Positions 1 through 64,000 of a DNA stretch of 64,000 nucleotides are shown piece by piece. The notes under the pieces were generated by a model, which was not told the DNA's origin, made no database searches, and saw only the letters and a list, made by a program, of their open reading frames with translations. The stretch is taken from assembly GCA_963774265.1 (NCBI GenBank), contig CAVZDU010000003.1, positions 32,001 through 96,000 on the forward strand, in the 5' to 3' direction. The DNA comes from an uncultured Chloroflexia bacterium. GTDB lineage: Bacteria; Chloroflexota; Anaerolineae; CG2-30-64-16. Made by a program: the position numbers and the translations under genes. Every line of letters starts with the position of its first letter. Positions within the stretch are counted from its first letter, which is position 1.

Positions 1-107
1 ATGCGGAAGCGACCGGCAAAGGGCACGGCCGGCTTGGCGCGCTGCTCGGAGAGGACACCGAGCCGCGTGCCGGCTCCGCCGGCAAGGATCAGAGCCACAA
101 CACGCAT
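1..107 (-). CDS. glgC: Glucose-1-phosphate adenylyltransferase, N-terminal part (runs off the window)
   Basis: Manual translation [35 protein letters not shown] (LAGGxGxRL and RAKPAVPF motifs); AAGGAG SD upstream; absent from the ORF track. Confidence 0.85.
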
Positions 108-322
108 TACGCGCTCCTTCCACGGCTGGATATGCTGTCGCCGTTATCAGTGCGAATTGATAGGATGTCGCCGCATTGTCGCATGAAACACAACTCTTTC
201 GCAAACGCGTGAATTTGAAGGACGGTCAAGACCTTCGAGGTACGGTAACCTCGAAGGTTTATCTCTCTAGGCCTCATGTGACGTACGTCATAGCGCATTC
301 TGCAAACCAGGTGTAGCATTAC

Positions 323-343
323 TGCAAATGATTAGCAATAGCA
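323..343 (+). promoter_or_regulatory. Fur-box-like operator at the feoA start
   Basis: TGCAAATGATTAGCAATAGCA is an imperfect palindrome matching 13/19 of GATAATGATAATCATTATC and lies at the start of a Fe2+ uptake operon. Confidence 0.55.
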
Positions 344-615
344 TGAGCGCTCCCATGACCGACTCACCGCCTAACAGGCAGCCTATCAGGCTCATTGGCG
401 ACCTGCCCGCCGGAGCGGGCGGCATCGTGCACGCATTGACCGGCGGGCACGATTTTTGCAGCCGGATGGCCAATTTGGGGTTCACGACCGGCGCACTCGT
501 CAAAGTGCGCCAGAATTACGGCCGCGGCCCCATCGTCGTCGCGCTGCGCGGCACGCTGGTCGCACTGGGTCGCGCTGAGGCGGCGTGCATCCTTGTCCGC
601 CCGAGCGAGGCCTGA
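343..615 (+). CDS. feoA: Ferrous iron transport protein A
   Basis: RMANLGFTTGALVKV...GPIVVALRGTLVALGRAEA FeoA signature; start codon uncertain (328/343/355). Confidence 0.9.
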   Translation: MSAPMTDSPPNRQPIRLIGDLPAGAGGIVHALTGGHDFCSRMANLGFTTGALVKVRQNYGRGPIVVALRGTLVALGRAEAACILVRPSEA

Positions 616-2725
616 TGACAGCACCCGTGGCTAGCCCGGCCCTCAGTCCCGAGCGTGAAGCGCGGCCAGGCCGCCCGAATCTGCGCCTTGTCCAACCGGT
701 CTGTCACGATAGCGGCCCGGGCATGGCCCCCGCGCCTGACGCGTTGACCATCGCCCTGGTCGGCCAGCCGAACGTGGGCAAGTCCACCGTGTTCAACATG
801 CTGACCGGGCTGAACCAGCACGTGGGCAACTGGCCCGGCAAGACGGTGGAGCAGAAAACCGGCGTGTTCCACCACGAGGCAACTGCGGTCAACCTCGTCG
901 ACCTGCCCGGAACCTACAGCCTGACCGCCAACTCTGAGGAGGAGCGCATCGCCCGCGACTACCTGATCACCGAGCGCCCCGACGTCGTGATCGCGCTGGT
1001 CAACGCGGCTGCGCTGGAGCGCAGCCTCTACCTGGTCGCGGAGTTGCTGGCGCTGGACGTGCCGCTGGTGATCGGCCTCAACATGATCGACGTGGCCGAG
1101 CAGCACGGCATCCATGTCGAGCCGCACGTGCTCGCGGCCGCGCTCGGCGTACCGGTGATCCCACTTGTTGCCGCGCGGAACGAGGGCATCCGCGAGCTGG
1201 TCGGCGCCGCGCTCGAGCTCGCTGCTGCCCCCGCCGCATTCCGCCCAACCGGCCGGCGATCCGCCCCGAGCACCAGCCGGTGCTCGATCAGCTGGTATCC
1301 ATGCTCGACGGCTGCACGTGCGATCGCTACCGCGCGGACTGGGCCGCGCTCAAGCTGCTCGAAGGCGATGCCGAGATCACTCAGCAGATCAAATCGTCCG
1401 TATCGCCCGAGGTGTGGGACGAGGTCCACAAGCTCCTGCTGCAGCACGAGGACGCGTACCTGGACATTGCCGGCGGACGCTACGAGTGGATCGGCCGCAT
1501 GGTGCGCGCCGCGGTGACCGAACCGCGAGCCGGCGCGATCACGCTCACAGACCGCATCGACCGCGTCGCCACGCACCCCTTCTTCGGCCTGGTGTCGCTG
1601 CTGGGGATCTTCGGGCTGGCCTTCTCGCTCACCTACGCTGTCGCGACCCCGCTGTCCGGGTGGCTGTCTAGCGTTGTGCTCGGCGGACTGACCTCCCTGG
1701 CGCAGGTGACCCTGGCCGGCGCGCCCGTATGGCTTTCGGGCCTGGTTATCGACGGCCTGATCGACGGCGCGGGCACGGTGCTGACCTTCCTGCCGATCCT
1801 GGTCATCTTCTTCGCGCTGCTCGGCGTGCTGGAGGACGTCGGCTATCTGTCGCGCGGCGCGTACGTCATGGATCGCTTCATGCACCTGATGGGGCTGCAC
1901 GGCAAGTCGTTCCTGCCGCTTTTCCTGGGCTTCGGCTGCAACGTTCCGGCCGTGCTGGGTGCCCGCATCATCGAAGAGCGCCGCGCGCGGCTTCTGACCA
2001 TCCTGCTGGCGCCGCTGGTGCCGTGCACCGCACGGCTGGCCGTGCTCGCGTTCCTGGCGCCCGCCTTCTTTGGCGCGAACGCCGCACTGGTGACCCTTGG
2101 TCTGGTGGCGCTCAACCTGGTGATCCTGGCCGTGGCCGGCATCGTCGTCAACAAGGCGGCGTTCCACGGCGAGCAGACCGCGTTCATCATGGAGCTGCCG
2201 CTCTACCACGTGCCGAACGCCCGCACGGTCGGACTGTACGTGTGGAACAACACGACGTCATTCCTGAAGAAGGCCGGTACGTTGATCCTTGTGTCGTCTG
2301 CGGTGGTGTGGGCCTTGTCCAACCTGCCGGGCGGGGATGTCGAGTCGAGCATTTTGGCGACGGCCGGCCGTGCACTGGCACCCGTGGGCGGGCTGATGGG
2401 CATGACCGACTGGCGAATGATCGTCGCTCTGCTGACCAGCTTCTTCGCCAAGGAGAACACTATCGCCACACTCGGCGTGCTGTTCGGCGCACCGGAGGCC
2501 GGGACCGCGCTGGCCGCACAGGTCGCAGCGGTCATGGTCCCCGGCGCACGTCTCGCGTTCCTGGCGGTCGCCATGCTGTTCATTCCGTGCCTGGCGACGG
2601 TGGCCACGATCAAACAAGAGACGGGTTCATGGAAGTGGACCGCCGCGAGCATCGGCCTGCTGGTGGCGATCTCATACGGCGCGGGCGTGCTGATCCACCA
2701 GGCCTTCCGCCTGCTTGGGATGTGA
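615..2725 (+). CDS. feoB: Ferrous iron transport protein B (frameshift near 1250)
   Basis: GQPNVGKS, GNWPGKTVE, DLPGTYSL GTPase motifs, then membrane domain with GFGCNVPA, FIMELPLYHVP and PCLAT; two ORFs joined by one frameshift. Confidence 0.93.
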
Positions 2726-3021
2726 TGAGAATGGTCGAGCGTGAAGCGAACCTGCCGCTGCGTCTCTTGCGGCTGCTGTCCGGCGGCGGCATCCGTTCCA
2801 CGTCCGAGCTCGCCCGGAAGTTGGAGGTCAGCGACGGCCTGGTGACGATGATGGCAGAGGACTTGACGCGGCGGGGGTATCTGGTGGCGTTGAGCGGTGG
2901 GGAGTGCAGCTCGGGGTGCGCGGGATGCGGCCTGGCCGCCGCGTGCTCCGTCCCGACCGCGCGAGATCGCTTGCCCCTGTTGACGCTGACGCCGCGCGGC
3001 CGGGAGGTGGCCGCGTCTTAG
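2725..3021 (+). CDS. feoC: FeoC-like winged-helix, Cys-rich protein
   Basis: ATG overlaps the feoB stop; HTH segment SELARKLEVSDGLV and CSSGCAGCGLAAAC cluster. Confidence 0.75.
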   Translation: MRMVEREANLPLRLLRLLSGGGIRSTSELARKLEVSDGLVTMMAEDLTRRGYLVALSGGECSSGCAGCGLAAACSVPTARDRLPLLTLTPRGREVAAS

Positions 3022-3044
3022 TGAGAATGGTCTGCTAGCTTAAC

Positions 3045-4052
3045 CTACTTCGGCAATACCCTCAGCGGATCGATCAACCACCCATAGTCGCGGACCTCGA
3101 AATGCAGGTGTGGACCGGTGATGTTCCCGTTTGCGCCGGTCAATCCGATCACCTGGCCCTTGCCTACCACCTCGCCCGTGTCCACGTAGATGTCGCTCAG
3201 GTGGGCGTAAAGCGTCACGTAGTCCGTGCCATGATCGATCACCACCCGGAAGCCGTAGCCCGTCGGGTTCCACCCTGCCATGATCACCTTGCCGCGGTCT
3301 GCAGCCCGGACTTGAGTCCCCAGGGGCACGGCAATGTCGAGCGCGGTGTGCCCTTCATGCGCGCCCTGGGAAAGCCATCCGCCCGTCACCGGCCAGATGA
3401 ACTGCCCGTCGCCATAGGGCCATTCCTCGTACTCCGTGCCGCCCCACTGATCTTCCGGCCGGCTGACCGTTGTCCGGTCCGCGCGGGGCCTGGCGTCGGT
3501 ACGTGCGCCGGGCAGGAGGATGCGCTGCTTGGGCGTGACCCCATACGGCGGCGAGCTGAAGCCGTTCCACGGGATCGCGACAATCTGCTCGACCGTCACT
3601 TTGCTGCGTCGGGCGATCCCGGCCAATGTGTCACCCTTGCGAACGGTATAGCAGAGATCGTTGAGCGCGGGGACCACGATGGTTTGTCCGGCGGTCAATT
3701 TTTCAGCGTCTGCGCCGGTCGGCGTCGTGACACACGACATGGTGTCGAGATCGCGGCCGAAGTCGAGGGCCAACGACCAGAGTGTGTCGTCGGGCTTGAC
3801 AAGGTAGGTGAATGACGCGGCGTTCAGAACTGCAGGTGACTCGCTGGCAACGAACGGCAGGTAGACCCGTGAGAGCGCTCCGCCTGGGGTGAGTGCCAGG
3901 AGCTCCTCGAGGGTGAGTGGCCTGGGAGTCGATGTTGGCTGGGGAGTGGGCGTCGTTATGACCGGCGTCGCAGGCGCGCCAAGAACGGTGCTGTGCAGAA
4001 GCAGGGCGAACACCAGCACCAGAAACCCGGCTAGCAGTGCGGATCTCTTCAT
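3045..4052 (-). CDS. Secreted LysM-domain M23 family peptidase
   Basis: Signal peptide, two LysM repeats (YLVKPDDTLWSLA, YTVRKGDTLAGIA), HTALD and GPHLHFEVR M23 motifs. Confidence 0.9.
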   Translation of the reverse strand: MKRSALLAGFLVLVFALLLHSTVLGAPATPVITTPTPQPTSTPRPLTLEELLALTPGGALSRVYLPFVASESPAVLNAASFTYLVKPDDTLWSLALDFGRDLDTMSCVTTPTGADAEKLTAGQTIVVPALNDLCYTVRKGDTLAGIARRSKVTVEQIVAIPWNGFSSPPYGVTPKQRILLPGARTDARPRADRTTVSRPEDQWGGTEYEEWPYGDGQFIWPVTGGWLSQGAHEGHTALDIAVPLGTQVRAADRGKVIMAGWNPTGYGFRVVIDHGTDYVTLYAHLSDIYVDTGEVVGKGQVIGLTGANGNITGPHLHFEVRDYGWLIDPLRVLPK

Positions 4053-4161
4053 AGGTGCGCGTATGATACAGCGGAGTAGGCAGACGCGCAAGCCCGCTAT
4101 ACACCCCAGAGCGCATGGCGGGCCATTTGATCTCCTTTTTCGCGAAGATCTGCGGGCGCTG

Positions 4162-5178
4162 CTAATACGTCAGCCTGCTCTTCCCCGAGACACGTACCCG
4201 GAAGATGTAGAAATTCCACCCCTGGTACAGCAACACGACGGGCACCATCACCAGCGCGATGATGGTCATGACGCGCAGGGTGTAGGGCGTGGAGGAGGCG
4301 TTGGTCACGGTCAGGCTCCAGTCCGGGTTCAGGCTGGAGACCATGACCCGCGGATACAGCCCCCGGAAGGTGGTCACGACGGTCAGGGCGATGGTCAGGG
4401 CGGTCATGGCGAAGGCCCAGCCGAACCGCCGCTGGGTGAGGAACCACCCGCCGACCAGGAACGCCGCACCTGCGCCGATGGCGCTGATGCCCGGGTTGAC
4501 GCCCAGCCGCTGGAAGATGTCCGTGGCGAAGTAGGTTGCCACGACGGTCGCGGCGCCCACGACAAGAACTACAGGCCACAACTGGTTGGCCAGCGCTTCC
4601 GCGCGGCCCCGCACCTCGTCCGTGGTGCGCAGGCTGAGGAGCAGCGCGCCGTGCAGGGTGAAGACCCCCAGCCCCGCCAGCCCGCCCAGCAGGGCATACG
4701 GGATTCAGCAGGTTGAAGAAGCCGCCGACGTACTGCATGTTCGCGTCGATCGGCACCCCGCGCACGATGTTGGCCATCGCCACGCCCCACAGCAGGGCCG
4801 GGATCGCGCTGCCGGCGAAGATGGACCAGTCCCACAGCGTGCGCCAGCGGGGACTCTTGTCCTTGCTGCGGAATTCGAACGCCACCGCCGCGGACGATCA
4901 GGGCCACCAGCATCAGGAACAGGGCCAGGTAGAAGCCGCTGAACAGGGTGGCGTACCAGTTGGGGAACGCCGCAAACATCGCGCCGCCCGCGGTCAGCAG
5001 CCACACCTCGTTGCCGTCCCACAACGGGCCGATGGTGTTGATGATCATGCCGGCGCTCCTCGTCCTTCTTGCCCAGGAACGGCAGCAGGATGCCGACGCC
5101 GTAGTCGAAGCCCTCCAGGATGAAGAAACCGGTGAACAGCACGCCGATCAGGATGAACCAGAGCGTATTGAGTTCCAT
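4162..5178 (-). CDS. cydB: Cytochrome bd oxidase subunit II (several frameshifts)
   Basis: LEGFDYGVGIL, IGPLWDGNEVWLLTAGGAMFAAFP, NASSTPYTL spread over four frames. Confidence 0.9.
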
Positions 5179-5225
5179 CGTTGCCTCCGTGAGATCAGGA
5201 CGGGCGCAGCACGAACGCGTCCTCG

Positions 5226-6618
5226 TCAGATGCGCCGCCGCCCCGGGTCATCGTGGGCACGCCGTCGTTCGCGATCAGTTCCGTGTCGGCCCGCGCGTAC
5301 TTCGACCAGCAGGTAGACGTCGGCCACCATCAGCACGCCGTACACCAGCGTGAAGCCGATCAGGGAGGCCAGCACCAGCCCGCCGGAGACGGTCGCTGAG
5401 ACGCCCTGCTCGGTCCTCAGCAGGCCGAAGACGATCCACGGCTGCCGGCCCATCTCGGTCAGGATCCAGCCGGTGCTGTTGGCCAGATAGGGCAGGGCGA
5501 TGGCGAAGGGCAGCGCCGACGAGCAGCAGCGACCGCTTCGCCCACGTGGTTGCGCAGTGCCTGCATACAATGCCCAAGCCGCGAGCACCAGCATCAGGAA
5601 CCCGGCGCCGACCATCGCGCGGAAGGTCCAGTAGATCACGAACGACGAAGGGCACATAGTCGCCCGCGCCGTACTTCTGCTCGTACTCAGCCTGGAGGTC
5701 GTTGATGCCTTTGACCTCGCCGCTGGGCTGGTTGTAGGCCAGGATGCTCAACAGCGGCAGGGATGCGGATGGCGAACACGTCCTTGCGGTTGCGCATATC
5801 GCCGATGGTGAAGAGCGACATGGACGCCGGGTTCTCGCTCTCCCACAACGCCTCGGCGGCCGCCATCTTCATCGGCTGCGTCCGCACCATGTGCTGCGCC
5901 TGGCGAGTGGCCGACGAGGATCACCATCACCGAGCCGATGAGTGCAGCGACGTCGCGGCCACCTGGAACGACTGCAGAAGAAAGTCCGGTCGCGGTCCTC
6001 CGTACAGCAACCGCCAGGCGGTGATGCCGAGCATGAAGAACGCCGCGGTGGCCAGGCCGCAGAAGAAGACGTGCGGCCACTGCACCCACACGTGCGGATT
6101 GGTGACCAGTGCGCCGAAGTCGGTCATCTCGGCCCGGCCGTTGCGGAGGATATAGCCGACCGGCTCCTGCATGAAGGAGTTGGCGATCAGGATCCAGAGC
6201 GCGGAGAGGTTGGCGCCGAGTGGCGACCAGCCAGATCGCGGCAGATGCAGCTTCTTGGGAGCTTGTCCCAGCCGAAGATCCACATGCCGAGGAAAGTGGA
6301 TTCGAGGAAGAAGGCCAGCAGCGCCTCGATGGCCAGGGGAGCGCCGAAGATGTCACCGACAAAGCGGGAGTACTCCGACCAGTTCATGCCGAACTGAAAT
6401 TCCTGGACGATGCCGGTGACGACGCCCATGGCGAAGTTGATGAGGAACAGCTTGCCCCAGAACTTCGTCATGCGCTTCCACGTTTCGTCGCCGGTGACGA
6501 ACCAGATGGTTTGCATGATGGCGACCAGCACCGAGAGCCCCAGTGTCAGGGGCACGAAGAAGAAGTGGTAGACGGTGGTGATTGCGAACTGCCATCGGGC
6601 CAGGATCACTGGGTCCAT
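5226..6618 (-). CDS. cydA: Cytochrome bd oxidase subunit I (several frameshifts)
   Basis: [50 protein letters not shown]; 3' end approximate. Confidence 0.92.
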
Positions 6619-6682
6619 GGACTGTCCTCCTTTGCTCTTGCGGGTCAGCCAGAGGTTGCCGGGTGCAGGTAAAAGTTGGCTC

Positions 6683-6710
6683 AGCATAGCGGATTTCGCC
6701 ATCTTGTCAA
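6683..6710 (-). promoter_or_regulatory. Sigma70-type promoter of cydAB
   Basis: Minus strand TTGACA-N16-TATGCT about 65 nt upstream of the cydA ATG. Confidence 0.65.
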
Positions 6711-6810
6711 GGATAAGGAGATTGCTGGGCTGTTGTAGGCGCTGGTTGATGAGCACCCGCGCAAGAGGGACTACGAGGCCTGAGGCAACGCTGGAAGGGG
6801 AGGAAGGAAT

Positions 6811-6842
6811 GCAAGGGCGCCGAATAGGCTCGGCGCCCTTGC
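6811..6842 (-). terminator. Hairpin downstream of the cytochrome c gene
   Basis: GCAAGGGCGCCGA-ATAGGC-TCGGCGCCCTTGC, perfect 13-bp stem. Confidence 0.6.
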
Positions 6843-6849
6843 GGAGACG

Positions 6850-7281
6850 TTATTTCAGGGTCAGGAGATAGGCCACCAGATCGTTGATTTGCTGATCAGT
6901 CAGCTCGGTCTTGTAGTTCTGGGGCATGACGCTGGGGCCAAACCCCTCTACGAGTTCCCCGTTGGGGTCGACGAGCATCTCGCGCAACCATTCTGAAGCG
7001 CTCTTGGCCGTGCCCTTGTATTCCGGCTCCTTGAAGGCGCCAGCAGCATCGGTAGCGATTCCAGCCAGCGATGGGCCGACCAGGACCTTGCCGGCTTCTG
7101 TTGAGTGGCACGTGGCACATCCGGGCCCGTTGCTTTTGCCCAGGACTGCCTTGTGGAAGAGCGCGTCGCCACTGGAAGCATTTCCTACAGCACCCGACGC
7201 AGCGGGTGCAGGCTGACCGCCACCGCACGCGGCCACAAACAGGACGACCACCGTCAAAACGACCAAGATAGACTTCGACAT
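6850..7281 (-). CDS. Monoheme c-type cytochrome lipoprotein
   Basis: Lipobox FVAAC, CATCH heme motif, GPSLAGI, distal VMP Met. Confidence 0.88.
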   Translation of the reverse strand: MSKSILVVLTVVVLFVAACGGGQPAPAASGAVGNASSGDALFHKAVLGKSNGPGCATCHSTEAGKVLVGPSLAGIATDAAGAFKEPEYKGTAKSASEWLREMLVDPNGELVEGFGPSVMPQNYKTELTDQQINDLVAYLLTLK

Positions 7282-7309
7282 GCTTTGCCTCCCTTTCCGT
7301 ACAATTCGT

Positions 7310-9321
7310 TCAGCGTTCACTCGTCTTGAATCGCGGTGCCAACGCCGCCTTGCCTGCCGCGGCGCTGTCTGCTTGTGCAGCTCCAGCCTTATTATGCCAC
7401 AAGCTGGCATCTTGCCGCGAACCGCCGTCTGGCGCCAGGCTGCCGTCTGGCCCCGGGCTGCCAGCTTTCGCATCGTGGGCGTCGGCCGTGCTCGCAGACG
7501 CGAGCATGGCAGTCACCTCGCTGCCATTCACCGTCTCGTGCTCGCACAGGCGCTCGGCCAGCCGGTCGAGGGTCGCCCGGTGAGCACTCAACAATGCCGA
7601 GGCCTGGCTCGAGCGCCTCCTCGACGAGACGCCGCGTTTCGGCATCCACCTGGCCGGCCGTCTCCTGGCTGACCCGGCTGTCCAGCCCCCATGCTTGTGG
7701 CCCCAGGTAGGCGGCCTGCGGGTCACCGGCCAGTCGCACCGGCCCCAGCGCCGGGCTCATGCCAAACTCGGTGACCATGCGCCGGGCCAGGTCGGTGGCG
7801 CGGGCCAGGTCATCGGATGGCGCCCGTCGAGACCTCGTCAAAGGTCAGCGACTCGGCCGCCCGTCCGCCCAGCATCACCGCCAGCCGTGCCCGCAGCTCA
7901 CTCTGGCTCAACAGGTAGCGATCCTCGATGGGCCGTTGGATGGTGTAGCCCAGCGCCCGCCCGCGCGGCACGATGGTGACCTTGTGCACCGGGTCGGTGC
8001 CGGGCAGCAGGCTCGCCACCAAGGCGTGGCCCGCCTCGTGCACCGCCACGGTCTGCTTCTCCCACGGGTTCATGGCCCGCGTGCGCCGTTCCGAGCCGGC
8101 GACCACCCGCTCGATGGCCTCGTCAAAGTCGGCCATCTCCACGGCGTCCTTGCCCTCACGGGCGGCTGCCAGCGCGGCCTGGTTGACCACGTTCTCCAGG
8201 TCGGCGCCCGAGAAGCCGGGCGTGATGCGGGCCACGGCCTGCAGGTCCACATCCGGCTGCCAGGGTGACCGGGCGCGCATGGATGCTCAGGATCTCTTGC
8301 CGGCCCACCAGATCGGGCAGGTCCACCGTGATCTGGCGGTCGAAGCGGCCGGGCCGCAAGAGCGCCGGGTCGAGCACTTCGGGCCGGTTGGTGGCTGCCA
8401 TCACGATCACGCCGTGCTGCGACTCGAAGCCGTCCATCTCGGCCAGCAGTTGGTTGAGGGTCTGTTCCCGTTCCTCGTGCGCGCCCATGGCGCCCGCCCC
8501 GGCCCGCCGGCCGCCGATGGCGTCGAGCTCGTCGATAAAGATGATGCTGGGCGCGGCCTTCTTGGCCTGCTCGAACAGGTCGCGCACCCGCGAGGCGCCG
8601 ACCCCCACGAACATCTCGACAAACTCCGAGGCGCTGACCGAGAAGAAGGGCGCGCCCGCCTCGCCGGCGGTGGCCTTGGCCAGCAGCGTCTTGCCGGTGC
8701 CCGGCGCGCCGACCAGAATGACGCCCTTGGTCATCCTGCCGCCCAGGCGTTGGAAGCGGGCCGGGTCCTTGAGGTACTCGGTGATCTCCCGTAACTCGTC
8801 CACTGCCTCGCCGGCCCCACCCACGTTCTGGAAGGTGACGCCCGTCTGCTCGCCCTGGATGACGCGCGCCTTGCTCTTGCCGAAGGAGAAGATGCCGCCG
8901 GCGCCCCCGGCGCCTCCGCCGCGCCCCTCATGCTCTTGAGCATCGAAGTACCCGAAGGCGCCAAACAGGACCAGGGGCAGGACCCAGCCCAGCAACGCCA
9001 GGATGCCCCCGTTGCTGGCGACCTGGCCGGTGGCATTGACCTTGTTGGCTTCCAGGTCTTTGAGCAAGTCCGGGTCATCTACCCGCACGGTGTGGTAGAG
9101 CCTTGCCGTCGGCCAGCTTGCCGGAGATCTGGTCGATGCCGACCGTGGCGGTCTCGATCTGCCCGGCACGCAGCGCGGTCTTGAACTCGGTGTAGGTCAT
9201 TTCGGTCGTGGGCGTGCCCAGTGACCCGCCAAACAGCATCTGGAGCAGCACGGCCGCTACGATCACCGGCAGCAGCAACCCAAGTGAGGACTTGAGCACC
9301 CGACCGGTAAGCTTTTAACAT
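7310..9321 (-). CDS. ftsH: ATP-dependent zinc metalloprotease FtsH (several frameshifts)
   Basis: [50 protein letters not shown]. Confidence 0.92.
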
Positions 9322-9374
9322 GTTCCCTCTTCGCGCCGGCGAGCACGAGTCAGGGAATACCTCTGAAGATGCTG

Positions 9375-9820
9375 CTAGCCAGAGCCCGCCGGCGCCCTAG
9401 GCATCACCGCGTCCAACAGCTCACTCGTGGGACAACCCTTGAGCAGAAAGGCGTCTGCACCGGCTGCCAGAACGGACGTGCGATCTGTGGCATACATCGT
9501 CAGCACCACGATCCTGATGGCCGGCCACCTGCTCTTGATCATCTCGGATCGCTGGCCAGCCATCCAGCCTCGGCTCAGGAGCGGACGCGCGTGCAGGTGC
9601 AGATCCATCACCACGACATCCGGGTGGAGCGCCCGCACCTGCTCGACCGCCTCCTGGCCATTCTCTGCTTCGCCGACGATCTCAAGGGGAAAGCAGCCGG
9701 CACTGGCCCGGCTCCCTCGGCATCACTGGGAGTGCTCCAACGCATAGCCGTGAGCAGGGCTTTCAGGCTGCGCCGGGCTCTCGGTTGGTCGTCGGCGATG
9801 AGCACTCGCAGTACGCACAT
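9375..9820 (-). CDS. Stand-alone response-regulator receiver protein (frameshift)
   Basis: RVLIADDQPRARRSL...PDVVVMDL...IVVLTMY...GADAFLLKG; no output domain. Confidence 0.75.
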
Positions 9821-9825
9821 AATAT

Positions 9826-10063
9826 TCACTCGCCTGATGTCTTCTCGTTCGGCCGCCGGGGCGTCCTGGTGGTCATGCATCCATCGGTTGCTCTGTGACT
9901 CGGCGTGCTGCCTGGTGTAGCCATATTTCTCCTGCAGCGCGTCCGCCAGCCGCTCGGCTTTGCCCCCGATCCTTTCCAGGTCGTCATCGGTCAGCTTGCC
10001 CCACCATTTTCTCGTCTGTCCACGCACCAGCCGCCACCTGGCCTCCAACATGTCGTTGTTCAT
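9826..10063 (-). CDS. CsbD family general stress protein
   Basis: MNNDMLEARWRLVRGQTRKWWGKLTDDDLERIGGKAERLADALQEKYGYTR; true stop uncertain because it reads into the next gene. Confidence 0.85.
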
Positions 10064-10500
10064 CAGCTAGTCTCCTGGGTTCTTGCACGGGGTTTCTGGC
10101 CTCGTATTTTCCCAAAGTACTGGCGAACTTTCGCCGCGATCTGGGGATCCGTCATCTTGTCTGCGGTTTCGACCCCAACGATCCGCTCGCCGAGCTCTTC
10201 ACGCTCAAGACGCTGCTGAAGTTCACCCTTTGCCTCACCAGGACCAAAGATCAAAATCGCATCTGCCTCTCGCACAACTCTGATGACCTTGTCGTAGTAC
10301 TGGCTGAGCTGGTTTCCAAAGCGCCTGTCTTGTTGGTCTTCTTCCAGCGAGGTCCCGGGTCCATCAAAGCGCGAACCGCCGGAAAACCGAACATCCTTCT
10401 CTATGTCTGATGTAATGTGTTCGGTCTTCTCTCCGCCGGCAGAAAGCATGACTATGCTGGCCTGGCGATGGTCAATCCACAAACCCGCTGCGCTTTTCAT
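10063..10500 (-). CDS. Host-attachment / eRF1 domain 2-like protein
   Basis: GLWIDHRQA...ILIFGPGEAKGEL...ETADKMTDPQIAAKVRQYF pattern of this conserved uncharacterised family. Confidence 0.6.
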   Translation of the reverse strand: MKSAAGLWIDHRQASIVMLSAGGEKTEHITSDIEKDVRFSGGSRFDGPGTSLEEDQQDRRFGNQLSQYYDKVIRVVREADAILIFGPGEAKGELQQRLEREELGERIVGVETADKMTDPQIAAKVRQYFGKIRGQKPRARTQETS

Positions 10501-10553
10501 GGGTATTTGCTCCTTTGTTCGGGTGTCGCCGCTGGATGCATGGCGCTGGTTGG

Positions 10554-10760
10554 TTAGCCGCCTGCGGAGGGCTTGTGAGCCGCTTGCTTCAGACGGCGCC
10601 GATGTGTGCGCTCACTTTTCGACAATCGCTTGGGCTTGATCTTGTCTGCCTTGTCTGTTTTGACTGGCTTGTCCGTTATGACTGGCTTGTCCGTTATGAC
10701 TGTCTTGTCCGTTATGACTGTCTTGTCCGTTATGACTGTCTTGTCCGTTATGTCTGCCAT
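10554..10760 (-). CDS. Small basic protein with (ITDKTV/ITDKPV)5 repeats
   Basis: GAGGAG SD 9 nt before the ATG; Lys/Arg-rich tail KPKRLSKSERTHRRRLKQAAHK. Confidence 0.6.
   Translation of the reverse strand: MADITDKTVITDKTVITDKTVITDKPVITDKPVKTDKADKIKPKRLSKSERTHRRRLKQAAHKPSAGG
10661..10750. repeat. 18-bp tandem repeat x5
   Basis: TGACTGKCTTGTCCGTTA repeated five times. Confidence 0.95.
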
Positions 10761-10817
10761 TCTTGCCATCTCCTCATTCTTGTTACGAACCGGGGAGCTA
10801 TGCTTGTCCCAGTTCAA

Positions 10818-10910
10818 AGCATAGCGGAAGGAGGGCAATCTTGTCGTCAGCGCAAACGCTAGGTTTTTCACAGCAGAAGGGCCGCCCCGGAGGGCCGCCC
10901 TTCTGCTATT
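10818..10910 (-). promoter_or_regulatory. Conserved upstream element, copy A
   Basis: GC hairpin, GTCGTCAGCGCAAACGCT box and minus-strand TATGCT; homologous to copies B-G. Confidence 0.8.
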
Positions 10911-10970
10911 TGTCGCATCTCATTTGTTGTATGGCGGTCTTGGCGCCCAGTTGAGGCGCCAGCCGGCGCA

Positions 10971-11006
10971 CAAAAAGGACCAGGTCTCGCATGGAAACCT
11001 GGTCCT
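10971..11006 (-). terminator. Rho-independent terminator
   Basis: Minus strand AGGACCAGGTTTC-CATGC-GAGACCTGGTCCT followed by TTTT, after the zinc-ribbon gene. Confidence 0.75.
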
Positions 11007-11039
11007 GTCGCTGGTTAGGCTATGGGGCGCTGACTATTT

Positions 11040-11396
11040 CTAGTAGCGTCCACCGCCCGATCGGGAACCGCTGGAGCGGCCGCTGTAGCTGCTGCTGCCC
11101 TGCTGGGTGCGGAAGCAGTCGGAGCAATAAACCGGCCGGTCGCCACGAGGTTGGAACGGCACTTCGGTCTGCTTGCCACATTGGGCGCAAACCGCCGGGT
11201 ACATCTGGCGTTCGCTGCCGTAGCTGCTGCCGCCACCGTAGCTGCTGCCGCCGTTGCGCGCAGCCTTGCGGGCGGCGCGGCAGTCGGGGCAGCGACCGGG
11301 AGTGGAGAAACCCTTGGATTGGAAGAATTCCTGTTCGCTCTCGGTGAAAGTGAACTGCTGGCCGCAGTCCGTGCAAGTAAGTGTTTGGTCTGACAT
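11040..11396 (-). CDS. CxxC-x17-CxxC zinc-ribbon protein
   Basis: CTDCGQQFTFTESEQEFF...RCPDCR, Gly-rich linker, CAQCGKQTEVPFQPRGDRPVYCSDCF. Confidence 0.9.
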   Translation of the reverse strand: MSDQTLTCTDCGQQFTFTESEQEFFQSKGFSTPGRCPDCRAARKAARNGGSSYGGGSSYGSERQMYPAVCAQCGKQTEVPFQPRGDRPVYCSDCFRTQQGSSSYSGRSSGSRSGGGRY

Positions 11397-11602
11397 GTTA
11401 GTCTCGCTAACTCCTGTTGATGATATATTCATGGAGACATCCAGCAGTGCAAGAGCAGCGAGGCGTTTATTCTGAGGGAGCAACTAGACCTGATCGGTTC
11501 CGAACCACTGATTTCTATGAATTAATTAGATAATATCACAGCCCCGACGAAAATGCAAATCTGGCGACATCGCGCGTTTCGAGCTGCCGAATTCGCACTC
11601 AG

Positions 11603-13083
11603 CTACTGCACGTGCAGCTCGGTGACCAGGCGACAGTGGAATCCGTAGATCGCGAGAGTCACCGCCAGCGGGAACAACTTGGGACGTCGGAACAGAGCCC
11701 AGAAGAGCAAGGGCCCAGTAGTGCGCCGCGCTCCGTGCCCCGAATGCCGAGCTGGTACACGGAACGGAAGAACGCCATGACATAGTCCAGCTCCAGGTGC
11801 AGGCTGACCTTCGGCGCCCGGTACTCGCGCAGGAAGGTCCGCACCCGCGCGTAGTAGAGCCGTGGCGAGTAGATCTGACCCAACAGCCAGCGGTAGCCCT
11901 GGCGTAGGGGTTCGAGGCCCATCTCAGGGATGATGTTGGTCGAGCCATCAACATTGTCGCCGGTCATCTCGCTGGTCAGGCGGCCCTCACGCTGCATACG
12001 CTCGTAGAGGCGTGTCCCGTAGGGCGCCTGGAGCAGCCCCACCATGGCGGTGACAATGCCGCTCATCTGGATGAAGTCGACCTGTTGCTGGAAGATCGAA
12101 GGCGAGTCGCTGTCGAAGCCGACGATGAAACCGCCCTGCACCTGGAGGCCGGCGCGTTGGAGTCGCTTGACACTCTCAACCAGGTCCCGACCGCGGTTCT
12201 GGATCTTGCTGCACTCCGACAGCCCGGCATCGTTGGGCGTCTCGATGCCGACGAAGACCGTGGTGAAGCCCGCCTCGACCATCAGCCCCATCAACTCGGC
12301 GTCATCCGCAAGGTTGATCGACAACTCGGTGCTGAAGGGCATCCCTACCTTGTCCTGGCGCCACGCGATCAGCGCCGGCAGGACTTCGGTCTTGAGGATC
12401 TTCTTGTTGCCGATGAAGTTGTCATCCACGAAGAAGACGTTACCGCGCCATCCGATGGCGTACAAATTCTCCAACTCGGCGATGATTTGGTCCGCCGTCT
12501 TGGTGCGGGGTTTGTGCCCGAGGAGCGCGGTGATGTTGCAGAAGTCGCAGTTGAAGGGGCAGCCTCGGGAGAACTGGATGCTCACCGTATCGTACTGCCG
12601 CAGGTCCGCGAGTTGCCACCGGGGCACGGGCGTCTGGCGGATATCGGGGAATTCCGCGGTCGCGTAGACACGTTGCGGGTGTCCGGCCGCCAGGTCGGCC
12701 AGGAACGGGGGCAGCGTGATCTCGGCCTCATTGAGCACGAAATGGTCGACGGCGGGAAATCGCTCGTGTTCCCCAACAAATAGAGGCCCCCCGGCCACTA
12801 CCGTCAGGCCCGCCTGCTTGCAGCGCTCGATCGCAGCTCGGGCTGCGTCCCGCTGCACGATCATGGCGCTGACGAAGGCGATGTCGGCCCACGCGAGGTC
12901 CTCGTCGCTCAGGCTTTGCACGTTGAGGTCAACCAGCCGCGGCTCCCAGTCTGCGGGCAGCATGGCGGCCACTGTCAGCAGGCCCAGCGGCGGTGCGCCG
13001 GCTTTCTTGCGGATGAACTTGAGCGCGTGCTTGAAGCTCCAGAAGGTGTCGGGGAACTCAGGATAAACGAGTAAGACTTTCAA
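11603..13083 (-). CDS. B12-binding radical SAM protein (DUF4070-type C-terminus; frameshift near 3' end)
   Basis: PPLGLLTVAAML, SRGCPFNCDFC, GGFIVGFDSD. Confidence 0.88.
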
Positions 13084-13132
13084 TGGCTCTCCTCTTCTCG
13101 ATCTATGGATTATGCGGCGCTCAGTTGTCTCG

Positions 13133-15769
13133 TTATTTCTCGCTCAGCGAGGTTTCTCCGGTTTCCAGCGAATGGACCACCGTCAGCGTACGGCCCGCAT
13201 CGTCAGTGAACACCTTGCGCTCGACAACCGGCTGCAGCAAGAAGGCATCGACAACCGATGAGCGGGATGGATTGCTACCGGCAGATTCGAAGGTGAGCAG
13301 CGCGTCGCCCGCCGCATGGTGGAACGGGCGCGCCGTCAGGCGGTCGAGCCACAGGTAATCTCGATCGGGCGCGACCGATTCGGGCAGAAACCACGGGTCG
13401 AGCGATGGTGAGTCGGCGCTTTCAAACCAGACTCGCAGCGCGACGGCATCGGCGATGCCAGCATCGGCGATGCCAGCATCGGCTGCCCGAGGCTGGCCGC
13501 CGGCAGCCGACTGAGTGGCGGGTGACAGCGCCGTGACGAGCTTGAGCGGAGCCAGATTCGAGGCTGTGTCGGGGTCCTTGCCGGTGAAGTTCTGAAAGCC
13601 GCTGCCCCCGAAGCCGCGGCCCAGATCAAAGCCCAACACCTTGCCGTCTCCCACGTCGTCAACATACAGGCTCTTCCACGGGATGGCGGCCTCATAGTTG
13701 TAGCCGGAGGCGGTTTGCTTCCAAGCCATCTGTGCCTCTGCCAGGAAGCCTCCCCCTTTCCAGTTCCACACTTGCGGACCGTCGGGCGTTTGGGCAAGGG
13801 TGAATTTCTGGTCGACGCTCGATCCCTGGTGCTTCGTATCCAGATAGACCAACAGCGTGTCTCCCTTCCACACTTCTGCGCCCGTCATGATCTGGCGGTG
13901 GCCCGGCGCCTGGACGGCAGCGGCGATATAGAGGTTCTGGTCGTCCCACAGGAAATAGGCAACGAAACTGGCTGTCTCCGGGCCTTCCCACTGCGAGGCC
14001 CCGCGCAGGATATTCTCCTTGGTGTCGACCTTGACCGGGGCGGCGGCCTGCCACTCTGTAAGGTCGCCGTCGAGCTTGATGGGATCTTGCGTGCGCAGGG
14101 CTTCGGCCGACTTCCCAGGTTGAGGGGAGGCCTGGCGCAGATGCGCCACGTACAGGTAGTAGTCGGCCTCGGTCGGGAAGGTGACGGCGACCTGCACCTG
14201 AGCTCCAGCAGGCATGTCATAGTAGTGGCCGCCGGAAAAATCGGCCTCCCCCGTGGAATTGCGACGACCGTACTCAGGTGCGGGCTTGCCGGGCGCCGGC
14301 TGGCCATCCTCGGCCTCGATCAGCCGATAGGGGGTCTCGACAGAGTCTGGGCGGTAGCGCAGGTAACGGGACGCCACCGGGTCGTCCGCGACCTTCATCA
14401 AGGTGTACAGGGCCTCGATGGTCGATTCAGCGCCGGAGTTGCGATTAACGCGGAATTCGCTGGGCCCCTGGATGCCGTCGTAGCCCCGGCCGGTGGCCGG
14501 ATCGTACATAGCGACGCGCGCCATATTATTGCCGAAGAACCAGCCGGCTGCAAGCCCAGCGTACTGGAGATAGGTCTGATTGCCGGTCGCGACGGCAAGC
14601 GCCTGGAAGCAGGAGACCAGTGTTTGCTGGCCGTACGCGATTTGGCCGGCTCGCACCGGCGTCACGGCCATCTGGTTCAGGAAATCAGAAGCCAGGAGAT
14701 GGCCGTAGAAGATGTCGGCCTCGCGCCGGGCGGATTCGATCCAGGCGGGCTGCTCCAGGAGCAGGCCGGCGCTAGCGAGGGCATGGCACTGGTGGCTTCC
14801 CCAGGCATGCCACAGGGCAGTCGATGTGGCCGAACTAGGGTGAGCGGCAAAGGGGTAGTCGGCGGGACCTCCCAACTGGTATGCGGCGATGGCATCGCCC
14901 AGCGAGAGGAGGAGGCCCTTCGTGTGGTCGTTGGGCGCCACAGCCTGGTACTCGGCCAGGCCGAGCACGGCCAGCGCGCTCACGTCACTGCCTTCCCCGA
15001 GCAACCATCCCGGCACGCGCGTGCCGTGGAGCTCATTATACGTGCCGGGCGGCGAGAGCTTGCTCGCCAGGGCCTCCTCGCCCATCAGGTAGTGAGACTG
15101 CAGGAGGCCCGCATAGGTCGGATCGAGCTCCTTGAACACACGGTAGCCGGCGGCCAGCGCCCACTGGCCGCGCGCCGCCCACCATCCCCAGGACTTGTAG
15201 CTGGTGAGGCCGTCGCGATTGATCGTGCCCGCCCGGTCAAGCACGAAGTTGTAGTACTCGCCATCCTCCGCTTGCATGTAGACCGTGAAGTTGAGCAGGC
15301 GCCGGGCCTGCTCAAGGGCCAGCGAGTCTTTGGTGTGCTCGAAATAAGCGAGATAGACCAGGGCCGCACGCGCCACGTCGTCGAGCGCCGCGATTCCCTC
15401 GCCGGAGGCGTCAACCCAATCGTACTTGGGGGATTCCGAGTAGATATGAACGATCGCCATGTCCTGGCCGTTGATCTGCACGGGCTCGGTGAGGAAGTTC
15501 AGGTGAGCCAGGTTGATATCGCCCTGCCGCATGGCGGGGAGAGGCGTCACCGGCACCAAAGTCGCGCTCGGCCCGGCCGGCGCGCGGGTTGCGACCCCGG
15601 CAGCAGTCGTGGGCGCCGCCGCCTGGGCAGGTTCGGTGGTTCCGGTTTCGGGCGCGGCAGCCCCGCTCTGAGACGTCGCGGTCGGTTGCGTCGAGGAAGT
15701 GCCCGCGCAGCCGGCAAGGCCGAGCAGCACGACGACGAGCGCAAGGGACAGCAGACGTTGTGTACTCAT
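13133..15769 (-). CDS. Large lipoprotein with a glycosidase-like helical domain and a CBM9-like sugar-binding domain
   Basis: Lipobox LAGC, P/T linker, DDVARA and NSGAESTIE motifs, IKLDGDLTEW...WDDQNLY...YEAAIPW. Confidence 0.65.
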   Translation of the reverse strand: MSTQRLLSLALVVVLLGLAGCAGTSSTQPTATSQSGAAAPETGTTEPAQAAAPTTAAGVATRAPAGPSATLVPVTPLPAMRQGDINLAHLNFLTEPVQINGQDMAIVHIYSESPKYDWVDASGEGIAALDDVARAALVYLAYFEHTKDSLALEQARRLLNFTVYMQAEDGEYYNFVLDRAGTINRDGLTSYKSWGWWAARGQWALAAGYRVFKELDPTYAGLLQSHYLMGEEALASKLSPPGTYNELHGTRVPGWLLGEGSDVSALAVLGLAEYQAVAPNDHTKGLLLSLGDAIAAYQLGGPADYPFAAHPSSATSTALWHAWGSHQCHALASAGLLLEQPAWIESARREADIFYGHLLASDFLNQMAVTPVRAGQIAYGQQTLVSCFQALAVATGNQTYLQYAGLAAGWFFGNNMARVAMYDPATGRGYDGIQGPSEFRVNRNSGAESTIEALYTLMKVADDPVASRYLRYRPDSVETPYRLIEAEDGQPAPGKPAPEYGRRNSTGEADFSGGHYYDMPAGAQVQVAVTFPTEADYYLYVAHLRQASPQPGKSAEALRTQDPIKLDGDLTEWQAAAPVKVDTKENILRGASQWEGPETASFVAYFLWDDQNLYIAAAVQAPGHRQIMTGAEVWKGDTLLVYLDTKHQGSSVDQKFTLAQTPDGPQVWNWKGGGFLAEAQMAWKQTASGYNYEAAIPWKSLYVDDVGDGKVLGFDLGRGFGGSGFQNFTGKDPDTASNLAPLKLVTALSPATQSAAGGQPRAADAGIADAGIADAVALRVWFESADSPSLDPWFLPESVAPDRDYLWLDRLTARPFHHAAGDALLTFESAGSNPSRSSVVDAFLLQPVVERKVFTDDAGRTLTVVHSLETGETSLSEK

Positions 15770-15784
15770 GGCCCCCTCACAAGA

Positions 15785-16684
15785 CTACCCCTTCACTGCC
15801 CCCACGGTCAGCCCTTCGATGAAGTAGCGTTGGGCGATGAAGAACAGGGCCAGAATTGGGGCGGCCATGACGGTGGACATGGCCATCATGTAATGCCACT
15901 GTGGCGCCTCTTTGGAGAGTGACTGGCCGAAGAACTGGAGGCCCAGGATCATCGGATACTTTTCCATCGTGTTCAGGTAGATCAATGGGCCCTGGAAATT
16001 GTTCCAGTTGCCCTGGAAACTAAGCACCGCGATGGCTAGCAGCGCGGGCTTGACAAGGGGCAACATGATGGACCAGAAGATTCGGACAAGGTTGGCGCCG
16101 TCGATAACGGCCGCTTCCTCGATCTCGCGCGGGACAGTGAGAAAGAATTGGCGCAGCAGGAAGATGTAGGACGGACCCCAGGCAAACCAGGCGCCGACGG
16201 TCATCGGCGTGAAGGTGTCGATCCGGCCCACGGTCTTCCAGATGATGAAGACGGGAATGAGGGTCAGTATCCCCGGCAGCATCATGGTGGAGAGCACCAT
16301 GATGAACAGGGTGTTGCGAAACGGGAAGCGGAAACGGGCGAAGCCATAGGCGACCAGGGCTGCGGTAAACAGTTCGGCCAGCATGGCCAGGACGGTCATG
16401 AAGAGAGTGTTGAGCAGAAAACGACCGAAGGGCAGGGCGTTCCACGCTTCCACGTAATTTGACCAACGCACCGGGTTGGGAAGCCACTCGGGTGGATAGA
16501 CAAACAGCCGCTCCGGGCTCTTGAGAGAGGTCGATATCATCCAGGCGAAGGGAACGAGAACGATGAGCGCGCCGAGCGTAATCAGCACGTAGGTGATGCC
16601 CTGGGAGACGCGCTGGTTACCGGTGCGGCTGTGTAACCGCTTCATGATAGGGGCCGCCGGCGGGGCTTGTTCAAGTGTTGTCAT
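15785..16684 (-). CDS. Carbohydrate ABC transporter permease
   Basis: EAA loop [10 protein letters not shown]; [15 protein letters not shown]. Confidence 0.92.
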
Positions 16685-16735
16685 GAATTCCTCCATCCGC
16701 AGGACACGATACGGCAGGTAAGCGGTACTTCGCCA

Positions 16736-17726
16736 TCATGCCCCCTTTTCCGATTCGTAATAAACCCACCCCGGTGAGGACTTGAAGACCAGCAAGGTGA
16801 AGAACAGGATGAGAATCATCATGATCCAGCCGAGGGCCGCCGCGTAGCCCATCTTGAACTGCGTGAAGGCCTGCTGGTACAGGTATACGTTCATGAAGAC
16901 GCCCGCGGAACGGGGCGTTTCGATGAAGAATGCTACGGTGAAGGTCTGCAACGAGCCGATAATGCCCATGATCAGGATGTAGAACAGGGTCGCGCTGAGC
17001 ATGGGGATGGTGACATTGAGGAAGCTGGCGACGCGTCCGGCGCCGTCGATCTCAGCCGCCTCGTACAGGTCGCGTGGTATGTTCTTCAGGCCGGCGAGCA
17101 AAATGATCGTGTTGGCGCCGAAGACGCCCCACAGACCCATGATAATGTAGGCCGGCAATACCAGGCGTTCATTCGGCGAACCATGCTGGATTAGGCTGAT
17201 TGGTCAACAACAGGAACGGCTTGAGCAACGAATTGATGAGCCCGGTCTGGGCGAACATCCAACGCCAGAGCAGGGCCGTGGCGGCGGCAGGCAGGACCGC
17301 CGGCAGGTAGTAGAGCGTGCGCCAGAGGCCCTGGGCACGGACCTTCTGGTTGAGCAAGGTGGCGGTCATGAGAGCGCCGATCAAGCCCAGCGGCACGTTG
17401 ATCACCGAGAAGAGCAGCGTGAAGCGTAAGGACGGCCAGAAGTTGGGGTCCTCGGTGAACATGAACTTGTAGTTGGCGAGTCCGGCGAACTTGGGCGCTT
17501 GGAGGACGTTATAGTCGGTCAGGCTGAGGTAGAAAGAGGCGATGTACGGACCCAGGTTCCAGATCAGGAAGCCCAGGAACCAGGGCAGGATCAAGGCATA
17601 GCCTGCCGCCGCCTCTCGTTTCACACCTAGCTTGCGCAGAAGCCAGTGAAGGCCGAACATGCTCAGAAGTATGGCCGCACCGACAACGATGTAGTCGACG
17701 AGGGTGGCTGTATACCATCGGATCAT
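16736..17726 (-). CDS. Carbohydrate ABC transporter permease (frameshift near 17170)
   Basis: RTLYYLPAV; [11 protein letters not shown]; MGYAAALGW. Confidence 0.9.
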
Positions 17727-17756
17727 GGGATCGTGTACCCCCTTTTCGTTTCACCC

Positions 17757-17789
17757 GGTTACACGGGCGGCAGGGCCGCCCGTGTAACC
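17757..17789. terminator. Intercistronic hairpin after the solute-binding protein gene
   Basis: GGTTACACGGGCGGC-AGG-GCCGCCCGTGTAACC, perfect 15-bp stem, in the usual position of a partial terminator or mRNA stabiliser. Confidence 0.7.
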
Positions 17790-17807
17790 CAAAACCGACC
17801 GGCATGG

Positions 17808-19122
17808 TTACTTGGGCAGGACAGCCTCGAGCTTGACCCGGGCAGCCTTGGCCAGGTCCTCGGCGGTGCCCTTCTTATGGAAGAGCGGATCCTGGAACTG
17901 CTCCCAGAAGATGGTGTCCCATTCCTGATGCCTGGGAACGATGCGGAAGGCGCGCATGTCTGGCAATGCCTGCAGAATCACCGCGGCCGAATCCTTTTTG
18001 TCTGGCACGCTGGCGACGATGGTCTCGACGCCTGCCAGTGACTTGCGCGGCGCTACGATCTTCCAGTGATGAATGCCTTCGGTGAGGGCAACCAGGGCCT
18101 GGTAGGCCTGATCGGGGTTTTTAGTTTTGGAGTTGATGACCGTTGAGGCCGTCCAGGCGAAAGTGACGCGGCTCTTCGGCCCTTTGGGCACCAGGGCGAC
18201 CTTCAGCAGAGCGTTCTTCGCGTCCTTGGCGTGGGCGTAGTCGAGGTCATCGGCTGCGCCACCAAAGAACATGGCGATCTTGCCTGCCTTGGCCATCTCG
18301 CCGAAACCCTGCTCCTTGAGCGTTGCCTCGGACGGAGCATATGTTTCGTTGTAGATGATGTCGCCGTAGAACTTGGCCCCCTGGATTGCCTCAGGGCTGT
18401 CGATGGGCGAGGTCTTGAGATCTTCTGAGATAACCTCACCACCGGCTTGCCAGATGAACATGTGGATGGGCGGCCAGCCGTTGAACCCGGTGCCGTAGAT
18501 GCCCTTGGCCTTATCGGTCAGCTTGGCCGCGGCATCCTGGAATTTAGCCCAGTCCCAGGTGTCGTCAGGCTCGGCGATGCCCGCAGCCTTGAAGAGTTCA
18601 GGGTTATAGTAGAGGACAACCGGTTGGCTGACCCAGGGAAGGCCAAAGGTCTTGCCCTGGTACTGAGCGGAAGCCAGGATCGACGGGAAGTAGTCGTCAA
18701 GCTTGGCCGCGGGGCTGGCCGTATCGGCCTTGAGCTTCTCGGTAATGTCGAGCAGTGCACCCTTGTCCGCGTAGCCGGCGATGTACTCCTGCGAAAGCCA
18801 GAAGAGATCCGCAGCGGTGCCACCGGCCAGGGTAGTCTGAAGCTTTGTGTAGTAGTCGGCAGGGGCCGGCTCAGAGACGATCTCGAATGCCGTGGCCGTC
18901 TGGTTAACCTTGTCGATGACGGCCTGGAGTTCCTTGGCCTCTTCCACGCCGGCCCAGGTGGCCAGGCGGATCTTGACCTTGGCGGCTGCAGCCGGAGCGT
19001 GGCGCCGCAGCCGGCGCCGTGGTCGCACCGGCCGTGGTCGCGGGGGCGGCCGGCTGAGAACAACTGGCCGTCAGCACCAGGACGACGAGAAGCATGAGCG
19101 AAAACAATCGATTTGGACGCAT
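17808..19122 (-). CDS. Sugar ABC transporter solute-binding lipoprotein (frameshift near 5' end)
   Basis: Lipobox LTASC; [18 protein letters not shown]; [13 protein letters not shown]. Confidence 0.9.
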
Positions 19123-19142
19123 AGCGGTTCTCCTTCTTATCG

Positions 19143-20066
19143 CTAACCTTCTAGCGCATAGGCCAGCAGGTCATTCAGCTTGCACGTAGCCAGGCCGATG
19201 ACGTGATCCGCCCCGCCGTAGTAGATGTAGACCTCGTCGCCTACCACTACGTTGGCACAGGAAAAGACCACATTCGGCACGTCTCCGCGCAGCTCCCATA
19301 ACTCCTCAGGCTCAAAAATCGGCTCTAGTGGCCGTCGCAGCACGCGGGTCGGGATCGTTCACATCCAGCAGACAGACACCGAAGCAATAGACGTGTTCGG
19401 CATCGTAGCCGTGGTTGATCACCAGCCAGCCTTGCGGTGTCTCGATGGGAGAGCCGTTGCTGCCCACGCTTTCGCAGTCCCACCAGTTGTCTGGTCGTGG
19501 GCCGTAGATCGATGCCATGTCCTCCTCATGCCAGGTCAGCAGGTCGTCGGAGTAGGCCAGCCAGACGTTCGGCCGGCGGCGGTGGAAAGCAGCGTAACGA
19601 TTGCGGATTTTGCGTGGGAACAGGACATGGTCTTTGTTGTCCTCGCCCCGCACGTAATCGGACCGAGGCGCTCCCAGGTGATCAGGTTGGTGCTGCGAGC
19701 GATCATCGGCAAGATTCCGCCGCCGCCGGCATGGGTCGGCTGGCTTGAACCTTCCGATTGGCCGTAGGCGGTGTAGCACATATAGAAGACACCGTCGAAC
19801 GCGGTCACGCGCGGGTCCTCTACCCCTCGGGAGTCGCTGCCGTCGTGCGGCTCGAGCACCGGCCGGCGCAGACGGTTCCAGTGCACGCCATCAGCGCTGA
19901 CCGCGTAGCCAATGCGGCTAATCCAATCCATACCTTGGGCGCGGTAGTGCATGTGAAACAGCCCGTTGTGGTGCACCACAGACGGGTTGAAGACGTTGAA
20001 GCACTCCCAATCAGAACTGGGATCGGGGCAAAGAATAGGGTTGATCGCGTGGCGTTGGAGCTTCAT
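19143..20066 (-). CDS. GH130 family glycosidase / mannoside phosphorylase (frameshifts)
   Basis: [62 protein letters not shown]. Confidence 0.88.
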
Positions 20067-20116
20067 ATCAGATAGATCTCCGCGGTTGATTCAAGATCGC
20101 TCTCACCGCAATCTAT

Positions 20117-20214
20117 AGCATAGCAAAAGCAGGCGGGTCCGGCGTCAGCGCATCCGCTAGGTTTTGGGTAACAAAAGGGCCACCCCAGAGGATGGCCCCG
20201 CGACTTTTGTTGTA
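20117..20214 (-). promoter_or_regulatory. Conserved upstream element, copy B
   Basis: GGCGTCAGCGCATCCGCT box, hairpin and TATGCT upstream of GH130. Confidence 0.78.
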
Positions 20215-20355
20215 CGATGTTCGGTATCGCTTCACATTGTTGACTTCCTGCACCAGAGGCCGGGTCAAGAAGGAAGAGGGCTGCCATAGGAGTCTCACTC
20301 CCAAGCAGCGCCCTTACCGCCCGAATGCCCCATCAGTGACCGGAAGGTCCGGCAG

Positions 20356-20520
20356 CTATTTCGTCTCAAGCAGGTCCAGCGGGTCCGGCAGACCCAAGAG
20401 GCTGCCGGCACGCACTTCCAGCGTGGCCTCGTAGATGACAGCCGGCGCTTCGTAGATCGCAGGCTGCTCGGCCGGCGTGAGCGGATGTTCTTCCATGCGC
20501 TGTAGGCTCGTGTTGTTCAT
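20356..20520 (-). CDS. 54-aa peptide resembling a RiPP precursor
   Basis: MNNTSLQRMEEHPLTPAEQPAIYEAPAVIYEATLEVRAGSLLGLPDPLDLLETK; AGGAG SD; below the ORF-track size cutoff. Confidence 0.65.
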   Translation of the reverse strand: MNNTSLQRMEEHPLTPAEQPAIYEAPAVIYEATLEVRAGSLLGLPDPLDLLETK

Positions 20521-20566
20521 AACGCTCTCCTGTGATGAGTGATGGACGGGATGGTAGAAATGCGCA

Positions 20567-21451
20567 TCACTCGCTGTGCTCTTGCCGAGCTGATGGCAAA
20601 GCGCTTTGTGCGTCCAGGGCGCGCCGCCGTGTGACGATCAGCCCCAGAGCCAACATGAGCGCGGCGCCCGCACCCAGCCCGAGGGGAACATCGACCGCAG
20701 GGGTCGCCTCGAACTCCTGCATCGCGATCGCGTTCGGACCGAAGCATTTCGAGATGTTGTTGGTATCCATCGTCACGGCACCATTGCGCGCCAGGGCTGC
20801 ACCGAACATGGTGGCACTGGTATTCAGCGTGATGCTCGTGAGCGCGAGAATATTCCCGACGAACGTAGTGCCTGTACCGAGAGTCGCAGAGCTGCCGACC
20901 TGCCAAAACACATTGCAGGATTTACCGGGGCTGATCACGGTTACCGACGAACCGGATGCGGTCGTGAGCTCGCTCCCGATCTGGAAAACCCAGACCGCAG
21001 CGGGGTTATTCTGGGCGTCGAGCGTGAGGTTTCCCGTCAACTGTGCCGACGAGGCAAAACAATAGACGCCTGGAATGAGGGTGAGTTCACCCAGATCCGT
21101 ACCAGTCAGGGTGAAATCGCACGCCTGGCCTGCTAGAGCATTGTACGCAGTGGTGACATCACTCTGGGCCCCCGGCGCGATCCCAACACCTGGGTATATC
21201 GTTCCAGTCACGGTGCCCGGCGGAAAGCCAGTGATCGAGGTGCCAGGCGAGACACCCAGGTCTCCGTTGACGACGGAGGCCCCGGCATTGGTCACCGTCG
21301 ATCCACCCAGTACTGCGAAGGACGTCGCGGTTCCGAGGCCTGGCGCGGTAGCCAGCGGGGCTGCGGACGCAGTGGAAAAGGGGCTGCCTGCTGCAGGCAG
21401 AAGCGCGGCACAAACCAACAGAACCGCTATCAAACGTATGGGCTTGGACAT
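20567..21451 (-). CDS. Ice-binding family (DUF3494) protein with C-terminal membrane anchor
   Basis: Signal peptide; FAVLGGSTVTN, GDLGVSPGTSITGFPPG, PGVYCFASSA, VFWQVGSSATLG; TM helix ending TRRR. Confidence 0.9.
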   Translation of the reverse strand: MSKPIRLIAVLLVCAALLPAAGSPFSTASAAPLATAPGLGTATSFAVLGGSTVTNAGASVVNGDLGVSPGTSITGFPPGTVTGTIYPGVGIAPGAQSDVTTAYNALAGQACDFTLTGTDLGELTLIPGVYCFASSAQLTGNLTLDAQNNPAAVWVFQIGSELTTASGSSVTVISPGKSCNVFWQVGSSATLGTGTTFVGNILALTSITLNTSATMFGAALARNGAVTMDTNNISKCFGPNAIAMQEFEATPAVDVPLGLGAGAALMLALGLIVTRRRALDAQSALPSARQEHSE

Positions 21452-21514
21452 GGCTGCTACCTCCTAAGGTGAAGAGAACGACGGAGCGACAAGTTTGGCA
21501 TCATTCTTTATTTC

Positions 21515-21543
21515 AGTATACTATAGAATTGATGCAAAGTCAA
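21515..21543 (-). promoter_or_regulatory. Sigma70-type promoter of the ice-binding gene
   Basis: Minus strand TTGACT-N17-TATACT. Confidence 0.7.
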
Positions 21544-21626
21544 TAGACATAACGACAAAAAAGTTGCCGACCTTCTATGATAAGGGCAGAAGCTACGTGG
21601 TGCCAGAAGGCCAGGCTTCACACGGT

Positions 21627-21770
21627 TCACTCATTCGTCCAACGTGCGACACGGATCAGGTAAGAGCGTAGGCCCTTGGCGTTGATCTCGGAGCTGACGG
21701 AACGATCCAGCACCGGTAGCAGCACCAAAGCGAGGAATGCCAGAATGGCAATGACGAGTGGAATATGCAT
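21627..21770 (-). CDS. 47-aa single-TM small protein
   Basis: MHIPLVIAILAFLALVLLPVLDRSVSSEINAKGLRSYLIRVARWTNE; AGGAG SD. Confidence 0.5.
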   Translation of the reverse strand: MHIPLVIAILAFLALVLLPVLDRSVSSEINAKGLRSYLIRVARWTNE

Positions 21771-21884
21771 GGTAGTGCTCCTGTCTTGCGACTATCGTCT
21801 TGAATCATAGCGAAGGCGAGATCCGAATGTAGAGCTCGGTGCTCCCAGGCTCACCACGGTGGGTCGGCCTGGAAGACCTTTTCC

Positions 21885-22155
21885 TCAGCCTGCTTTCGTC
21901 ACGTCGTGCGTGATCTGGCGGGCTTTGTCGCGAGCCTGCGCCACCGCGTCTTCCACGGTTTCGGCCGTCTGCTCGCGCAGTTTCGGCTTTGCCGTTGGAG
22001 CTTGGCCCGTGTCTTTTTCCCCGATTGCGGCGCCAACAACAACATGGCCACCGCGCCCGCCAGGCCGCCGATCAGTACATGCCGACCAGCAGGCCGGCCC
22101 AAGAGTCCCCCGACTCATGCGCGTCGTTCTCGTGTTCGTAGTTGTGGTTGACCAT
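21885..22155 (-). CDS. YtxH-domain protein (frameshifts)
   Basis: LIGGLAGAVAMLLLAPQSGKKTRAKL. Confidence 0.8.
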
Positions 22156-22169
22156 TCTGACTTCTCCTG

Positions 22170-22759
22170 AATGAGGGTTGCGCGTCTTGCCTCGGTTCCT
22201 TGCCGCGCGACAGCGTAACGCCGGTCTCGGCTCAAGCGGCCGAGCGTTCCCGACCTCTGCCATCTCCTCCGACCGCATCACCGCGTCGGCGGCGACAACG
22301 ATCACGTCTTCGCCGATGGTGAGCACCTTATCGCCGGCGATCATCAGAGATGTCGCCCACGACGTTCATGCCTGGGGGAACGGACAGGGAGGTCAGGGCG
22401 AACGTATCTGGGTCGAATTCGTAATCACGCACCTCGCCCAAGCGCTCCCCGTTCTCGGTGATCACTTTGTTGCCGATGAGCCCACGCTTGGCTTTGACCA
22501 GGGCGACGGCTTCGGGCGCGTCGGCAGGAGAGCGAACGTCGGCTTCCGCATTGATCGTGACGGCATCCTCACCCACGCCATGCACCGCCTCGGCCGACAC
22601 CCACAGCCGCTCGCCACCCAGCATCCCTCCGCTGTGCAGGCGCAGCCAGCTCACCGCCTTGCGCTCAGGGTCGACGACCAGGTCGTCAACCTTGCCGACT
22701 TGTTTGCCCTCCGCCATCGTGATGACGGGCAAACCCTTCACGAATTCGTAGCGCGCCAT
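22170..22759 (-). CDS. Tandem PRC-barrel protein (frameshift; 3' end approximate)
   Basis: GLPVITMAEGKQVGKVDDLVVD and GNKVITENGERLGEVRDYEFD. Confidence 0.8.
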
Positions 22760-22886
22760 GTTATTGCCTCCTCAACTCCGCCGACAACTCCCGCACAATG
22801 CAGGTCATCACCCAGGATGCCTACCGGCTTTGCGATCATCCGCGCTAAGTCCCGTCGATGAGCACGATCTCGGGAACCGGCTCTCG

Positions 22887-23045
22887 CTAGATCACATGAA
22901 GCAAGGTCAAGATGATCAGAATCACAGCGATGACGAGCAGCGTATGGACGACGTTGCCCGTCCGTGGGATGCTGGAGCTGAGCCTCGGCCCGAAAAATCC
23001 AAGCAGCCATAGCACAATCAGGATCACGATGATGGTTGTAAGCAT
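22887..23045 (-). CDS. lmo0937/DUF5670-like small membrane protein
   Basis: MLTTIIVILIVLWLLGF...GNVVHTLLVIAVILII; AAGGAG SD. Confidence 0.8.
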   Translation of the reverse strand: MLTTIIVILIVLWLLGFFGPRLSSSIPRTGNVVHTLLVIAVILIILTLLHVI

Positions 23046-23073
23046 GAGAATTCTCCTTTGTTGCTATAGGTGT

Positions 23074-23395
23074 CTACCTGCTGTAGCGTGGGATGCGGTC
23101 GCGGTTGCGATAGCCGCCGCCGAAGTGCGAGCCAAGGTCGATCAGCAGACCGAGCCCCAGCCAGAGCCAGTCCTGGCCCACGACGCCCCCCGGAAAGACG
23201 ATCAAGATACGCCAAGGTTGTCCACGGCACGAAGATGGCGCCCACTAACGGCCAGACCCACTGCGGAAAGGCGAGATTGAGCGGATGCGGCCAGTTTTGG
23301 AAGGCGAGGTTGATGCGCGCCGAATCCATGAACCACCAGGCCAGAATGGCCAGCCGGGGACCGATCAGAAGCAGCGTGGTGACGAGACAGCACAT
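23074..23395 (-). CDS. Hypothetical membrane protein (frameshift)
   Basis: MCCLVTTLLLIGPRLAILAWW...LVGAIFVPWTTLAY. Confidence 0.6.
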
Positions 23396-23420
23396 GTTTT
23401 CCTCCTCTGCGTGTCACGCT

Positions 23421-23981
23421 TTACTTTATCCGCTGTTGAAGGCGCTCGATTTCGGCCAGCACATCTTCGGGCCTGGTCTCCATTTCAAGGTCGGCCAATT
23501 CGCTGTCCTCATCGTTTTCGATTCCCAATTTGTCTTGAATGGCATCGAGCATTTGCAGCACTCGGGTCAACTCATGTTCGGTCAGCAAACCGATGTGCAT
23601 ATCCAGGTCAGCGCGATGCTCGGCTTCTCGGCTCAAACGGTTCTGGCTGATGAGCACAAAGGTGGACAGGAAAATCGCTTCCAGTGACACGACCATCGTC
23701 AAGAGTCCGTACGGAAACGGGTCGAAAGGCGGCACTCCAAAACTTCCGGTATTCAGCAGAATCCAAACACCAAACCAGACGATATGCACATACACAAAGA
23801 TCATGCGCCCAGAAAACGAGGTGATGACATCGGCGATCCGGTCTTGCAAGCCGCGCTCACGTGCCGCCTTCAGGCGCAGGCGAATAATCGTCCGAATGTT
23901 CCGCTCGATGACGTTGCTCAGGGCCGGATTATCTTCGGCATTGTCTGCCGTTTCCATCTGGTTCAGAAGGCTTTGCTGCAT
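23421..23981 (-). CDS. DUF1003 domain protein
   Basis: FDPFPYGLLTMVVSLEAIFLSTFVLISQNR. Confidence 0.88.
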   Translation of the reverse strand: MQQSLLNQMETADNAEDNPALSNVIERNIRTIIRLRLKAARERGLQDRIADVITSFSGRMIFVYVHIVWFGVWILLNTGSFGVPPFDPFPYGLLTMVVSLEAIFLSTFVLISQNRLSREAEHRADLDMHIGLLTEHELTRVLQMLDAIQDKLGIENDEDSELADLEMETRPEDVLAEIERLQQRIK

Positions 23982-24068
23982 CAAACGGAAGTCCTCCGGA
24001 GACTATCTGATCCGCCGGTTGCTCTCTTCGATGACCGCTTCCTTACCAGGCTCATTTGTGTGTCATGC

Positions 24069-24337
24069 TTACAGCAGCCTGCGGCGACCGGTAACGGCCC
24101 GCAGGAGCGCGATCAGGATCACTGCGCCGAGGAAGGCCACCAGGATGCTGGTGACGTTGATGCCGTTCACGGCATTCGGGATTTTGAGCAGCGCCTGGGC
24201 GAGGAAGCCGCCCAACAGAGCTCCCACGACGCCCAGGACGAGGTCGCCGACCAAGCCGGAGCCGCGACCTTTCATCACCCTGCTGGCCAGGACCAACCAG
24301 CGACTAGCCCAACGACGATCCATGAGAGAAGACCCAT
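24069..24337 (-). CDS. GlsB/YeaQ/YmgE family stress membrane protein, copy 1 (frameshift)
   Basis: GSGLVGDLVLGVVGALLGGFL...SILVAFLGAVILI. Confidence 0.85.
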
Positions 24338-24411
24338 TATTCGCACCCTTCCTTCTTTTGAGACGGTTATCTCCGCCGATGACCTGGAAGATCGCTTTGC
24401 CTTCCATTCGC

Positions 24412-24510
24412 AGCATAGCAGAAGCGGTCGGCCCTGTCGTCAGCGCAAACGCTGGGCCTAACATAGCAAAAGGGCCGCTCCAGAGGGCGGCCCGGGTCGC
24501 TTTTGTTGTA
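24412..24510 (-). promoter_or_regulatory. Conserved upstream element, copy C
   Basis: Same box, hairpin and TATGCT layout. Confidence 0.8.
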
Positions 24511-24576
24511 TGATTTTTGATGTATTTGCTGCCTCTCAGTTCTCCTGCTGCTCGAATCGATTCCATCGATCCTGCT

Positions 24577-25349
24577 TCACAATGCATACCCATAGACGAT
24601 CCCGCCCAGCAGGCCCCAGGCGCTGCCCAGGATGGCCCCCGCCAGCACGTCCCGCGGGTAGTGCGCCCCCACGTACATGCGCGTGATGCCCACCAGCAGC
24701 GCGATGGCGTACAGCAGGCACACCGCCCAAACGCCAGCGTGGAAGTACCCGGCCAGCAGCGTCGCCATGAAAAAGGCCTGGCTGGTATGCCCGCTCGGGA
24801 ATGAACGCCCGCCGGCCCGCCGGCCGACGATACGCGCCTGGGACAGCCGGATGAAAGGCCGTCCCCGGTGCACCAGGGCTTTCACCAACTCGACCACCAA
24901 CCATAACGTCAAAGTGCCCAAGATGAGCTCGTAAGCCAGCAGATGATCCCCGGCGAAGAACAAGATCAAGGCAAGCGCCACGACTGACGATGCCGTTGCC
25001 GATCTGGGTGAAGCCCCACATCAGCCTATCCAGCCAGGGTGGGTGGCGCCCCCGCACGTTGAAGAACAGGAAAGTCCAGGTGTCCATACGCTGGCCGGTG
25101 GACCACAGCAGCGAGAGCGCCAGCAAGCTAAAGCCCAAGGTCATGCTTGCCAGGATGGCGCTGGGCCTGCAGGCCGTGCCAAAAGAACATCCGCACGTAG
25201 GAAGGCAGCCATGCCAGGAACAGGACCAGGCCGGCCGTGAGGCCCACCAGCCAGGCAAGCGGGCGATTGAGACTCACCCAAAGGGTCAGGCGCCCCCAGG
25301 CCCCGGGATTCTGATCTCCAGGCAAGCGCATTTCATCCGGCGGCTGCAT
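24577..25349 (-). CDS. PAP2 family phosphatase (frameshifts)
   Basis: KALVHRGRP, SFPSGH, TRMYVGAHYPRDV. Confidence 0.85.
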
Positions 25350-26350
25350 GCGTCTGTGCCTCAAGAATCTCGCCGGGGTCGGGCAGCGCCTCTGGCGCCG
25401 ACTTGCCGACCATCACTGCCAGGACGCGTCGCCGCACTTCGATCCGCACCCGCCCTTCTCCCAACGCGTTCCCATCCGCCATGATCGGCATGGCCGGCTG
25501 GGTGTCGATATCCACCCGGCGCACGTGGTAGTGCTGGATGCGTGGGTCTTCCGACTTACCTGTGCCCACCCCCTGGAAAACATAGCCCAGCAGGTCCAGC
25601 TTGGACAGGTCGGCAAAGAACAGCACATCCAACAAGCCGTCATTGAACGAGGCTGCGGAGCCAACCTTATAATGGAGGCCGATATAGGGCATGTTGGAGA
25701 CCAGCACCACGTGACCCAGAGCTGCGGACCTCCTGCTTGTCGTCCAGCACCAGGTGCATCTCGGCTGGCGGGGAACTGACCAGCGTTGCCAGGAAATCGC
25801 CGACCCGCGCCAGGTTGCCGTGTTGGACATCGTCGGCAGACGGGAAAAGCGTCGAAACCAGCCCCACCGAGCAAACTTCCAGGAAAGGTGTGTCATTCGC
25901 ACTCTCTGAGGTCTCGACAGGTGGCCATGCCAACGTCCACTTTGATGCGGCGGCCCGTGCGCAGGATGGCGATGGCGGCCGGGATATCCGCCGGGATGCC
26001 CAGGCTGAGGGCCGTGTTGTTTTGCGTGCCGATGGGGATGATCCCCAGGGTGGCGCGCGTGGAGTGCCGGCCAGGGTTCTGGCCACGGCAGAAATGGTGC
26101 CGTCACCGCCGCAGACCACGAACATGCGGATCCCCTGCGCGAGGGCATCCTGGACCACTCCTGGCAGGTCGCAGCCCGCTTCGACCAGGAAGGCTTCCGG
26201 CACGAGCTTCCAGGCCTGCATCTCGTGGATCACATCCACGATCTCGATGGGCGATCCTCTGGTTGCCCCTGCGCTGGGATTGAAGATCAGCTTGGCCCTC
26301 ATGTGGCGCTTGTTCGTGGAGCGAGGTTTCTTGTCAAGGATTTCTTTCAT
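25333..26350 (-). CDS. Diacylglycerol kinase family (YegS/BmrU-like) protein (frameshifts)
   Basis: LIFNPSAG, VCGGDGT, FNDGLLDV, MADG. Confidence 0.85.
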
Positions 26351-26356
26351 ACGGCT

Positions 26357-27584
26357 CTATCCTTTGGCCCCAATTTCCCCGGCCTCCTTCTTTTCGGAAG
26401 GTTCAGCCGGCAGAGCCGCTTGCAGAATGGGTTCGGCTTTCACAATCAGTTGGGTAAGCCGCTCCATGCTGCTGGTCACCAAGGGCAGAGGCGGTTCATC
26501 CATTGCCTCTATGGTAGCCCACACGCGTGCTTGCCGCTCCTTCAGGTCTGAAACCTGAGCCGCAGCCCCTGAAACAGCGCGGTGGCTGACCAGGCGGCTC
26601 CACAGGATTTGGCATACAACCGATAAAGGTGGCGCGACGATGATGCCGACCAGGCCAAAAGCGTCTGCCATGGCAATGAGCAAGACTACGGTCAGAATCG
26701 GATTATCCCATCCGCGGTTGAAAAGCCGTGGCTTGACCCATACGCTGCAGGGCAATCAAGACGACAAGCGTATAGAGCACCGTAAACAGGCTAAGCTGCA
26801 CACTGGTCAGCAGCCCCACCAAGAGTGGCGGAATGACCGCCAGGACCGCCCCAACCACGGGTATCAGGCATGCCAAGGCGCCAGCCAGCGCCAAGAGCGC
26901 TGGGTAGGGGGACCCGAGCAGCCAGTAACCAAGGCCTAATAGCAGTCCGGCCAGGAGACTTTGGATAACCTGGCTGCGTATGTAAGCGCCGATGTCAGGC
27001 TCGATTGTGCGCCAAATACCACGCGCCTGTTTGCGCTGGCCGGATGGAAGCAGCGAGAGCCAGAGTCGTTCAAAATGAATTTGATTGATGCTCCAATAGA
27101 TGCTCAAGAACAGAATGACGACTACGCCGCTCACGACGCCGCCAATGCTCTGCGTGAAGCCAAGTATGGCCGGCAGCACGAGCTGCCCCTGGCTGCCGGT
27201 AACTGCTTCGAAGAGCTTACTCGGCGGCGGCAGCCGCGCAACCAGCGCCTGTTGGAACGAGCTGCCCTCCAACCATATCGGCAGCCTCCACGCGTCCTGC
27301 ACCGACACAGTATGCGCCAACTGTTGAATCTCATTGATCGCGGTTTCACCGGTTAGGAAGAGCAAGAAGCCGAAACTGCCCAGGACCACCAGGTACAGTA
27401 GAATCCAAGCCACGCGCACCACGACGCCTCGTCCGACCAGGCGGTAAACCAATGGGCGCAGCGCTGCCGCAAGCGTTAGCGAGATCAACACGTAAACGAC
27501 GACAATATGGAACTGCCACAGCACTACCAGCGCCAGCAACGTGGTCATCACCGCCGTACCGAACCCTAGCAGTTGCTTCGTCAT
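26357..27584 (-). CDS. AI-2E family transporter (frameshift)
   Basis: YIRSQVI, LIPVVGAVLA, FGLVGIIVAPPL. Confidence 0.82.
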
Positions 27585-28857
27585 GGTGCACCTGAAGTAG
27601 GGACCTGTGCCAGCAGAGCATCGAGGTCGGTTGCGATGGTCTCAATCTCATCCATCACCTGATCGATCTGCTTGACCCTCAGGTCCGAGCCCCCTTTCTT
27701 GAGCCGCGCCTGCTTGCGCAGGTCTTGGGCCAGGTCCTGCGCTTCATAGCGCAGCCGGCTGGCATAATCGCGGCCGGGCGAGACCTCCGGCTCCAGCGCT
27801 GCTGGATGAAAGACGAAGCGATCGAGTAAGAGCTGAATAATGGCTGCTATGGGAATTGCCATGAGCGCGCCGGCAATGCCGAACAAAGAGCTAAAGGCAA
27901 AAATCGCCAGCAGGGAGACGAACGGATTGACCCCCACCGACCTTGCGCATGACGCGCGGCACCAGGATATTGTTTTCCAGCTGCTGAATAACGAGCGTGG
28001 CGACGATCACCCAGACCAACTTGGAAGGCGCTATGGAAAAGGCAATTACCGCCGCAGGAATGGCGCCAAGCAGCGGCCCAATCATCGGTACGGCCTCCAA
28101 CACGCCCGCCACGAGCGCCAGCACCAGGACATTGGGCAAGCCGATGAGCAGATAGGCAACCAGCGCCATGATGCCGATAGCCAGGCAAAGGACGCCTTGT
28201 CCGGCAATGTAGAAACTAACCTTGGTTTCCATGGCCGAAATCAGTTCGCTAATACTCTCGCGCTGGCCCTTTGGAACCAGCAGCAACCATGACTGAATGG
28301 TTCGCGGCCCATCGAGCGTCCAGTGAAAGGCCAATAGCAGAATAGCCGTGGCCATAAAGATGACCTTTGCCGCCGATGCCAGGTAACCCACCGCTTGCCC
28401 TGCAAAAACCAGCATCTGCTGTCCCGTTTGCTGGATCGGCTCCAGACTTGGCAGTCGTCGCTGGGAGGAACTCACTTAAGCGCACAATCAATTGATTGGG
28501 ATTATCAACCATCCACTCACGCACGCTTTGGTAGTAACCCGGCACTGCAGCAGCAATCGTTGTACCTTGCTCGACAAGCAACGGGAACAACAATAGCACG
28601 AAGCCGATGAGCAGGGCGAGCAGGAGCAGGTAGACAAGAATGCCCCCCGCCATCCGGGGGAGGCCTCGCCGGTGCAACCAGGTTACGACTGGCCTGATCA
28701 CCGTGCCCATCACGATGGCGATGAACAAGATGAAAACGACCTGGTAAAACCGATAGAGAAGCCAGAAACCAAGCGCGACAAGAGCGAGAACAAGAGTCGC
28801 CCACATGACGCGCCGAAATGTCCATAGATACGGTGGTGAGGGTGGACGCAGTGCCAT
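27581..28857 (-). CDS. AI-2E family transporter (frameshifts)
   Basis: VPMIGPLLGAIP, QQLENNILVPRVM, FGIAGALMAIP. Confidence 0.85.
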
Positions 28858-28997
28858 GTTTTCCTTACTCTTTGTGAACGTTTGAGTTACCCATGGCCAT
28901 CCGTGGGCGCATGGCCATGGGTGCTTGATACCCACCAGCCGGTACAAAATAGCGCCAGGTTGGATGCGGACGGTTTCTACCTGGCCGTCTGGACTTG

Positions 28998-31601
28998 TTA
29001 GGTAATCGCATTTTCCATCCGCGAGTAGAAATACTTCTTGGCTATTTCAGTGACCAAGACGTAAAGCGCCGTTAGCCCGATCATCATCAGCATGAGCGGC
29101 GCAGGCAGCGGGATGAAGCCAAATAGGAAGTTGAAGGGAACATACGGCAGCACGAGGGTGACGCCGACAACGATCAGCGTGCTCACCAGCAGAAGTTTGC
29201 CCGGCCGGCTGCGGAAGAAGACGCCGCGCGTTCTCACGACCAGTGCGATCACCAATTCTGTTAACAGCGACTCGATGAACCAGCCGGTGCGAAATTCCTC
29301 CGGCGAAGCGCGGAAAAGAAATAACAGCACCCCGAAGGTCAGGAAGTCGAAGATCGAACTGACCAGGCCGAAGAGCACCATGTAGTCACGGATGAAGATG
29401 GTGTTCCAGCGGCGCGGCTTCGCCACCCATTCCGGGTCCACATTGTCACTGGCGATGGTGGTGGCAGGAATGTCAGACAGGAAGTTGTTGAGCAGGATTT
29501 GTGGCGCGAGCAAGGGCAGAAATGGCAGGAACAGCGAAGCCCCGGCCATGCTGAACATGTTGCCGAAGTTGGCGCTGATGGTCGTCAGAATGTACTTGAG
29601 CGTGTTGGCGAACGTCACGCGGCCAACGTCAATCCCCTCCCGCAGAATATCCAAATCCTGCTTGAGCAGCACAAAGTCGGCGGCGTCTTTGGCCACATCC
29701 ACGGCCGTATCCACCGAGATGCCCACATCGGCAGCGTGCAGGGCTGGCGCATCGTTGATGCCATCGCCCATATAACCGACCACGTGTCTGGTCTTTCGCA
29801 AGGCCAGGATGATGCGCTCTTTCTGGTTGGGGTCCACTTCGGCGAAGATGTTCGTACGTTCGGCGGCATGCCAGAGGGCCTCGTCGGGCATGTCGTTCAG
29901 TGCTCTGCCAGTCAGCAACCCGATGATGGGCAGATGCACAGCCTCTGCGACGTGCCGGGCTACTTTCTCGTTATCGCCGGTGATGATCTTGAGTTGTACG
30001 CCACGCTTGCGCCAGATCGACGATCGCTTGCTGCACATCCGCCTTCGGCGGATCGAAGAAAAGCAGGAAGCCGACGAAGATCAGTTCCGTTTCATCGGCG
30101 CGCGAATAGGATGTCGGCTTGCCCTACCAGATTCTTGATTGCCACACCCAGCACGCGGAAGCCCTTTTCGCTCCAGTCGCTGTAGTGTTGCTCAATCCCG
30201 GCCCGGCTCGTGGCATCCAGTGGGCTGGCTCTTATCCCCAGCTTGCACATCGCTGCAGATCTTCAGAATGTTATCCAGCGCACCTTTGGTGATGAGGGTA
30301 CGCTCGCCTTGGGCATTGGCCGTGACCACACTCAGGCATTTGCGTACGAAGTCATACGGGATTTCATCTATCTTTTGCTCGGACGCCGATCTTTAGCCCG
30401 GCTTTTTGGGCATAAGCACTGGATGGCATCGTCCAATGGATTATTCATCCCGGTCTGATACTGGGCGTTGAGATAGGTGTAACTTAGAACGGTGGTGGAT
30501 GGCTGTCCTTCAGGATCGAGCGCGCCATCCAGCCGGACAACGCCTTCGGTCAGGGTGCCGGTCTTGTCGGTGCACAGCACGTCCATGCTGCCGAAGTTCT
30601 CAATCGCGTTCAGCCGGCGCACGATCACACCGCGTTTTGCCATCTGTTGTGCGCCGTGGGCCAGGGTGATGCTGATAATGGCGGGCAGGAGTTCGGGCGC
30701 CAGGCCAACTGCCAGCGCAAGCGCAAAGAGCAGCGAGTCGATGGGCGGCTTGGCGAGGAAGATGTTGATCGCCAGCACAATCGACGACCATCACCAGCAT
30801 GACCTGTGTCAGCAGGTAGCCAAAATTTTGGACGCCGCGTTCAAACTCGGTCTGAGCCGGGCGTAGGCTGAGCCGTTCGGCAATCTGACCAAACACGGTG
30901 GATTTGCCGGTCTGGACGATCAATACATGCGCCGTGCCGCTGCGCACGCTGGTACCCATAAAGACACAGTTGGTGCGTTCTGCCAAACTGGCTTTGGCCG
31001 GGACAATCCCGGGTGTTTTCTCCACCGGGAAAGTTTCGCCGGTCAGCACCGCCTGGTTCACAAAGAAGTCATTGGTCTCCAGCACGAATCCCATCGGCCG
31101 GGATCAGGCTGCCCGCTGAGAGCAGAACCACGTCGCCGGGCACCACTTGCTCGGAGGGCACCATCTGCGGTTTACCGCCGCGCAATACGTTTGATTTGAT
31201 GGTCACTTGCGAGCGCAGTTTTTCAACGGCGTTGCTGGCCCGATATTCCTGCACAAAACCGAGCATCGTGCTGCCGATCACCACTGCCAGCACGATGACG
31301 GCATCGGTCCATTCGCCCACAAAGGCGGAGACAATGGCGGCGAAGATCAAGATCAGAACGAGCGGGCTCTTAAATTGGCGCAACAGCAGCCCAACGCCGT
31401 GGTCTGTCCTTGTGTCCTAAGCGCGTTTAGCCCGTATTGTTTGATGCGGCTCTCAGCGTCGGTCTGTTGGATGCCGTTCTCGGTGGTGTGCAGTGCAGCA
31501 ATGAGTTGGTCGCTGGCGAGGCTCCAATAGGCATCCAGAATTTCGAGCCCTTTAGGTTGTTGCGCCTGAGATTTGCTGGGAAAGAGGCTGAATCGTTTCA
31601 T
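28998..31601 (-). CDS. mgtA: Mg2+-translocating P-type ATPase (several frameshifts)
   Basis: LTGETFPVEK, PELLPAI, CTDKTGTLT, MGDGINDAPAL, SANFGNMFS, FRTGWFIES. Confidence 0.85.
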
Positions 31602-31832
31602 CTGATTTGCCTTTGTTTAACATCAATTTCCGACTGCGTCGACTTTCTTGAAATCAACGCATCCACGCCCTCGAACTCGCGCACCACACTTCCTTCTTGT
31701 CATAGGCTGCCTGACCGTCGCGCAATCCTCCAGATTTGTGAAATGGCGAATCGCAGAAGCAGAATGAAACTGCGACCACCAACGGCGGAAAAGCCCCACC
31801 GCGAAAGTACAGTTGCAGTACCGTGGCGTCGG

Positions 31833-32698
31833 TCAGAACGTCCCGCAGGCGGCCAGATCCCCCGTCTGCAGACCGGCCTTCAGCGCCTGCTGCCGCTGCT
31901 CGGACGATCCATGGGTCCACGACTCGGGCGACACGTAGCCCTGCGTCTCGCGCTGGATGCGGTCGTCGCCCACGGCAGCCGCGGCGTCCAGGCTCTGGGC
32001 GATCTCCGCATCCGTCAACTGCGTCAGGTAGCCGGTTTCAGTGGCGTGATACGCCCAGACGCCGGCCAGGCAGTCGGCCTGGAGTTCAGTCTGAACTGAC
32101 GTGCTCTGCGGCCCCGAGGCGCCCGTGCCACCCGTCTGGTCCAGCGCACCGGTGAGATTCTGTACGTGATGACCGTACTCGTGAGCGAGAACGTAAGCCT
32201 CGGCGAACGGGCCGCCCTGCGCGCCAAAGCGCGTGTGCAATTCGTCGAAGAACCCGAGGTCCAGATAGACCATCTGGTCGCTCGGACAGTAGAAAGGCCC
32301 TGCCGCAGCGGTAGCGTATCCACAGGCGGCCTGCGTTGACCCCGTGAAGAGCTGGGTCTTGGCTGGGATGTACTGGCCCCCCTGGCGAGCAAATTCGTCG
32401 GTCCAGAACGCCTGGATGCTGTTGACGAAGCCTACGACGCGGCAATCCTGACGAGTATTCGCGTCCGCGCCCGTCTGGCACGCCTCCGCCAGGTTGTTGA
32501 TTCCGCTGGCGGCCTCAGTCGATGCCGGTAAAACTTGCCCAACCACATTCGTCAGGTCCGTAGGGTTCACGCCCAGCAGAAGCGCCACTACCAAGACCAC
32601 CAGACCGAGTCCACCGCCACCGAGTGCCACCGCGCCCCCCAGCCCCCGCCGGTCCTGAACCTGGGAAGGGTCCAGGCGGGTCTATTGTTGAACGGCAT
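31833..32698 (-). CDS. Neutral zinc metallopeptidase (YpfJ-like)
   Basis: [35 protein letters not shown]. Confidence 0.9.
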
Positions 32699-32739
32699 TG
32701 GTCCGTCCTCCTTCCCTCTGAGCAGTCTCTCTCACTCTA

Positions 32740-32840
32740 ATCATAGTCGAAGGGGAGCGGTCTTGTCGTCAGCGCAAAAGCTGGGACTAACGTCGCAAAA
32801 GAGCCGCCCCCAAGGGCGGCCCACCGCGACTTTTGTTATA
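32740..32840 (-). promoter_or_regulatory. Conserved upstream element, copy D
   Basis: GTCGTCAGCGCAAAAGCT box, hairpin, TATGAT. Confidence 0.78.
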
Positions 32841-32949
32841 CGATGTTGGGTGTAGGTATGGTGGACGCCGAAATTTGGACACAAAACGCGCCGCCGATCA
32901 CGCGCAGTGTATCAGCGCTTTGTACGCTGAGAGTGAAGCGCTAGATCAG

Positions 32950-33639
32950 TTATTTTTTATCTGTCGGCTTACCAAATACCAAAGCTTTCTCAACTGGATG
33001 GACATCCTTGGCAATCTCGACGATTATCGTCGGGGGTTGTGTAGTGATAGGCACAGGACTCAAATGCTGTATATCATTTACCGCCAAAAGCTCCGCCTGA
33101 TTGCCTTCCACTCTGAATCGGGTCAGAGAACAATTGCTGACGGTCGAACGCCACCACCGCCAGCGTTTTTCGGGTAGATACCAGGACAATGTCGCCGAGA
33201 CCACGCCGGCATGAGCGACCACAGCGACGCGTTGATTGGGATGCCTGGCCACGATGTCTAGTAACACCGCTGAAACGCGACCCTCGATGGGCCATCGAAT
33301 CGGTATACCTGCACGAGCATCCAGATAATCTTCTACAGGATCCGTGATCGAAAGGATTTCCAAAATCACAAACGCAGGCAGCTCGAGCCACCGCACTTCC
33401 TGCAGGCCAATTCGAAACTCCGCAGCTCGCCCGATTTTTTCACCGATGATGTGTGCAGTCTCCTTGGTGCGGCGCAGTGGGCTGGAGTAGAAACCGTCGA
33501 TATGGTTTTGGGGAGCATTGAAGTACTCACCCGTCTGGGCAGCTTGTTCCTGCCCTACTTGTGTGAGCGGTGCATGATAGTAGTCTCCGTTTACACGCAC
33601 TGCATTGCCGTGTCGGATGAGAATGAGTTCTGTCGCCAT
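32950..33639 (-). CDS. Histidine phosphatase family protein
   Basis: LIRHG, SSPLRRT, VAHAG. Confidence 0.88.
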   Translation of the reverse strand: MATELILIRHGNAVRVNGDYYHAPLTQVGQEQAAQTGEYFNAPQNHIDGFYSSPLRRTKETAHIIGEKIGRAAEFRIGLQEVRWLELPAFVILEILSITDPVEDYLDARAGIPIRWPIEGRVSAVLLDIVARHPNQRVAVVAHAGVVSATLSWYLPEKRWRWWRSTVSNCSLTRFRVEGNQAELLAVNDIQHLSPVPITTQPPTIIVEIAKDVHPVEKALVFGKPTDKK

Positions 33640-33689
33640 GAGCGGGTCCTCCCGAATGCGCGGGCGATAGTGCTCCGGTTCACTGGTGG

Positions 33690-34678
33690 CTACTTGGAAA
33701 CCGGAGAAACAGGTTCGGGTAGTTCCCTGGTAGACTCTTCTGGCGGTTTTTCCGTGCCGGGGCCTGGCTCAGGGGCAAGCACCCGCAAAGCACCCGGGAG
33801 GACCTTTATCTTGGCCGCGCCCTTTCCCAGAATAATGCCTTCCGCCGCAATATCTAACTTAGGTGATGTTTTCACCGTTATTTTTCTCGCCCGGTAGCGT
33901 TGGATACGCCCATCCGGAGTTACACGCTCATGTGCTGACTTTACGAAATAGCTAAGTAACGCCGCCTTACTAAGACCCGGGTAAACAGCAACATCCAGGA
34001 GTCCATCGTCCATGGAGGCATCTGGGGCGACCAGGTTCTTTGCTCCAATGATCGGCGTGTTGGCAATTGTTACCAACATGGTTTCAACTTCGATCTTGCT
34101 TTCACCATCCAGAGTCAGATAAACCTTTGGATGTGTTTTATATTTCAAAACCGTCATCACCGCATCCTTAATCCCTTGCCACTTGCCTTCGGGAACCTCA
34201 CTAATTTCGGGATAAAGGGTGGCTGTCAGGCCGATGGCCGTCACCATAAAGAAATGGAATTTCTTTCTCTTCCTGGTGCTGATCAGACCTAAATCTAGTT
34301 TGCGAGTGTGGCCAGAAGCAATCAACGCACATGCTTCTTTTAATGATCTTCAGGAATCCCCAGGCTTCTGGCGATATCATTTTCGGTCCCGGCTGCGATA
34401 ATACCAAGGGCCACCTTTGAGCCCGCAACGCCGCGAATAACCGCCCCAATCGTGCCATCCCCGCCCATGGCGATCACAACATCATAGCCATCTTTAACGG
34501 CTCTTCTCGCAATTGGGATGGCTTCTTTTTTGGGCCTTGCCAGAGCTACGTCAACCTTCAGTCCGTAATCTAATAGATGGTGTGTAACTTGCTCGAGTCG
34601 TGACGCCGCTGTTAATACATCCCCTGCACCAGGGTTGGCGATAAGTTTCACCCGGATGGGTCTCGGCTTCTTTGGCAT
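33690..34678 (-). CDS. Second diacylglycerol kinase family protein (frameshift)
   Basis: IANPGAG, GGDGT, GTENDIARSLGI, DDGLLDV. Confidence 0.85.
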
Positions 34679-34739
34679 GTCATCTTTTTCCTTCAATAAC
34701 CAGTTTCTGCATGGCGCGATGCGAGATTGCCGATACTTC

Positions 34740-35510
34740 TCAGGTCTTCTGAGGCCCAGCCGCCGCTGCTACGGGTTGGTGGACGAAGAAGCGTGTCTTG
34801 CCCCAGATGTAAACTTGCACAAGTACTGCCAGTATCAGGCTGCCCAGCAAGTACGCGCCCAACACGTCACTTGCCCAGTGTTGGCCCAGATAGATGCGTG
34901 AGGCGCCAATCAAGATGATCGGGCCGCTAAGAAACACCAGCAGAACAGTGCGTTTTGGAGATGGTTTCAGCAAGGTAAAAGCGAGGAACCCAATGAACCC
35001 CAGAAAGCCTACATAGAATACGACATGCCCGCTCGGGAAACTGTAGCCGAGGATCGCAATCACATAAGCCGAAGCTGTCGCTGGACGCGGACGCCGGATC
35101 AAATCCTTCACCAACAAGTCCACGGCCGTAGAAGAGACTGCTGCGACGAGCGCCATTACCGCTTCCCAATGCAGGCTGAAGCCATAAATCAATAAAATGA
35201 CCAGCCCTGTGATGATCGTGGATTGTGGCCAAACACCCGGCCAGCTCACCACATTCATTAACACCGAAAAGGGGGGAAAATGGATCAATTGGATAGTTTT
35301 CGCGATTTGAAGATCGACCGAAAAAGAAGAAATGGTTTTGACCAGAAAGGTCACCAGAATAAAAGCAATCGCGGTTAGGACCAGCGTCCACCGGAATAGT
35401 CGGGCTCGATAACGTCGCACAGGTGCCGGTTCGCTCTCGGCACGTGTGGCCTGGTGGGCCGTATCTTTAATCTTTTCGATAGGTGGTTGTTCGCTTTTTT
35501 GTGTTGACAT
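34740..35510 (-). CDS. Second PAP2 family phosphatase
   Basis: KDLIRRPRP, SFPSGH, SRIYLGQHWASDV. Confidence 0.88.
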   Translation of the reverse strand: MSTQKSEQPPIEKIKDTAHQATRAESEPAPVRRYRARLFRWTLVLTAIAFILVTFLVKTISSFSVDLQIAKTIQLIHFPPFSVLMNVVSWPGVWPQSTIITGLVILLIYGFSLHWEAVMALVAAVSSTAVDLLVKDLIRRPRPATASAYVIAILGYSFPSGHVVFYVGFLGFIGFLAFTLLKPSPKRTVLLVFLSGPIILIGASRIYLGQHWASDVLGAYLLGSLILAVLVQVYIWGKTRFFVHQPVAAAAGPQKT

Positions 35511-35551
35511 TCTGAACTCATTTCCTTGAGCGGAAGCCCATCCCAATGAGA

Positions 35552-37014
35552 CTACTCTTTCCTATTAGTGGCTTTTTTCGTGATCTCAGGGACTCGGTCT
35601 CCAACGCTAGGGCCCAGGAAACGGGCCAGACTTTCGTGGATGTGAACAGCCGCTTCGTGCTCGGTCTGAATCTGGGCAGCGAGTGCTTTTCCGTGCGCCT
35701 TCTTGTTAAGCAGGTGTGCGAGCCCTACGAGCGCCTCCTGAAACGTGGAAAGAGGCTCCTGTGACATCTCTGCCTGCTCTACCTCACCCCGGCGCCATTT
35801 TTCCAGCGCGTTCGTGCGAAGCAGGTCACGATGACGGCGGACTTCTTCGGGTTCACCAGGTACTGGAAGCGTTAGCGGCGTGTCGCTGCGGGGAATGCTG
35901 CGAGAGAGATTCTTCTCGAACGTGTTCGCCGCCTTGTCTCTGGCCGTTAGACCTTCGGGAAGATTGAACAGGGTCTTGATGGTGGCCGGCAGGGAGGAAT
36001 GCTCATAGATGGTTGAATCCACCTGCCCCTTTTCCACAAAGGGCGAAACAAGGATGGCCGGGACGCGAACCCCCAGGCGCGTGAAATCGAAGGGTGGATG
36101 TTTGGACTTTTTTCCATCCGGACTTGGCACCGAGCCAGGCGGTGGAACCCGATCGAAAAAGCCTCCATGTTCGTCATAGAGCACGACGAGCAAGCTCTTC
36201 TCCCAAAACGGGCTGTTGCGCAGGGTGTCGTAGACCTCGGCAATCAGGTATTCGCCCAGCCTCACGTCGTGCGGCGGGTGTTGGTCATTCGCTTTCCACT
36301 CATGAAAGTTGAGGTAGCGAGGCTCGATGAAGGTAGTAGGCGGCCAGGTCCCCCTTCTCCAGATCGGCGTAGAATTTCTCGAATCGCTTGAAGTGGTCCA
36401 GCGTGCGCCAGTGATGCTGCAAGATGATGCTTTGAGGAATGTCGCCATAGTAGATGTTCCATGACAACCCATTTTCGCCCAGAGCGTCGTAAATGGTCTT
36501 CATCTTGTAATTGTGCTCTAGCGGTGTCCACAATCATTCCGTCACACGTTGCGGCATGAGCGTAGAAGCGATTCAGCCACGTAGGACCTGGAACCGCAGA
36601 GAACCAGCGATCACAGACGCAGAATTCGCGCGCGAGGGTGGTCAGCGCCGGGATCTTGGCCGGGTCGAAGCATTCCATGATCTTCTTGCCAATCTCGACA
36701 TCGCCCTTTGCCTTTTCGATGTGGACGGCGACGAAGCCATTCATTGGCGCCGGGTCCACAACGTGCCCTGACTCGCCAAACAACTGCTTTTCGACACTGA
36801 CAAAGTCGTGAGCAGGGTCGACTGCGGTTATGTAGCCAGACGTGTTGCTCACACGGACTCGCTCAGAAGTTGGGTCTGACGGATCGACCAGATTGAATTC
36901 GTCGCCCGTCAGTCCATGGCCGTTGGGCAGGTAGCCCAGCATATGATCGTAGGAACGGTTCTCGAGCATGAGAACAATGACGTGCTCAATGGGAAAACGG
37001 TTGGGGGTGCTCAT
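35552..37014 (-). CDS. Phospholipase C / phosphoesterase (frameshifts)
   Basis: MLENRSYDH, PGPTWLNR, YDEHGGFFD, LGVRVPAILVSP. Confidence 0.88.
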
Positions 37015-37199
37015 GACAGTATCCTTCGTGCTTTGGGACCCTACACTGACGCTTCTCTCCGAACGGAAAAGCCGGTTAGGACGGCCCCTCCGGATCGAGC
37101 GTTTCGATGAGCTCCGAACTGAGGGGCCAACCGTGACTGAATACCACCGATCTTCCTGTTCTCGACTTCTTCTGCACCCTCAGCATAGAACTGTTCCTC

Positions 37200-38730
37200 T
37201 CAATATTTCGATGAGCTGACTGTCTTGAAATCAATAAACCCTTGCTGAACGTCAACGGATGTTAATCTCACGCGAATCCGGTCGCCGACATCCACGCCCT
37301 CGAACCCCCGCACCAGCTTGCCTTCAACTGGCACACTGAGAAGCCGAACCCACGTCCCCTTCTCGGAAGCACCTGTGACAATCGAATCAAACTGCTCTCC
37401 GATTCTCGATTCAAGCAGGAGCGCGGCCGCGGATTTGCCGACCTGCCGTTCGACCTTGTTGGCGGCATCCTCTTCCTCGGTGAAATGCTTGGCCAGCACA
37501 TCCAGTTCAGCATAGCTGTAGGGCGCAGCTCGGCCAGCCAGGGCGGCCTTCAATAGGCGTTGCGTGATCAGGTCGGTATAGCGACGATTCGGGGCGGTGG
37601 AGTGGGCATAGTCCTTGACCGCGAGGCCAAAGTGCCCTGGGGCCGTGTCGCCGGGTAGTTCTGCGACATATTCGCCCGCTCCCAGAAGTTTGATCACCGC
37701 GAGGGACAGGTCGGGGAAGCGCAGCGGATCGGCTGCTTTCTCCTTGACGAGGAACTCATCCAGTGCTTTTGAATCCGGGTTATCGGGCAGCCTGAATCCG
37801 TGTTCCTGGGCAAGCTCGACGATCCGATCCCAGCGCTTGGGCGTGCGCACCACACGGCGGATGGAAGGGAATTTCCTTGCCGCGAGATACCGGGCAGTCA
37901 CGCCGTTGGCCGCGATCATGAAATCCTCGATGAGCTCCTTGGCGCGGTTCTTTTGTTCTACTTCGAGATCGCGGATTTGGTCGCCGTCAAAGATCGGTTT
38001 CGCCTCGATGGTTTCCAGGCTCAGCGCCCCGTGGACGTGCCGCAAATTCTTCAGGCTCTGGGCGATCCGGTCCTGCACGCGCAGATTCTCCGCCAGTCCA
38101 TTGACGGCCGCGATCGGATGGTTGCCATCCGCCCCCTCGGGGACCGCGCCGTTCCCTTCCAGCCAGGCCGCCACGCTGTTATAGGCGAGCTTCGCATGAT
38201 TGCGAACGCGCGCCCGGTAGATATCCGAGCCCAGCAAGGAGCCGTCCGCGCCGATCACCATTTCCACGACAACGGCCAGGCGCTCCTCATCGAAATTCAG
38301 GGAGGTGAGATCGGTGGAAAGCTTTTCAGGCAGCATCGGGAAGATCTTGGCCGCCGTATACACCGAGGTCGTGTTGTGGCGCGCGTGCTCGTCAATGGCT
38401 GAGCCGTTCTTCACCAGCGCGTCCACGTCAGCCACGGCCACACGAATCTTGACTTTGTCTCCGGGCAGGGCCTCGGCGACGGTGAGCTGATCCAGGTCGC
38501 GGGAGTCATCGTTGTCAATGGAAGCCCACAGGAGATCCGTCAGGTCACGAATCTCCGACGGGATCTCCAACTGGCTCACCGTTCACGCCTGCGGGCGCCT
38601 GAATCCTGTCAAGTTCGGCAAGCACCGCGGCCGAAAAGTCAGGGAGCAAGCCTCGCTCGAGCATCGCCCTGTGGGCAATGCTCTCCAAGATCGCACGGTG
38701 CTGTTGATCAGTGTGTTGTGTTTGTGGCAT
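37200..38730 (-). CDS. RNB-domain ribonuclease (frameshift near 5' end)
   Basis: SIDNDDSRDLDQ, IEDFMIAAN, HSTAPNRRY. Confidence 0.88.
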
Positions 38731-38788
38731 GGGAGTTGCTCCTGATTGCTGCCGAGCCGCGCCGCAAAGAGAAGGCACTCACGGCAGA

Positions 38789-40342
38789 TCAAGCGTGCCC
38801 CAAATGCGACGTCGGCCGCAACCCCTTCCAAATTCGCAGGACCGCCAGCAGCGCGAGCGCCAACAGGGCGGTCATCGCCGCCAGGGCCCAGCGGTCGACC
38901 GGGACTTCGGCGACTGCACCGGGTAACGCGGCCAGCGGGGCCACTGCGACCGGGAGCAGAACAGGCGCCTGAATGGGCGCCGGGTTGAGCGCCAGGTGCG
39001 CGGGCTCGGTGTTGATCTCACCCAAAGCCCAGGCGGCCTGGGCCCGCACCGCGGGATTCGGGTCCGAAAGCAACGGGGCCAAATCGGCCGCGGCGTCGGC
39101 CGGTTTCAGCCAGCCGAGCATTTCCGCGGCGTTGGCGCGGACCACCGCGTTGCCGTCGCGCAGGGCCGCCACCAATGGCATCACCGCGGACTGGCCTGCC
39201 ATCTCCAGCCCGCCCATCGCAGCGTGCCGCGTCGACGTCATCTCCGGGTCAACAAGCGGCGCCATGAGCGCGGCCATGGCCGCAGGTGTACCGATGGCCG
39301 CCAGCGCCTCGGCCGCCACCCGCTGGGCTTGGGGGTCGTCGGCGCCGAGCAACGCGGCCAGCCCAGGAACGGCCTGCGGAGACTTAAGCAAGCCAAGCGC
39401 CAGCGCGGCCCTGGTTCGCACTACTGTCGGCGCAGATCCCAGCATGTTTATGAGCTCAGCGCTGACCGAGCGATTGGCGATCGAGCGATCGATGATCGCC
39501 CGATCGCCGATGCGTCCGATGGCCTCCGCGATGCGCTGCCCGGCAAGGGCGTCGGGATCGGCCAGGGCCTTCATCAGATCAGGAAGCGCTGCCGGGCCTC
39601 CTATCAGCCCGATGGCCCGCGCCGCAGAGGCGCGGACGGCGGGGTTGCCATCCTGGAGCAAGCCCATCAGTTCAGGACTCATCTGCAGACTCACCGTAGA
39701 GCTGCCTGTACTATTGACTGCAACGACCGATAACGGTTGGCCAGCGACCGGCTCCAGGCGCCATACGGGCGTGTCGCTGAGTTCCGCGCGGCTCAACTGA
39801 AGCCACTGCCGGCCGCCGTCTACGCTCACGGCAACGCCCCACGGGGTGAGGTGGGCGGTGTTGGTCCCCAGCCAGATGTTGGTGGCCGCATAGACGATCT
39901 GTTCATCCTCCGGATCGATGGCCAAAGCGGTCACCGCGAGCGGCGCTGCATTGCCCCCCGCCAGAACCGTGCTGTCAACCAGCTGCCATGAGGCGCCACC
40001 ATCATTGCTCCTGAGCAAGCCGAGGGACTCAGTGCCGACGAACACCAGGCCCGGCGTCCCCTGGGGGACCGCCATCGCCAGCGGCCGGCTTGGCAGAGCG
40101 CCGGCCTGCGACCAGCTGGTCCCCGCGTCGTCGCTGACCCAGACGCCGTCAGCCTGGCGGGTGTAGAGCCTCTGCGGCGGTGTGCTGTCAGTAGTCTGCC
40201 AAGCGGCTGCGGCCGGCGTCATGCCGCCGAGGAGCACGCCAAGCGCCAGACCGAGCATCACCCGCATGAGGGTCATTCGACGCGAACCGGTCTGTTTCTC
40301 AACCATCCTACGAACCTGCGAAGTCTTGTGTGCGACCAACAT
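38789..40342 (-). CDS. Exported BNR/Asp-box plus HEAT-repeat protein with C-terminal TM
   Basis: SDDAGTSW, SNDGGASW, SVDGGRQW Asp boxes; repeated VRAxAAxALG HEAT units. Confidence 0.7.
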   Translation of the reverse strand: MLVAHKTSQVRRMVEKQTGSRRMTLMRVMLGLALGVLLGGMTPAAAAWQTTDSTPPQRLYTRQADGVWVSDDAGTSWSQAGALPSRPLAMAVPQGTPGLVFVGTESLGLLRSNDGGASWQLVDSTVLAGGNAAPLAVTALAIDPEDEQIVYAATNIWLGTNTAHLTPWGVAVSVDGGRQWLQLSRAELSDTPVWRLEPVAGQPLSVVAVNSTGSSTVSLQMSPELMGLLQDGNPAVRASAARAIGLIGGPAALPDLMKALADPDALAGQRIAEAIGRIGDRAIIDRSIANRSVSAELINMLGSAPTVVRTRAALALGLLKSPQAVPGLAALLGADDPQAQRVAAEALAAIGTPAAMAALMAPLVDPEMTSTRHAAMGGLEMAGQSAVMPLVAALRDGNAVVRANAAEMLGWLKPADAAADLAPLLSDPNPAVRAQAAWALGEINTEPAHLALNPAPIQAPVLLPVAVAPLAALPGAVAEVPVDRWALAAMTALLALALLAVLRIWKGLRPTSHLGHA

Positions 40343-40508
40343 ATTTGCCTCCTGCCGGGGCGCCATCAGTTAGCACGTCCCGTGTGGACCCCTGTGGATA
40401 GCTCACTTATGGGGACAGCCCTTGAGCAGAAAGGCAGCGAAATCGGGTCGACGAGGCGATAAAGCAGGGGCGCTACCGCCTCGTCGGACAGCAATGACAG
40501 AGTCCGAG

Positions 40509-40742
40509 TTACTTTTTGCCCAATCCGCGCTTGCTGTCGCGTGCGGAATCCTTGAGCTTGTTCTTCACGTCGTGAGCGGCATCCTTGACGTCGTTCTTCG
40601 CGTCATGGGTGGTATCCATGGCTTTGTTTTTTGCGTCATGAGCGGCATCCTTGACGTCGTTTTTCGCGTTGTGTGCCGCATCCTTGACGGTGTTCTTCAG
40701 GTCCTGAGCGGCATCCTTAGCCTTCTGTGTGTTCTTAGACAT
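40509..40742 (-). CDS. LEA-like hydrophilic protein with 11-mer repeats
   Basis: KDAAQDLKNTV KDAAHNAKNDV KDAAHDAKNKA MDTTHDAKNDV KDAAHDVKNKL. Confidence 0.7.
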   Translation of the reverse strand: MSKNTQKAKDAAQDLKNTVKDAAHNAKNDVKDAAHDAKNKAMDTTHDAKNDVKDAAHDVKNKLKDSARDSKRGLGKK

Positions 40743-40787
40743 ACATCCCTCCGGATTGGTGATATGGCGAACTGCAATCAGACAGAT

Positions 40788-41276
40788 CTATCTGACACGC
40801 GTGTCGATTTGGCTCGATGTCGTGCGCACGCCGCGGCGCGAGTCTCCCGTTACCAGCCCCACTGCTTTGACCAGGATCCATGCGATCAGTGCGTAGACGA
40901 GGATTGCCACCAGTGGATTCACCTCGAACACGCTGCCCCCAAAGCGCGCCGTCCCAAACAGCCCCACGAACGGGGCGAGGAACGGTTTCGTGATGCTGTA
41001 GATGAACTGCGCAAAACCTGCGTTTCGGTTAGCGCCGAGCAGAGGCAAGATGAAGCGGATGGCGAGCAGCCCCTCCAGAATTCCGAACAACAGATAAATG
41101 CCATTTTGGACTCTGAGGGTTCCCTCGCGCCGCACAGCATACGGATCGCTGGTAAAGGTCTCCGTCTGGTGCGCCGTCGTACGGGCAGGGTCACTCGTGC
41201 TTACATCCACAGTCCTAACGTCCGCACGGTTGGGATTCATGACCCCGGTATACTCTTCGCGTCGTTCGATTGTCAT
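40788..41276 (-). CDS. YggT family membrane protein, copy 1
   Basis: ILEGLLAIRFILPLLGAN...FIYSITKPFLAPFVGLF. Confidence 0.75.
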   Translation of the reverse strand: MTIERREEYTGVMNPNRADVRTVDVSTSDPARTTAHQTETFTSDPYAVRREGTLRVQNGIYLLFGILEGLLAIRFILPLLGANRNAGFAQFIYSITKPFLAPFVGLFGTARFGGSVFEVNPLVAILVYALIAWILVKAVGLVTGDSRRGVRTTSSQIDTRVR

Positions 41277-41323
41277 AGTGTTGTGCTCTCCGATCAAGTA
41301 GATCTCAACTGCTCGCGTTCTGG

Positions 41324-41585
41324 CTATAATCTGCGACCGGAAACGGCCCGCAGGATTGCGATCAGGATCACCGCGCCGATGAAGGCCACGAGGATGCTGG
41401 TGACGTTGATGCCGTTTACGGCATTCGGGCATCTTCAGCAACGTTGCGGCCAGGAAGCCGCCGATCACGGCGCCCACTGCGCCCACGATGATGTCGCCGA
41501 TGAGGCCGTAGCCTCCGCCGCGCATCACCTGGCTGGCCAAGAAGCCAGCGATCAACCCAACCACGATCCATGCGAGAATACCCAT
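41324..41585 (-). CDS. GlsB/YeaQ/YmgE family protein, copy 2 (1-nt insertion)
   Basis: 262 nt versus 261 nt for the intact paralogue at 47378-47638. Confidence 0.85.
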
Positions 41586-41661
41586 TGTTCCACCCTTCCT
41601 TTTTCTGAGAGACGGCTATCTCCGTCAACCACCTGCCGGATTCGCTTTTCCGTCCATTGGT

Positions 41662-41760
41662 AGCATAACAGAAGGGGGCGGCCCTGTCGTCAGTGCAAAC
41701 GCTTGGTCTAGCATAGCAAAAGGACCGCCTTTTGGGCGGCCCTTGCACCTTTTGTTGCAT
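41662..41760 (-). promoter_or_regulatory. Conserved upstream element, copy E
   Basis: GTCGTCAGTGCAAACGCT box, hairpin, TATGCT. Confidence 0.8.
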
Positions 41761-41880
41761 GCTGTTTGGTGTATCTACCGCTTCTTAGTCCGCCTTGCAG
41801 CGGTGGGGGTACGCAGAAAGCGGGCCAAGCATTTGCAGATCGAACTCGGTGCAGCCGGATGAGCCTCGTGGTGTCGCCGT

Positions 41881-42913
41881 CTATCCCAGTGCGCGCAGGT
41901 CACGTCGTCGGTTTCTCTTTTCAAGCCACGTGAGCAGGTGGTAGTTGCCAAAACCGATCACTACCATCGCCAACAGGAACGCCGGATATGCGATCCTCCA
42001 GTTCTCAGGTCCGATCATCATAGACCACTCTGACATCCCGCCGATTCCAGCCAGGAGCGTGAGCGGCATGAAAGATAGTGGTGATGATAGTCAGCCGTCT
42101 GACTGTCGCGTTTGTCTCATTGGCGGCTTTGGTCATCTGGTTGTTCAGCATCGACAGGTACATTTCCATGAGACTGGTGACGATATCCCGGTAAGACTCG
42201 GTCAACTCGAAGAATCCCACAAGATGGTCGTAGATGTCTCGATAGTGGAAGATTGCCTTTTCCGTTATGAAGGGACAATCTTTGCGACAGATCTTGACGA
42301 GGATCTCCCGCTCGTGGAAAAGACTCTTGCGGAGACTCAACAGGTACCGACGGAATCGGATCAGCTCTGCGGGATTGAAGCTTGAAACGTCAGCCAGCAT
42401 CGCACCTTCTACGGTGTCCAGCTCGTCTTCGAGCGCTTCAATCGCCGTAAACTTTTGATCCACCACGTAGTCCAGGATGACGTGCATCAGGAAGGACGGT
42501 CCGTGCCGAGCACTCTGGATGTTCGTCTCCACGATGTGCTCAATGCCATCCAAAAGCCGGCGATTTTCGGAATTGCGTTGGCTGACGGTAACCAGAAAGT
42601 TGTCGCCGATAAACAGATCGATCTCGCCGATCGAGAGTTCTTTATTTGAATAGTCAAAGGAGTTGAAGAGAATAAAGGTGCTTCTAGGAAAGTCTTCAAT
42701 CTTGGGAATCTCGTTTTCGTCAAAACAATCCTCGATAGAAAGTGGATGGAGACCCAAGGGATCGATGAGGTTCGAGAGTTCCTCCTTCGTTGTCTGGCAG
42801 TAATGCAGCCACACAAAACCTCCGTCCTTGGCCGCAGCCAGAGCCGCGTCAACGGTTGCGACTTGCGAGAGTTCTCCTGCCTTAGAGATATGATAGAACA
42901 ATGATTCGGACAT
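41881..42913 (-). CDS. corA: CorA family Mg2+ transporter (frameshift near 3' end)
   Basis: GLHPLSIEDC, RDIYDHL, NATVRRLTIITTIF, PLTLLAGIGGMSE. Confidence 0.85.
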
Positions 42914-43106
42914 TACTGCCTCCGTCGACTCGCAAGACCAGACTCGACACGCGCCAAATAGCGTTAAGGCCTCATCCTCGCGAATGCTGCACTACGAGGA
43001 CCGTGATAAACGCCGTCTTGCGGCCCCGAAACTGCCCCATTCCCGCCTGATGTCTCAGACCCAACCGAGCTCCGCTGTTTGCGCCAATTGCGAGCAGCGT
43101 GGCGAT

Positions 43107-43757
43107 CTAGCCTGCCAGCCGCGGCGTCGACTTTCCTCTAAGAAACAAGGTCAACACAAGCCCTGCGATGAATCCGCCGATGTGCGCTATGTAGGCGACG
43201 CCACCCGTCTGCGCTGTGTTGGCAACGGAACCGATGCCGCTGAAAAACTGCAGAACGATCCAGAGCCCAATGACCACCAGTGCAGGCATTGGAATCACGC
43301 GTGTACCCATCAACACGTTGACTGCTCCCTTCGGAAACAGGAAGAGATAAGCGCCGAGCACGCCGGCAATCGCTCCCGAGGCTCCCAGATTCGGCACATT
43401 TGATCCCGCGCTAAAAGCCAACTGGGCGAAAGTGGCTGCAATACCACAGAGTAGGTAGAAAATGATGAACTTGAGATGCCCGAAACGGTCTTCTACGTTG
43501 TCGCCGAAGATCCATAAGTAGAGCATGTTGCCTCCCAGGTGAACCCACCCGGCGTGCATGAACATGGACGTGAAGATGGTCAAAAAATCAGCGCCGGGAT
43601 TGGCAAGGAAGCGGCCGGGGACAAAGGCCCACTTCTCGATGAAAGCGTCACCACCACTCAACTCCACAAAGAAGAACAGGACATTTAGAGCGATCAAGAC
43701 ATAGGTGACCACCGGGAAAGTTCTGCGAGCGCTATCATCATCACCGATCGGGAACAC
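43107..43757 (-). CDS. Rhomboid intramembrane protease
   Basis: MFMHAGWVHLGGNM, GASGA, AHIGGF. Confidence 0.92.
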   Translation of the reverse strand: MFPIGDDDSARRTFPVVTYVLIALNVLFFFVELSGGDAFIEKWAFVPGRFLANPGADFLTIFTSMFMHAGWVHLGGNMLYLWIFGDNVEDRFGHLKFIIFYLLCGIAATFAQLAFSAGSNVPNLGASGAIAGVLGAYLFLFPKGAVNVLMGTRVIPMPALVVIGLWIVLQFFSGIGSVANTAQTGGVAYIAHIGGFIAGLVLTLFLRGKSTPRLAG

Positions 43758-43915
43758 AGGATTTGCCTCTTTCTACTTTGCGCATGGCTTCGTCTGAGCT
43801 AAGCTGCGTTGGTTTTCTCATAGGACGCCCCTCATACTCCTCCAGGTTGATCTAGTGAGCAGTAAACGATGAGGCCAACCAGCCCCTGGGAACGGCCAAG
43901 CCTCTACGCGCTGCC

Positions 43916-44362
43916 TCACGGGTTCACGAGTTTACGATATGCCACATACCCATCAGATAGCATATCTGCGGAAGAAGCATCACCGCGAGCAAGCAAAGTG
44001 ACGAGCTCATCACGCTGGGCAAACAGCGGCTGTACTCCCTCTATTTGTGCCTGCGACAGGGCCGAATCAACCCCTGCGTCGGCTTCTGCCTGCAAGGAAG
44101 TGAAGAAGTCACTCGCCGCTTGACGGGCTGGCTCATAATCGCCCCGCCGCGCCTCAATTACTGCCGATGCCAGGCTATTCAGTATCCTCGCCAGCCTCAG
44201 TTGGCGCTTTGCCTCAGGAAAACCAATGGAGCATTCCTGAAATTTGAGCCACGTGGGGACGAAGCCGAGCAGGAAGGCGAGGAGCAGCTGGGTAACATAG
44301 AGGATGAAGCGCCGTATCCGGTGAGTGGTCTTGACCGGTTTGGATTGCATGTTTTCGCTCAT
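43916..44362 (-). CDS. Hypothetical single-TM protein
   Basis: AGGAG SD; LLLAFLLGFVP TM followed by a helical domain. Confidence 0.55.
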   Translation of the reverse strand: MSENMQSKPVKTTHRIRRFILYVTQLLLAFLLGFVPTWLKFQECSIGFPEAKRQLRLARILNSLASAVIEARRGDYEPARQAASDFFTSLQAEADAGVDSALSQAQIEGVQPLFAQRDELVTLLARGDASSADMLSDGYVAYRKLVNP

Positions 44363-44515
44363 AGACAACTCCTTAGCGTGGCTCCCATCAGGTGGCGGCA
44401 AACGCGATCAGACCCGTCTAAGCGGGACGCTGAGTGAAAGGCCGTCAGCGCCCCGCTGCCCGGAAGATGAACTTGAAAATCGCCAGCAGCAGGTCTTTGT
44501 TCAGCGTTTCTGCCT

Positions 44516-45051
44516 TCAAACCACCAGGCGATTGAAGAAGGAGCGGTAGCGCTGCAAGGCCTTGCGGAGATCTTCAGTAGAGACATCATTGCCCTGATTC
44601 CACTGGCTCGTCCAGCGAGCTATGTTCGTTGGCAAACATCTGGGTGATTTGCTCGACCACCTCAGATACCAGCGCATCCGCCTGCTGGACAGCAGAGCGC
44701 GGTTCATCCACAAACTTGCCCTGGATCTCATTCCAGCGCGTGCGAAAATGCTCTGATTCCTCGCGGTTAAGCAGAGCCGCCGATGATCCGGCATTCGTGC
44801 CGACAGGGGCTTCGTGGGTAATCGCTCGGCCATTGGGGCTGTAGGACCTCGTTGGACTGGACAATCGTCTCGTCCATCGGGCCAACGGCAGCAACGGTCT
44901 CGCCCATCGGCGCCTCGTGGATAGGCGCCGCTTCCACTGGGACTTCATCGGCAAGAGGATCCGAATTTGCTACCGGGCTGTTCGTGTCCTTTTCGGTTCT
45001 CTCAACGATACTCCAGGGAATGGAACGTTCTCCAGTATTCTGTTCATTCAT
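44516..45051 (-). CDS. Hypothetical protein (frameshifts)
   Basis: RWNEIQGKFVDEPRSAVQQADALV...STEDLRKALQRYRSFFNRL. Confidence 0.65.
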
Positions 45052-45611
45052 GTCTGTTTCTCCTTTACAACGACTGGCTCTGTTCCGAGAAGTTCCTCGA
45101 ACAGAGAACGGTAATAAATCATTGCCTGCCTTAATTCTTCAGTGTCTGCCTGGTGCTGCTCGTTCTTGATCGCGATCTCCCGCGCGGCGCGGTAATTGCT
45201 CACCAAAGCAGGATAATTGACCGAGATATCGGCCGCCCGCTGCTCAAAATCAGATACTGGATAGGCACGCGTCTGCATGACTTGCATGATCAGGCGGTCG
45301 GCATCTACGATCGCCTGTCCCGGTTCGTCGACAAACTTGGATTGGACAGCAGTCCAATCAGCCAGATAACGCTCGCGCTCGCTTACAGAAAGTGGACGAA
45401 TATCCAAAGCCTCAACATGCTTCCGCCGTTCTTCCAGCTCTGTTTGTGCTTTCTTCTCGCCACCCATGGCCTGCACAGTGCGATCATACTCAGGTCCCAA
45501 CTGATCATGGAGCCGCCTCGAACGCCTACGGCGAACAAGGATCAGGCCTATCAGGGCCGCTATTGCCACTAATACCAGAACAAGGACGGCAGTCATCTCT
45601 GTATTATTCAC
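45048..45611 (-). CDS. Hypothetical membrane-anchored protein, paralogue of the adjacent gene
   Basis: N-terminal TM; WTAVQSKFVDEPGQAIVDADRL...TEELRQAMIYYRSLFEELL. Confidence 0.7.
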   Translation of the reverse strand: MNNTEMTAVLVLVLVAIAALIGLILVRRRRSRRLHDQLGPEYDRTVQAMGGEKKAQTELEERRKHVEALDIRPLSVSERERYLADWTAVQSKFVDEPGQAIVDADRLIMQVMQTRAYPVSDFEQRAADISVNYPALVSNYRAAREIAIKNEQHQADTEELRQAMIYYRSLFEELLGTEPVVVKEKQT

Positions 45612-45765
45612 AAGACACCTCCTGGTGTTTGGGAATCACGAGTCCTGCGTGTTTGTACGACTTACTGCACTTCAGGATGCTGGCATGCCGGCATCCCGGA
45701 TGGCGCCAGACATTCGGCCCGCCCAGACACGAATGCGTGATCCGATTGTGGGCGGGCCTTAGTCT

Positions 45766-45969
45766 CTATCCCGTGACCTCTTTTAGCCGACGATCGAATT
45801 CCTGTTCGGCTTTCTCACGGGTATAGCCGTACTTCTGCTGGAGCAGGCCGATGAGTTGATCGGCTTTGCCCCCCGCCTTGTCCAGGTCGTCGTCGGTGAG
45901 CTCGCCCCACCACCCTCTGACCTGGCCTTGCATTTCCTTCCATTTGCCTTCGAATATGTCCCTGTTCAT
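45766..45969 (-). CDS. CsbD family general stress protein
   Basis: MNRDIFEGKWKEMQGQVRGWWGELTDDDL...LQQKYGYTRE. Confidence 0.92.
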   Translation of the reverse strand: MNRDIFEGKWKEMQGQVRGWWGELTDDDLDKAGGKADQLIGLLQQKYGYTREKAEQEFDRRLKEVTG

Positions 45970-46026
45970 CGTGTAACCCTCCTCTTTCCTTCAATCTGAA
46001 ACCTGGAAGACCGCTCTGCCTTCCAT

Positions 46027-46797
46027 TCATAGCCTAGCAGAAGGACGCGGCCCGGCCGAGCTTATCCACACGCCAAAGCCAAATAACGAGGCCCCCAGCA
46101 CCAGCAAGAGCAGAGATTCTACCCAGACACTCTGTAGGGTGGTCCCGCCTGTGGTGGGCAAGGTGGCGGGTGCCTTCGGCACGTCGAGATGCGAGATCAA
46201 GGTCTGCTCGCTCGTGCCGCTGGCTGGATTGAAGACCATGCCGTCCACCGGGATGAAGGTAACGCTCTGGCTCGACGTATTCACAATCATGAGGTCGGCT
46301 GTCCCAGTGTAGGGCAGCAATTGTGAGTGTACGGTATCGCTGATCGGCCTGAAGTTCTCGAACGTGACCTTGACGCTGCCCTGGGAGATCGCCGATTCTA
46401 GTGTGTTAGTGGGCACTGACGTAACTGTGAGCTTGAGCGAGTCACTGTAGATCTGTTGAGCCAGGATGTGCCCTATGCCTGCGTCATCGTGGAAAATCCC
46501 ATCGACGGCTCGCCAGATGGCCAGTTGAGTCTGATAGGGATCCGATTCGGTCGCGCCTCGTGCGAGGGCGGCTTGCAGCGCCAGAAGCGCCGCGTCCGGC
46601 GGGCGGCTGACGGGGCCGGCAATGGCTGCGGGGAAGGGTTTGCCAAAATCAAGACACCACAGTCTTATGGGAATGCGTACCGTATCACCCGGTGCGACGG
46701 TGATGCTCAAGTCCTTGGCTGCTGCCGCGTTGGCAACTACGCCGAATCCGACCAGCGAGATCAAGACGATTACACACAGGATCAAGCCACGTTTCAC
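46027..46797 (-). CDS. Secreted protein with LPxTG sortase-type signal
   Basis: Signal peptide, WCLDFGKP, LPTTG followed by TM and basic tail. Confidence 0.65.
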   Translation of the reverse strand: MKRGLILCVIVLISLVGFGVVANAAAAKDLSITVAPGDTVRIPIRLWCLDFGKPFPAAIAGPVSRPPDAALLALQAALARGATESDPYQTQLAIWRAVDGIFHDDAGIGHILAQQIYSDSLKLTVTSVPTNTLESAISQGSVKVTFENFRPISDTVHSQLLPYTGTADLMIVNTSSQSVTFIPVDGMVFNPASGTSEQTLISHLDVPKAPATLPTTGGTTLQSVWVESLLLLVLGASLFGFGVWISSAGPRPSARL

Positions 46798-46843
46798 TTC
46801 CTCATCTCCTAACTTATGACTATGGATCGGCTTCAGATACGAC

Positions 46844-47332
46844 CTACTTTATTTTCGTATCGATTTGGCTCGATGTTGTGCGCACGCCGCGCCACGTGTC
46901 ACCCGTTACCAGCCCCACCAACTTGACTAGCACCCAGGCGATCAGGGCGTAGACGAGAATCGCCACCAGGGGACTCACATCGAACACGCCACCCCCAAAG
47001 CGCCCCGTCCCAAACAGCCCCACGAACGGAGCGAGAAACGGTTTCGTGATGCTATAGATGAACTGCGCAAAACCTGCGTCTGTGTTGGCGCCGAGCAAGG
47101 GCAAGATGAAACGGATGGCGAGCAACCCCTCCAGAATTCCGAACAACAGATAAATGCCATTTTGGACTCTGAGGGTTCCCTCGCGCCGCACAGCATACGG
47201 ATCGCTGGTAAAGGTCTCCGTCTGGTGCGCCGTCGTATGGGCAGGGTCACTCGTGCTTACATCCACAGTCCTAACGTCCGCACGGTTGGGATTCATGACC
47301 CCGGTATACTCTTCGCGTCGTTCGATTGTCAT
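46844..47332 (-). CDS. YggT family membrane protein, copy 2
   Basis: Near-identical to 40788-41276. Confidence 0.75.
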   Translation of the reverse strand: MTIERREEYTGVMNPNRADVRTVDVSTSDPAHTTAHQTETFTSDPYAVRREGTLRVQNGIYLLFGILEGLLAIRFILPLLGANTDAGFAQFIYSITKPFLAPFVGLFGTGRFGGGVFDVSPLVAILVYALIAWVLVKLVGLVTGDTWRGVRTTSSQIDTKIK

Positions 47333-47377
47333 AGTGTTGTGCTCTCCGATCAAGTAGATCTCAACTGCGCGTTCTGG

Positions 47378-47638
47378 CTATAATCTGCGACCGGAAACGG
47401 CCCGCAGGAGTGCGATCAGGATCACCGCGCCGATGAAGGCCACGAGGATGCTGGTGACGTTGATGCCGTTTACGGCATTCGGGATCTTCAGCAACGTTGC
47501 GGCCAGGAAGCCGCCGATCATGGCGCCCACCGCGCCCACGATGATGTCACCGATGAGGCCATAGCCGCCACCGCGCATCACCTGGTTGGCCAAGAAGCCA
47601 GCGATCAACCCAACGACGAGCCATGCAAGAAGACCCAT
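47378..47638 (-). CDS. GlsB/YeaQ/YmgE family protein, copy 3
   Basis: MGLLAWLVVGLIAGFLA...GYGLIGDIIVGAVGA. Confidence 0.92.
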   Translation of the reverse strand: MGLLAWLVVGLIAGFLANQVMRGGGYGLIGDIIVGAVGAMIGGFLAATLLKIPNAVNGINVTSILVAFIGAVILIALLRAVSGRRL

Positions 47639-47715
47639 TGTTCCACCCTTCCCTTTCCTGAGAGACGGCTCTTCCCGTCGACAACCTGGAAGATCGCTCT
47701 TCCTTCTCTATTCAA

Positions 47716-47814
47716 AGCATAGCAGAAGCGGGCGGCTCCGTCGTCAGCGTAAACGCTGGGTCTGACATAGCAAAAGGGCCGCTCAGAGAGCGGCCCTTGC
47801 ACCTTTTAATGCAT
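47716..47814 (-). promoter_or_regulatory. Conserved upstream element, copy F
   Basis: GTCGTCAGCGTAAACGCT box, perfect 11-bp hairpin, TATGCT. Confidence 0.8.
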
Positions 47815-48072
47815 GATGTTTGGTGTATCTACCGCTTCTTAGTCCGCCTTGCAGCGGTGGGGGTACGCAGAAAACGGTCCAAGCAGTGGATCACCAGTGC
47901 TGACCCGGCGTGATCTCACCCAACGGCACGGCCTGAACCACATGGGGCATCCCGTCAAGGTTCTTGCCCGCAGCTCACTCTCCCGGTCGGCAGAAGAGCG
48001 AGGGCCAGGGGGTAACAGAATTGCCGCGCCGAGAGTTGGGCGGCACTCGGTGGCTGCAACCCCCTTAGAGTG

Positions 48073-48261
48073 TTATAGGCCTTCCAAGAGGTTGCCCAAC
48101 GCCAGGAGTACGAAGCCCGCAACGACGAACCACAACGCGTATCCCGCCAGGGATGCGATGGGCGCCACTTCCGCGAGCACGCCGATAAGCGCGAGCAGGA
48201 CCGCGATCCAGAATGTAGCCACCTTGGGTGGATTGAGCCTAAGTGCCCCTCTTCTTGCCAT
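48073..48261 (-). CDS. Small two-TM hypothetical protein
   Basis: RLNPPKVATFWIAVLLALIG...FVLLALGNLLEGL; GGAGG SD. Confidence 0.65.
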   Translation of the reverse strand: MARRGALRLNPPKVATFWIAVLLALIGVLAEVAPIASLAGYALWFVVAGFVLLALGNLLEGL

Positions 48262-48355
48262 AATCTGCCTCCGTAAAGCAAATGATGAGATAATCACCCA
48301 TTCCGCTGTTTGCGCTAATTGCGAGCAGCGTGACGATCTAGCCTGTCAGCAACAC

Positions 48356-49731
48356 TCAGAATTGAGCGGCGGCCCAGCGCACCGCTTCAGCCATCGTCGG
48401 ATACGGCAGCATCGCTTCAGCGATCATCTTAACCGTCAGGCCGAAGCGCATCGCGTAAACTACGGGCGCAATCAGATCGCCCGCGTTCGCGCCGAGGATA
48501 TGCCCGCCGAGTATTTTGCCATCCGCATCCGCCAGGAGTTTTACGCTGCCGAAGGTCTGATTGTTGGCGATCGCGCGATCGAGTTTGTTGAAATATGCGC
48601 GCCCCACGCGGTACTCGATCTTTGCCTCTTGCAAGTCTGCCTCCGACAAGCCGACCCGGGCGAGTTCGGGATCGGTGAATGTCACCCAGGGGATGACGCG
48701 ATCGTCGAACGCTTGCGGCTTGCGGGCAAACACGTTGTGCGCGACCAGTTTGCCTTGATCGGACGCGACATGGGTGAATTGATATTGGCTGGTAATGTCG
48801 CCGGCGGCCCAGATGTGCGGCACGTTCGTGCGCAAGGTCGCGTCGGTCGGAATGCCTTCTTCGGTATATTGAACACCGGCCGCCTCAAGATTGAGCGCGT
48901 CCAATGCGGGTCGCCGCCCCACCGCCACCAATAGCTGATCGGTTACCAGGTCCTCGTCCTTGCCCTCTTGGCAGTGGACGTGGATGTGTTTGCCGTGCTC
49001 ATCGATTTCGCCGCAGCGCATCTCGGCGCCAAATTCCAGCCGGATGCCTTCAGCGGTAAGCTGCGAACATAGCGCCATCGCCAGCTCGTGATCTTCGCGC
49101 GGCAAGGGCTGCTTGCCACGCTCGAGCACCACCACCTGCACGCCGAAGCGGCTGAACATCTGCGCGAACTCCAGGCCAATTGGACCACCGCCAATCACCA
49201 CCAGGCGCTTCGGTAGTTCGGGCAACGACACGGCTTCCACGTTGGTGATGTAGCCAGCCTCTGACAGCCCCTCAATGTCCGGAATGAAGGGAACTGTGCC
49301 CGTCGCGATGACGAATCGCTTCGCCGCGCAATGTCTCGCCGTTCACGCGGATCTCGTGCGGTGAGCTGAACATCGCTTCGCCCATGAACAGGTCAATGCC
49401 TTGCGCCGCGATGCCCGCGCGGGCCTGTTCGGGCGTGCCGCCGCGAATGGTTTCCTGCACCTGCCGCACATGCGCCTGTACCGCCGCCCAATCGGCTTCG
49501 GCTTGTGGGATGCGCAAACCCAGCGCGGAGGCGTGCCGTGCATGGTAAAGCATGTGTGCTGTGTGCAAAAGTGTTTTGGTTGGATCGCAGCCATAATTAA
49601 GACAGGTGCCGCCAAGTTTGTCGCGCTCAATCAACGCGACACGCTTGCCCATACCTTGCCGCGGTGGTGGCCGCAGTGCTGCCCGCGCCGCCTGCGCCGA
49701 TCACAATCAAGTCATATTCTTTTTCGGCCAT
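48356..49731 (-). CDS. Pyridine nucleotide-disulfide oxidoreductase, dihydrolipoyl dehydrogenase family (frameshifts)
   Basis: YDLIVIGAG, GGTCLNYGCDPTK, GGGPIGLE, AAGD, YPTMAE; no MerA C-terminal CC. Confidence 0.85.
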
Positions 49732-49826
49732 CGATTCCTCCACTTGTAAGCGGCTACTGCGACGACGGTCATCGGCTTTGTGATCCAGGGGATTGCCAGC
49801 CTTCTGGCTGGTGCCGTGTTCTGTGA

Positions 49827-50501
49827 CTATCCTCCCAGCGTGACATCCTGCGACTCATACCAGCGCAACGCATTGAAGAAGTGCTCCGGCTTGAAATCCG
49901 GCCAGAGGTCATCGATGATGTAGAAATCCGCGTATACTGCCTGCACGGGCAACAGACCGCTCAGCCTTCTGCGGCCTCCCCACCTCACCACAAGGTCAAT
50001 TCTCGAGACTTCCGACGAACCGATGCACTCCATAAATGACCTTCGCATGCCGCCGGTAGTGCCGCTCAGATTTATCGCAGCCTTGCTGAGGTCCCAGTGC
50101 CAATCGTAGTTCACAAGGAAATTGACTTTTAGAATGCCTTTGCCGAGTACCTGCCGGGTCCGATAGGGCTTCAGCTCGGGAGGAAAGAGAGGCGAGTCGT
50201 CATTTCCCACTACCAGTAGCGAAGCGTCCAGCTTGGAAAGCCCCTCTACAGCATCCACGCACGCCTGTTGAAATGCTGCAGTCTGTTCGGGAGGCCGCTT
50301 TGTGTTGTCGCTTGTGAACCCGTAGACGGTCAACTCCTCGATTCCGAGAGCTCGGCAAATGTCATAGAGCTGGAACCCGGGCTCCAGACCGGCGGCGTAA
50401 CCCTCTTCCTTGCGCAATCCTCTGTTTTGTGCCCATCTGCGGTTGCCATCAGGTATGAACGCCACGTGCCTCGGAATGCGTCTGAATGTCGGCAAATCCA
50501 C
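49827..50501 (-). CDS. Undecaprenyl diphosphate synthase family protein
   Basis: PRHVAFIPDGNRRWA, RWGGRRRLSG, LWPDF. Confidence 0.88.
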   Translation of the reverse strand: MDLPTFRRIPRHVAFIPDGNRRWAQNRGLRKEEGYAAGLEPGFQLYDICRALGIEELTVYGFTSDNTKRPPEQTAAFQQACVDAVEGLSKLDASLLVVGNDDSPLFPPELKPYRTRQVLGKGILKVNFLVNYDWHWDLSKAAINLSGTTGGMRRSFMECIGSSEVSRIDLVVRWGGRRRLSGLLPVQAVYADFYIIDDLWPDFKPEHFFNALRWYESQDVTLGG

Positions 50502-50584
50502 GAGCGCTACCTCCCATTCTATACAGCCAACTTCGCTCCTCAAATCCCGAAACACACAAATCGTCCCGGCATCCAGTCGACTCT

Positions 50585-50977
50585 CTATTCCGTCGTTTTA
50601 CCGTCGAAGTGCTCGGTGTCCGCCTCCGCATCGGCGCGGGTATGGTGGACAACGCCGTCGCGATGATTCGGCGGCGCATAGATCGTATAGAGCTTCAGGG
50701 GAGCAGTGCCGGTATTGATGATGTTGTGATTCGTCCCAGCAGGGACGAGCACGGCAAAGCCCGCTTTGATCGCCGTGTGAACGCCATCGAGAACGGCCTC
50801 GCCAGTCCCTTCCTCCACGCGAAAGAACTGATCGAGCTTGTGCACTTCCGCCCCGATCTCCTCCTTGGGCTTCAATGCCATGACTACGAGCTGGCAGTTC
50901 TTGGCCGTGTAAAGCACCTGGCGGAAATCTTCATTCTTGACCGCGATGCCTTCAATGTTTTGTACAAAACCTTTCAT
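50585..50977 (-). CDS. Cupin domain protein
   Basis: EIGAEVH, VPAGTNHNIINTG, LYTIYAPPNH. Confidence 0.9.
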   Translation of the reverse strand: MKGFVQNIEGIAVKNEDFRQVLYTAKNCQLVVMALKPKEEIGAEVHKLDQFFRVEEGTGEAVLDGVHTAIKAGFAVLVPAGTNHNIINTGTAPLKLYTIYAPPNHRDGVVHHTRADAEADTEHFDGKTTE

Positions 50978-51193
50978 GGTGACTCCTCTTCAAGATCAGG
51001 GAGAAAGCGCCCTGCCCGATGAGCAAGGCGATGACGCCGTACACCCCCACCGGGGGTGTCGGCCGGGACATCGGCGATGGCACCGGGTATCCCGGCCAGT
51101 GGCGCGTGAGCGCGGACAAGGCTGCAGGTGTACCGACCTTCGGATTAGTGAAACAGTGAACTGCCGAATGCAGATTGCAACGGTTCGTTCTGA

Positions 51194-51454
51194 CTAACGC
51201 CTACGGCCGGATACCAACCGCAGGAGCGCGATCAGGATCACCGCGCCGACAAAGGCCACAAGGATGCTGGTGACGTTGATGCCGTTCACTGCATCCGGCA
51301 TGTTCAGCAGATTCGCGGCGAGGAAGCCGCCGATCAAGGCGCCCACCACGCCCACGATGATGTCACCGATGAGGCCATAGCCGCCACCGCGCATCACCTG
51401 GCTGGCCAAGAAGCCAGCGATCAACCCAACGACAAGCCATGCGAGAATACCCAT
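51194..51454 (-). CDS. GlsB/YeaQ/YmgE family protein, copy 4
   Basis: MGILAWLVVGLIAGFLASQVMRGGGYG. Confidence 0.92.
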   Translation of the reverse strand: MGILAWLVVGLIAGFLASQVMRGGGYGLIGDIIVGVVGALIGGFLAANLLNMPDAVNGINVTSILVAFVGAVILIALLRLVSGRRR

Positions 51455-51530
51455 TGTTCCACCCTTCCTTTTCCTGAGAGACGGCTATCTCCGTCAACAA
51501 CCTGGAGGAATCGCATTTCCGTCCACTGGT

Positions 51531-51625
51531 AGCATAACAGAAGGGGGCGGCCCTGTCGTCAGTGCAAACGCTTGGTCCAATATAGCAAAAGGACCGCCTT
51601 TTGGGCGATCCTTGATGTTTTTGAT
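51531..51625 (-). promoter_or_regulatory. Conserved upstream element, copy G
   Basis: Same layout; lies immediately downstream of the response regulator gene. Confidence 0.8.
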
Positions 51626-51675
51626 GTGTGCTGTTTGGTGTACAGCTTCCCCGAGGAGGTCGCAGTTTGTGGCTA

Positions 51676-52368
51676 CTACGCCTCCGCGCTCGCGGCATCC
51701 TCGCCCGTCAGCCCTTCCCGCACCGCATAGAGCGCGGCCTGGGTGCGGCTGGCGAGGTGCAGCTTGCCGAGGATGCGGCTCACATGTGTGCGCACGGTCG
51801 GCTCGCTGATCGCGATCCGGTCGGCAATTTCCCGATTACTCAGTCCCTGCGCAATCAGCCGCAGCACCGTCATCTCACGCTCAGTGAGCGCCTCAGGTGC
51901 GGGCTGTCGCTCGACCGGGCGCGCGATCTCCTGCAACAGCTTGCGGGCAACGGTCGGATGGAGCGATGGCTCGCCGCGATGCACCTGGCGGATGGCCCGC
52001 ACGAGCTCTTCAGGCGAGGAGTCCTTTAGCAGGTAACCCGAGGCCCCGGCTTTGATCGCGGGGAACACCTTGCTGTCCGCGGCAAAGCTGGTCAGCACGA
52101 GGATGCGTGACTTCGGCTGGCGGCCGGTGATCTGGCGCGTCGCTTCGATGCCGTCCATACCAGGCATCAGCAGGTCCATCAGGATGACGTCAGGGCGGGT
52201 CTCCTCCGCGCGCAGCAATGCTTCCTGCCCGTTACCGGCTTCCCCCACCACTTCGAAGCCACCGGCTTCAGAGAGCAGGGCGCGAATACCCTTGCGCACG
52301 ATGGCATGATCATCCACAATCAAAACACGAACACGCGTTTCTGAGGTTTGCCGGTTTTCATCTGTCAC
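51676..52368 (-). CDS. NarL/FixJ family response regulator
   Basis: IVDDHAIVR, PDVILMD, LTEREMTVLRLIAQGLSNREIA...TVRTHVSRILGKL. Confidence 0.93.
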   Translation of the reverse strand: MTDENRQTSETRVRVLIVDDHAIVRKGIRALLSEAGGFEVVGEAGNGQEALLRAEETRPDVILMDLLMPGMDGIEATRQITGRQPKSRILVLTSFAADSKVFPAIKAGASGYLLKDSSPEELVRAIRQVHRGEPSLHPTVARKLLQEIARPVERQPAPEALTEREMTVLRLIAQGLSNREIADRIAISEPTVRTHVSRILGKLHLASRTQAALYAVREGLTGEDAASAEA

Positions 52369-53607
52369 GGCGCCACCTCAACGGTCACCCGTGTGCCCTC
52401 GCCCAGCGCGCTTTCGTACGTCAGTTTCCCTCCGACGCGCGCGGCGCGTTCTGCGATAGTGCGCAAGCCGCCCCGTCTTTCGGTGGGCACAGCACCCGGG
52501 TCGAACCCCACGCCGTCATCCTGCACTTCCAGGAGGACAGTGGCGACGGTGAAGTGCAGATGCACGGTTACATGCCGGGCGGCCGCGTGTTTGCGCACGT
52601 TATTGAGCGCCTCCTGGGCAATCCAGAAGAGCTCACTTTCGATTGCGATGGGCAACCGTCGCTCCTCCTCGATGCGGAACTCAGTTTGCAGGCCGGCGCG
52701 GTTCTCGACGGCCGCCAGGCGCGCCTGCAACGCGGCCACCAGCCCTTCCCTCTCCAACACCGGCGGGTGCAACTGGAAGATGAGCAGCCGCATGTCGCGC
52801 ATGCCCTCCTGCGCGGTCTCCTGCAACTCCTGCAGATAGCCGGCCGTGACATCTTGCTTGCCGGCTGCCAGCGCCAACGCCGCGGCGTTGGCGTACAGGG
52901 TCACGCTGTACAGCGACTGTGTGACCGAATCATGCAGCTCACGGGCCAACCGTTGTCGTTCCCCCAGCACCGCCAATTGCTCTGCCTGCTGTTGGAGCCG
53001 GGCGTGCTCGATGGCCATGGCGGCCTGATTGGCGAAAACGGACATGACGGGGACGTCTTCCTCGGAGAAACCACCCGCCTTGTTCACGACATCCAGTACG
53101 CCGATGACACCACCGTTGACGTGCAGGGGCACCGCGAGCAGCGCGGTGAGATCCGAGGGCCACTGGTACACCTGGGCGCTGCTCGAAGAGGGCCGGGTCA
53201 TTCAGCACCACCGGCTCACCCTGGCGCACGACCTGACCCGCCAACGAGCCGTCCACAGGTATGGGTGTGACGGCCGCCAACGGTTTGCCCAAGCGGTGCT
53301 TGACCTCCAGCCAGGCCTGATCGGTCAGCAGCAGGACCGCGCTGCCGGTCGCGCCGATCAAGCCCTGGGCTTCGGTGCAGACGATGTCCAGCACTTGTTC
53401 CAGAACCGTCTTCTGGAGCAGGCTCACCAGAACGCGGTTGAAGCTCTCGCTCTCGGCCAGCCGCCTCTGCAGCTCGCCATACAGTTCGGTGTTCTGGCGT
53501 GCCAGCGCCGCGGTCGCTCGCTCCCGTTCGGCAATCTCGTCCTGCAGCGAATCCAGGATTTGCTGAAGCTGTGGGATGTCTATTGGATCAGGAATCTGGT
53601 AGGCCAT
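52365..53607 (-). CDS. Soluble GAF-domain HisKA_3 sensor kinase (frameshift)
   Basis: GAF (VPLHVNGGVIGVLDVVNK), ERQRLARELHDSVTQ, QEALNNVRKHA, DDGVGFD; no TM. Confidence 0.9.
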
Positions 53608-53776
53608 CGTGCCATCTCCTGCGCCATTATTATACACGATCCTGCCTATTCTACAATTCACGAACGCCACAGGCAACACGCAAGCACGGACCTGTCACAA
53701 GTGATTTGGGTAACCGAATATGGCTCCGGACTTTGGGGACAGAGGGAGAAGAGGTATGTTACGTGGTGTTCATTCC

Positions 53777-54259
53777 CTAAGATTCAGATGCGACCAGCCC
53801 CGCAGGTCCGATTTCTTGTGCGAGCGCGGCGACAAGTAGGTCCAGGCGGGCCGCGACCGGAGGCGTCAGTTCTGTGCCCCAACTCAGCGACTGGGGCTCC
53901 ATGCCCAAAAGCACGACGCGGGGGGGCAGCGTGCCCCGCAGGGCACTCACTGCCAGCAACTCCCGCAGGCCGACCTGATGCATTGACATCTTGAGAGCCA
54001 ACGCTGCCTGGATCTGGTCCCCTTCGAGGCGCATCAGGTCGCCCGGTGCACCGCCCACCTTCACCGCATCTGCGATGATGAGATCGGTCACACCTTCCAG
54101 CCGGTACAGCAGGTCGAGGCCCAGCGTACCGCCATCGAGCGCCTCAACCTCCGATCCGAGCCGGTAGGTTTCGGCAAGGCGCGCGACAGCGCGTACGCCC
54201 AGACCCTCGTCACTCAGCAGGATGTTGCCCAGGCCAAGAACGAGGATGCGTTGGGTCAT
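53777..54259 (-). CDS. Hydrogenase maturation protease (HyaD/HybD family)
   Basis: LGLGNILLSDEGLGV, DGGTLG, SMHQVG. Confidence 0.92.
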   Translation of the reverse strand: MTQRILVLGLGNILLSDEGLGVRAVARLAETYRLGSEVEALDGGTLGLDLLYRLEGVTDLIIADAVKVGGAPGDLMRLEGDQIQAALALKMSMHQVGLRELLAVSALRGTLPPRVVLLGMEPQSLSWGTELTPPVAARLDLLVAALAQEIGPAGLVASES

Positions 54260-56208
54260 GGCACAACCTGAATGCGGGTCACCTCACTCCCAGTCGCGTC
54301 GACGATATGTACTGCACAGGCCATGCACGGGTCGAAGGAGTGGACTGTGCGCAGAATCTCGACCGGTTGCTCCGGATTGTGCACGGGCGTGCCGATGAGC
54401 GACTGCTCCCAGGGTCCTCGCTGCCCGGCTGAATCGCGCGGTGAGCCGTTCCATACCGTCGCTACCACCGCCTGGTAGTTTTCGATCGCGCCGTTCTTGA
54501 TCCGTATCCAGTGGCCCAGCGCACCGCGAGGGGCTTCAGTTGCGCCCCAACCTGTGGCCTCTGTGGGCCAGGTGGACGGTAGCCACTTGCTGTTGTTGTG
54601 GATCGCAAGGTTGCCGGTATTCATGTTGGTTTCGAGTTGGCTGATCCACGACGAGAGCTGTTCGGCCAGAACGACCGTCTCCACGCCACGCGCGGCGACG
54701 CGACCGATCGTGGAAAACAGGCTTGGGGCGGGCAGCCCCAGCTTGGACAGCAATCCGTCAACGAGGTCGCGCACACGCCCATGCCCTGCCGCGTAGGCGA
54801 CAGCCATGCGCGCCAGCGGTCCGACTTCCATGGGCATCTCGTTGTAACGCGGCGCCTTCAGCCACGAATACTTCCCTTCGATGTCAAGGTAGTCGTAGTC
54901 CTGCTGCGGGCCGGTGTAGTTCGGCTGGGTTTGGCCCTGCGATGGGTGGAGGCCGACACCGTCACCCCCCGCATAACTGTACCACGAGCGGGTCACGTAC
55001 TCCTTGATCTGGTTCTGATCTAGCGGCTGCGGCGGAGCGGCTAGGTTGTTGCCCGTGACAATGCCGCGCGGCAGGTAAAACGAACCTACGCTGCCTGAAG
55101 CATCCTGCGGAAAGTCGCCGAACGACAGGTAGTTGCCCGCGGTCCCGCCCAGGCTTGCCCACTCCGGGTACAACGAGGCGATGAGTTGCAGATCGGGGTA
55201 GTAGACACGCGATACGAAGTCCAGTGCATAGGCCGCGTGGCTTTTGAGCTGGCTGATGCGGACGGCGTTGATGGCCGCGTCGCTGCTTGGGTCCACTGGG
55301 ATCGCCATCCCGCCCACCAGGTAGGTTTGTGGATGGGGGTTCTTGCCGCCCAGGATGGCGTGGGTCTTGATGACCTCACGCTGCCAGTCTAGGGCTTCGA
55401 GGTAGTGCGCCACAGCCAGCAGGTTGCCTTCCGGAGGCAGCTTGTACGCGGGATGTCCCCAGTAGGCGTTCGAAAAGATGCCGAGCTGGCCGCTATCGAC
55501 GAATGACCGCAACCGGGCCTGCACGGAAGCGAAGTAATCGTGGCTGTTGTTATGCCAATCGGAGATGGATCGCTGCAGGTTGCTGGTGGCTGCCGGGTCA
55601 GCCGAGAGCGCACTGACCACGTCCACCCAATCGAGCGCATGCAGGTGGTAGAAGTGGATCACGTGATCCTGGACGAACTGCATGCCTTCCAGAAGGTTGC
55701 GGATGATACGGGCGTTATCAGGTACAGTGATGCCTAAGGCATCTTCAACTGCTCGCACGGAGCAGATAGCATGCACCGTCGTTCAGACGCCGCAGATGCG
55801 CTGGGTGAAGGCCCAGGCATCGCGAGGATCCCTCCCTTTCATCACCAGTTCCATACCGCGAAAACTGGTCCCCGAGCTCCAGGCGTCAGTCACCTGGCCG
55901 CCCTGCACCTGCACCTCGATGCGCAGGTGACCCTCGATGCGCGTGATGGGATCGATCACCAGCCGCTGGGCGCTGCTTGGAGTTGGCGATGGTGTCGGGC
56001 TGGCCGTCGCGATTGGCGCCGCGGCAGTTGCGCTCGGTGTCCCTGTCGGAGTAACCGTGGCCGGGGTTGCCGTGGCTCCGGGTTGCGGTGTGCTGGTCTT
56101 GGTCGGCGTGCTTGTTCGCGTTGGAGTCTGAGTCGGCCTGCGCTGCGCTGCATCATCATCACTGGAGTCTCCATCACCGGAGACCAATGGCATATATATC
56201 TTAGGCAT
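54256..56208 (-). CDS. [NiFe]-hydrogenase large subunit, 650 aa if the in-frame TGA (55783-55785) is decoded; candidate selenoprotein
   Basis: [19 protein letters not shown][TGA][43 protein letters not shown] plus cleavable tail; the two track ORFs share one frame. Confidence 0.9.
55739..55774 (-). promoter_or_regulatory. Putative bacterial SECIS element
   Basis: CUGCUC-CGUGC-GAGCAG stem-loop at +18..+34 after UGA, with GCAU/AUGC lower stem. Confidence 0.6.
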
Positions 56209-56224
56209 TATGATACTCCTGTCC

Positions 56225-57181
56225 TTAGTCGTCTGAGGATCCGCTGTACAGAGGGGTTAGCTTGTCCCAGAAGCGCGAGGTCGCGCAGCCGATGCAGCCA
56301 TGACCGGCGGCGATGGGCCAGCTCGTCGCGTCGTTCCATTGAACTGAAGGGCAGTTGTGCTTCGTCTCGGGTCCTTTACAGCCCATCTTTTTCAGACACC
56401 ACCCGTTGCGATGGCCCTCATCGCCCCACGCGAGCACGAAGCGCCCCTCTCCATAGTGTTCCTTGCGCTCGCATTTTTCGTGGATCTCTTTGTCATAAGC
56501 GAACTTGGGCCGGCCCTCGCCATCTGTCTCGGGCCAGCTGCCATACGTCAGATACTGCACCAGGATGGAGCTCAGATTGACGACGTTAATGGGGCAGCCC
56601 GGCATGTTGATGAGGTTGCGTACATCGGGGAACGCGCCTTTGACACCGGTGGCCGCGGTTGGGTTAGGGGTGGCCGCCGGCCAGCCGCCCTCCCACGCAC
56701 ACGCGCCGACGGCGATGGTCTTCATGGCAGAACCGCACACTCGCTGCACGATACTTCGGGCAGAGCGGCCGCCAATGGCACAGTAGAAGCCGTTGAGGGC
56801 AGTCGGGATGGCGCCCTCGATGACGGCGACATAGCCTCCCGGATACTTGGTCAGTGTATCCTGCAGCGACCTCTCGGCTAGGTGCCCAGCGGACGCCATG
56901 ATGGTCTCGTGGTAGTCCAACGAGACCAGGTCGAGCAGGATGTTTGTGACGGTTGGATCGCCCGCGCGTAGGAAGGATTCCGTATCGCCGGTGCAGTCCT
57001 GCAGTGCCAGCCACACCATGGGCAACCGCGGTGCCGCAGCCAGTGCGCGCGAGATGCGCGCTGTCTCCGTGGCAGCCACGCCGAGCGTCGCCGCCATGAA
57101 TGAGCAGAATTTTAGGAAGTCACGGCGCGTCACGCCGCGTTGTTCAAGTCGCTCAACTCGACTGAGTTTGAGGCTCGACAT
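56225..57181 (-). CDS. [NiFe]-hydrogenase small subunit, Tat-exported
   Basis: TRRDFLK Tat motif, [29 protein letters not shown]...CIGC; no C-terminal TM. Confidence 0.93.
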
Positions 57182-57403
57182 GGAGCACCTCCAGTGGAGA
57201 GTGATACGTATGGCGAGCAGGGAGGATTAGCCCGCCATCTTTGCCCACGAAATGATGAACGGGTGAAAGTGCGAAAAGTTACGGAATGAAATTTGAGCGG
57301 TGCTTATTGCGCGGTCTGTTAGCTTACCGATGATGGCGAATGCCACCGGCTACGCCAGCAGTTCGCCTTTTGGAAAGGAACGCTGGGACGGTATAATTGG
57401 AGG

Positions 57404-57799
57404 ATGCATGAGTTACCGATCACCGAAGGCATTCTCAAGATCGCGTCGGAGGCGGCGGGGGGACGGCCGATCATGGCCATCCATCTCGTCATCGGCGATC
57501 TGGCTAGCATCGTGGATGATTCGGTGCAGTTCTACTTCGATATTCTCAGCAAGGGCACGTCGGCGGAGGGCGCGGTGCTGGACTTCCTGCGCATTCCGGC
57601 CAGCGTGAGATGCTGGGATTGTGGCCGGCAATTTGAGGCCCGCGCACCGTTGCCTTCCACGTGCCCGCACTGCGGAGGAACAAAGCTCCAAGTGACGGGC
57701 GGCCGCGAGTTGCGAGTGGATAGTATTGAGGTTAGTGATGATGGCGGAGATCCCGATCCAGAAGCGCATCCTGAGCGCGAACGACGAGGTGGCGGCTGA
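57404..57799 (+). CDS. hypA: Hydrogenase Ni metallochaperone HypA
   Basis: MHE N-terminus, CWDC/CPHC, GRELRVDSIEV. Confidence 0.92.
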   Translation: MHELPITEGILKIASEAAGGRPIMAIHLVIGDLASIVDDSVQFYFDILSKGTSAEGAVLDFLRIPASVRCWDCGRQFEARAPLPSTCPHCGGTKLQVTGGRELRVDSIEVSDDGGDPDPEAHPERERRGGG

Positions 57800-58385
57800 G
57801 AACCGCAGTGCCTTTGCCGCACACAGCATCCTGGCGATCAACATCATGGCATCGCCGGGTGCGGGCAAGACCAGCGTTATCCTCGCGACCGCGGAACGGC
57901 TCCCGGTCGCGGTCCGCCTCGCGGTGATCGAGGGCGATCTGGCCTCCAGCATCGACACAGAGAAGGTCCTCGCGGCCGGCATTCCCGCCGTACAGATCAA
58001 CACGGGCGGCAACTGCCACCTGGACGCGCCGATGATCCACTCGGCACTGCCCCAACTCCCGCTCGACAGGGTTGATCTGCTCTTTATCGAGAACGTGGGC
58101 AACCTGGTTTGCCCGGCTGAGTTCGACCTTGGTGCCGGACGTGCGGTCGTCGTTGCCAGCGTCCCCGAGGGCCACGACAAGCCCTACAAGTATCCCGGCA
58201 TGTTCGCCGCGGCAGACGCCGTGGTGCTCAACAAGTTCGACCTGGCCGTTTACTTCGATTTCGATCTGGAGTACTTCCGTCGTGGCGTGGCGATGATTAA
58301 TCCCGATGCGCCGGTGCTAGTTGTCTCATGCCGGACGGGGGAGGGGCTGGACGCGTGGGTGGGTTGGCTTACGAACGGATTATAG
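57741..58385 (+). CDS. hypB: Hydrogenase Ni-incorporation GTPase HypB
   Basis: SPGAGKTS, NTGGNCHLDA, ENVGNLVCPA. Confidence 0.94.
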   Translation: MAEIPIQKRILSANDEVAAENRSAFAAHSILAINIMASPGAGKTSVILATAERLPVAVRLAVIEGDLASSIDTEKVLAAGIPAVQINTGGNCHLDAPMIHSALPQLPLDRVDLLFIENVGNLVCPAEFDLGAGRAVVVASVPEGHDKPYKYPGMFAAADAVVLNKFDLAVYFDFDLEYFRRGVAMINPDAPVLVVSCRTGEGLDAWVGWLTNGL

Positions 58386-58386
58386 G

Positions 58387-60774
58387 TTGAAGATTGAAAA
58401 TTCCCGACTACGCGTCGAAATTCATGGCGCGGTGCAGGGGGTTGGTTTCCGGCCGTTCGTGTACCGTCTGGCGACGGAATTGGCGTTGACTGGGTGGGTG
58501 ATCAACGACACGCGCGGGGTGTTCATCGAAGTCGAAGGGTCCCTCGAGATTGCCGAACGGTTCCTGGCGCGGCTGGTCGACGAGGTCCCGCCGCGGGCCA
58601 TCGTTCAGTCGCTTGACCACGCGTGGTTACCTGTGGCGGGGTACGACCACTTTGAGATCCGGCACAGCGACGACCAAGGTGCAAAGACAGCCCCGATCCT
58701 GCCCGACATCGCCACTTGCCCCGACTGCCTTAGCGAGGTCCTAAACCCCACGGGCCGCCGCCATGCCTACGTGTTCACCAACTGCACCAACTGTGGCCCG
58801 CGCTTCACGATCATCCAGGCGCTTCCCTATGACCGGCCCAATACGACGATGCGACGCTTTGTGATGTGTCCACAGTGTCAGGCTGAGTATGAGGACCCGC
58901 TCGACCGGCGATTCCACGCTCAGCCGAACGCGTGCCCGGCGTGTGGTCCACGGCTCGCGTGGTGGGGAGCAGGACGAGCGCACGACAGTGGATTGCATAA
59001 CCACAAAGATACCCAGGGGCACAAAGGCACACAAAAACGCGATGGGGTTGACGACAAGGAGATGTATGGGGCGCGAGCGTTGGCGGCAGCGGTGGCCGCG
59101 CTGCGGGCCGGTCGGATCGTCGCGGTGAAGGGCCTGGGCGGGTTCCACCTGATGGCTGACGCGCGCGATGATGGGGCAGTGACCCTCTTGCGTGAGCGGA
59201 AGCCGCGGCGCGACAGGCCGTTCGCGATCATGGCGCCCGACCTCGCCTGGGTCAGGGTGCACTGCGAAGTCACCCCCGAAGCGGAGGCCGCGTTGACATC
59301 CGCGGAGTCGCCCATCGTCCTGTTGGGTAAGCGCGGTGACGGTGGTGTGGCCGAGGATGTCGCGCCCGATAATCCGATCCTGGGCGTGATGCTGCCGTAC
59401 ACGCCGCTGCACCACCTGCTGATGGCTGAGCTGGGCTTCCCCATGATTGCGACTAGCGGCAACGTCGCGGATGAGCCGATCTGCACGGACGAGGTCGAGG
59501 CCGCCCAGCGCCTGGGCCACATCACCGACCTTTTCCTGGTCCACGACCGGCCCATCGAGCGCCACGTCGATGATAGTGTCGCCTGGGTGGTGCGGGGCGT
59601 CCCGAGGCTGCTGCGTCGAGCGCGCGGTTATGCGCCCCTGCCCCTGCTGCTTAAGGAGGAGGTCCCACCCATCCTGGCGGTCGGTCCACACCTGAAGAAC
59701 ACGGTAAGTCTCAGCGTGGGGAAACAGGTCTTTATCAGCCAGCACATCGGCGACCTGGAGACGCCCGAAGCCATGGTCGCGTTCGAGCGCGTCATCGCCG
59801 ACTTCCTGCGCTTGTACGAGGCGACGCCCGCAGCCATCGCCCACGACCTGCACCCCGATTATGCGTCCACACAGTGGGCGCGCGAGCAGGAGAGGCGCCT
59901 GATCCCGGTTCAGCATCACCACGCGCACCTGGCCGCGTGCCTGGCCGAAAACCAGGTCGACTGCCCGGCGTTGGGTGTCACGTGGGATGGCACGGGCTAC
60001 GGCACGGACGGGACGATCTGGGGCGGGGAGTTCCTGCTGGGAGATGCGAGCGGCTACGAGCGGGTCGCACATCTGCGGCCGTTCCGCTTGCCGGGAGGCG
60101 ACGCAGCGGTGCACGAACCCCGGCGCGTGGCACTGGCACTGCTGTTCGAGTTATACGGCGACAGCGCGTTCGAGATGGATCTGGCGCCGGTGGCCGCGTT
60201 CAGCGAGGCGAAGAGGGGCCTGTTGGGCCAGATGCTCGGCCGCGGTGTGAATGCGCCCGTCACCACCAGTATGGGCCGGCTCTTTGACGGGGTGGCCAGC
60301 CTGGCGGGGCTGCATCAGACTGTCAGCTTCGAAGGGCAGGCTGCGATGCGGCTCGAATTCGTCGCGGACGTCACCGAACGGGGTGTGTATCCGTTAACGC
60401 GAAATGTACAGACGTTGCCCGGCGTAGAGACGTTGCATGCAACGTCTCTACGTGATGGTGCGCACGTGCTCGACTGGGGACCCCTGGTCGAGAGGGTGGT
60501 CGAAGACGCACGTGCCGGTGTTCCTGCCAGCACCATTGCCGCCCGCTTCCACAATGGCCTGGTTCATGCCATCGTAGATGTCGCACGTGCAGCCGACCAA
60601 CCGCGCGTCGCACTGACCGGCGGCTGCTTCCAGAACCGTTTGCTGACCGAGCGTGCGGCGGATGCGCTCGAAGCGGCGGGATTCGAAGTGCTGCTCCATC
60701 GACAGATTCCACCCAACGACGGCTGTGTCAGCCTGGGGCAGGTGGCAGTGGCCGCAACCCAAATGAGAGGTTAG
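58387..60774 (+). CDS. hypF: Carbamoyltransferase HypF
   Basis: VQGVGFRPFVY, two zinc fingers, RRFHAQP, QHHHAH, PPNDG; TTG start inferred. Confidence 0.94.
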   Translation: MKIENSRLRVEIHGAVQGVGFRPFVYRLATELALTGWVINDTRGVFIEVEGSLEIAERFLARLVDEVPPRAIVQSLDHAWLPVAGYDHFEIRHSDDQGAKTAPILPDIATCPDCLSEVLNPTGRRHAYVFTNCTNCGPRFTIIQALPYDRPNTTMRRFVMCPQCQAEYEDPLDRRFHAQPNACPACGPRLAWWGAGRAHDSGLHNHKDTQGHKGTQKRDGVDDKEMYGARALAAAVAALRAGRIVAVKGLGGFHLMADARDDGAVTLLRERKPRRDRPFAIMAPDLAWVRVHCEVTPEAEAALTSAESPIVLLGKRGDGGVAEDVAPDNPILGVMLPYTPLHHLLMAELGFPMIATSGNVADEPICTDEVEAAQRLGHITDLFLVHDRPIERHVDDSVAWVVRGVPRLLRRARGYAPLPLLLKEEVPPILAVGPHLKNTVSLSVGKQVFISQHIGDLETPEAMVAFERVIADFLRLYEATPAAIAHDLHPDYASTQWAREQERRLIPVQHHHAHLAACLAENQVDCPALGVTWDGTGYGTDGTIWGGEFLLGDASGYERVAHLRPFRLPGGDAAVHEPRRVALALLFELYGDSAFEMDLAPVAAFSEAKRGLLGQMLGRGVNAPVTTSMGRLFDGVASLAGLHQTVSFEGQAAMRLEFVADVTERGVYPLTRNVQTLPGVETLHATSLRDGAHVLDWGPLVERVVEDARAGVPASTIAARFHNGLVHAIVDVARAADQPRVALTGGCFQNRLLTERAADALEAAGFEVLLHRQIPPNDGCVSLGQVAVAATQMRG
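60424..60451. repeat. GTAG-type REP-like perfect palindrome inside hypF
   Basis: GTAGAGACGTTGCATGCAACGTCTCTAC, 28-bp perfect palindrome. Confidence 0.8.
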
Positions 60775-60777
60775 TCT

Positions 60778-61035
60778 ATGTGTCTGGGAGTCCCCGGCAG
60801 AATCCTGAGCATCGAGCCGAACCCGTTCGGAATGACGATGGGCAAGGTGAGTTTTGGCGGCGTGGCGAAAGAAGTGTGCCTGGCCTATACGCCCGAGGTG
60901 GAGGTCGGCGACTATGTCATCGTCCACGCCGGCTTCGCGCTCAACAAGCTAAACGAGCAGGAGGCCGAGGACGTGTTCGCACTGTTGGCTGAGATGAGCG
61001 AGGTCGATGAGCTGACACAGGGCGACGGTCTTTAG
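60778..61035 (+). CDS. hypC: HypC chaperone
   Basis: [19 protein letters not shown]. Confidence 0.95.
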
Positions 61036-61049
61036 ACGCAGAGGTAACT

Positions 61050-62162
61050 ATGCGCTTTGTGGATGAGTACCGGAGGGAGGAGGACGCGCAGATCCTGCTG
61101 CGCGCTATCGAGCGTAAGGTCACGAAGCAGTGGACAAGCGCAGCAGTCCGGTGGACGATCATGGAGATCTGCGGCGGACAGACGCACACGCTGATCAAAT
61201 CGGGCATCGACAGGATGTTGCCCGACGCCATCACACTTGTGCATGGCCCCGGCTGCCCCATATGCGTCACGCCATTGGAGATGATTGACCGGGCGCTGGC
61301 CATCGCGCGACAGCCCGGGGTCATCTTCACCTCGTTCGGTGATATGCTGCGGGTGCCTGGCTCGACGACCGATCTGCTCAGCGTGAAAGCACAGGGCGGC
61401 GACGTGCGGATGGTCTACTCGCCACTCGACGCGGTCAGGCTGGCACTGAGGCACCCCGACCGGCAGGTCGTCTTTTTCGCAGTAGGCTTCGAGACCACGG
61501 CGCCGGGCAACGCGATGGCGGTGCACGCGGCACGCCAGCTCGGGCTGACCAATTTCTCCGCCCTTGTCTCGCATGTCCTGGTGCCCCCTGCGATGGAGGC
61601 CATCCTGGGTGCACCGGGCAATCAGGTGCAGGCATTTTTGGCTGCAGGTCATGTGTGCACGGTCATGGGCTATTGGGAGTACGAGCCTATCGCGGCAACC
61701 TACGGTGTTCCCATCGTTGTCACCGGATTTGAGCCGCTTGACCTGCTGCAGGGCATCTACATGGCGGTGGACGCGCTCGAAGCCGGCCGCAGCAGCGTGG
61801 AGAATCAATACAGCCGGCTGGTGACGCGCGAGGGCAACCTGCCTGCGCAGCGCATCCTGGCTGAGGTATTCGAGACCACCGACCGGCAGTGGCGCGGCAT
61901 CGGGCTTATCCCCCTGAGCGGTTATCGCCTGCGCCCTGAGTATGCCGAGTTCGACGCGGAGCAGCGCTTTGGCGTCGGTGAGATCCGCGCCGCAGAATCC
62001 TCCATCTGCATCGCCGGTGCGATCCTTCGCGGTCACAAGAAGCCGCACGACTGTCCCGCGTTCGGGACGGCCTGCACGCCCGAACACCCGTTGGGCGCGC
62101 CCATGGTTTCGAGCGAAGGCGCGTGCGCCGCCTATTACACTTACAGATTGGCTCAGCCGTGA
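61050..62162 (+). CDS. hypD: HypD
   Basis: [38 protein letters not shown]. Confidence 0.95.
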
Positions 62163-63253
62163 AAGAGTCTCAACTGGGCGACCACATCGAGCCGCCCTCA
62201 CAGTCCGCAGCCTTCAACCTGACCTGCCCCATCCCCATCAGCGAATACCCCACCGTCACACTTGCGCACGGTGGCGGCGGACGTCTGACACAGATGCTCA
62301 TCGAGCGAATGTTCCTGCCCGCGCTCCGGAATGACCAGTTGGAGGTCATGCACGACGGCGCGATTCTCAAGGTGGACGCATCGCGCCTGGCGTTCAGCAC
62401 CGATTCGTTCGTGATCAGCCCTCGCTTTTTCCCGGGCGGCGACATCGGTTCGCTGGCGGTCCACGGCACGGTCAACGATCTGGCGATGTGCGGCGCGCAG
62501 CCGTTGGTGCTCTCGGCGGCGTTTATCCTCGAAGAGGGGCTGCCGATGGGCGAGTTGTGGCGGATCATCACCTCGCTGGCTGAGGCAGCGAGAGCAGTGG
62601 GCGTACCTGTGGCGACGGGAGACACGAAGGTGGTGGACCGCGGCAAGGGCGATGGGATCTACATCAACACGACAGGAATTGGGGTCATCCCTGACGGCGT
62701 GCATATTTCACCCTTGCGCGCAGCGCCGGGGGATGTGGTCATCGTCAGCGGTCGCATCGCGGAGCATGGCATGGCGATCATGTCGGTGCGCGAGGGGCTG
62801 GCATTTGAGACGGAGTTAGTCAGCGACTCCGCGCCCCTCAACATGCTCGTTGCGGAGGTGCTCAACGCGGGAGGCGAGCACGTCCATGTCTTGCGAGATC
62901 CGACGCGCGGCGGGGTTTCCAGCGCGCTAAACGAGATCGCACAATCGGCAAGGGTGGGCATCCGCCTGCAAGAAACGTGCATCCCCCTGGGGGACGCGGT
63001 GCGCGGCGCCTGTGAGATCCTGGGACTCGATCCGCTCTACGTGGCGAACGAGGGTAAGGCGATCGTGATCGTCGGGCGGCCTGCAGCCGAGTCCGTTCTC
63101 GCCGCGATGCGGACGCATCCCCTGGGCCGGGATGCTGTCGTCATCGGCGAGGTGGTGGCGGACCATCCGAGGCGGGTGGTGATGCGCTCGCGGATCGGGG
63201 GTCAGCGGATCGTGGAGATGCTGAGCGGGGAGCAGTTACCGCGGATTTGCTGA
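62159..63253 (+). CDS. hypE: HypE
   Basis: [23 protein letters not shown]-terminal LPRIC. Confidence 0.95.
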
Positions 63254-63325
63254 GCGCGAGCCGCGATCCTTTTTTCTCGTATTGGGATTCCCTGATTCGC
63301 CTGTGGAGTACTTCCTCTGGGCGAG

Positions 63326-63356
63326 GCACCTGAGCTGCGCTCCGCAGCGCAGGTGC
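63326..63356. terminator. Hairpin between the convergent hypE and cytochrome genes
   Basis: GCACCTGAGCTGCG-CTC-CGCAGCGCAGGTGC, one mismatch. Confidence 0.5.
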
Positions 63357-63375
63357 GCGTCGCCCTCAGACATCG

Positions 63376-64000
63376 CTACTTGCTCGCGTTCTGATACCCG
63401 AACGAGCGCACGAACTCGACCGCAGCCCAACGATCTTCCGCGCTCAGGCGGTCCTGGTGGGCCGGCATGATGCCCTTACCCGCGCTCACCGACTGGTAGT
63501 ATTGCTGCGCCGGATGCAGCGCGATGAAGTCCGCCGTGAACTTCGCCGCCTGCGGAATGGCGCCCTGACCGTTCGCGCCGTGGCAGTTCACACACCCGGC
63601 GGTCTCATACACTGTCTTTCCCTGGGTGAGCTGGCTGGCCGGCACCGCAAAACTCCACAAGAAGTATGTGGTGTTCCAGCGCTTATCGTCCGATAGCTCG
63701 TCCTTGAACGCCGGCATCTTCCCCTTGCCATTTGTCACCACCGCGAAGAAGTCGACCGGCGCGGCGGCCCGCAGGTAGTCCACATCTGTGAAATCGCGCG
63801 AACCTTCCACCTTGCCTTTGCCGTCTTCTCCGTGGCAGCCGGCGCATTTCTCAGCGAAAATGGCCTGACCATCCGCTGCAACAGGGGCCGTCTTAGGCAG
63901 GACTACCCCAGGCTGAGGCGTGTTCTGGGCGCCCGGGGCGGGCATCGTGGCCGGGATCAACGTCGGGATCGGCGTGGGCGCGTTGGGCAGCGGCGCTGGG
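63376..64000 (-). CDS. Diheme c-type cytochrome (5' end outside the window)
   Basis: CAGCH and CVNCH motifs, each followed by an MPA Met ligand. Confidence 0.85.
   Translation of the reverse strand, partial: PAPLPNAPTPIPTLIPATMPAPGAQNTPQPGVVLPKTAPVAADGQAIFAEKCAGCHGEDGKGKVEGSRDFTDVDYLRAAAPVDFFAVVTNGKGKMPAFKDELSDDKRWNTTYFLWSFAVPASQLTQGKTVYETAGCVNCHGANGQGAIPQAAKFTADFIALHPAQQYYQSVSAGKGIMPAHQDRLSAEDRWAAVEFVRSFGYQNASK

Follow-up and report, generated by a model that had tools for sequence, protein, structure and literature searches.

An in-frame TGA at codon 142 of a hydrogenase large-subunit gene, in the genome of an uncultured Chloroflexia bacterium, is on sequence evidence very probably a real selenocysteine (Sec) codon in a Group 1 [NiFe] hydrogenase. 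We favour this reading because the TGA is conserved in relatives, a SECIS-like hairpin follows it, the genome carries Sec machinery and TGA is not globally recoded. Directly observed are the codon and its conservation as TGA in many orthologues, a hairpin that covaries, the machinery, an unbroken operon and the position of the residue by alignment. The gene has the features expected of a selenoprotein gene: a UGA aligned with a Cys of homologues, a downstream SECIS-like stem-loop and Sec machinery. An initial annotation of the window (the whole stretch of 64,000 nucleotides analysed here) had proposed a Sec codon rather than a frame break, an error or a pseudogene, and homologues, hairpin, machinery and intact partner genes now support that proposal.

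A single TGA interrupts the large-subunit gene

The large-subunit frame, which opens at an ATG at 56208 preceded by a Shine-Dalgarno-like GGACAGGAG and runs to 54256, contains two stops only, the TGA at codon 142 and the terminal TGA at codon 651. The two ORFs at 55783-56208 and 54256-55776, which ORF lists give as separate pieces of 141 and 506 amino acids, are therefore one frame interrupted once, as the initial annotation had it. The features of the gene are as follows.

54256..56208, minus strand: [NiFe(Se)] hydrogenase large subunit, 650 codons plus TGA stop, with predicted Sec at codon 142 (translation)
55771..55800, minus strand: L1 motif, R137-I-C139-G-V-U142-T-T-V-H146 (translation)
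55783..55785, minus strand: UGA codon 142, putatively read as Sec, at the second Cys position of the L1 motif (translation, alignment)
54307..54333, minus strand: C-terminal motif, D626-P-C628-M-A-C631-A-V-H634, with both Cys present (translation)

Read on the minus strand, the L1 motif is encoded by CGC ATC TGC GGC GTC TGA ACG ACG GTG CAT, which confirms that the TGA stands at the second Cys of RxCGxC; the claim that the C-terminal DPCMAC retains both cysteines likewise holds in the translation. In an ungapped alignment to Desulfovibrio gigas 1frv_B and 2frv_L, C139 falls on Cys65 and U142 on Cys68, which we take to be the Ni-Fe bridging ligand of Volbeda 1995. The accessible parts of Evans et al. 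2021 (PMC8020662) describe the four active-site cysteines as two terminal and two bridging, with C576 terminal and C579 bridging in E. coli Hyd-1. The large subunit ends in a 16-residue tail after the motif residue His634, which the adjoining protease would be expected to remove after the His by analogy with established Group 1 processing. As TGA also serves as the stop codon of the large-subunit gene itself, hypA, hypD and hypE, there is no global recoding of TGA, in line with the initial remark that it is a normal stop elsewhere, including in hypD and hypE.

The operon is of Group 1 type and intact

The large-subunit gene lies beside genes for a small subunit and a maturation protease, with a divergent hyp cluster spanning 57404..63253 on the plus strand.

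53777..54259, minus strand: HyaD/HybD-type maturation endopeptidase (Pfam HycI; NCBIfam hupD, 153 bits, cut-off 151.8)
56225..57181, minus strand: hydrogenase small subunit with twin-arginine signal (Pfam NiFe_hyd_SSU_C and Oxidored_q6; NCBIfam hydA and TAT_signal_seq)
57404-57799, plus strand: hypA (Pfam), divergent from the hydrogenase genes, like the hyp genes below
57726-58385, plus strand: hypB (Pfam)
58321-60774, plus strand: hypF (Pfam)
60778-61035, plus strand: hypC (Pfam)
61050-62162, plus strand: hypD (Pfam)
62123-63253, plus strand: hypE (Pfam)

The small subunit matches the NCBIfam models hydA at 370 bits and TAT_signal_seq at 22.3 bits (cut-off 16.7). It, the protease and hypA, B, F, C, D and E are all present with open frames, which bears out the earlier argument from intact partner genes against a pseudogene. 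The large subunit carries the motifs RxCGxCxxxH (with predicted Sec for the second Cys) and DPCxxCxxH and adjoins a small subunit with a Tat signal, a specific endopeptidase and hyp genes. Its best solved relatives are Group 1 enzymes, led by Allochromatium vinosum 3myr_B at 691 bits and including 4c3o_A (635 bits), E. coli Hyd-1 (about 604), D. fructosovorans (568) and Hyd-2 (548), whereas canonical [NiFeSe], HysA-type structures reach only about 317 bits. It also scores below the NCBIfam cut-offs for HysA (NF045518, 401.7 against 780 bits) and NiFeSe_hydrog (NF033181, 541.5 against 600). Homology and the Tat signal place the enzyme in Group 1 and not in Group 4. Neither a cytochrome b nor an Isp gene was seen beside the hydrogenase operon. 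An ORF at 57413-58180 on the minus strand was considered as a membrane partner and rejected; it lies opposite hypA and hypB, has no family match and gives an Arg/Ala/Ser-rich, antisense-like translation.

A covarying hairpin follows the UGA

55749..55765, minus strand: SECIS-like hairpin of 6 bp, starting 17 nt after the UGA (fold, conservation, covariation)

The hairpin consists of a 5' arm CUGCUC (55765-55760), a loop CGUGC (55759-55755) and a 3' arm GAGCAG (55754-55749), and is present in the minimum-free-energy fold (z = -2.39). Its spacing of 17 nt falls within the 16-37 nt between UGA and stem that bSECISearch is said to require. The loop contains a G, which a SECIS is expected to have at the first or second loop position, according to the available text of Takano et al. 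2026 (PMC13582414). Against Rfam, no match reached the gathering score anywhere in the window, and only two chance-level matches lay near the TGA.

A perfect stem in the same fixed register was found in 118 of 154 distinct Sec-type sequences (49 of 65 CxxU and 69 of 89 UxxU), compared with none of 49 Cys-type sequences, even though the latter encode the same S-V-R residues. Among 150 of the 154 Sec-type segments (four were dropped), 90.0% of stem cells paired, against 78.6 +/- 0.8% after shuffling, while slid registers paired only 29-58%. Compensatory changes affected five of the six stem pairs (107 cells), a score reached by none of 500 shuffles, and the loop G (column 28) was invariant in all 150. 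The stem variants, C/A/S paired with A/G/A, change amino acids, which would be expected only under selection on the RNA. The other 36 of the 154 Sec-type sequences lack a perfect stem in the fixed register, and some of them seem to use a shifted one.

The genome encodes selenocysteine machinery

The presence of Sec machinery, which had been named at the outset as a check on the Sec reading, was confirmed for the genome, which encodes selA, selB, selD and tRNA-Sec. SelD is itself Sec-containing: its gene has a UGA in frame where Sec is known to occur (U in GUASK). The tRNA(UCA), of canonical tRNA-Sec form, is 96 nt long; its acceptor stem has 8 bp and its T stem 5 bp, and the discriminator is G. 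The selA gene is read in two frames across a GGGGG run, a split that we read as an assembly indel, although it could be a real defect. Across the class sample described below, SelA was found in 48 of the 50 genomes carrying a Sec-type subunit (G188 and G200 gave no match), a co-occurrence that discriminates little because 354 of 401 class genomes carry SelA. Three long predicted tRNAs, "tRNA-Pyl(cta)", "tRNA-Thr(cgt)" and "tRNA-?(tg)", were considered as allo- or recoding tRNAs and set aside; their stems are poor and they are probably false positives.

TGA and TGC alternate among relatives

To set the codon among its homologues we used an unbiased class sample drawn from genome sets of 61 and 401, in which the L1 region could be read in 117 homologues. 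These comprise 62 CxxC, 18 CxxU and 37 UxxU forms, with UxxC in none of the 117. TGA therefore occupies the codon-142 position in 55 homologues, 54 of them besides the window gene, and the alternation of TGA with TGC in related genomes that had been suggested as a further check is abundant (55 TGA against 62 CxxC). The counts exclude a frame-broken copy with five stops (L022 and L027, genome G011) and about ten partial matches without the L1 region. The nearest relatives, L005 (79% identity) and L006 (about 75%), are Cys-type with TGC, which shows that the codon varies even within this small clade.

Scanning a single genome from each species for the motif pattern added at least 120 further TGA stretches. 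Among the matches listed, 56 are CxxU and 64 UxxU, and, judged by record title, they come from Chloroflexota (55), Nitrospirota (39) and Thermodesulfobacteriota (11), with a few others. All those listed lie in a large-subunit context, with GRDPR..W..Q before the motif and, wherever the locus extends that far, DPCxxC..H about 485-490 codons downstream. The C-terminal motif is Cys/Cys in every homologue in which it was found, both in the class sample and among the listed matches of the species scan.

Alternative readings of the TGA

One alternative is that a SelB-dependent tRNA-ReC inserts cysteine at the UGA, or that some other residue is inserted there, in which case the mature enzyme would be an all-Cys [NiFe] hydrogenase. 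We consider this highly improbable. With a genome completeness of only 84%, the assembly could lack a second tRNA. The sole long UCA tRNA found, however, combines discriminator G with the 8/5 architecture, features that mark SelC under a rule given in the consulted sections of Takano et al. 2026 (PMC13582414); the predictions listed include no tRNA of at least 80 nt that has discriminator U together with anticodon GCA or UCA; and the UGA of the genome's SelD gene falls at a known Sec position.

It is likewise very unlikely that the TGA is a base-call or assembly error, or a recent nonsense mutation, in a gene that truly carries TGC or is a pseudogene yielding a 141-residue fragment. The assembly does contain frame breaks elsewhere, in selA at its G5 run and in a GAF histidine kinase split between two frames (52365-53679), and the closest relatives, L005 and L006, carry TGC. 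The known breaks, however, are indels, one of them at a homopolymer, whereas the TGA is a substitution followed by about 500 open codons. A one-base error, moreover, cannot create a perfect hairpin of the kind found in most Sec-type sequences and in none of the 49 Cys-type ones, the same TGA recurs in the 54 other class homologues and in at least 120 further genomes, and all partner genes are intact. Of the sequencing data, 13 runs matched, no RNA run among them, with shares of at most 0.19, and the four examined gave fragmentary cover, largely from relatives; a 151-nt contig of run X2 spans 55656-55806 with two differences, the base at 55783 not being read out.

Proposed mechanism

If UGA142 is a Sec codon, SelB with Sec-tRNA(Sec) would bind the 6-bp hairpin with its CGUGC loop, 17 nt downstream, and Sec would be inserted to give a full-length precursor of 650 residues. 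The Hyp proteins and the adjoining protease would then mature this precursor, and export together with the small subunit, which bears the Tat signal, would yield an uptake-type hydrogenase of Group 1. In the active site of this enzyme the second N-terminal Cys, which ordinarily bridges Ni and Fe, would be replaced by a bridging selenolate; the three remaining ligands, C139, C628 and C631, would be cysteines as usual. Selenium incorporation, metal ligation and any catalytic consequence are thus what we infer for the window's enzyme.

Comparison with known systems

Canonical [NiFeSe] hydrogenases, namely HysAB of Desulfovibrio and Desulfomicrobium (Group 1a) and methanococcal Fru/Vhu, carry Sec as a terminal Ni ligand. 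The window's enzyme resembles them in its predicted Sec ligand to Ni, its UGA with a SECIS-like element and the same kinds of subunit pair, protease and Hyp system, but their Sec stands first in the C-terminal CxxC, where the window's enzyme has Cys628.

With predicted Sec at the second N-terminal Cys and Cys at the other three ligands, the window's enzyme is instead of the CXXU type. As reported in the available sections of Takano et al. 2026 (PMC13582414), Baltazar et al. 2011 described two Group 1 and one Group 3 sequences with N-terminal CXXU, the Sec of which was predicted to bridge Ni and Fe; the Group 1 sequences thus show the same variant as the window gene. In the parts of Evans et al. 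2021 (PMC8020662) consulted, the same review is cited for a 'purported' substitution of the bridging C579 of the C-terminal motif, so the two papers disagree on the Sec position attributed to it. The suggestion in the initial annotation that this is a new type of enzyme is thus only partly upheld: on this partial view of the sources, Group 1 CXXU had already been reported in 2011, while Group 1 UxxU and the scale of N-terminal Sec in Group 1 were not found in the literature searched. Against the two Group 1 sequences of Baltazar et al. stand the 18 CxxU and 37 UxxU homologues of 117 here, plus at least 120 species genomes. By the present surveys of sequences, predicted N-terminal Sec in Group 1 is common, not rare, while the literature searched still treats it as an exception.

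Group 4 is, in the available text of Takano, Inoue, Aono, Ochi and Mihara 2026 (PMC13582414), the only group surveyed in print for N-terminal-Sec variants, with 47 sequences (about 0.2%) having CXXU, UXXC or UXXU. The likeness is considerable: CXXU and UXXU both occur, the SECIS that follows has a G in first or second place in its loop, two UGA codons separated by 9 nt apparently share one SECIS, and Sec and Cys types are mixed on the tree. Group 4 enzymes, however, are membrane-bound and energy-converting and Sec is rare among them (about 0.2%, against 55 of 117 in the window enzyme's class), UxxC was seen among them but not here, and the window's enzyme is a Group 1 heterodimer with a Tat signal.

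No purified or measured N-terminal-Sec Group 1 enzyme is apparent in the literature searched. Engineered E. coli Hyd-1 C79U appears, from the sections of Evans et al. 2021 (PMC8020662) at hand, to be the sole experimental guide to Sec at the bridging N-terminal position. It oxidised H2 at 13% of the native rate, its KM for H2 was lower, and at 10% O2 it had almost no activity. With Sec at the same ligand position of a Group 1 enzyme, it indicates that such a site assembles and turns over; it differs in being artificial (made by a UAG and EF-Tu route) and an O2-tolerant 1d enzyme, and natural CxxU enzymes may be tuned differently.

A possible wider class of N-terminal-Sec hydrogenases

In a gene tree of 194 rows (sequences with no C-terminal motif, a stop in the core or short upstream sequence were dropped), CxxU and UxxU forms are scattered among all-Cys ones. 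We give about an even chance to a broader reading, taken as a whole, in which N-terminal-Sec Group 1 enzymes form a large, uncharacterised class that spans Chloroflexota (Anaerolineae), Nitrospirota, Thermodesulfobacteriota, Methylomirabilota and other phyla, makes up nearly half of Anaerolineae orthologues and has interconverted with all-Cys forms at least 14 times on the tree. On this reading CxxU would provide a selenolate bridging Ni and Fe, and in UxxU a single Ni would have two selenium ligands, their UGA codons lying 9 nt from each other and sharing one SECIS.

The case for [NiFeSe] enzymes, with their higher H2 production and O2 resistance, is built on a single position, the terminal ligand of the C-terminal motif. 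The excerpts of Evans et al. 2021 (PMC8020662) judge that position special. Were the broader reading true, selenium would have been selected repeatedly in nature where engineering work had judged it inferior, and the accepted assignment of C-terminal Sec to Groups 1 and 3 and of N-terminal Sec to Group 4 would be wrong. Widespread bridging Sec and double N-terminal Sec would then offer second and third natural designs in which to measure the role of selenium in the Ni-Fe bridge, and the UxxU genes would be a clean natural case in which to test whether two UGA codons close together can share a single bacterial SECIS. Because gene callers split such genes at TGA, hydrogenase surveys of Anaerolineae, Nitrospirota and sulfate reducers may miscount or misclassify them.

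A probable selenocysteine codon at a bridging ligand position

The enzyme encoded in the window is a Group 1 [NiFe] hydrogenase. The best solved relatives of its large subunit are the membrane-bound enzyme of A. vinosum (3myr_B, 691 bits), Salmonella Hyd-5 (635) and E. coli Hyd-1 (~604), whereas canonical [NiFeSe] structures score ~317 bits, across the C-terminal two thirds, and the protein scores below the curated thresholds of the two NCBIfam NiFeSe models. The frame opens at an ATG (56208) preceded by a ribosome-binding-like site, GGACAGGAG, and runs to 54256 with two stops in all, TGA codon 142 and the terminal TGA codon 651. Because there are just two, the ORFs into which a plain listing splits the gene (55783-56208 and 54256-55776) represent a single gene with one in-frame interruption.

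54256-56208, minus strand: large subunit gene, 650 codons
55800-55771, minus strand: CGC ATC TGC GGC GTC TGA ACG ACG GTG CAT, the N-terminal (L1) motif R137-I-C-G-V-U-T-T-V-H146, with TGA codon 142 at the second Cys position
Codons 626-634: C-terminal motif D626-P-C-M-A-C-A-V-H634, both Cys retained
55765-55749, minus strand: hairpin CUGCUC-CGUGC-GAGCAG, 6-bp stem and 5-nt loop
Upstream of the large subunit gene: small subunit gene, with twin-arginine signal
Downstream of the large subunit gene: HyaD/HybD-type endopeptidase gene
Opposite strand, divergent: hypA, B, F, C, D and E

The initial annotation had placed an in-frame TGA at the second L1 cysteine, between ORFs that share a frame, and had described both C-terminal cysteines as kept, the operon partners as intact and TGA as an ordinary stop elsewhere. 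All of this was borne out. The small subunit, endopeptidase and hypABFCDE frames are open, and TGA terminates hypA, hypD, hypE and the large-subunit gene itself, so there is no global recoding. In an ungapped alignment, U142 and C139 correspond to Cys68 and Cys65 of the D. gigas enzyme; from the structure, we take Cys68 to be one of the two thiolates that bridge Ni and Fe. We regard TGA142 as very probably a selenocysteine (Sec) codon. According to Evans et al. 2021 (PMC8020662), the four [NiFe] ligands comprise two terminal and two bridging ones; in E. coli Hyd-1, C576 is assigned to the first kind and C579 to the second.

A covarying hairpin follows the UGA

The hairpin downstream of TGA142 lies within the minimum-free-energy fold (z = -2.39), and in every Sec-type orthologue of the initial set, that is, with TGA at the second L1 position (CxxU or UxxU, U marking TGA), it starts 17 nt after the second UGA. 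In this fixed register a perfect 6-bp stem is present in 49/65 distinct CxxU and 69/89 distinct UxxU sequences, and in 0/49 Cys-type (CxxC) orthologues, which form at most 5 pairs. Cys-type genes code for identical S-V-R residues at this place, so protein conservation does not account for the hairpin. Among the 36/154 Sec-type sequences that lack a perfect stem in this register, several from Nitrospirota seem to use one shifted by one.

For the covariation test, 150 Sec-type segments out of 154 were compared with 500 shuffles. Pairing occupied 90.0% of stem cells, compared with 78.6 +/- 0.8 in shuffled alignments, and the observed covariation score was reached in 0/500 shuffles; sliding the partner by 1-3 columns reduced pairing to 29-58%. 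Both sides vary in five of the six stem pairs (UA/AU/GC at one, GC/CG at the one after it and CG/UA at two more), which yields 107 compensatory cells. These variants shift the protein in step, Cys/Ala/Ser at residue 150 being paired with Ala/Gly/Ala at residue 154, as predicted by selection on the RNA. The second loop position is an invariant G in all 150 segments, which fits the SECIS criterion quoted in the available text of Takano et al. 2026 (PMC13582414).

The same codon in relatives

Six-frame whole-genome searches with the read-through protein covered 61 relatives together with 401 genomes sampled evenly from the same class, 103 of which gave a match. L1 was read in every match that covered it, apart from one frame-broken copy (in genome G011); some ten partial matches lacking L1 were also set aside. 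The anticipated alternation between TGA and TGC was found: the 117 homologues comprised 62 CxxC as against 18 CxxU and 37 UxxU, with no UxxC, and the C-terminal motif was Cys/Cys wherever it was found. In UxxU genes both N-terminal Ni ligands are encoded by TGA, 9 nt apart, and followed by the same single hairpin (e.g. loci L008, L010, L012, L013, L033, L036-L039).

One genome for each prokaryote species was also scanned with a degenerate DNA pattern encoding R-I-[C/U]-G-V-U-T-x-V-H. The resulting set, Sec-only by construction and so uninformative on frequencies, comprises at least 120 stretches, all those listed lying in a large-subunit context. Where enough of the locus was available, the frame of the listed matches stayed open to DPCxxC..H some 485-490 codons on, with one exception carrying an extra stop. 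Among the matches listed, at least 56 were CxxU and at least 64 UxxU; by record title, at least 55 were from Chloroflexota, 39 or more from Nitrospirota and no fewer than 11 from Thermodesulfobacteriota, alongside "delta proteobacteria", Methylomirabilota/Rokubacteria, Nitrospinota, Acidobacteriota and others.

In a FastTree tree built from 194 large subunits (82 UxxU, 57 CxxU, 55 CxxC), at least 14 Sec/Cys changes and at least 28 among the three states are required; the tree is unrooted and half of its rows were chosen for Sec, which precludes conclusions on direction or rates. Grouped with the window's gene are two Cys-type genes from its family (L005, L006; support 99), within a nine-row clade of six CxxU and three CxxC, and these Cys-type relatives have lost the hairpin. 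In a distant paralogous family (~40-47% identity, RICGVCP..H; e.g. L026, L111), one of 14 members, L023 (G056:C1), is UxxU. Its hairpin differs (GCGCUG-AGUU-CAGCGC, ~15 nt past the UGA), which points to an independent origin of its putative N-terminal Sec.

A known but under-recognised class

The initial annotation had proposed a new hydrogenase type, with Sec at a bridging position unfamiliar from natural enzymes. This did not hold. According to the accessible text of Takano et al. 2026 (PMC13582414), Baltazar et al. 2011 had two Group 1 sequences and one Group 3 sequence with N-terminal CXXU, whose Sec was predicted to bridge Ni and Fe, and 47 Group 4 sequences carry CXXU, UXXC or UXXU. The window's gene thus belongs to a kind that is known, though obscure.

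The searchable literature still handles N-terminal Sec in Group 1 as an exception. In the text available, Takano et al. 2026 set the N-terminal Sec of Group 4 against "C-terminal localization in Groups 1 and 3" and describe UXXU, termed previously unrecognised, in Group 4 only, whereas the UxxU genes found here belong to Group 1. In Evans et al. 2021, bridging substitution comes up in the form of "purported examples", placed at C579 of the C-terminal motif, and a 2026 review of prokaryotic selenoproteomes, as far as accessible, gives hydrogenases as UxxC only and [NiFeSe] enzymes as exclusive to sulfate reducers and methanogens. Searches of the accessible literature (Anaerolinea NiFeSe, UXXU hydrogenase, Thermodesulfovibrio [NiFe]) returned no Group 1 N-terminal Sec beyond these papers. 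What seems absent from print is the scale of N-terminal Sec in Group 1, and Group 1 UxxU altogether. These hydrogenases form an under-recognised, widespread and apparently uncharacterised class that merits biochemical work.

By analogy with the established Group 1 pathway, SelB carrying Sec-tRNA(Sec) would bind the hairpin and recode UGA142, Hyp proteins would equip the full-length precursor with Ni and its Fe(CN)2CO unit, the adjacent protease would cut after His634, and the subunit would be exported together with the Tat-signal small subunit, the U142 selenolate bridging Ni and Fe in the active site. The sole functional guide to a bridging Sec is engineered E. coli Hyd-1 C79U, which, according to Evans et al. 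2021, assembles, retains 13% of the native H2-oxidation rate (the best of four Sec variants), shows a reduced KM for H2 and has almost no activity at 10% O2. Plausibly, though this is speculative, the natural CxxU and UxxU enzymes found in strict anaerobes give up O2 tolerance in exchange for H2 affinity or a changed bias.

Selenocysteine machinery of the source genome

The source genome (10 contigs, 84% complete) encodes selA, selB, selD and a tRNA(UCA).

C1:1423808-1424886: selA, split between two frames where it crosses a GGGGG run; reading on in the downstream frame gives back the conserved GGGSLPG-type C-terminus
C1:464620-465552: selD, which also codes for a selenoprotein, its in-frame TGA falling on the known Sec site, GUASK

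The single tRNA(UCA), of 96 nt, combines acceptor and T stems of 8 and 5 bp with discriminator G; judged from its sequence by the rule used in Takano et al. 2026, it is SelC rather than the Cys-inserting tRNA-ReC. The frame change in selA bears on any claim of an intact Sec pathway. Downstream of the hydrogenase protease, a GAF-domain histidine kinase gene (52365-53679, minus strand), followed by a response regulator (51676-52368), is likewise split, its GAF domain divided between overlapping ORFs (52939-53679 and 52365-53201), probably by an assembly indel. Together the two breaks suggest that the assembly contains homopolymer indel errors, and selA is likely to be affected by such an error rather than dead. 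SelA was found in 354/401 class genomes and in 48/50 sampled genomes with a Sec-type subunit, with no match in G188 and G200; this co-occurrence is consistent with Sec, and weakly informative.

ARAGORN listed three further long tRNA-like genes, C1:1112899-1112990 (92 nt, anticodon CUA), C2:588897-588992 (96 nt, CGU) and C7:428841-428926 (86 nt, odd anticodon loop), which have several stem mismatches and are probably false positives.

Around the hydrogenase operon, no adjoining cytochrome b or Isp partner was seen. At the N-terminus of the large subunit, an extension of ~80 residues (55969-56208, minus strand) precedes the usual start, an oddity in a subunit exported by hitch-hiking on its partner. 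It is confined to a small clade around the window's gene (also L005, L006, L007, L029, L030, L031, L159, L192 and L225) and consists of a short conserved head (in relatives MPKGFLPLVSG, MPKIFMPLV, HQVFMPFI or QVFLPLIQG) and, after it, a linker rich in Pro/Thr/Ser/Ala whose length ranges from ~10 to 100 residues.
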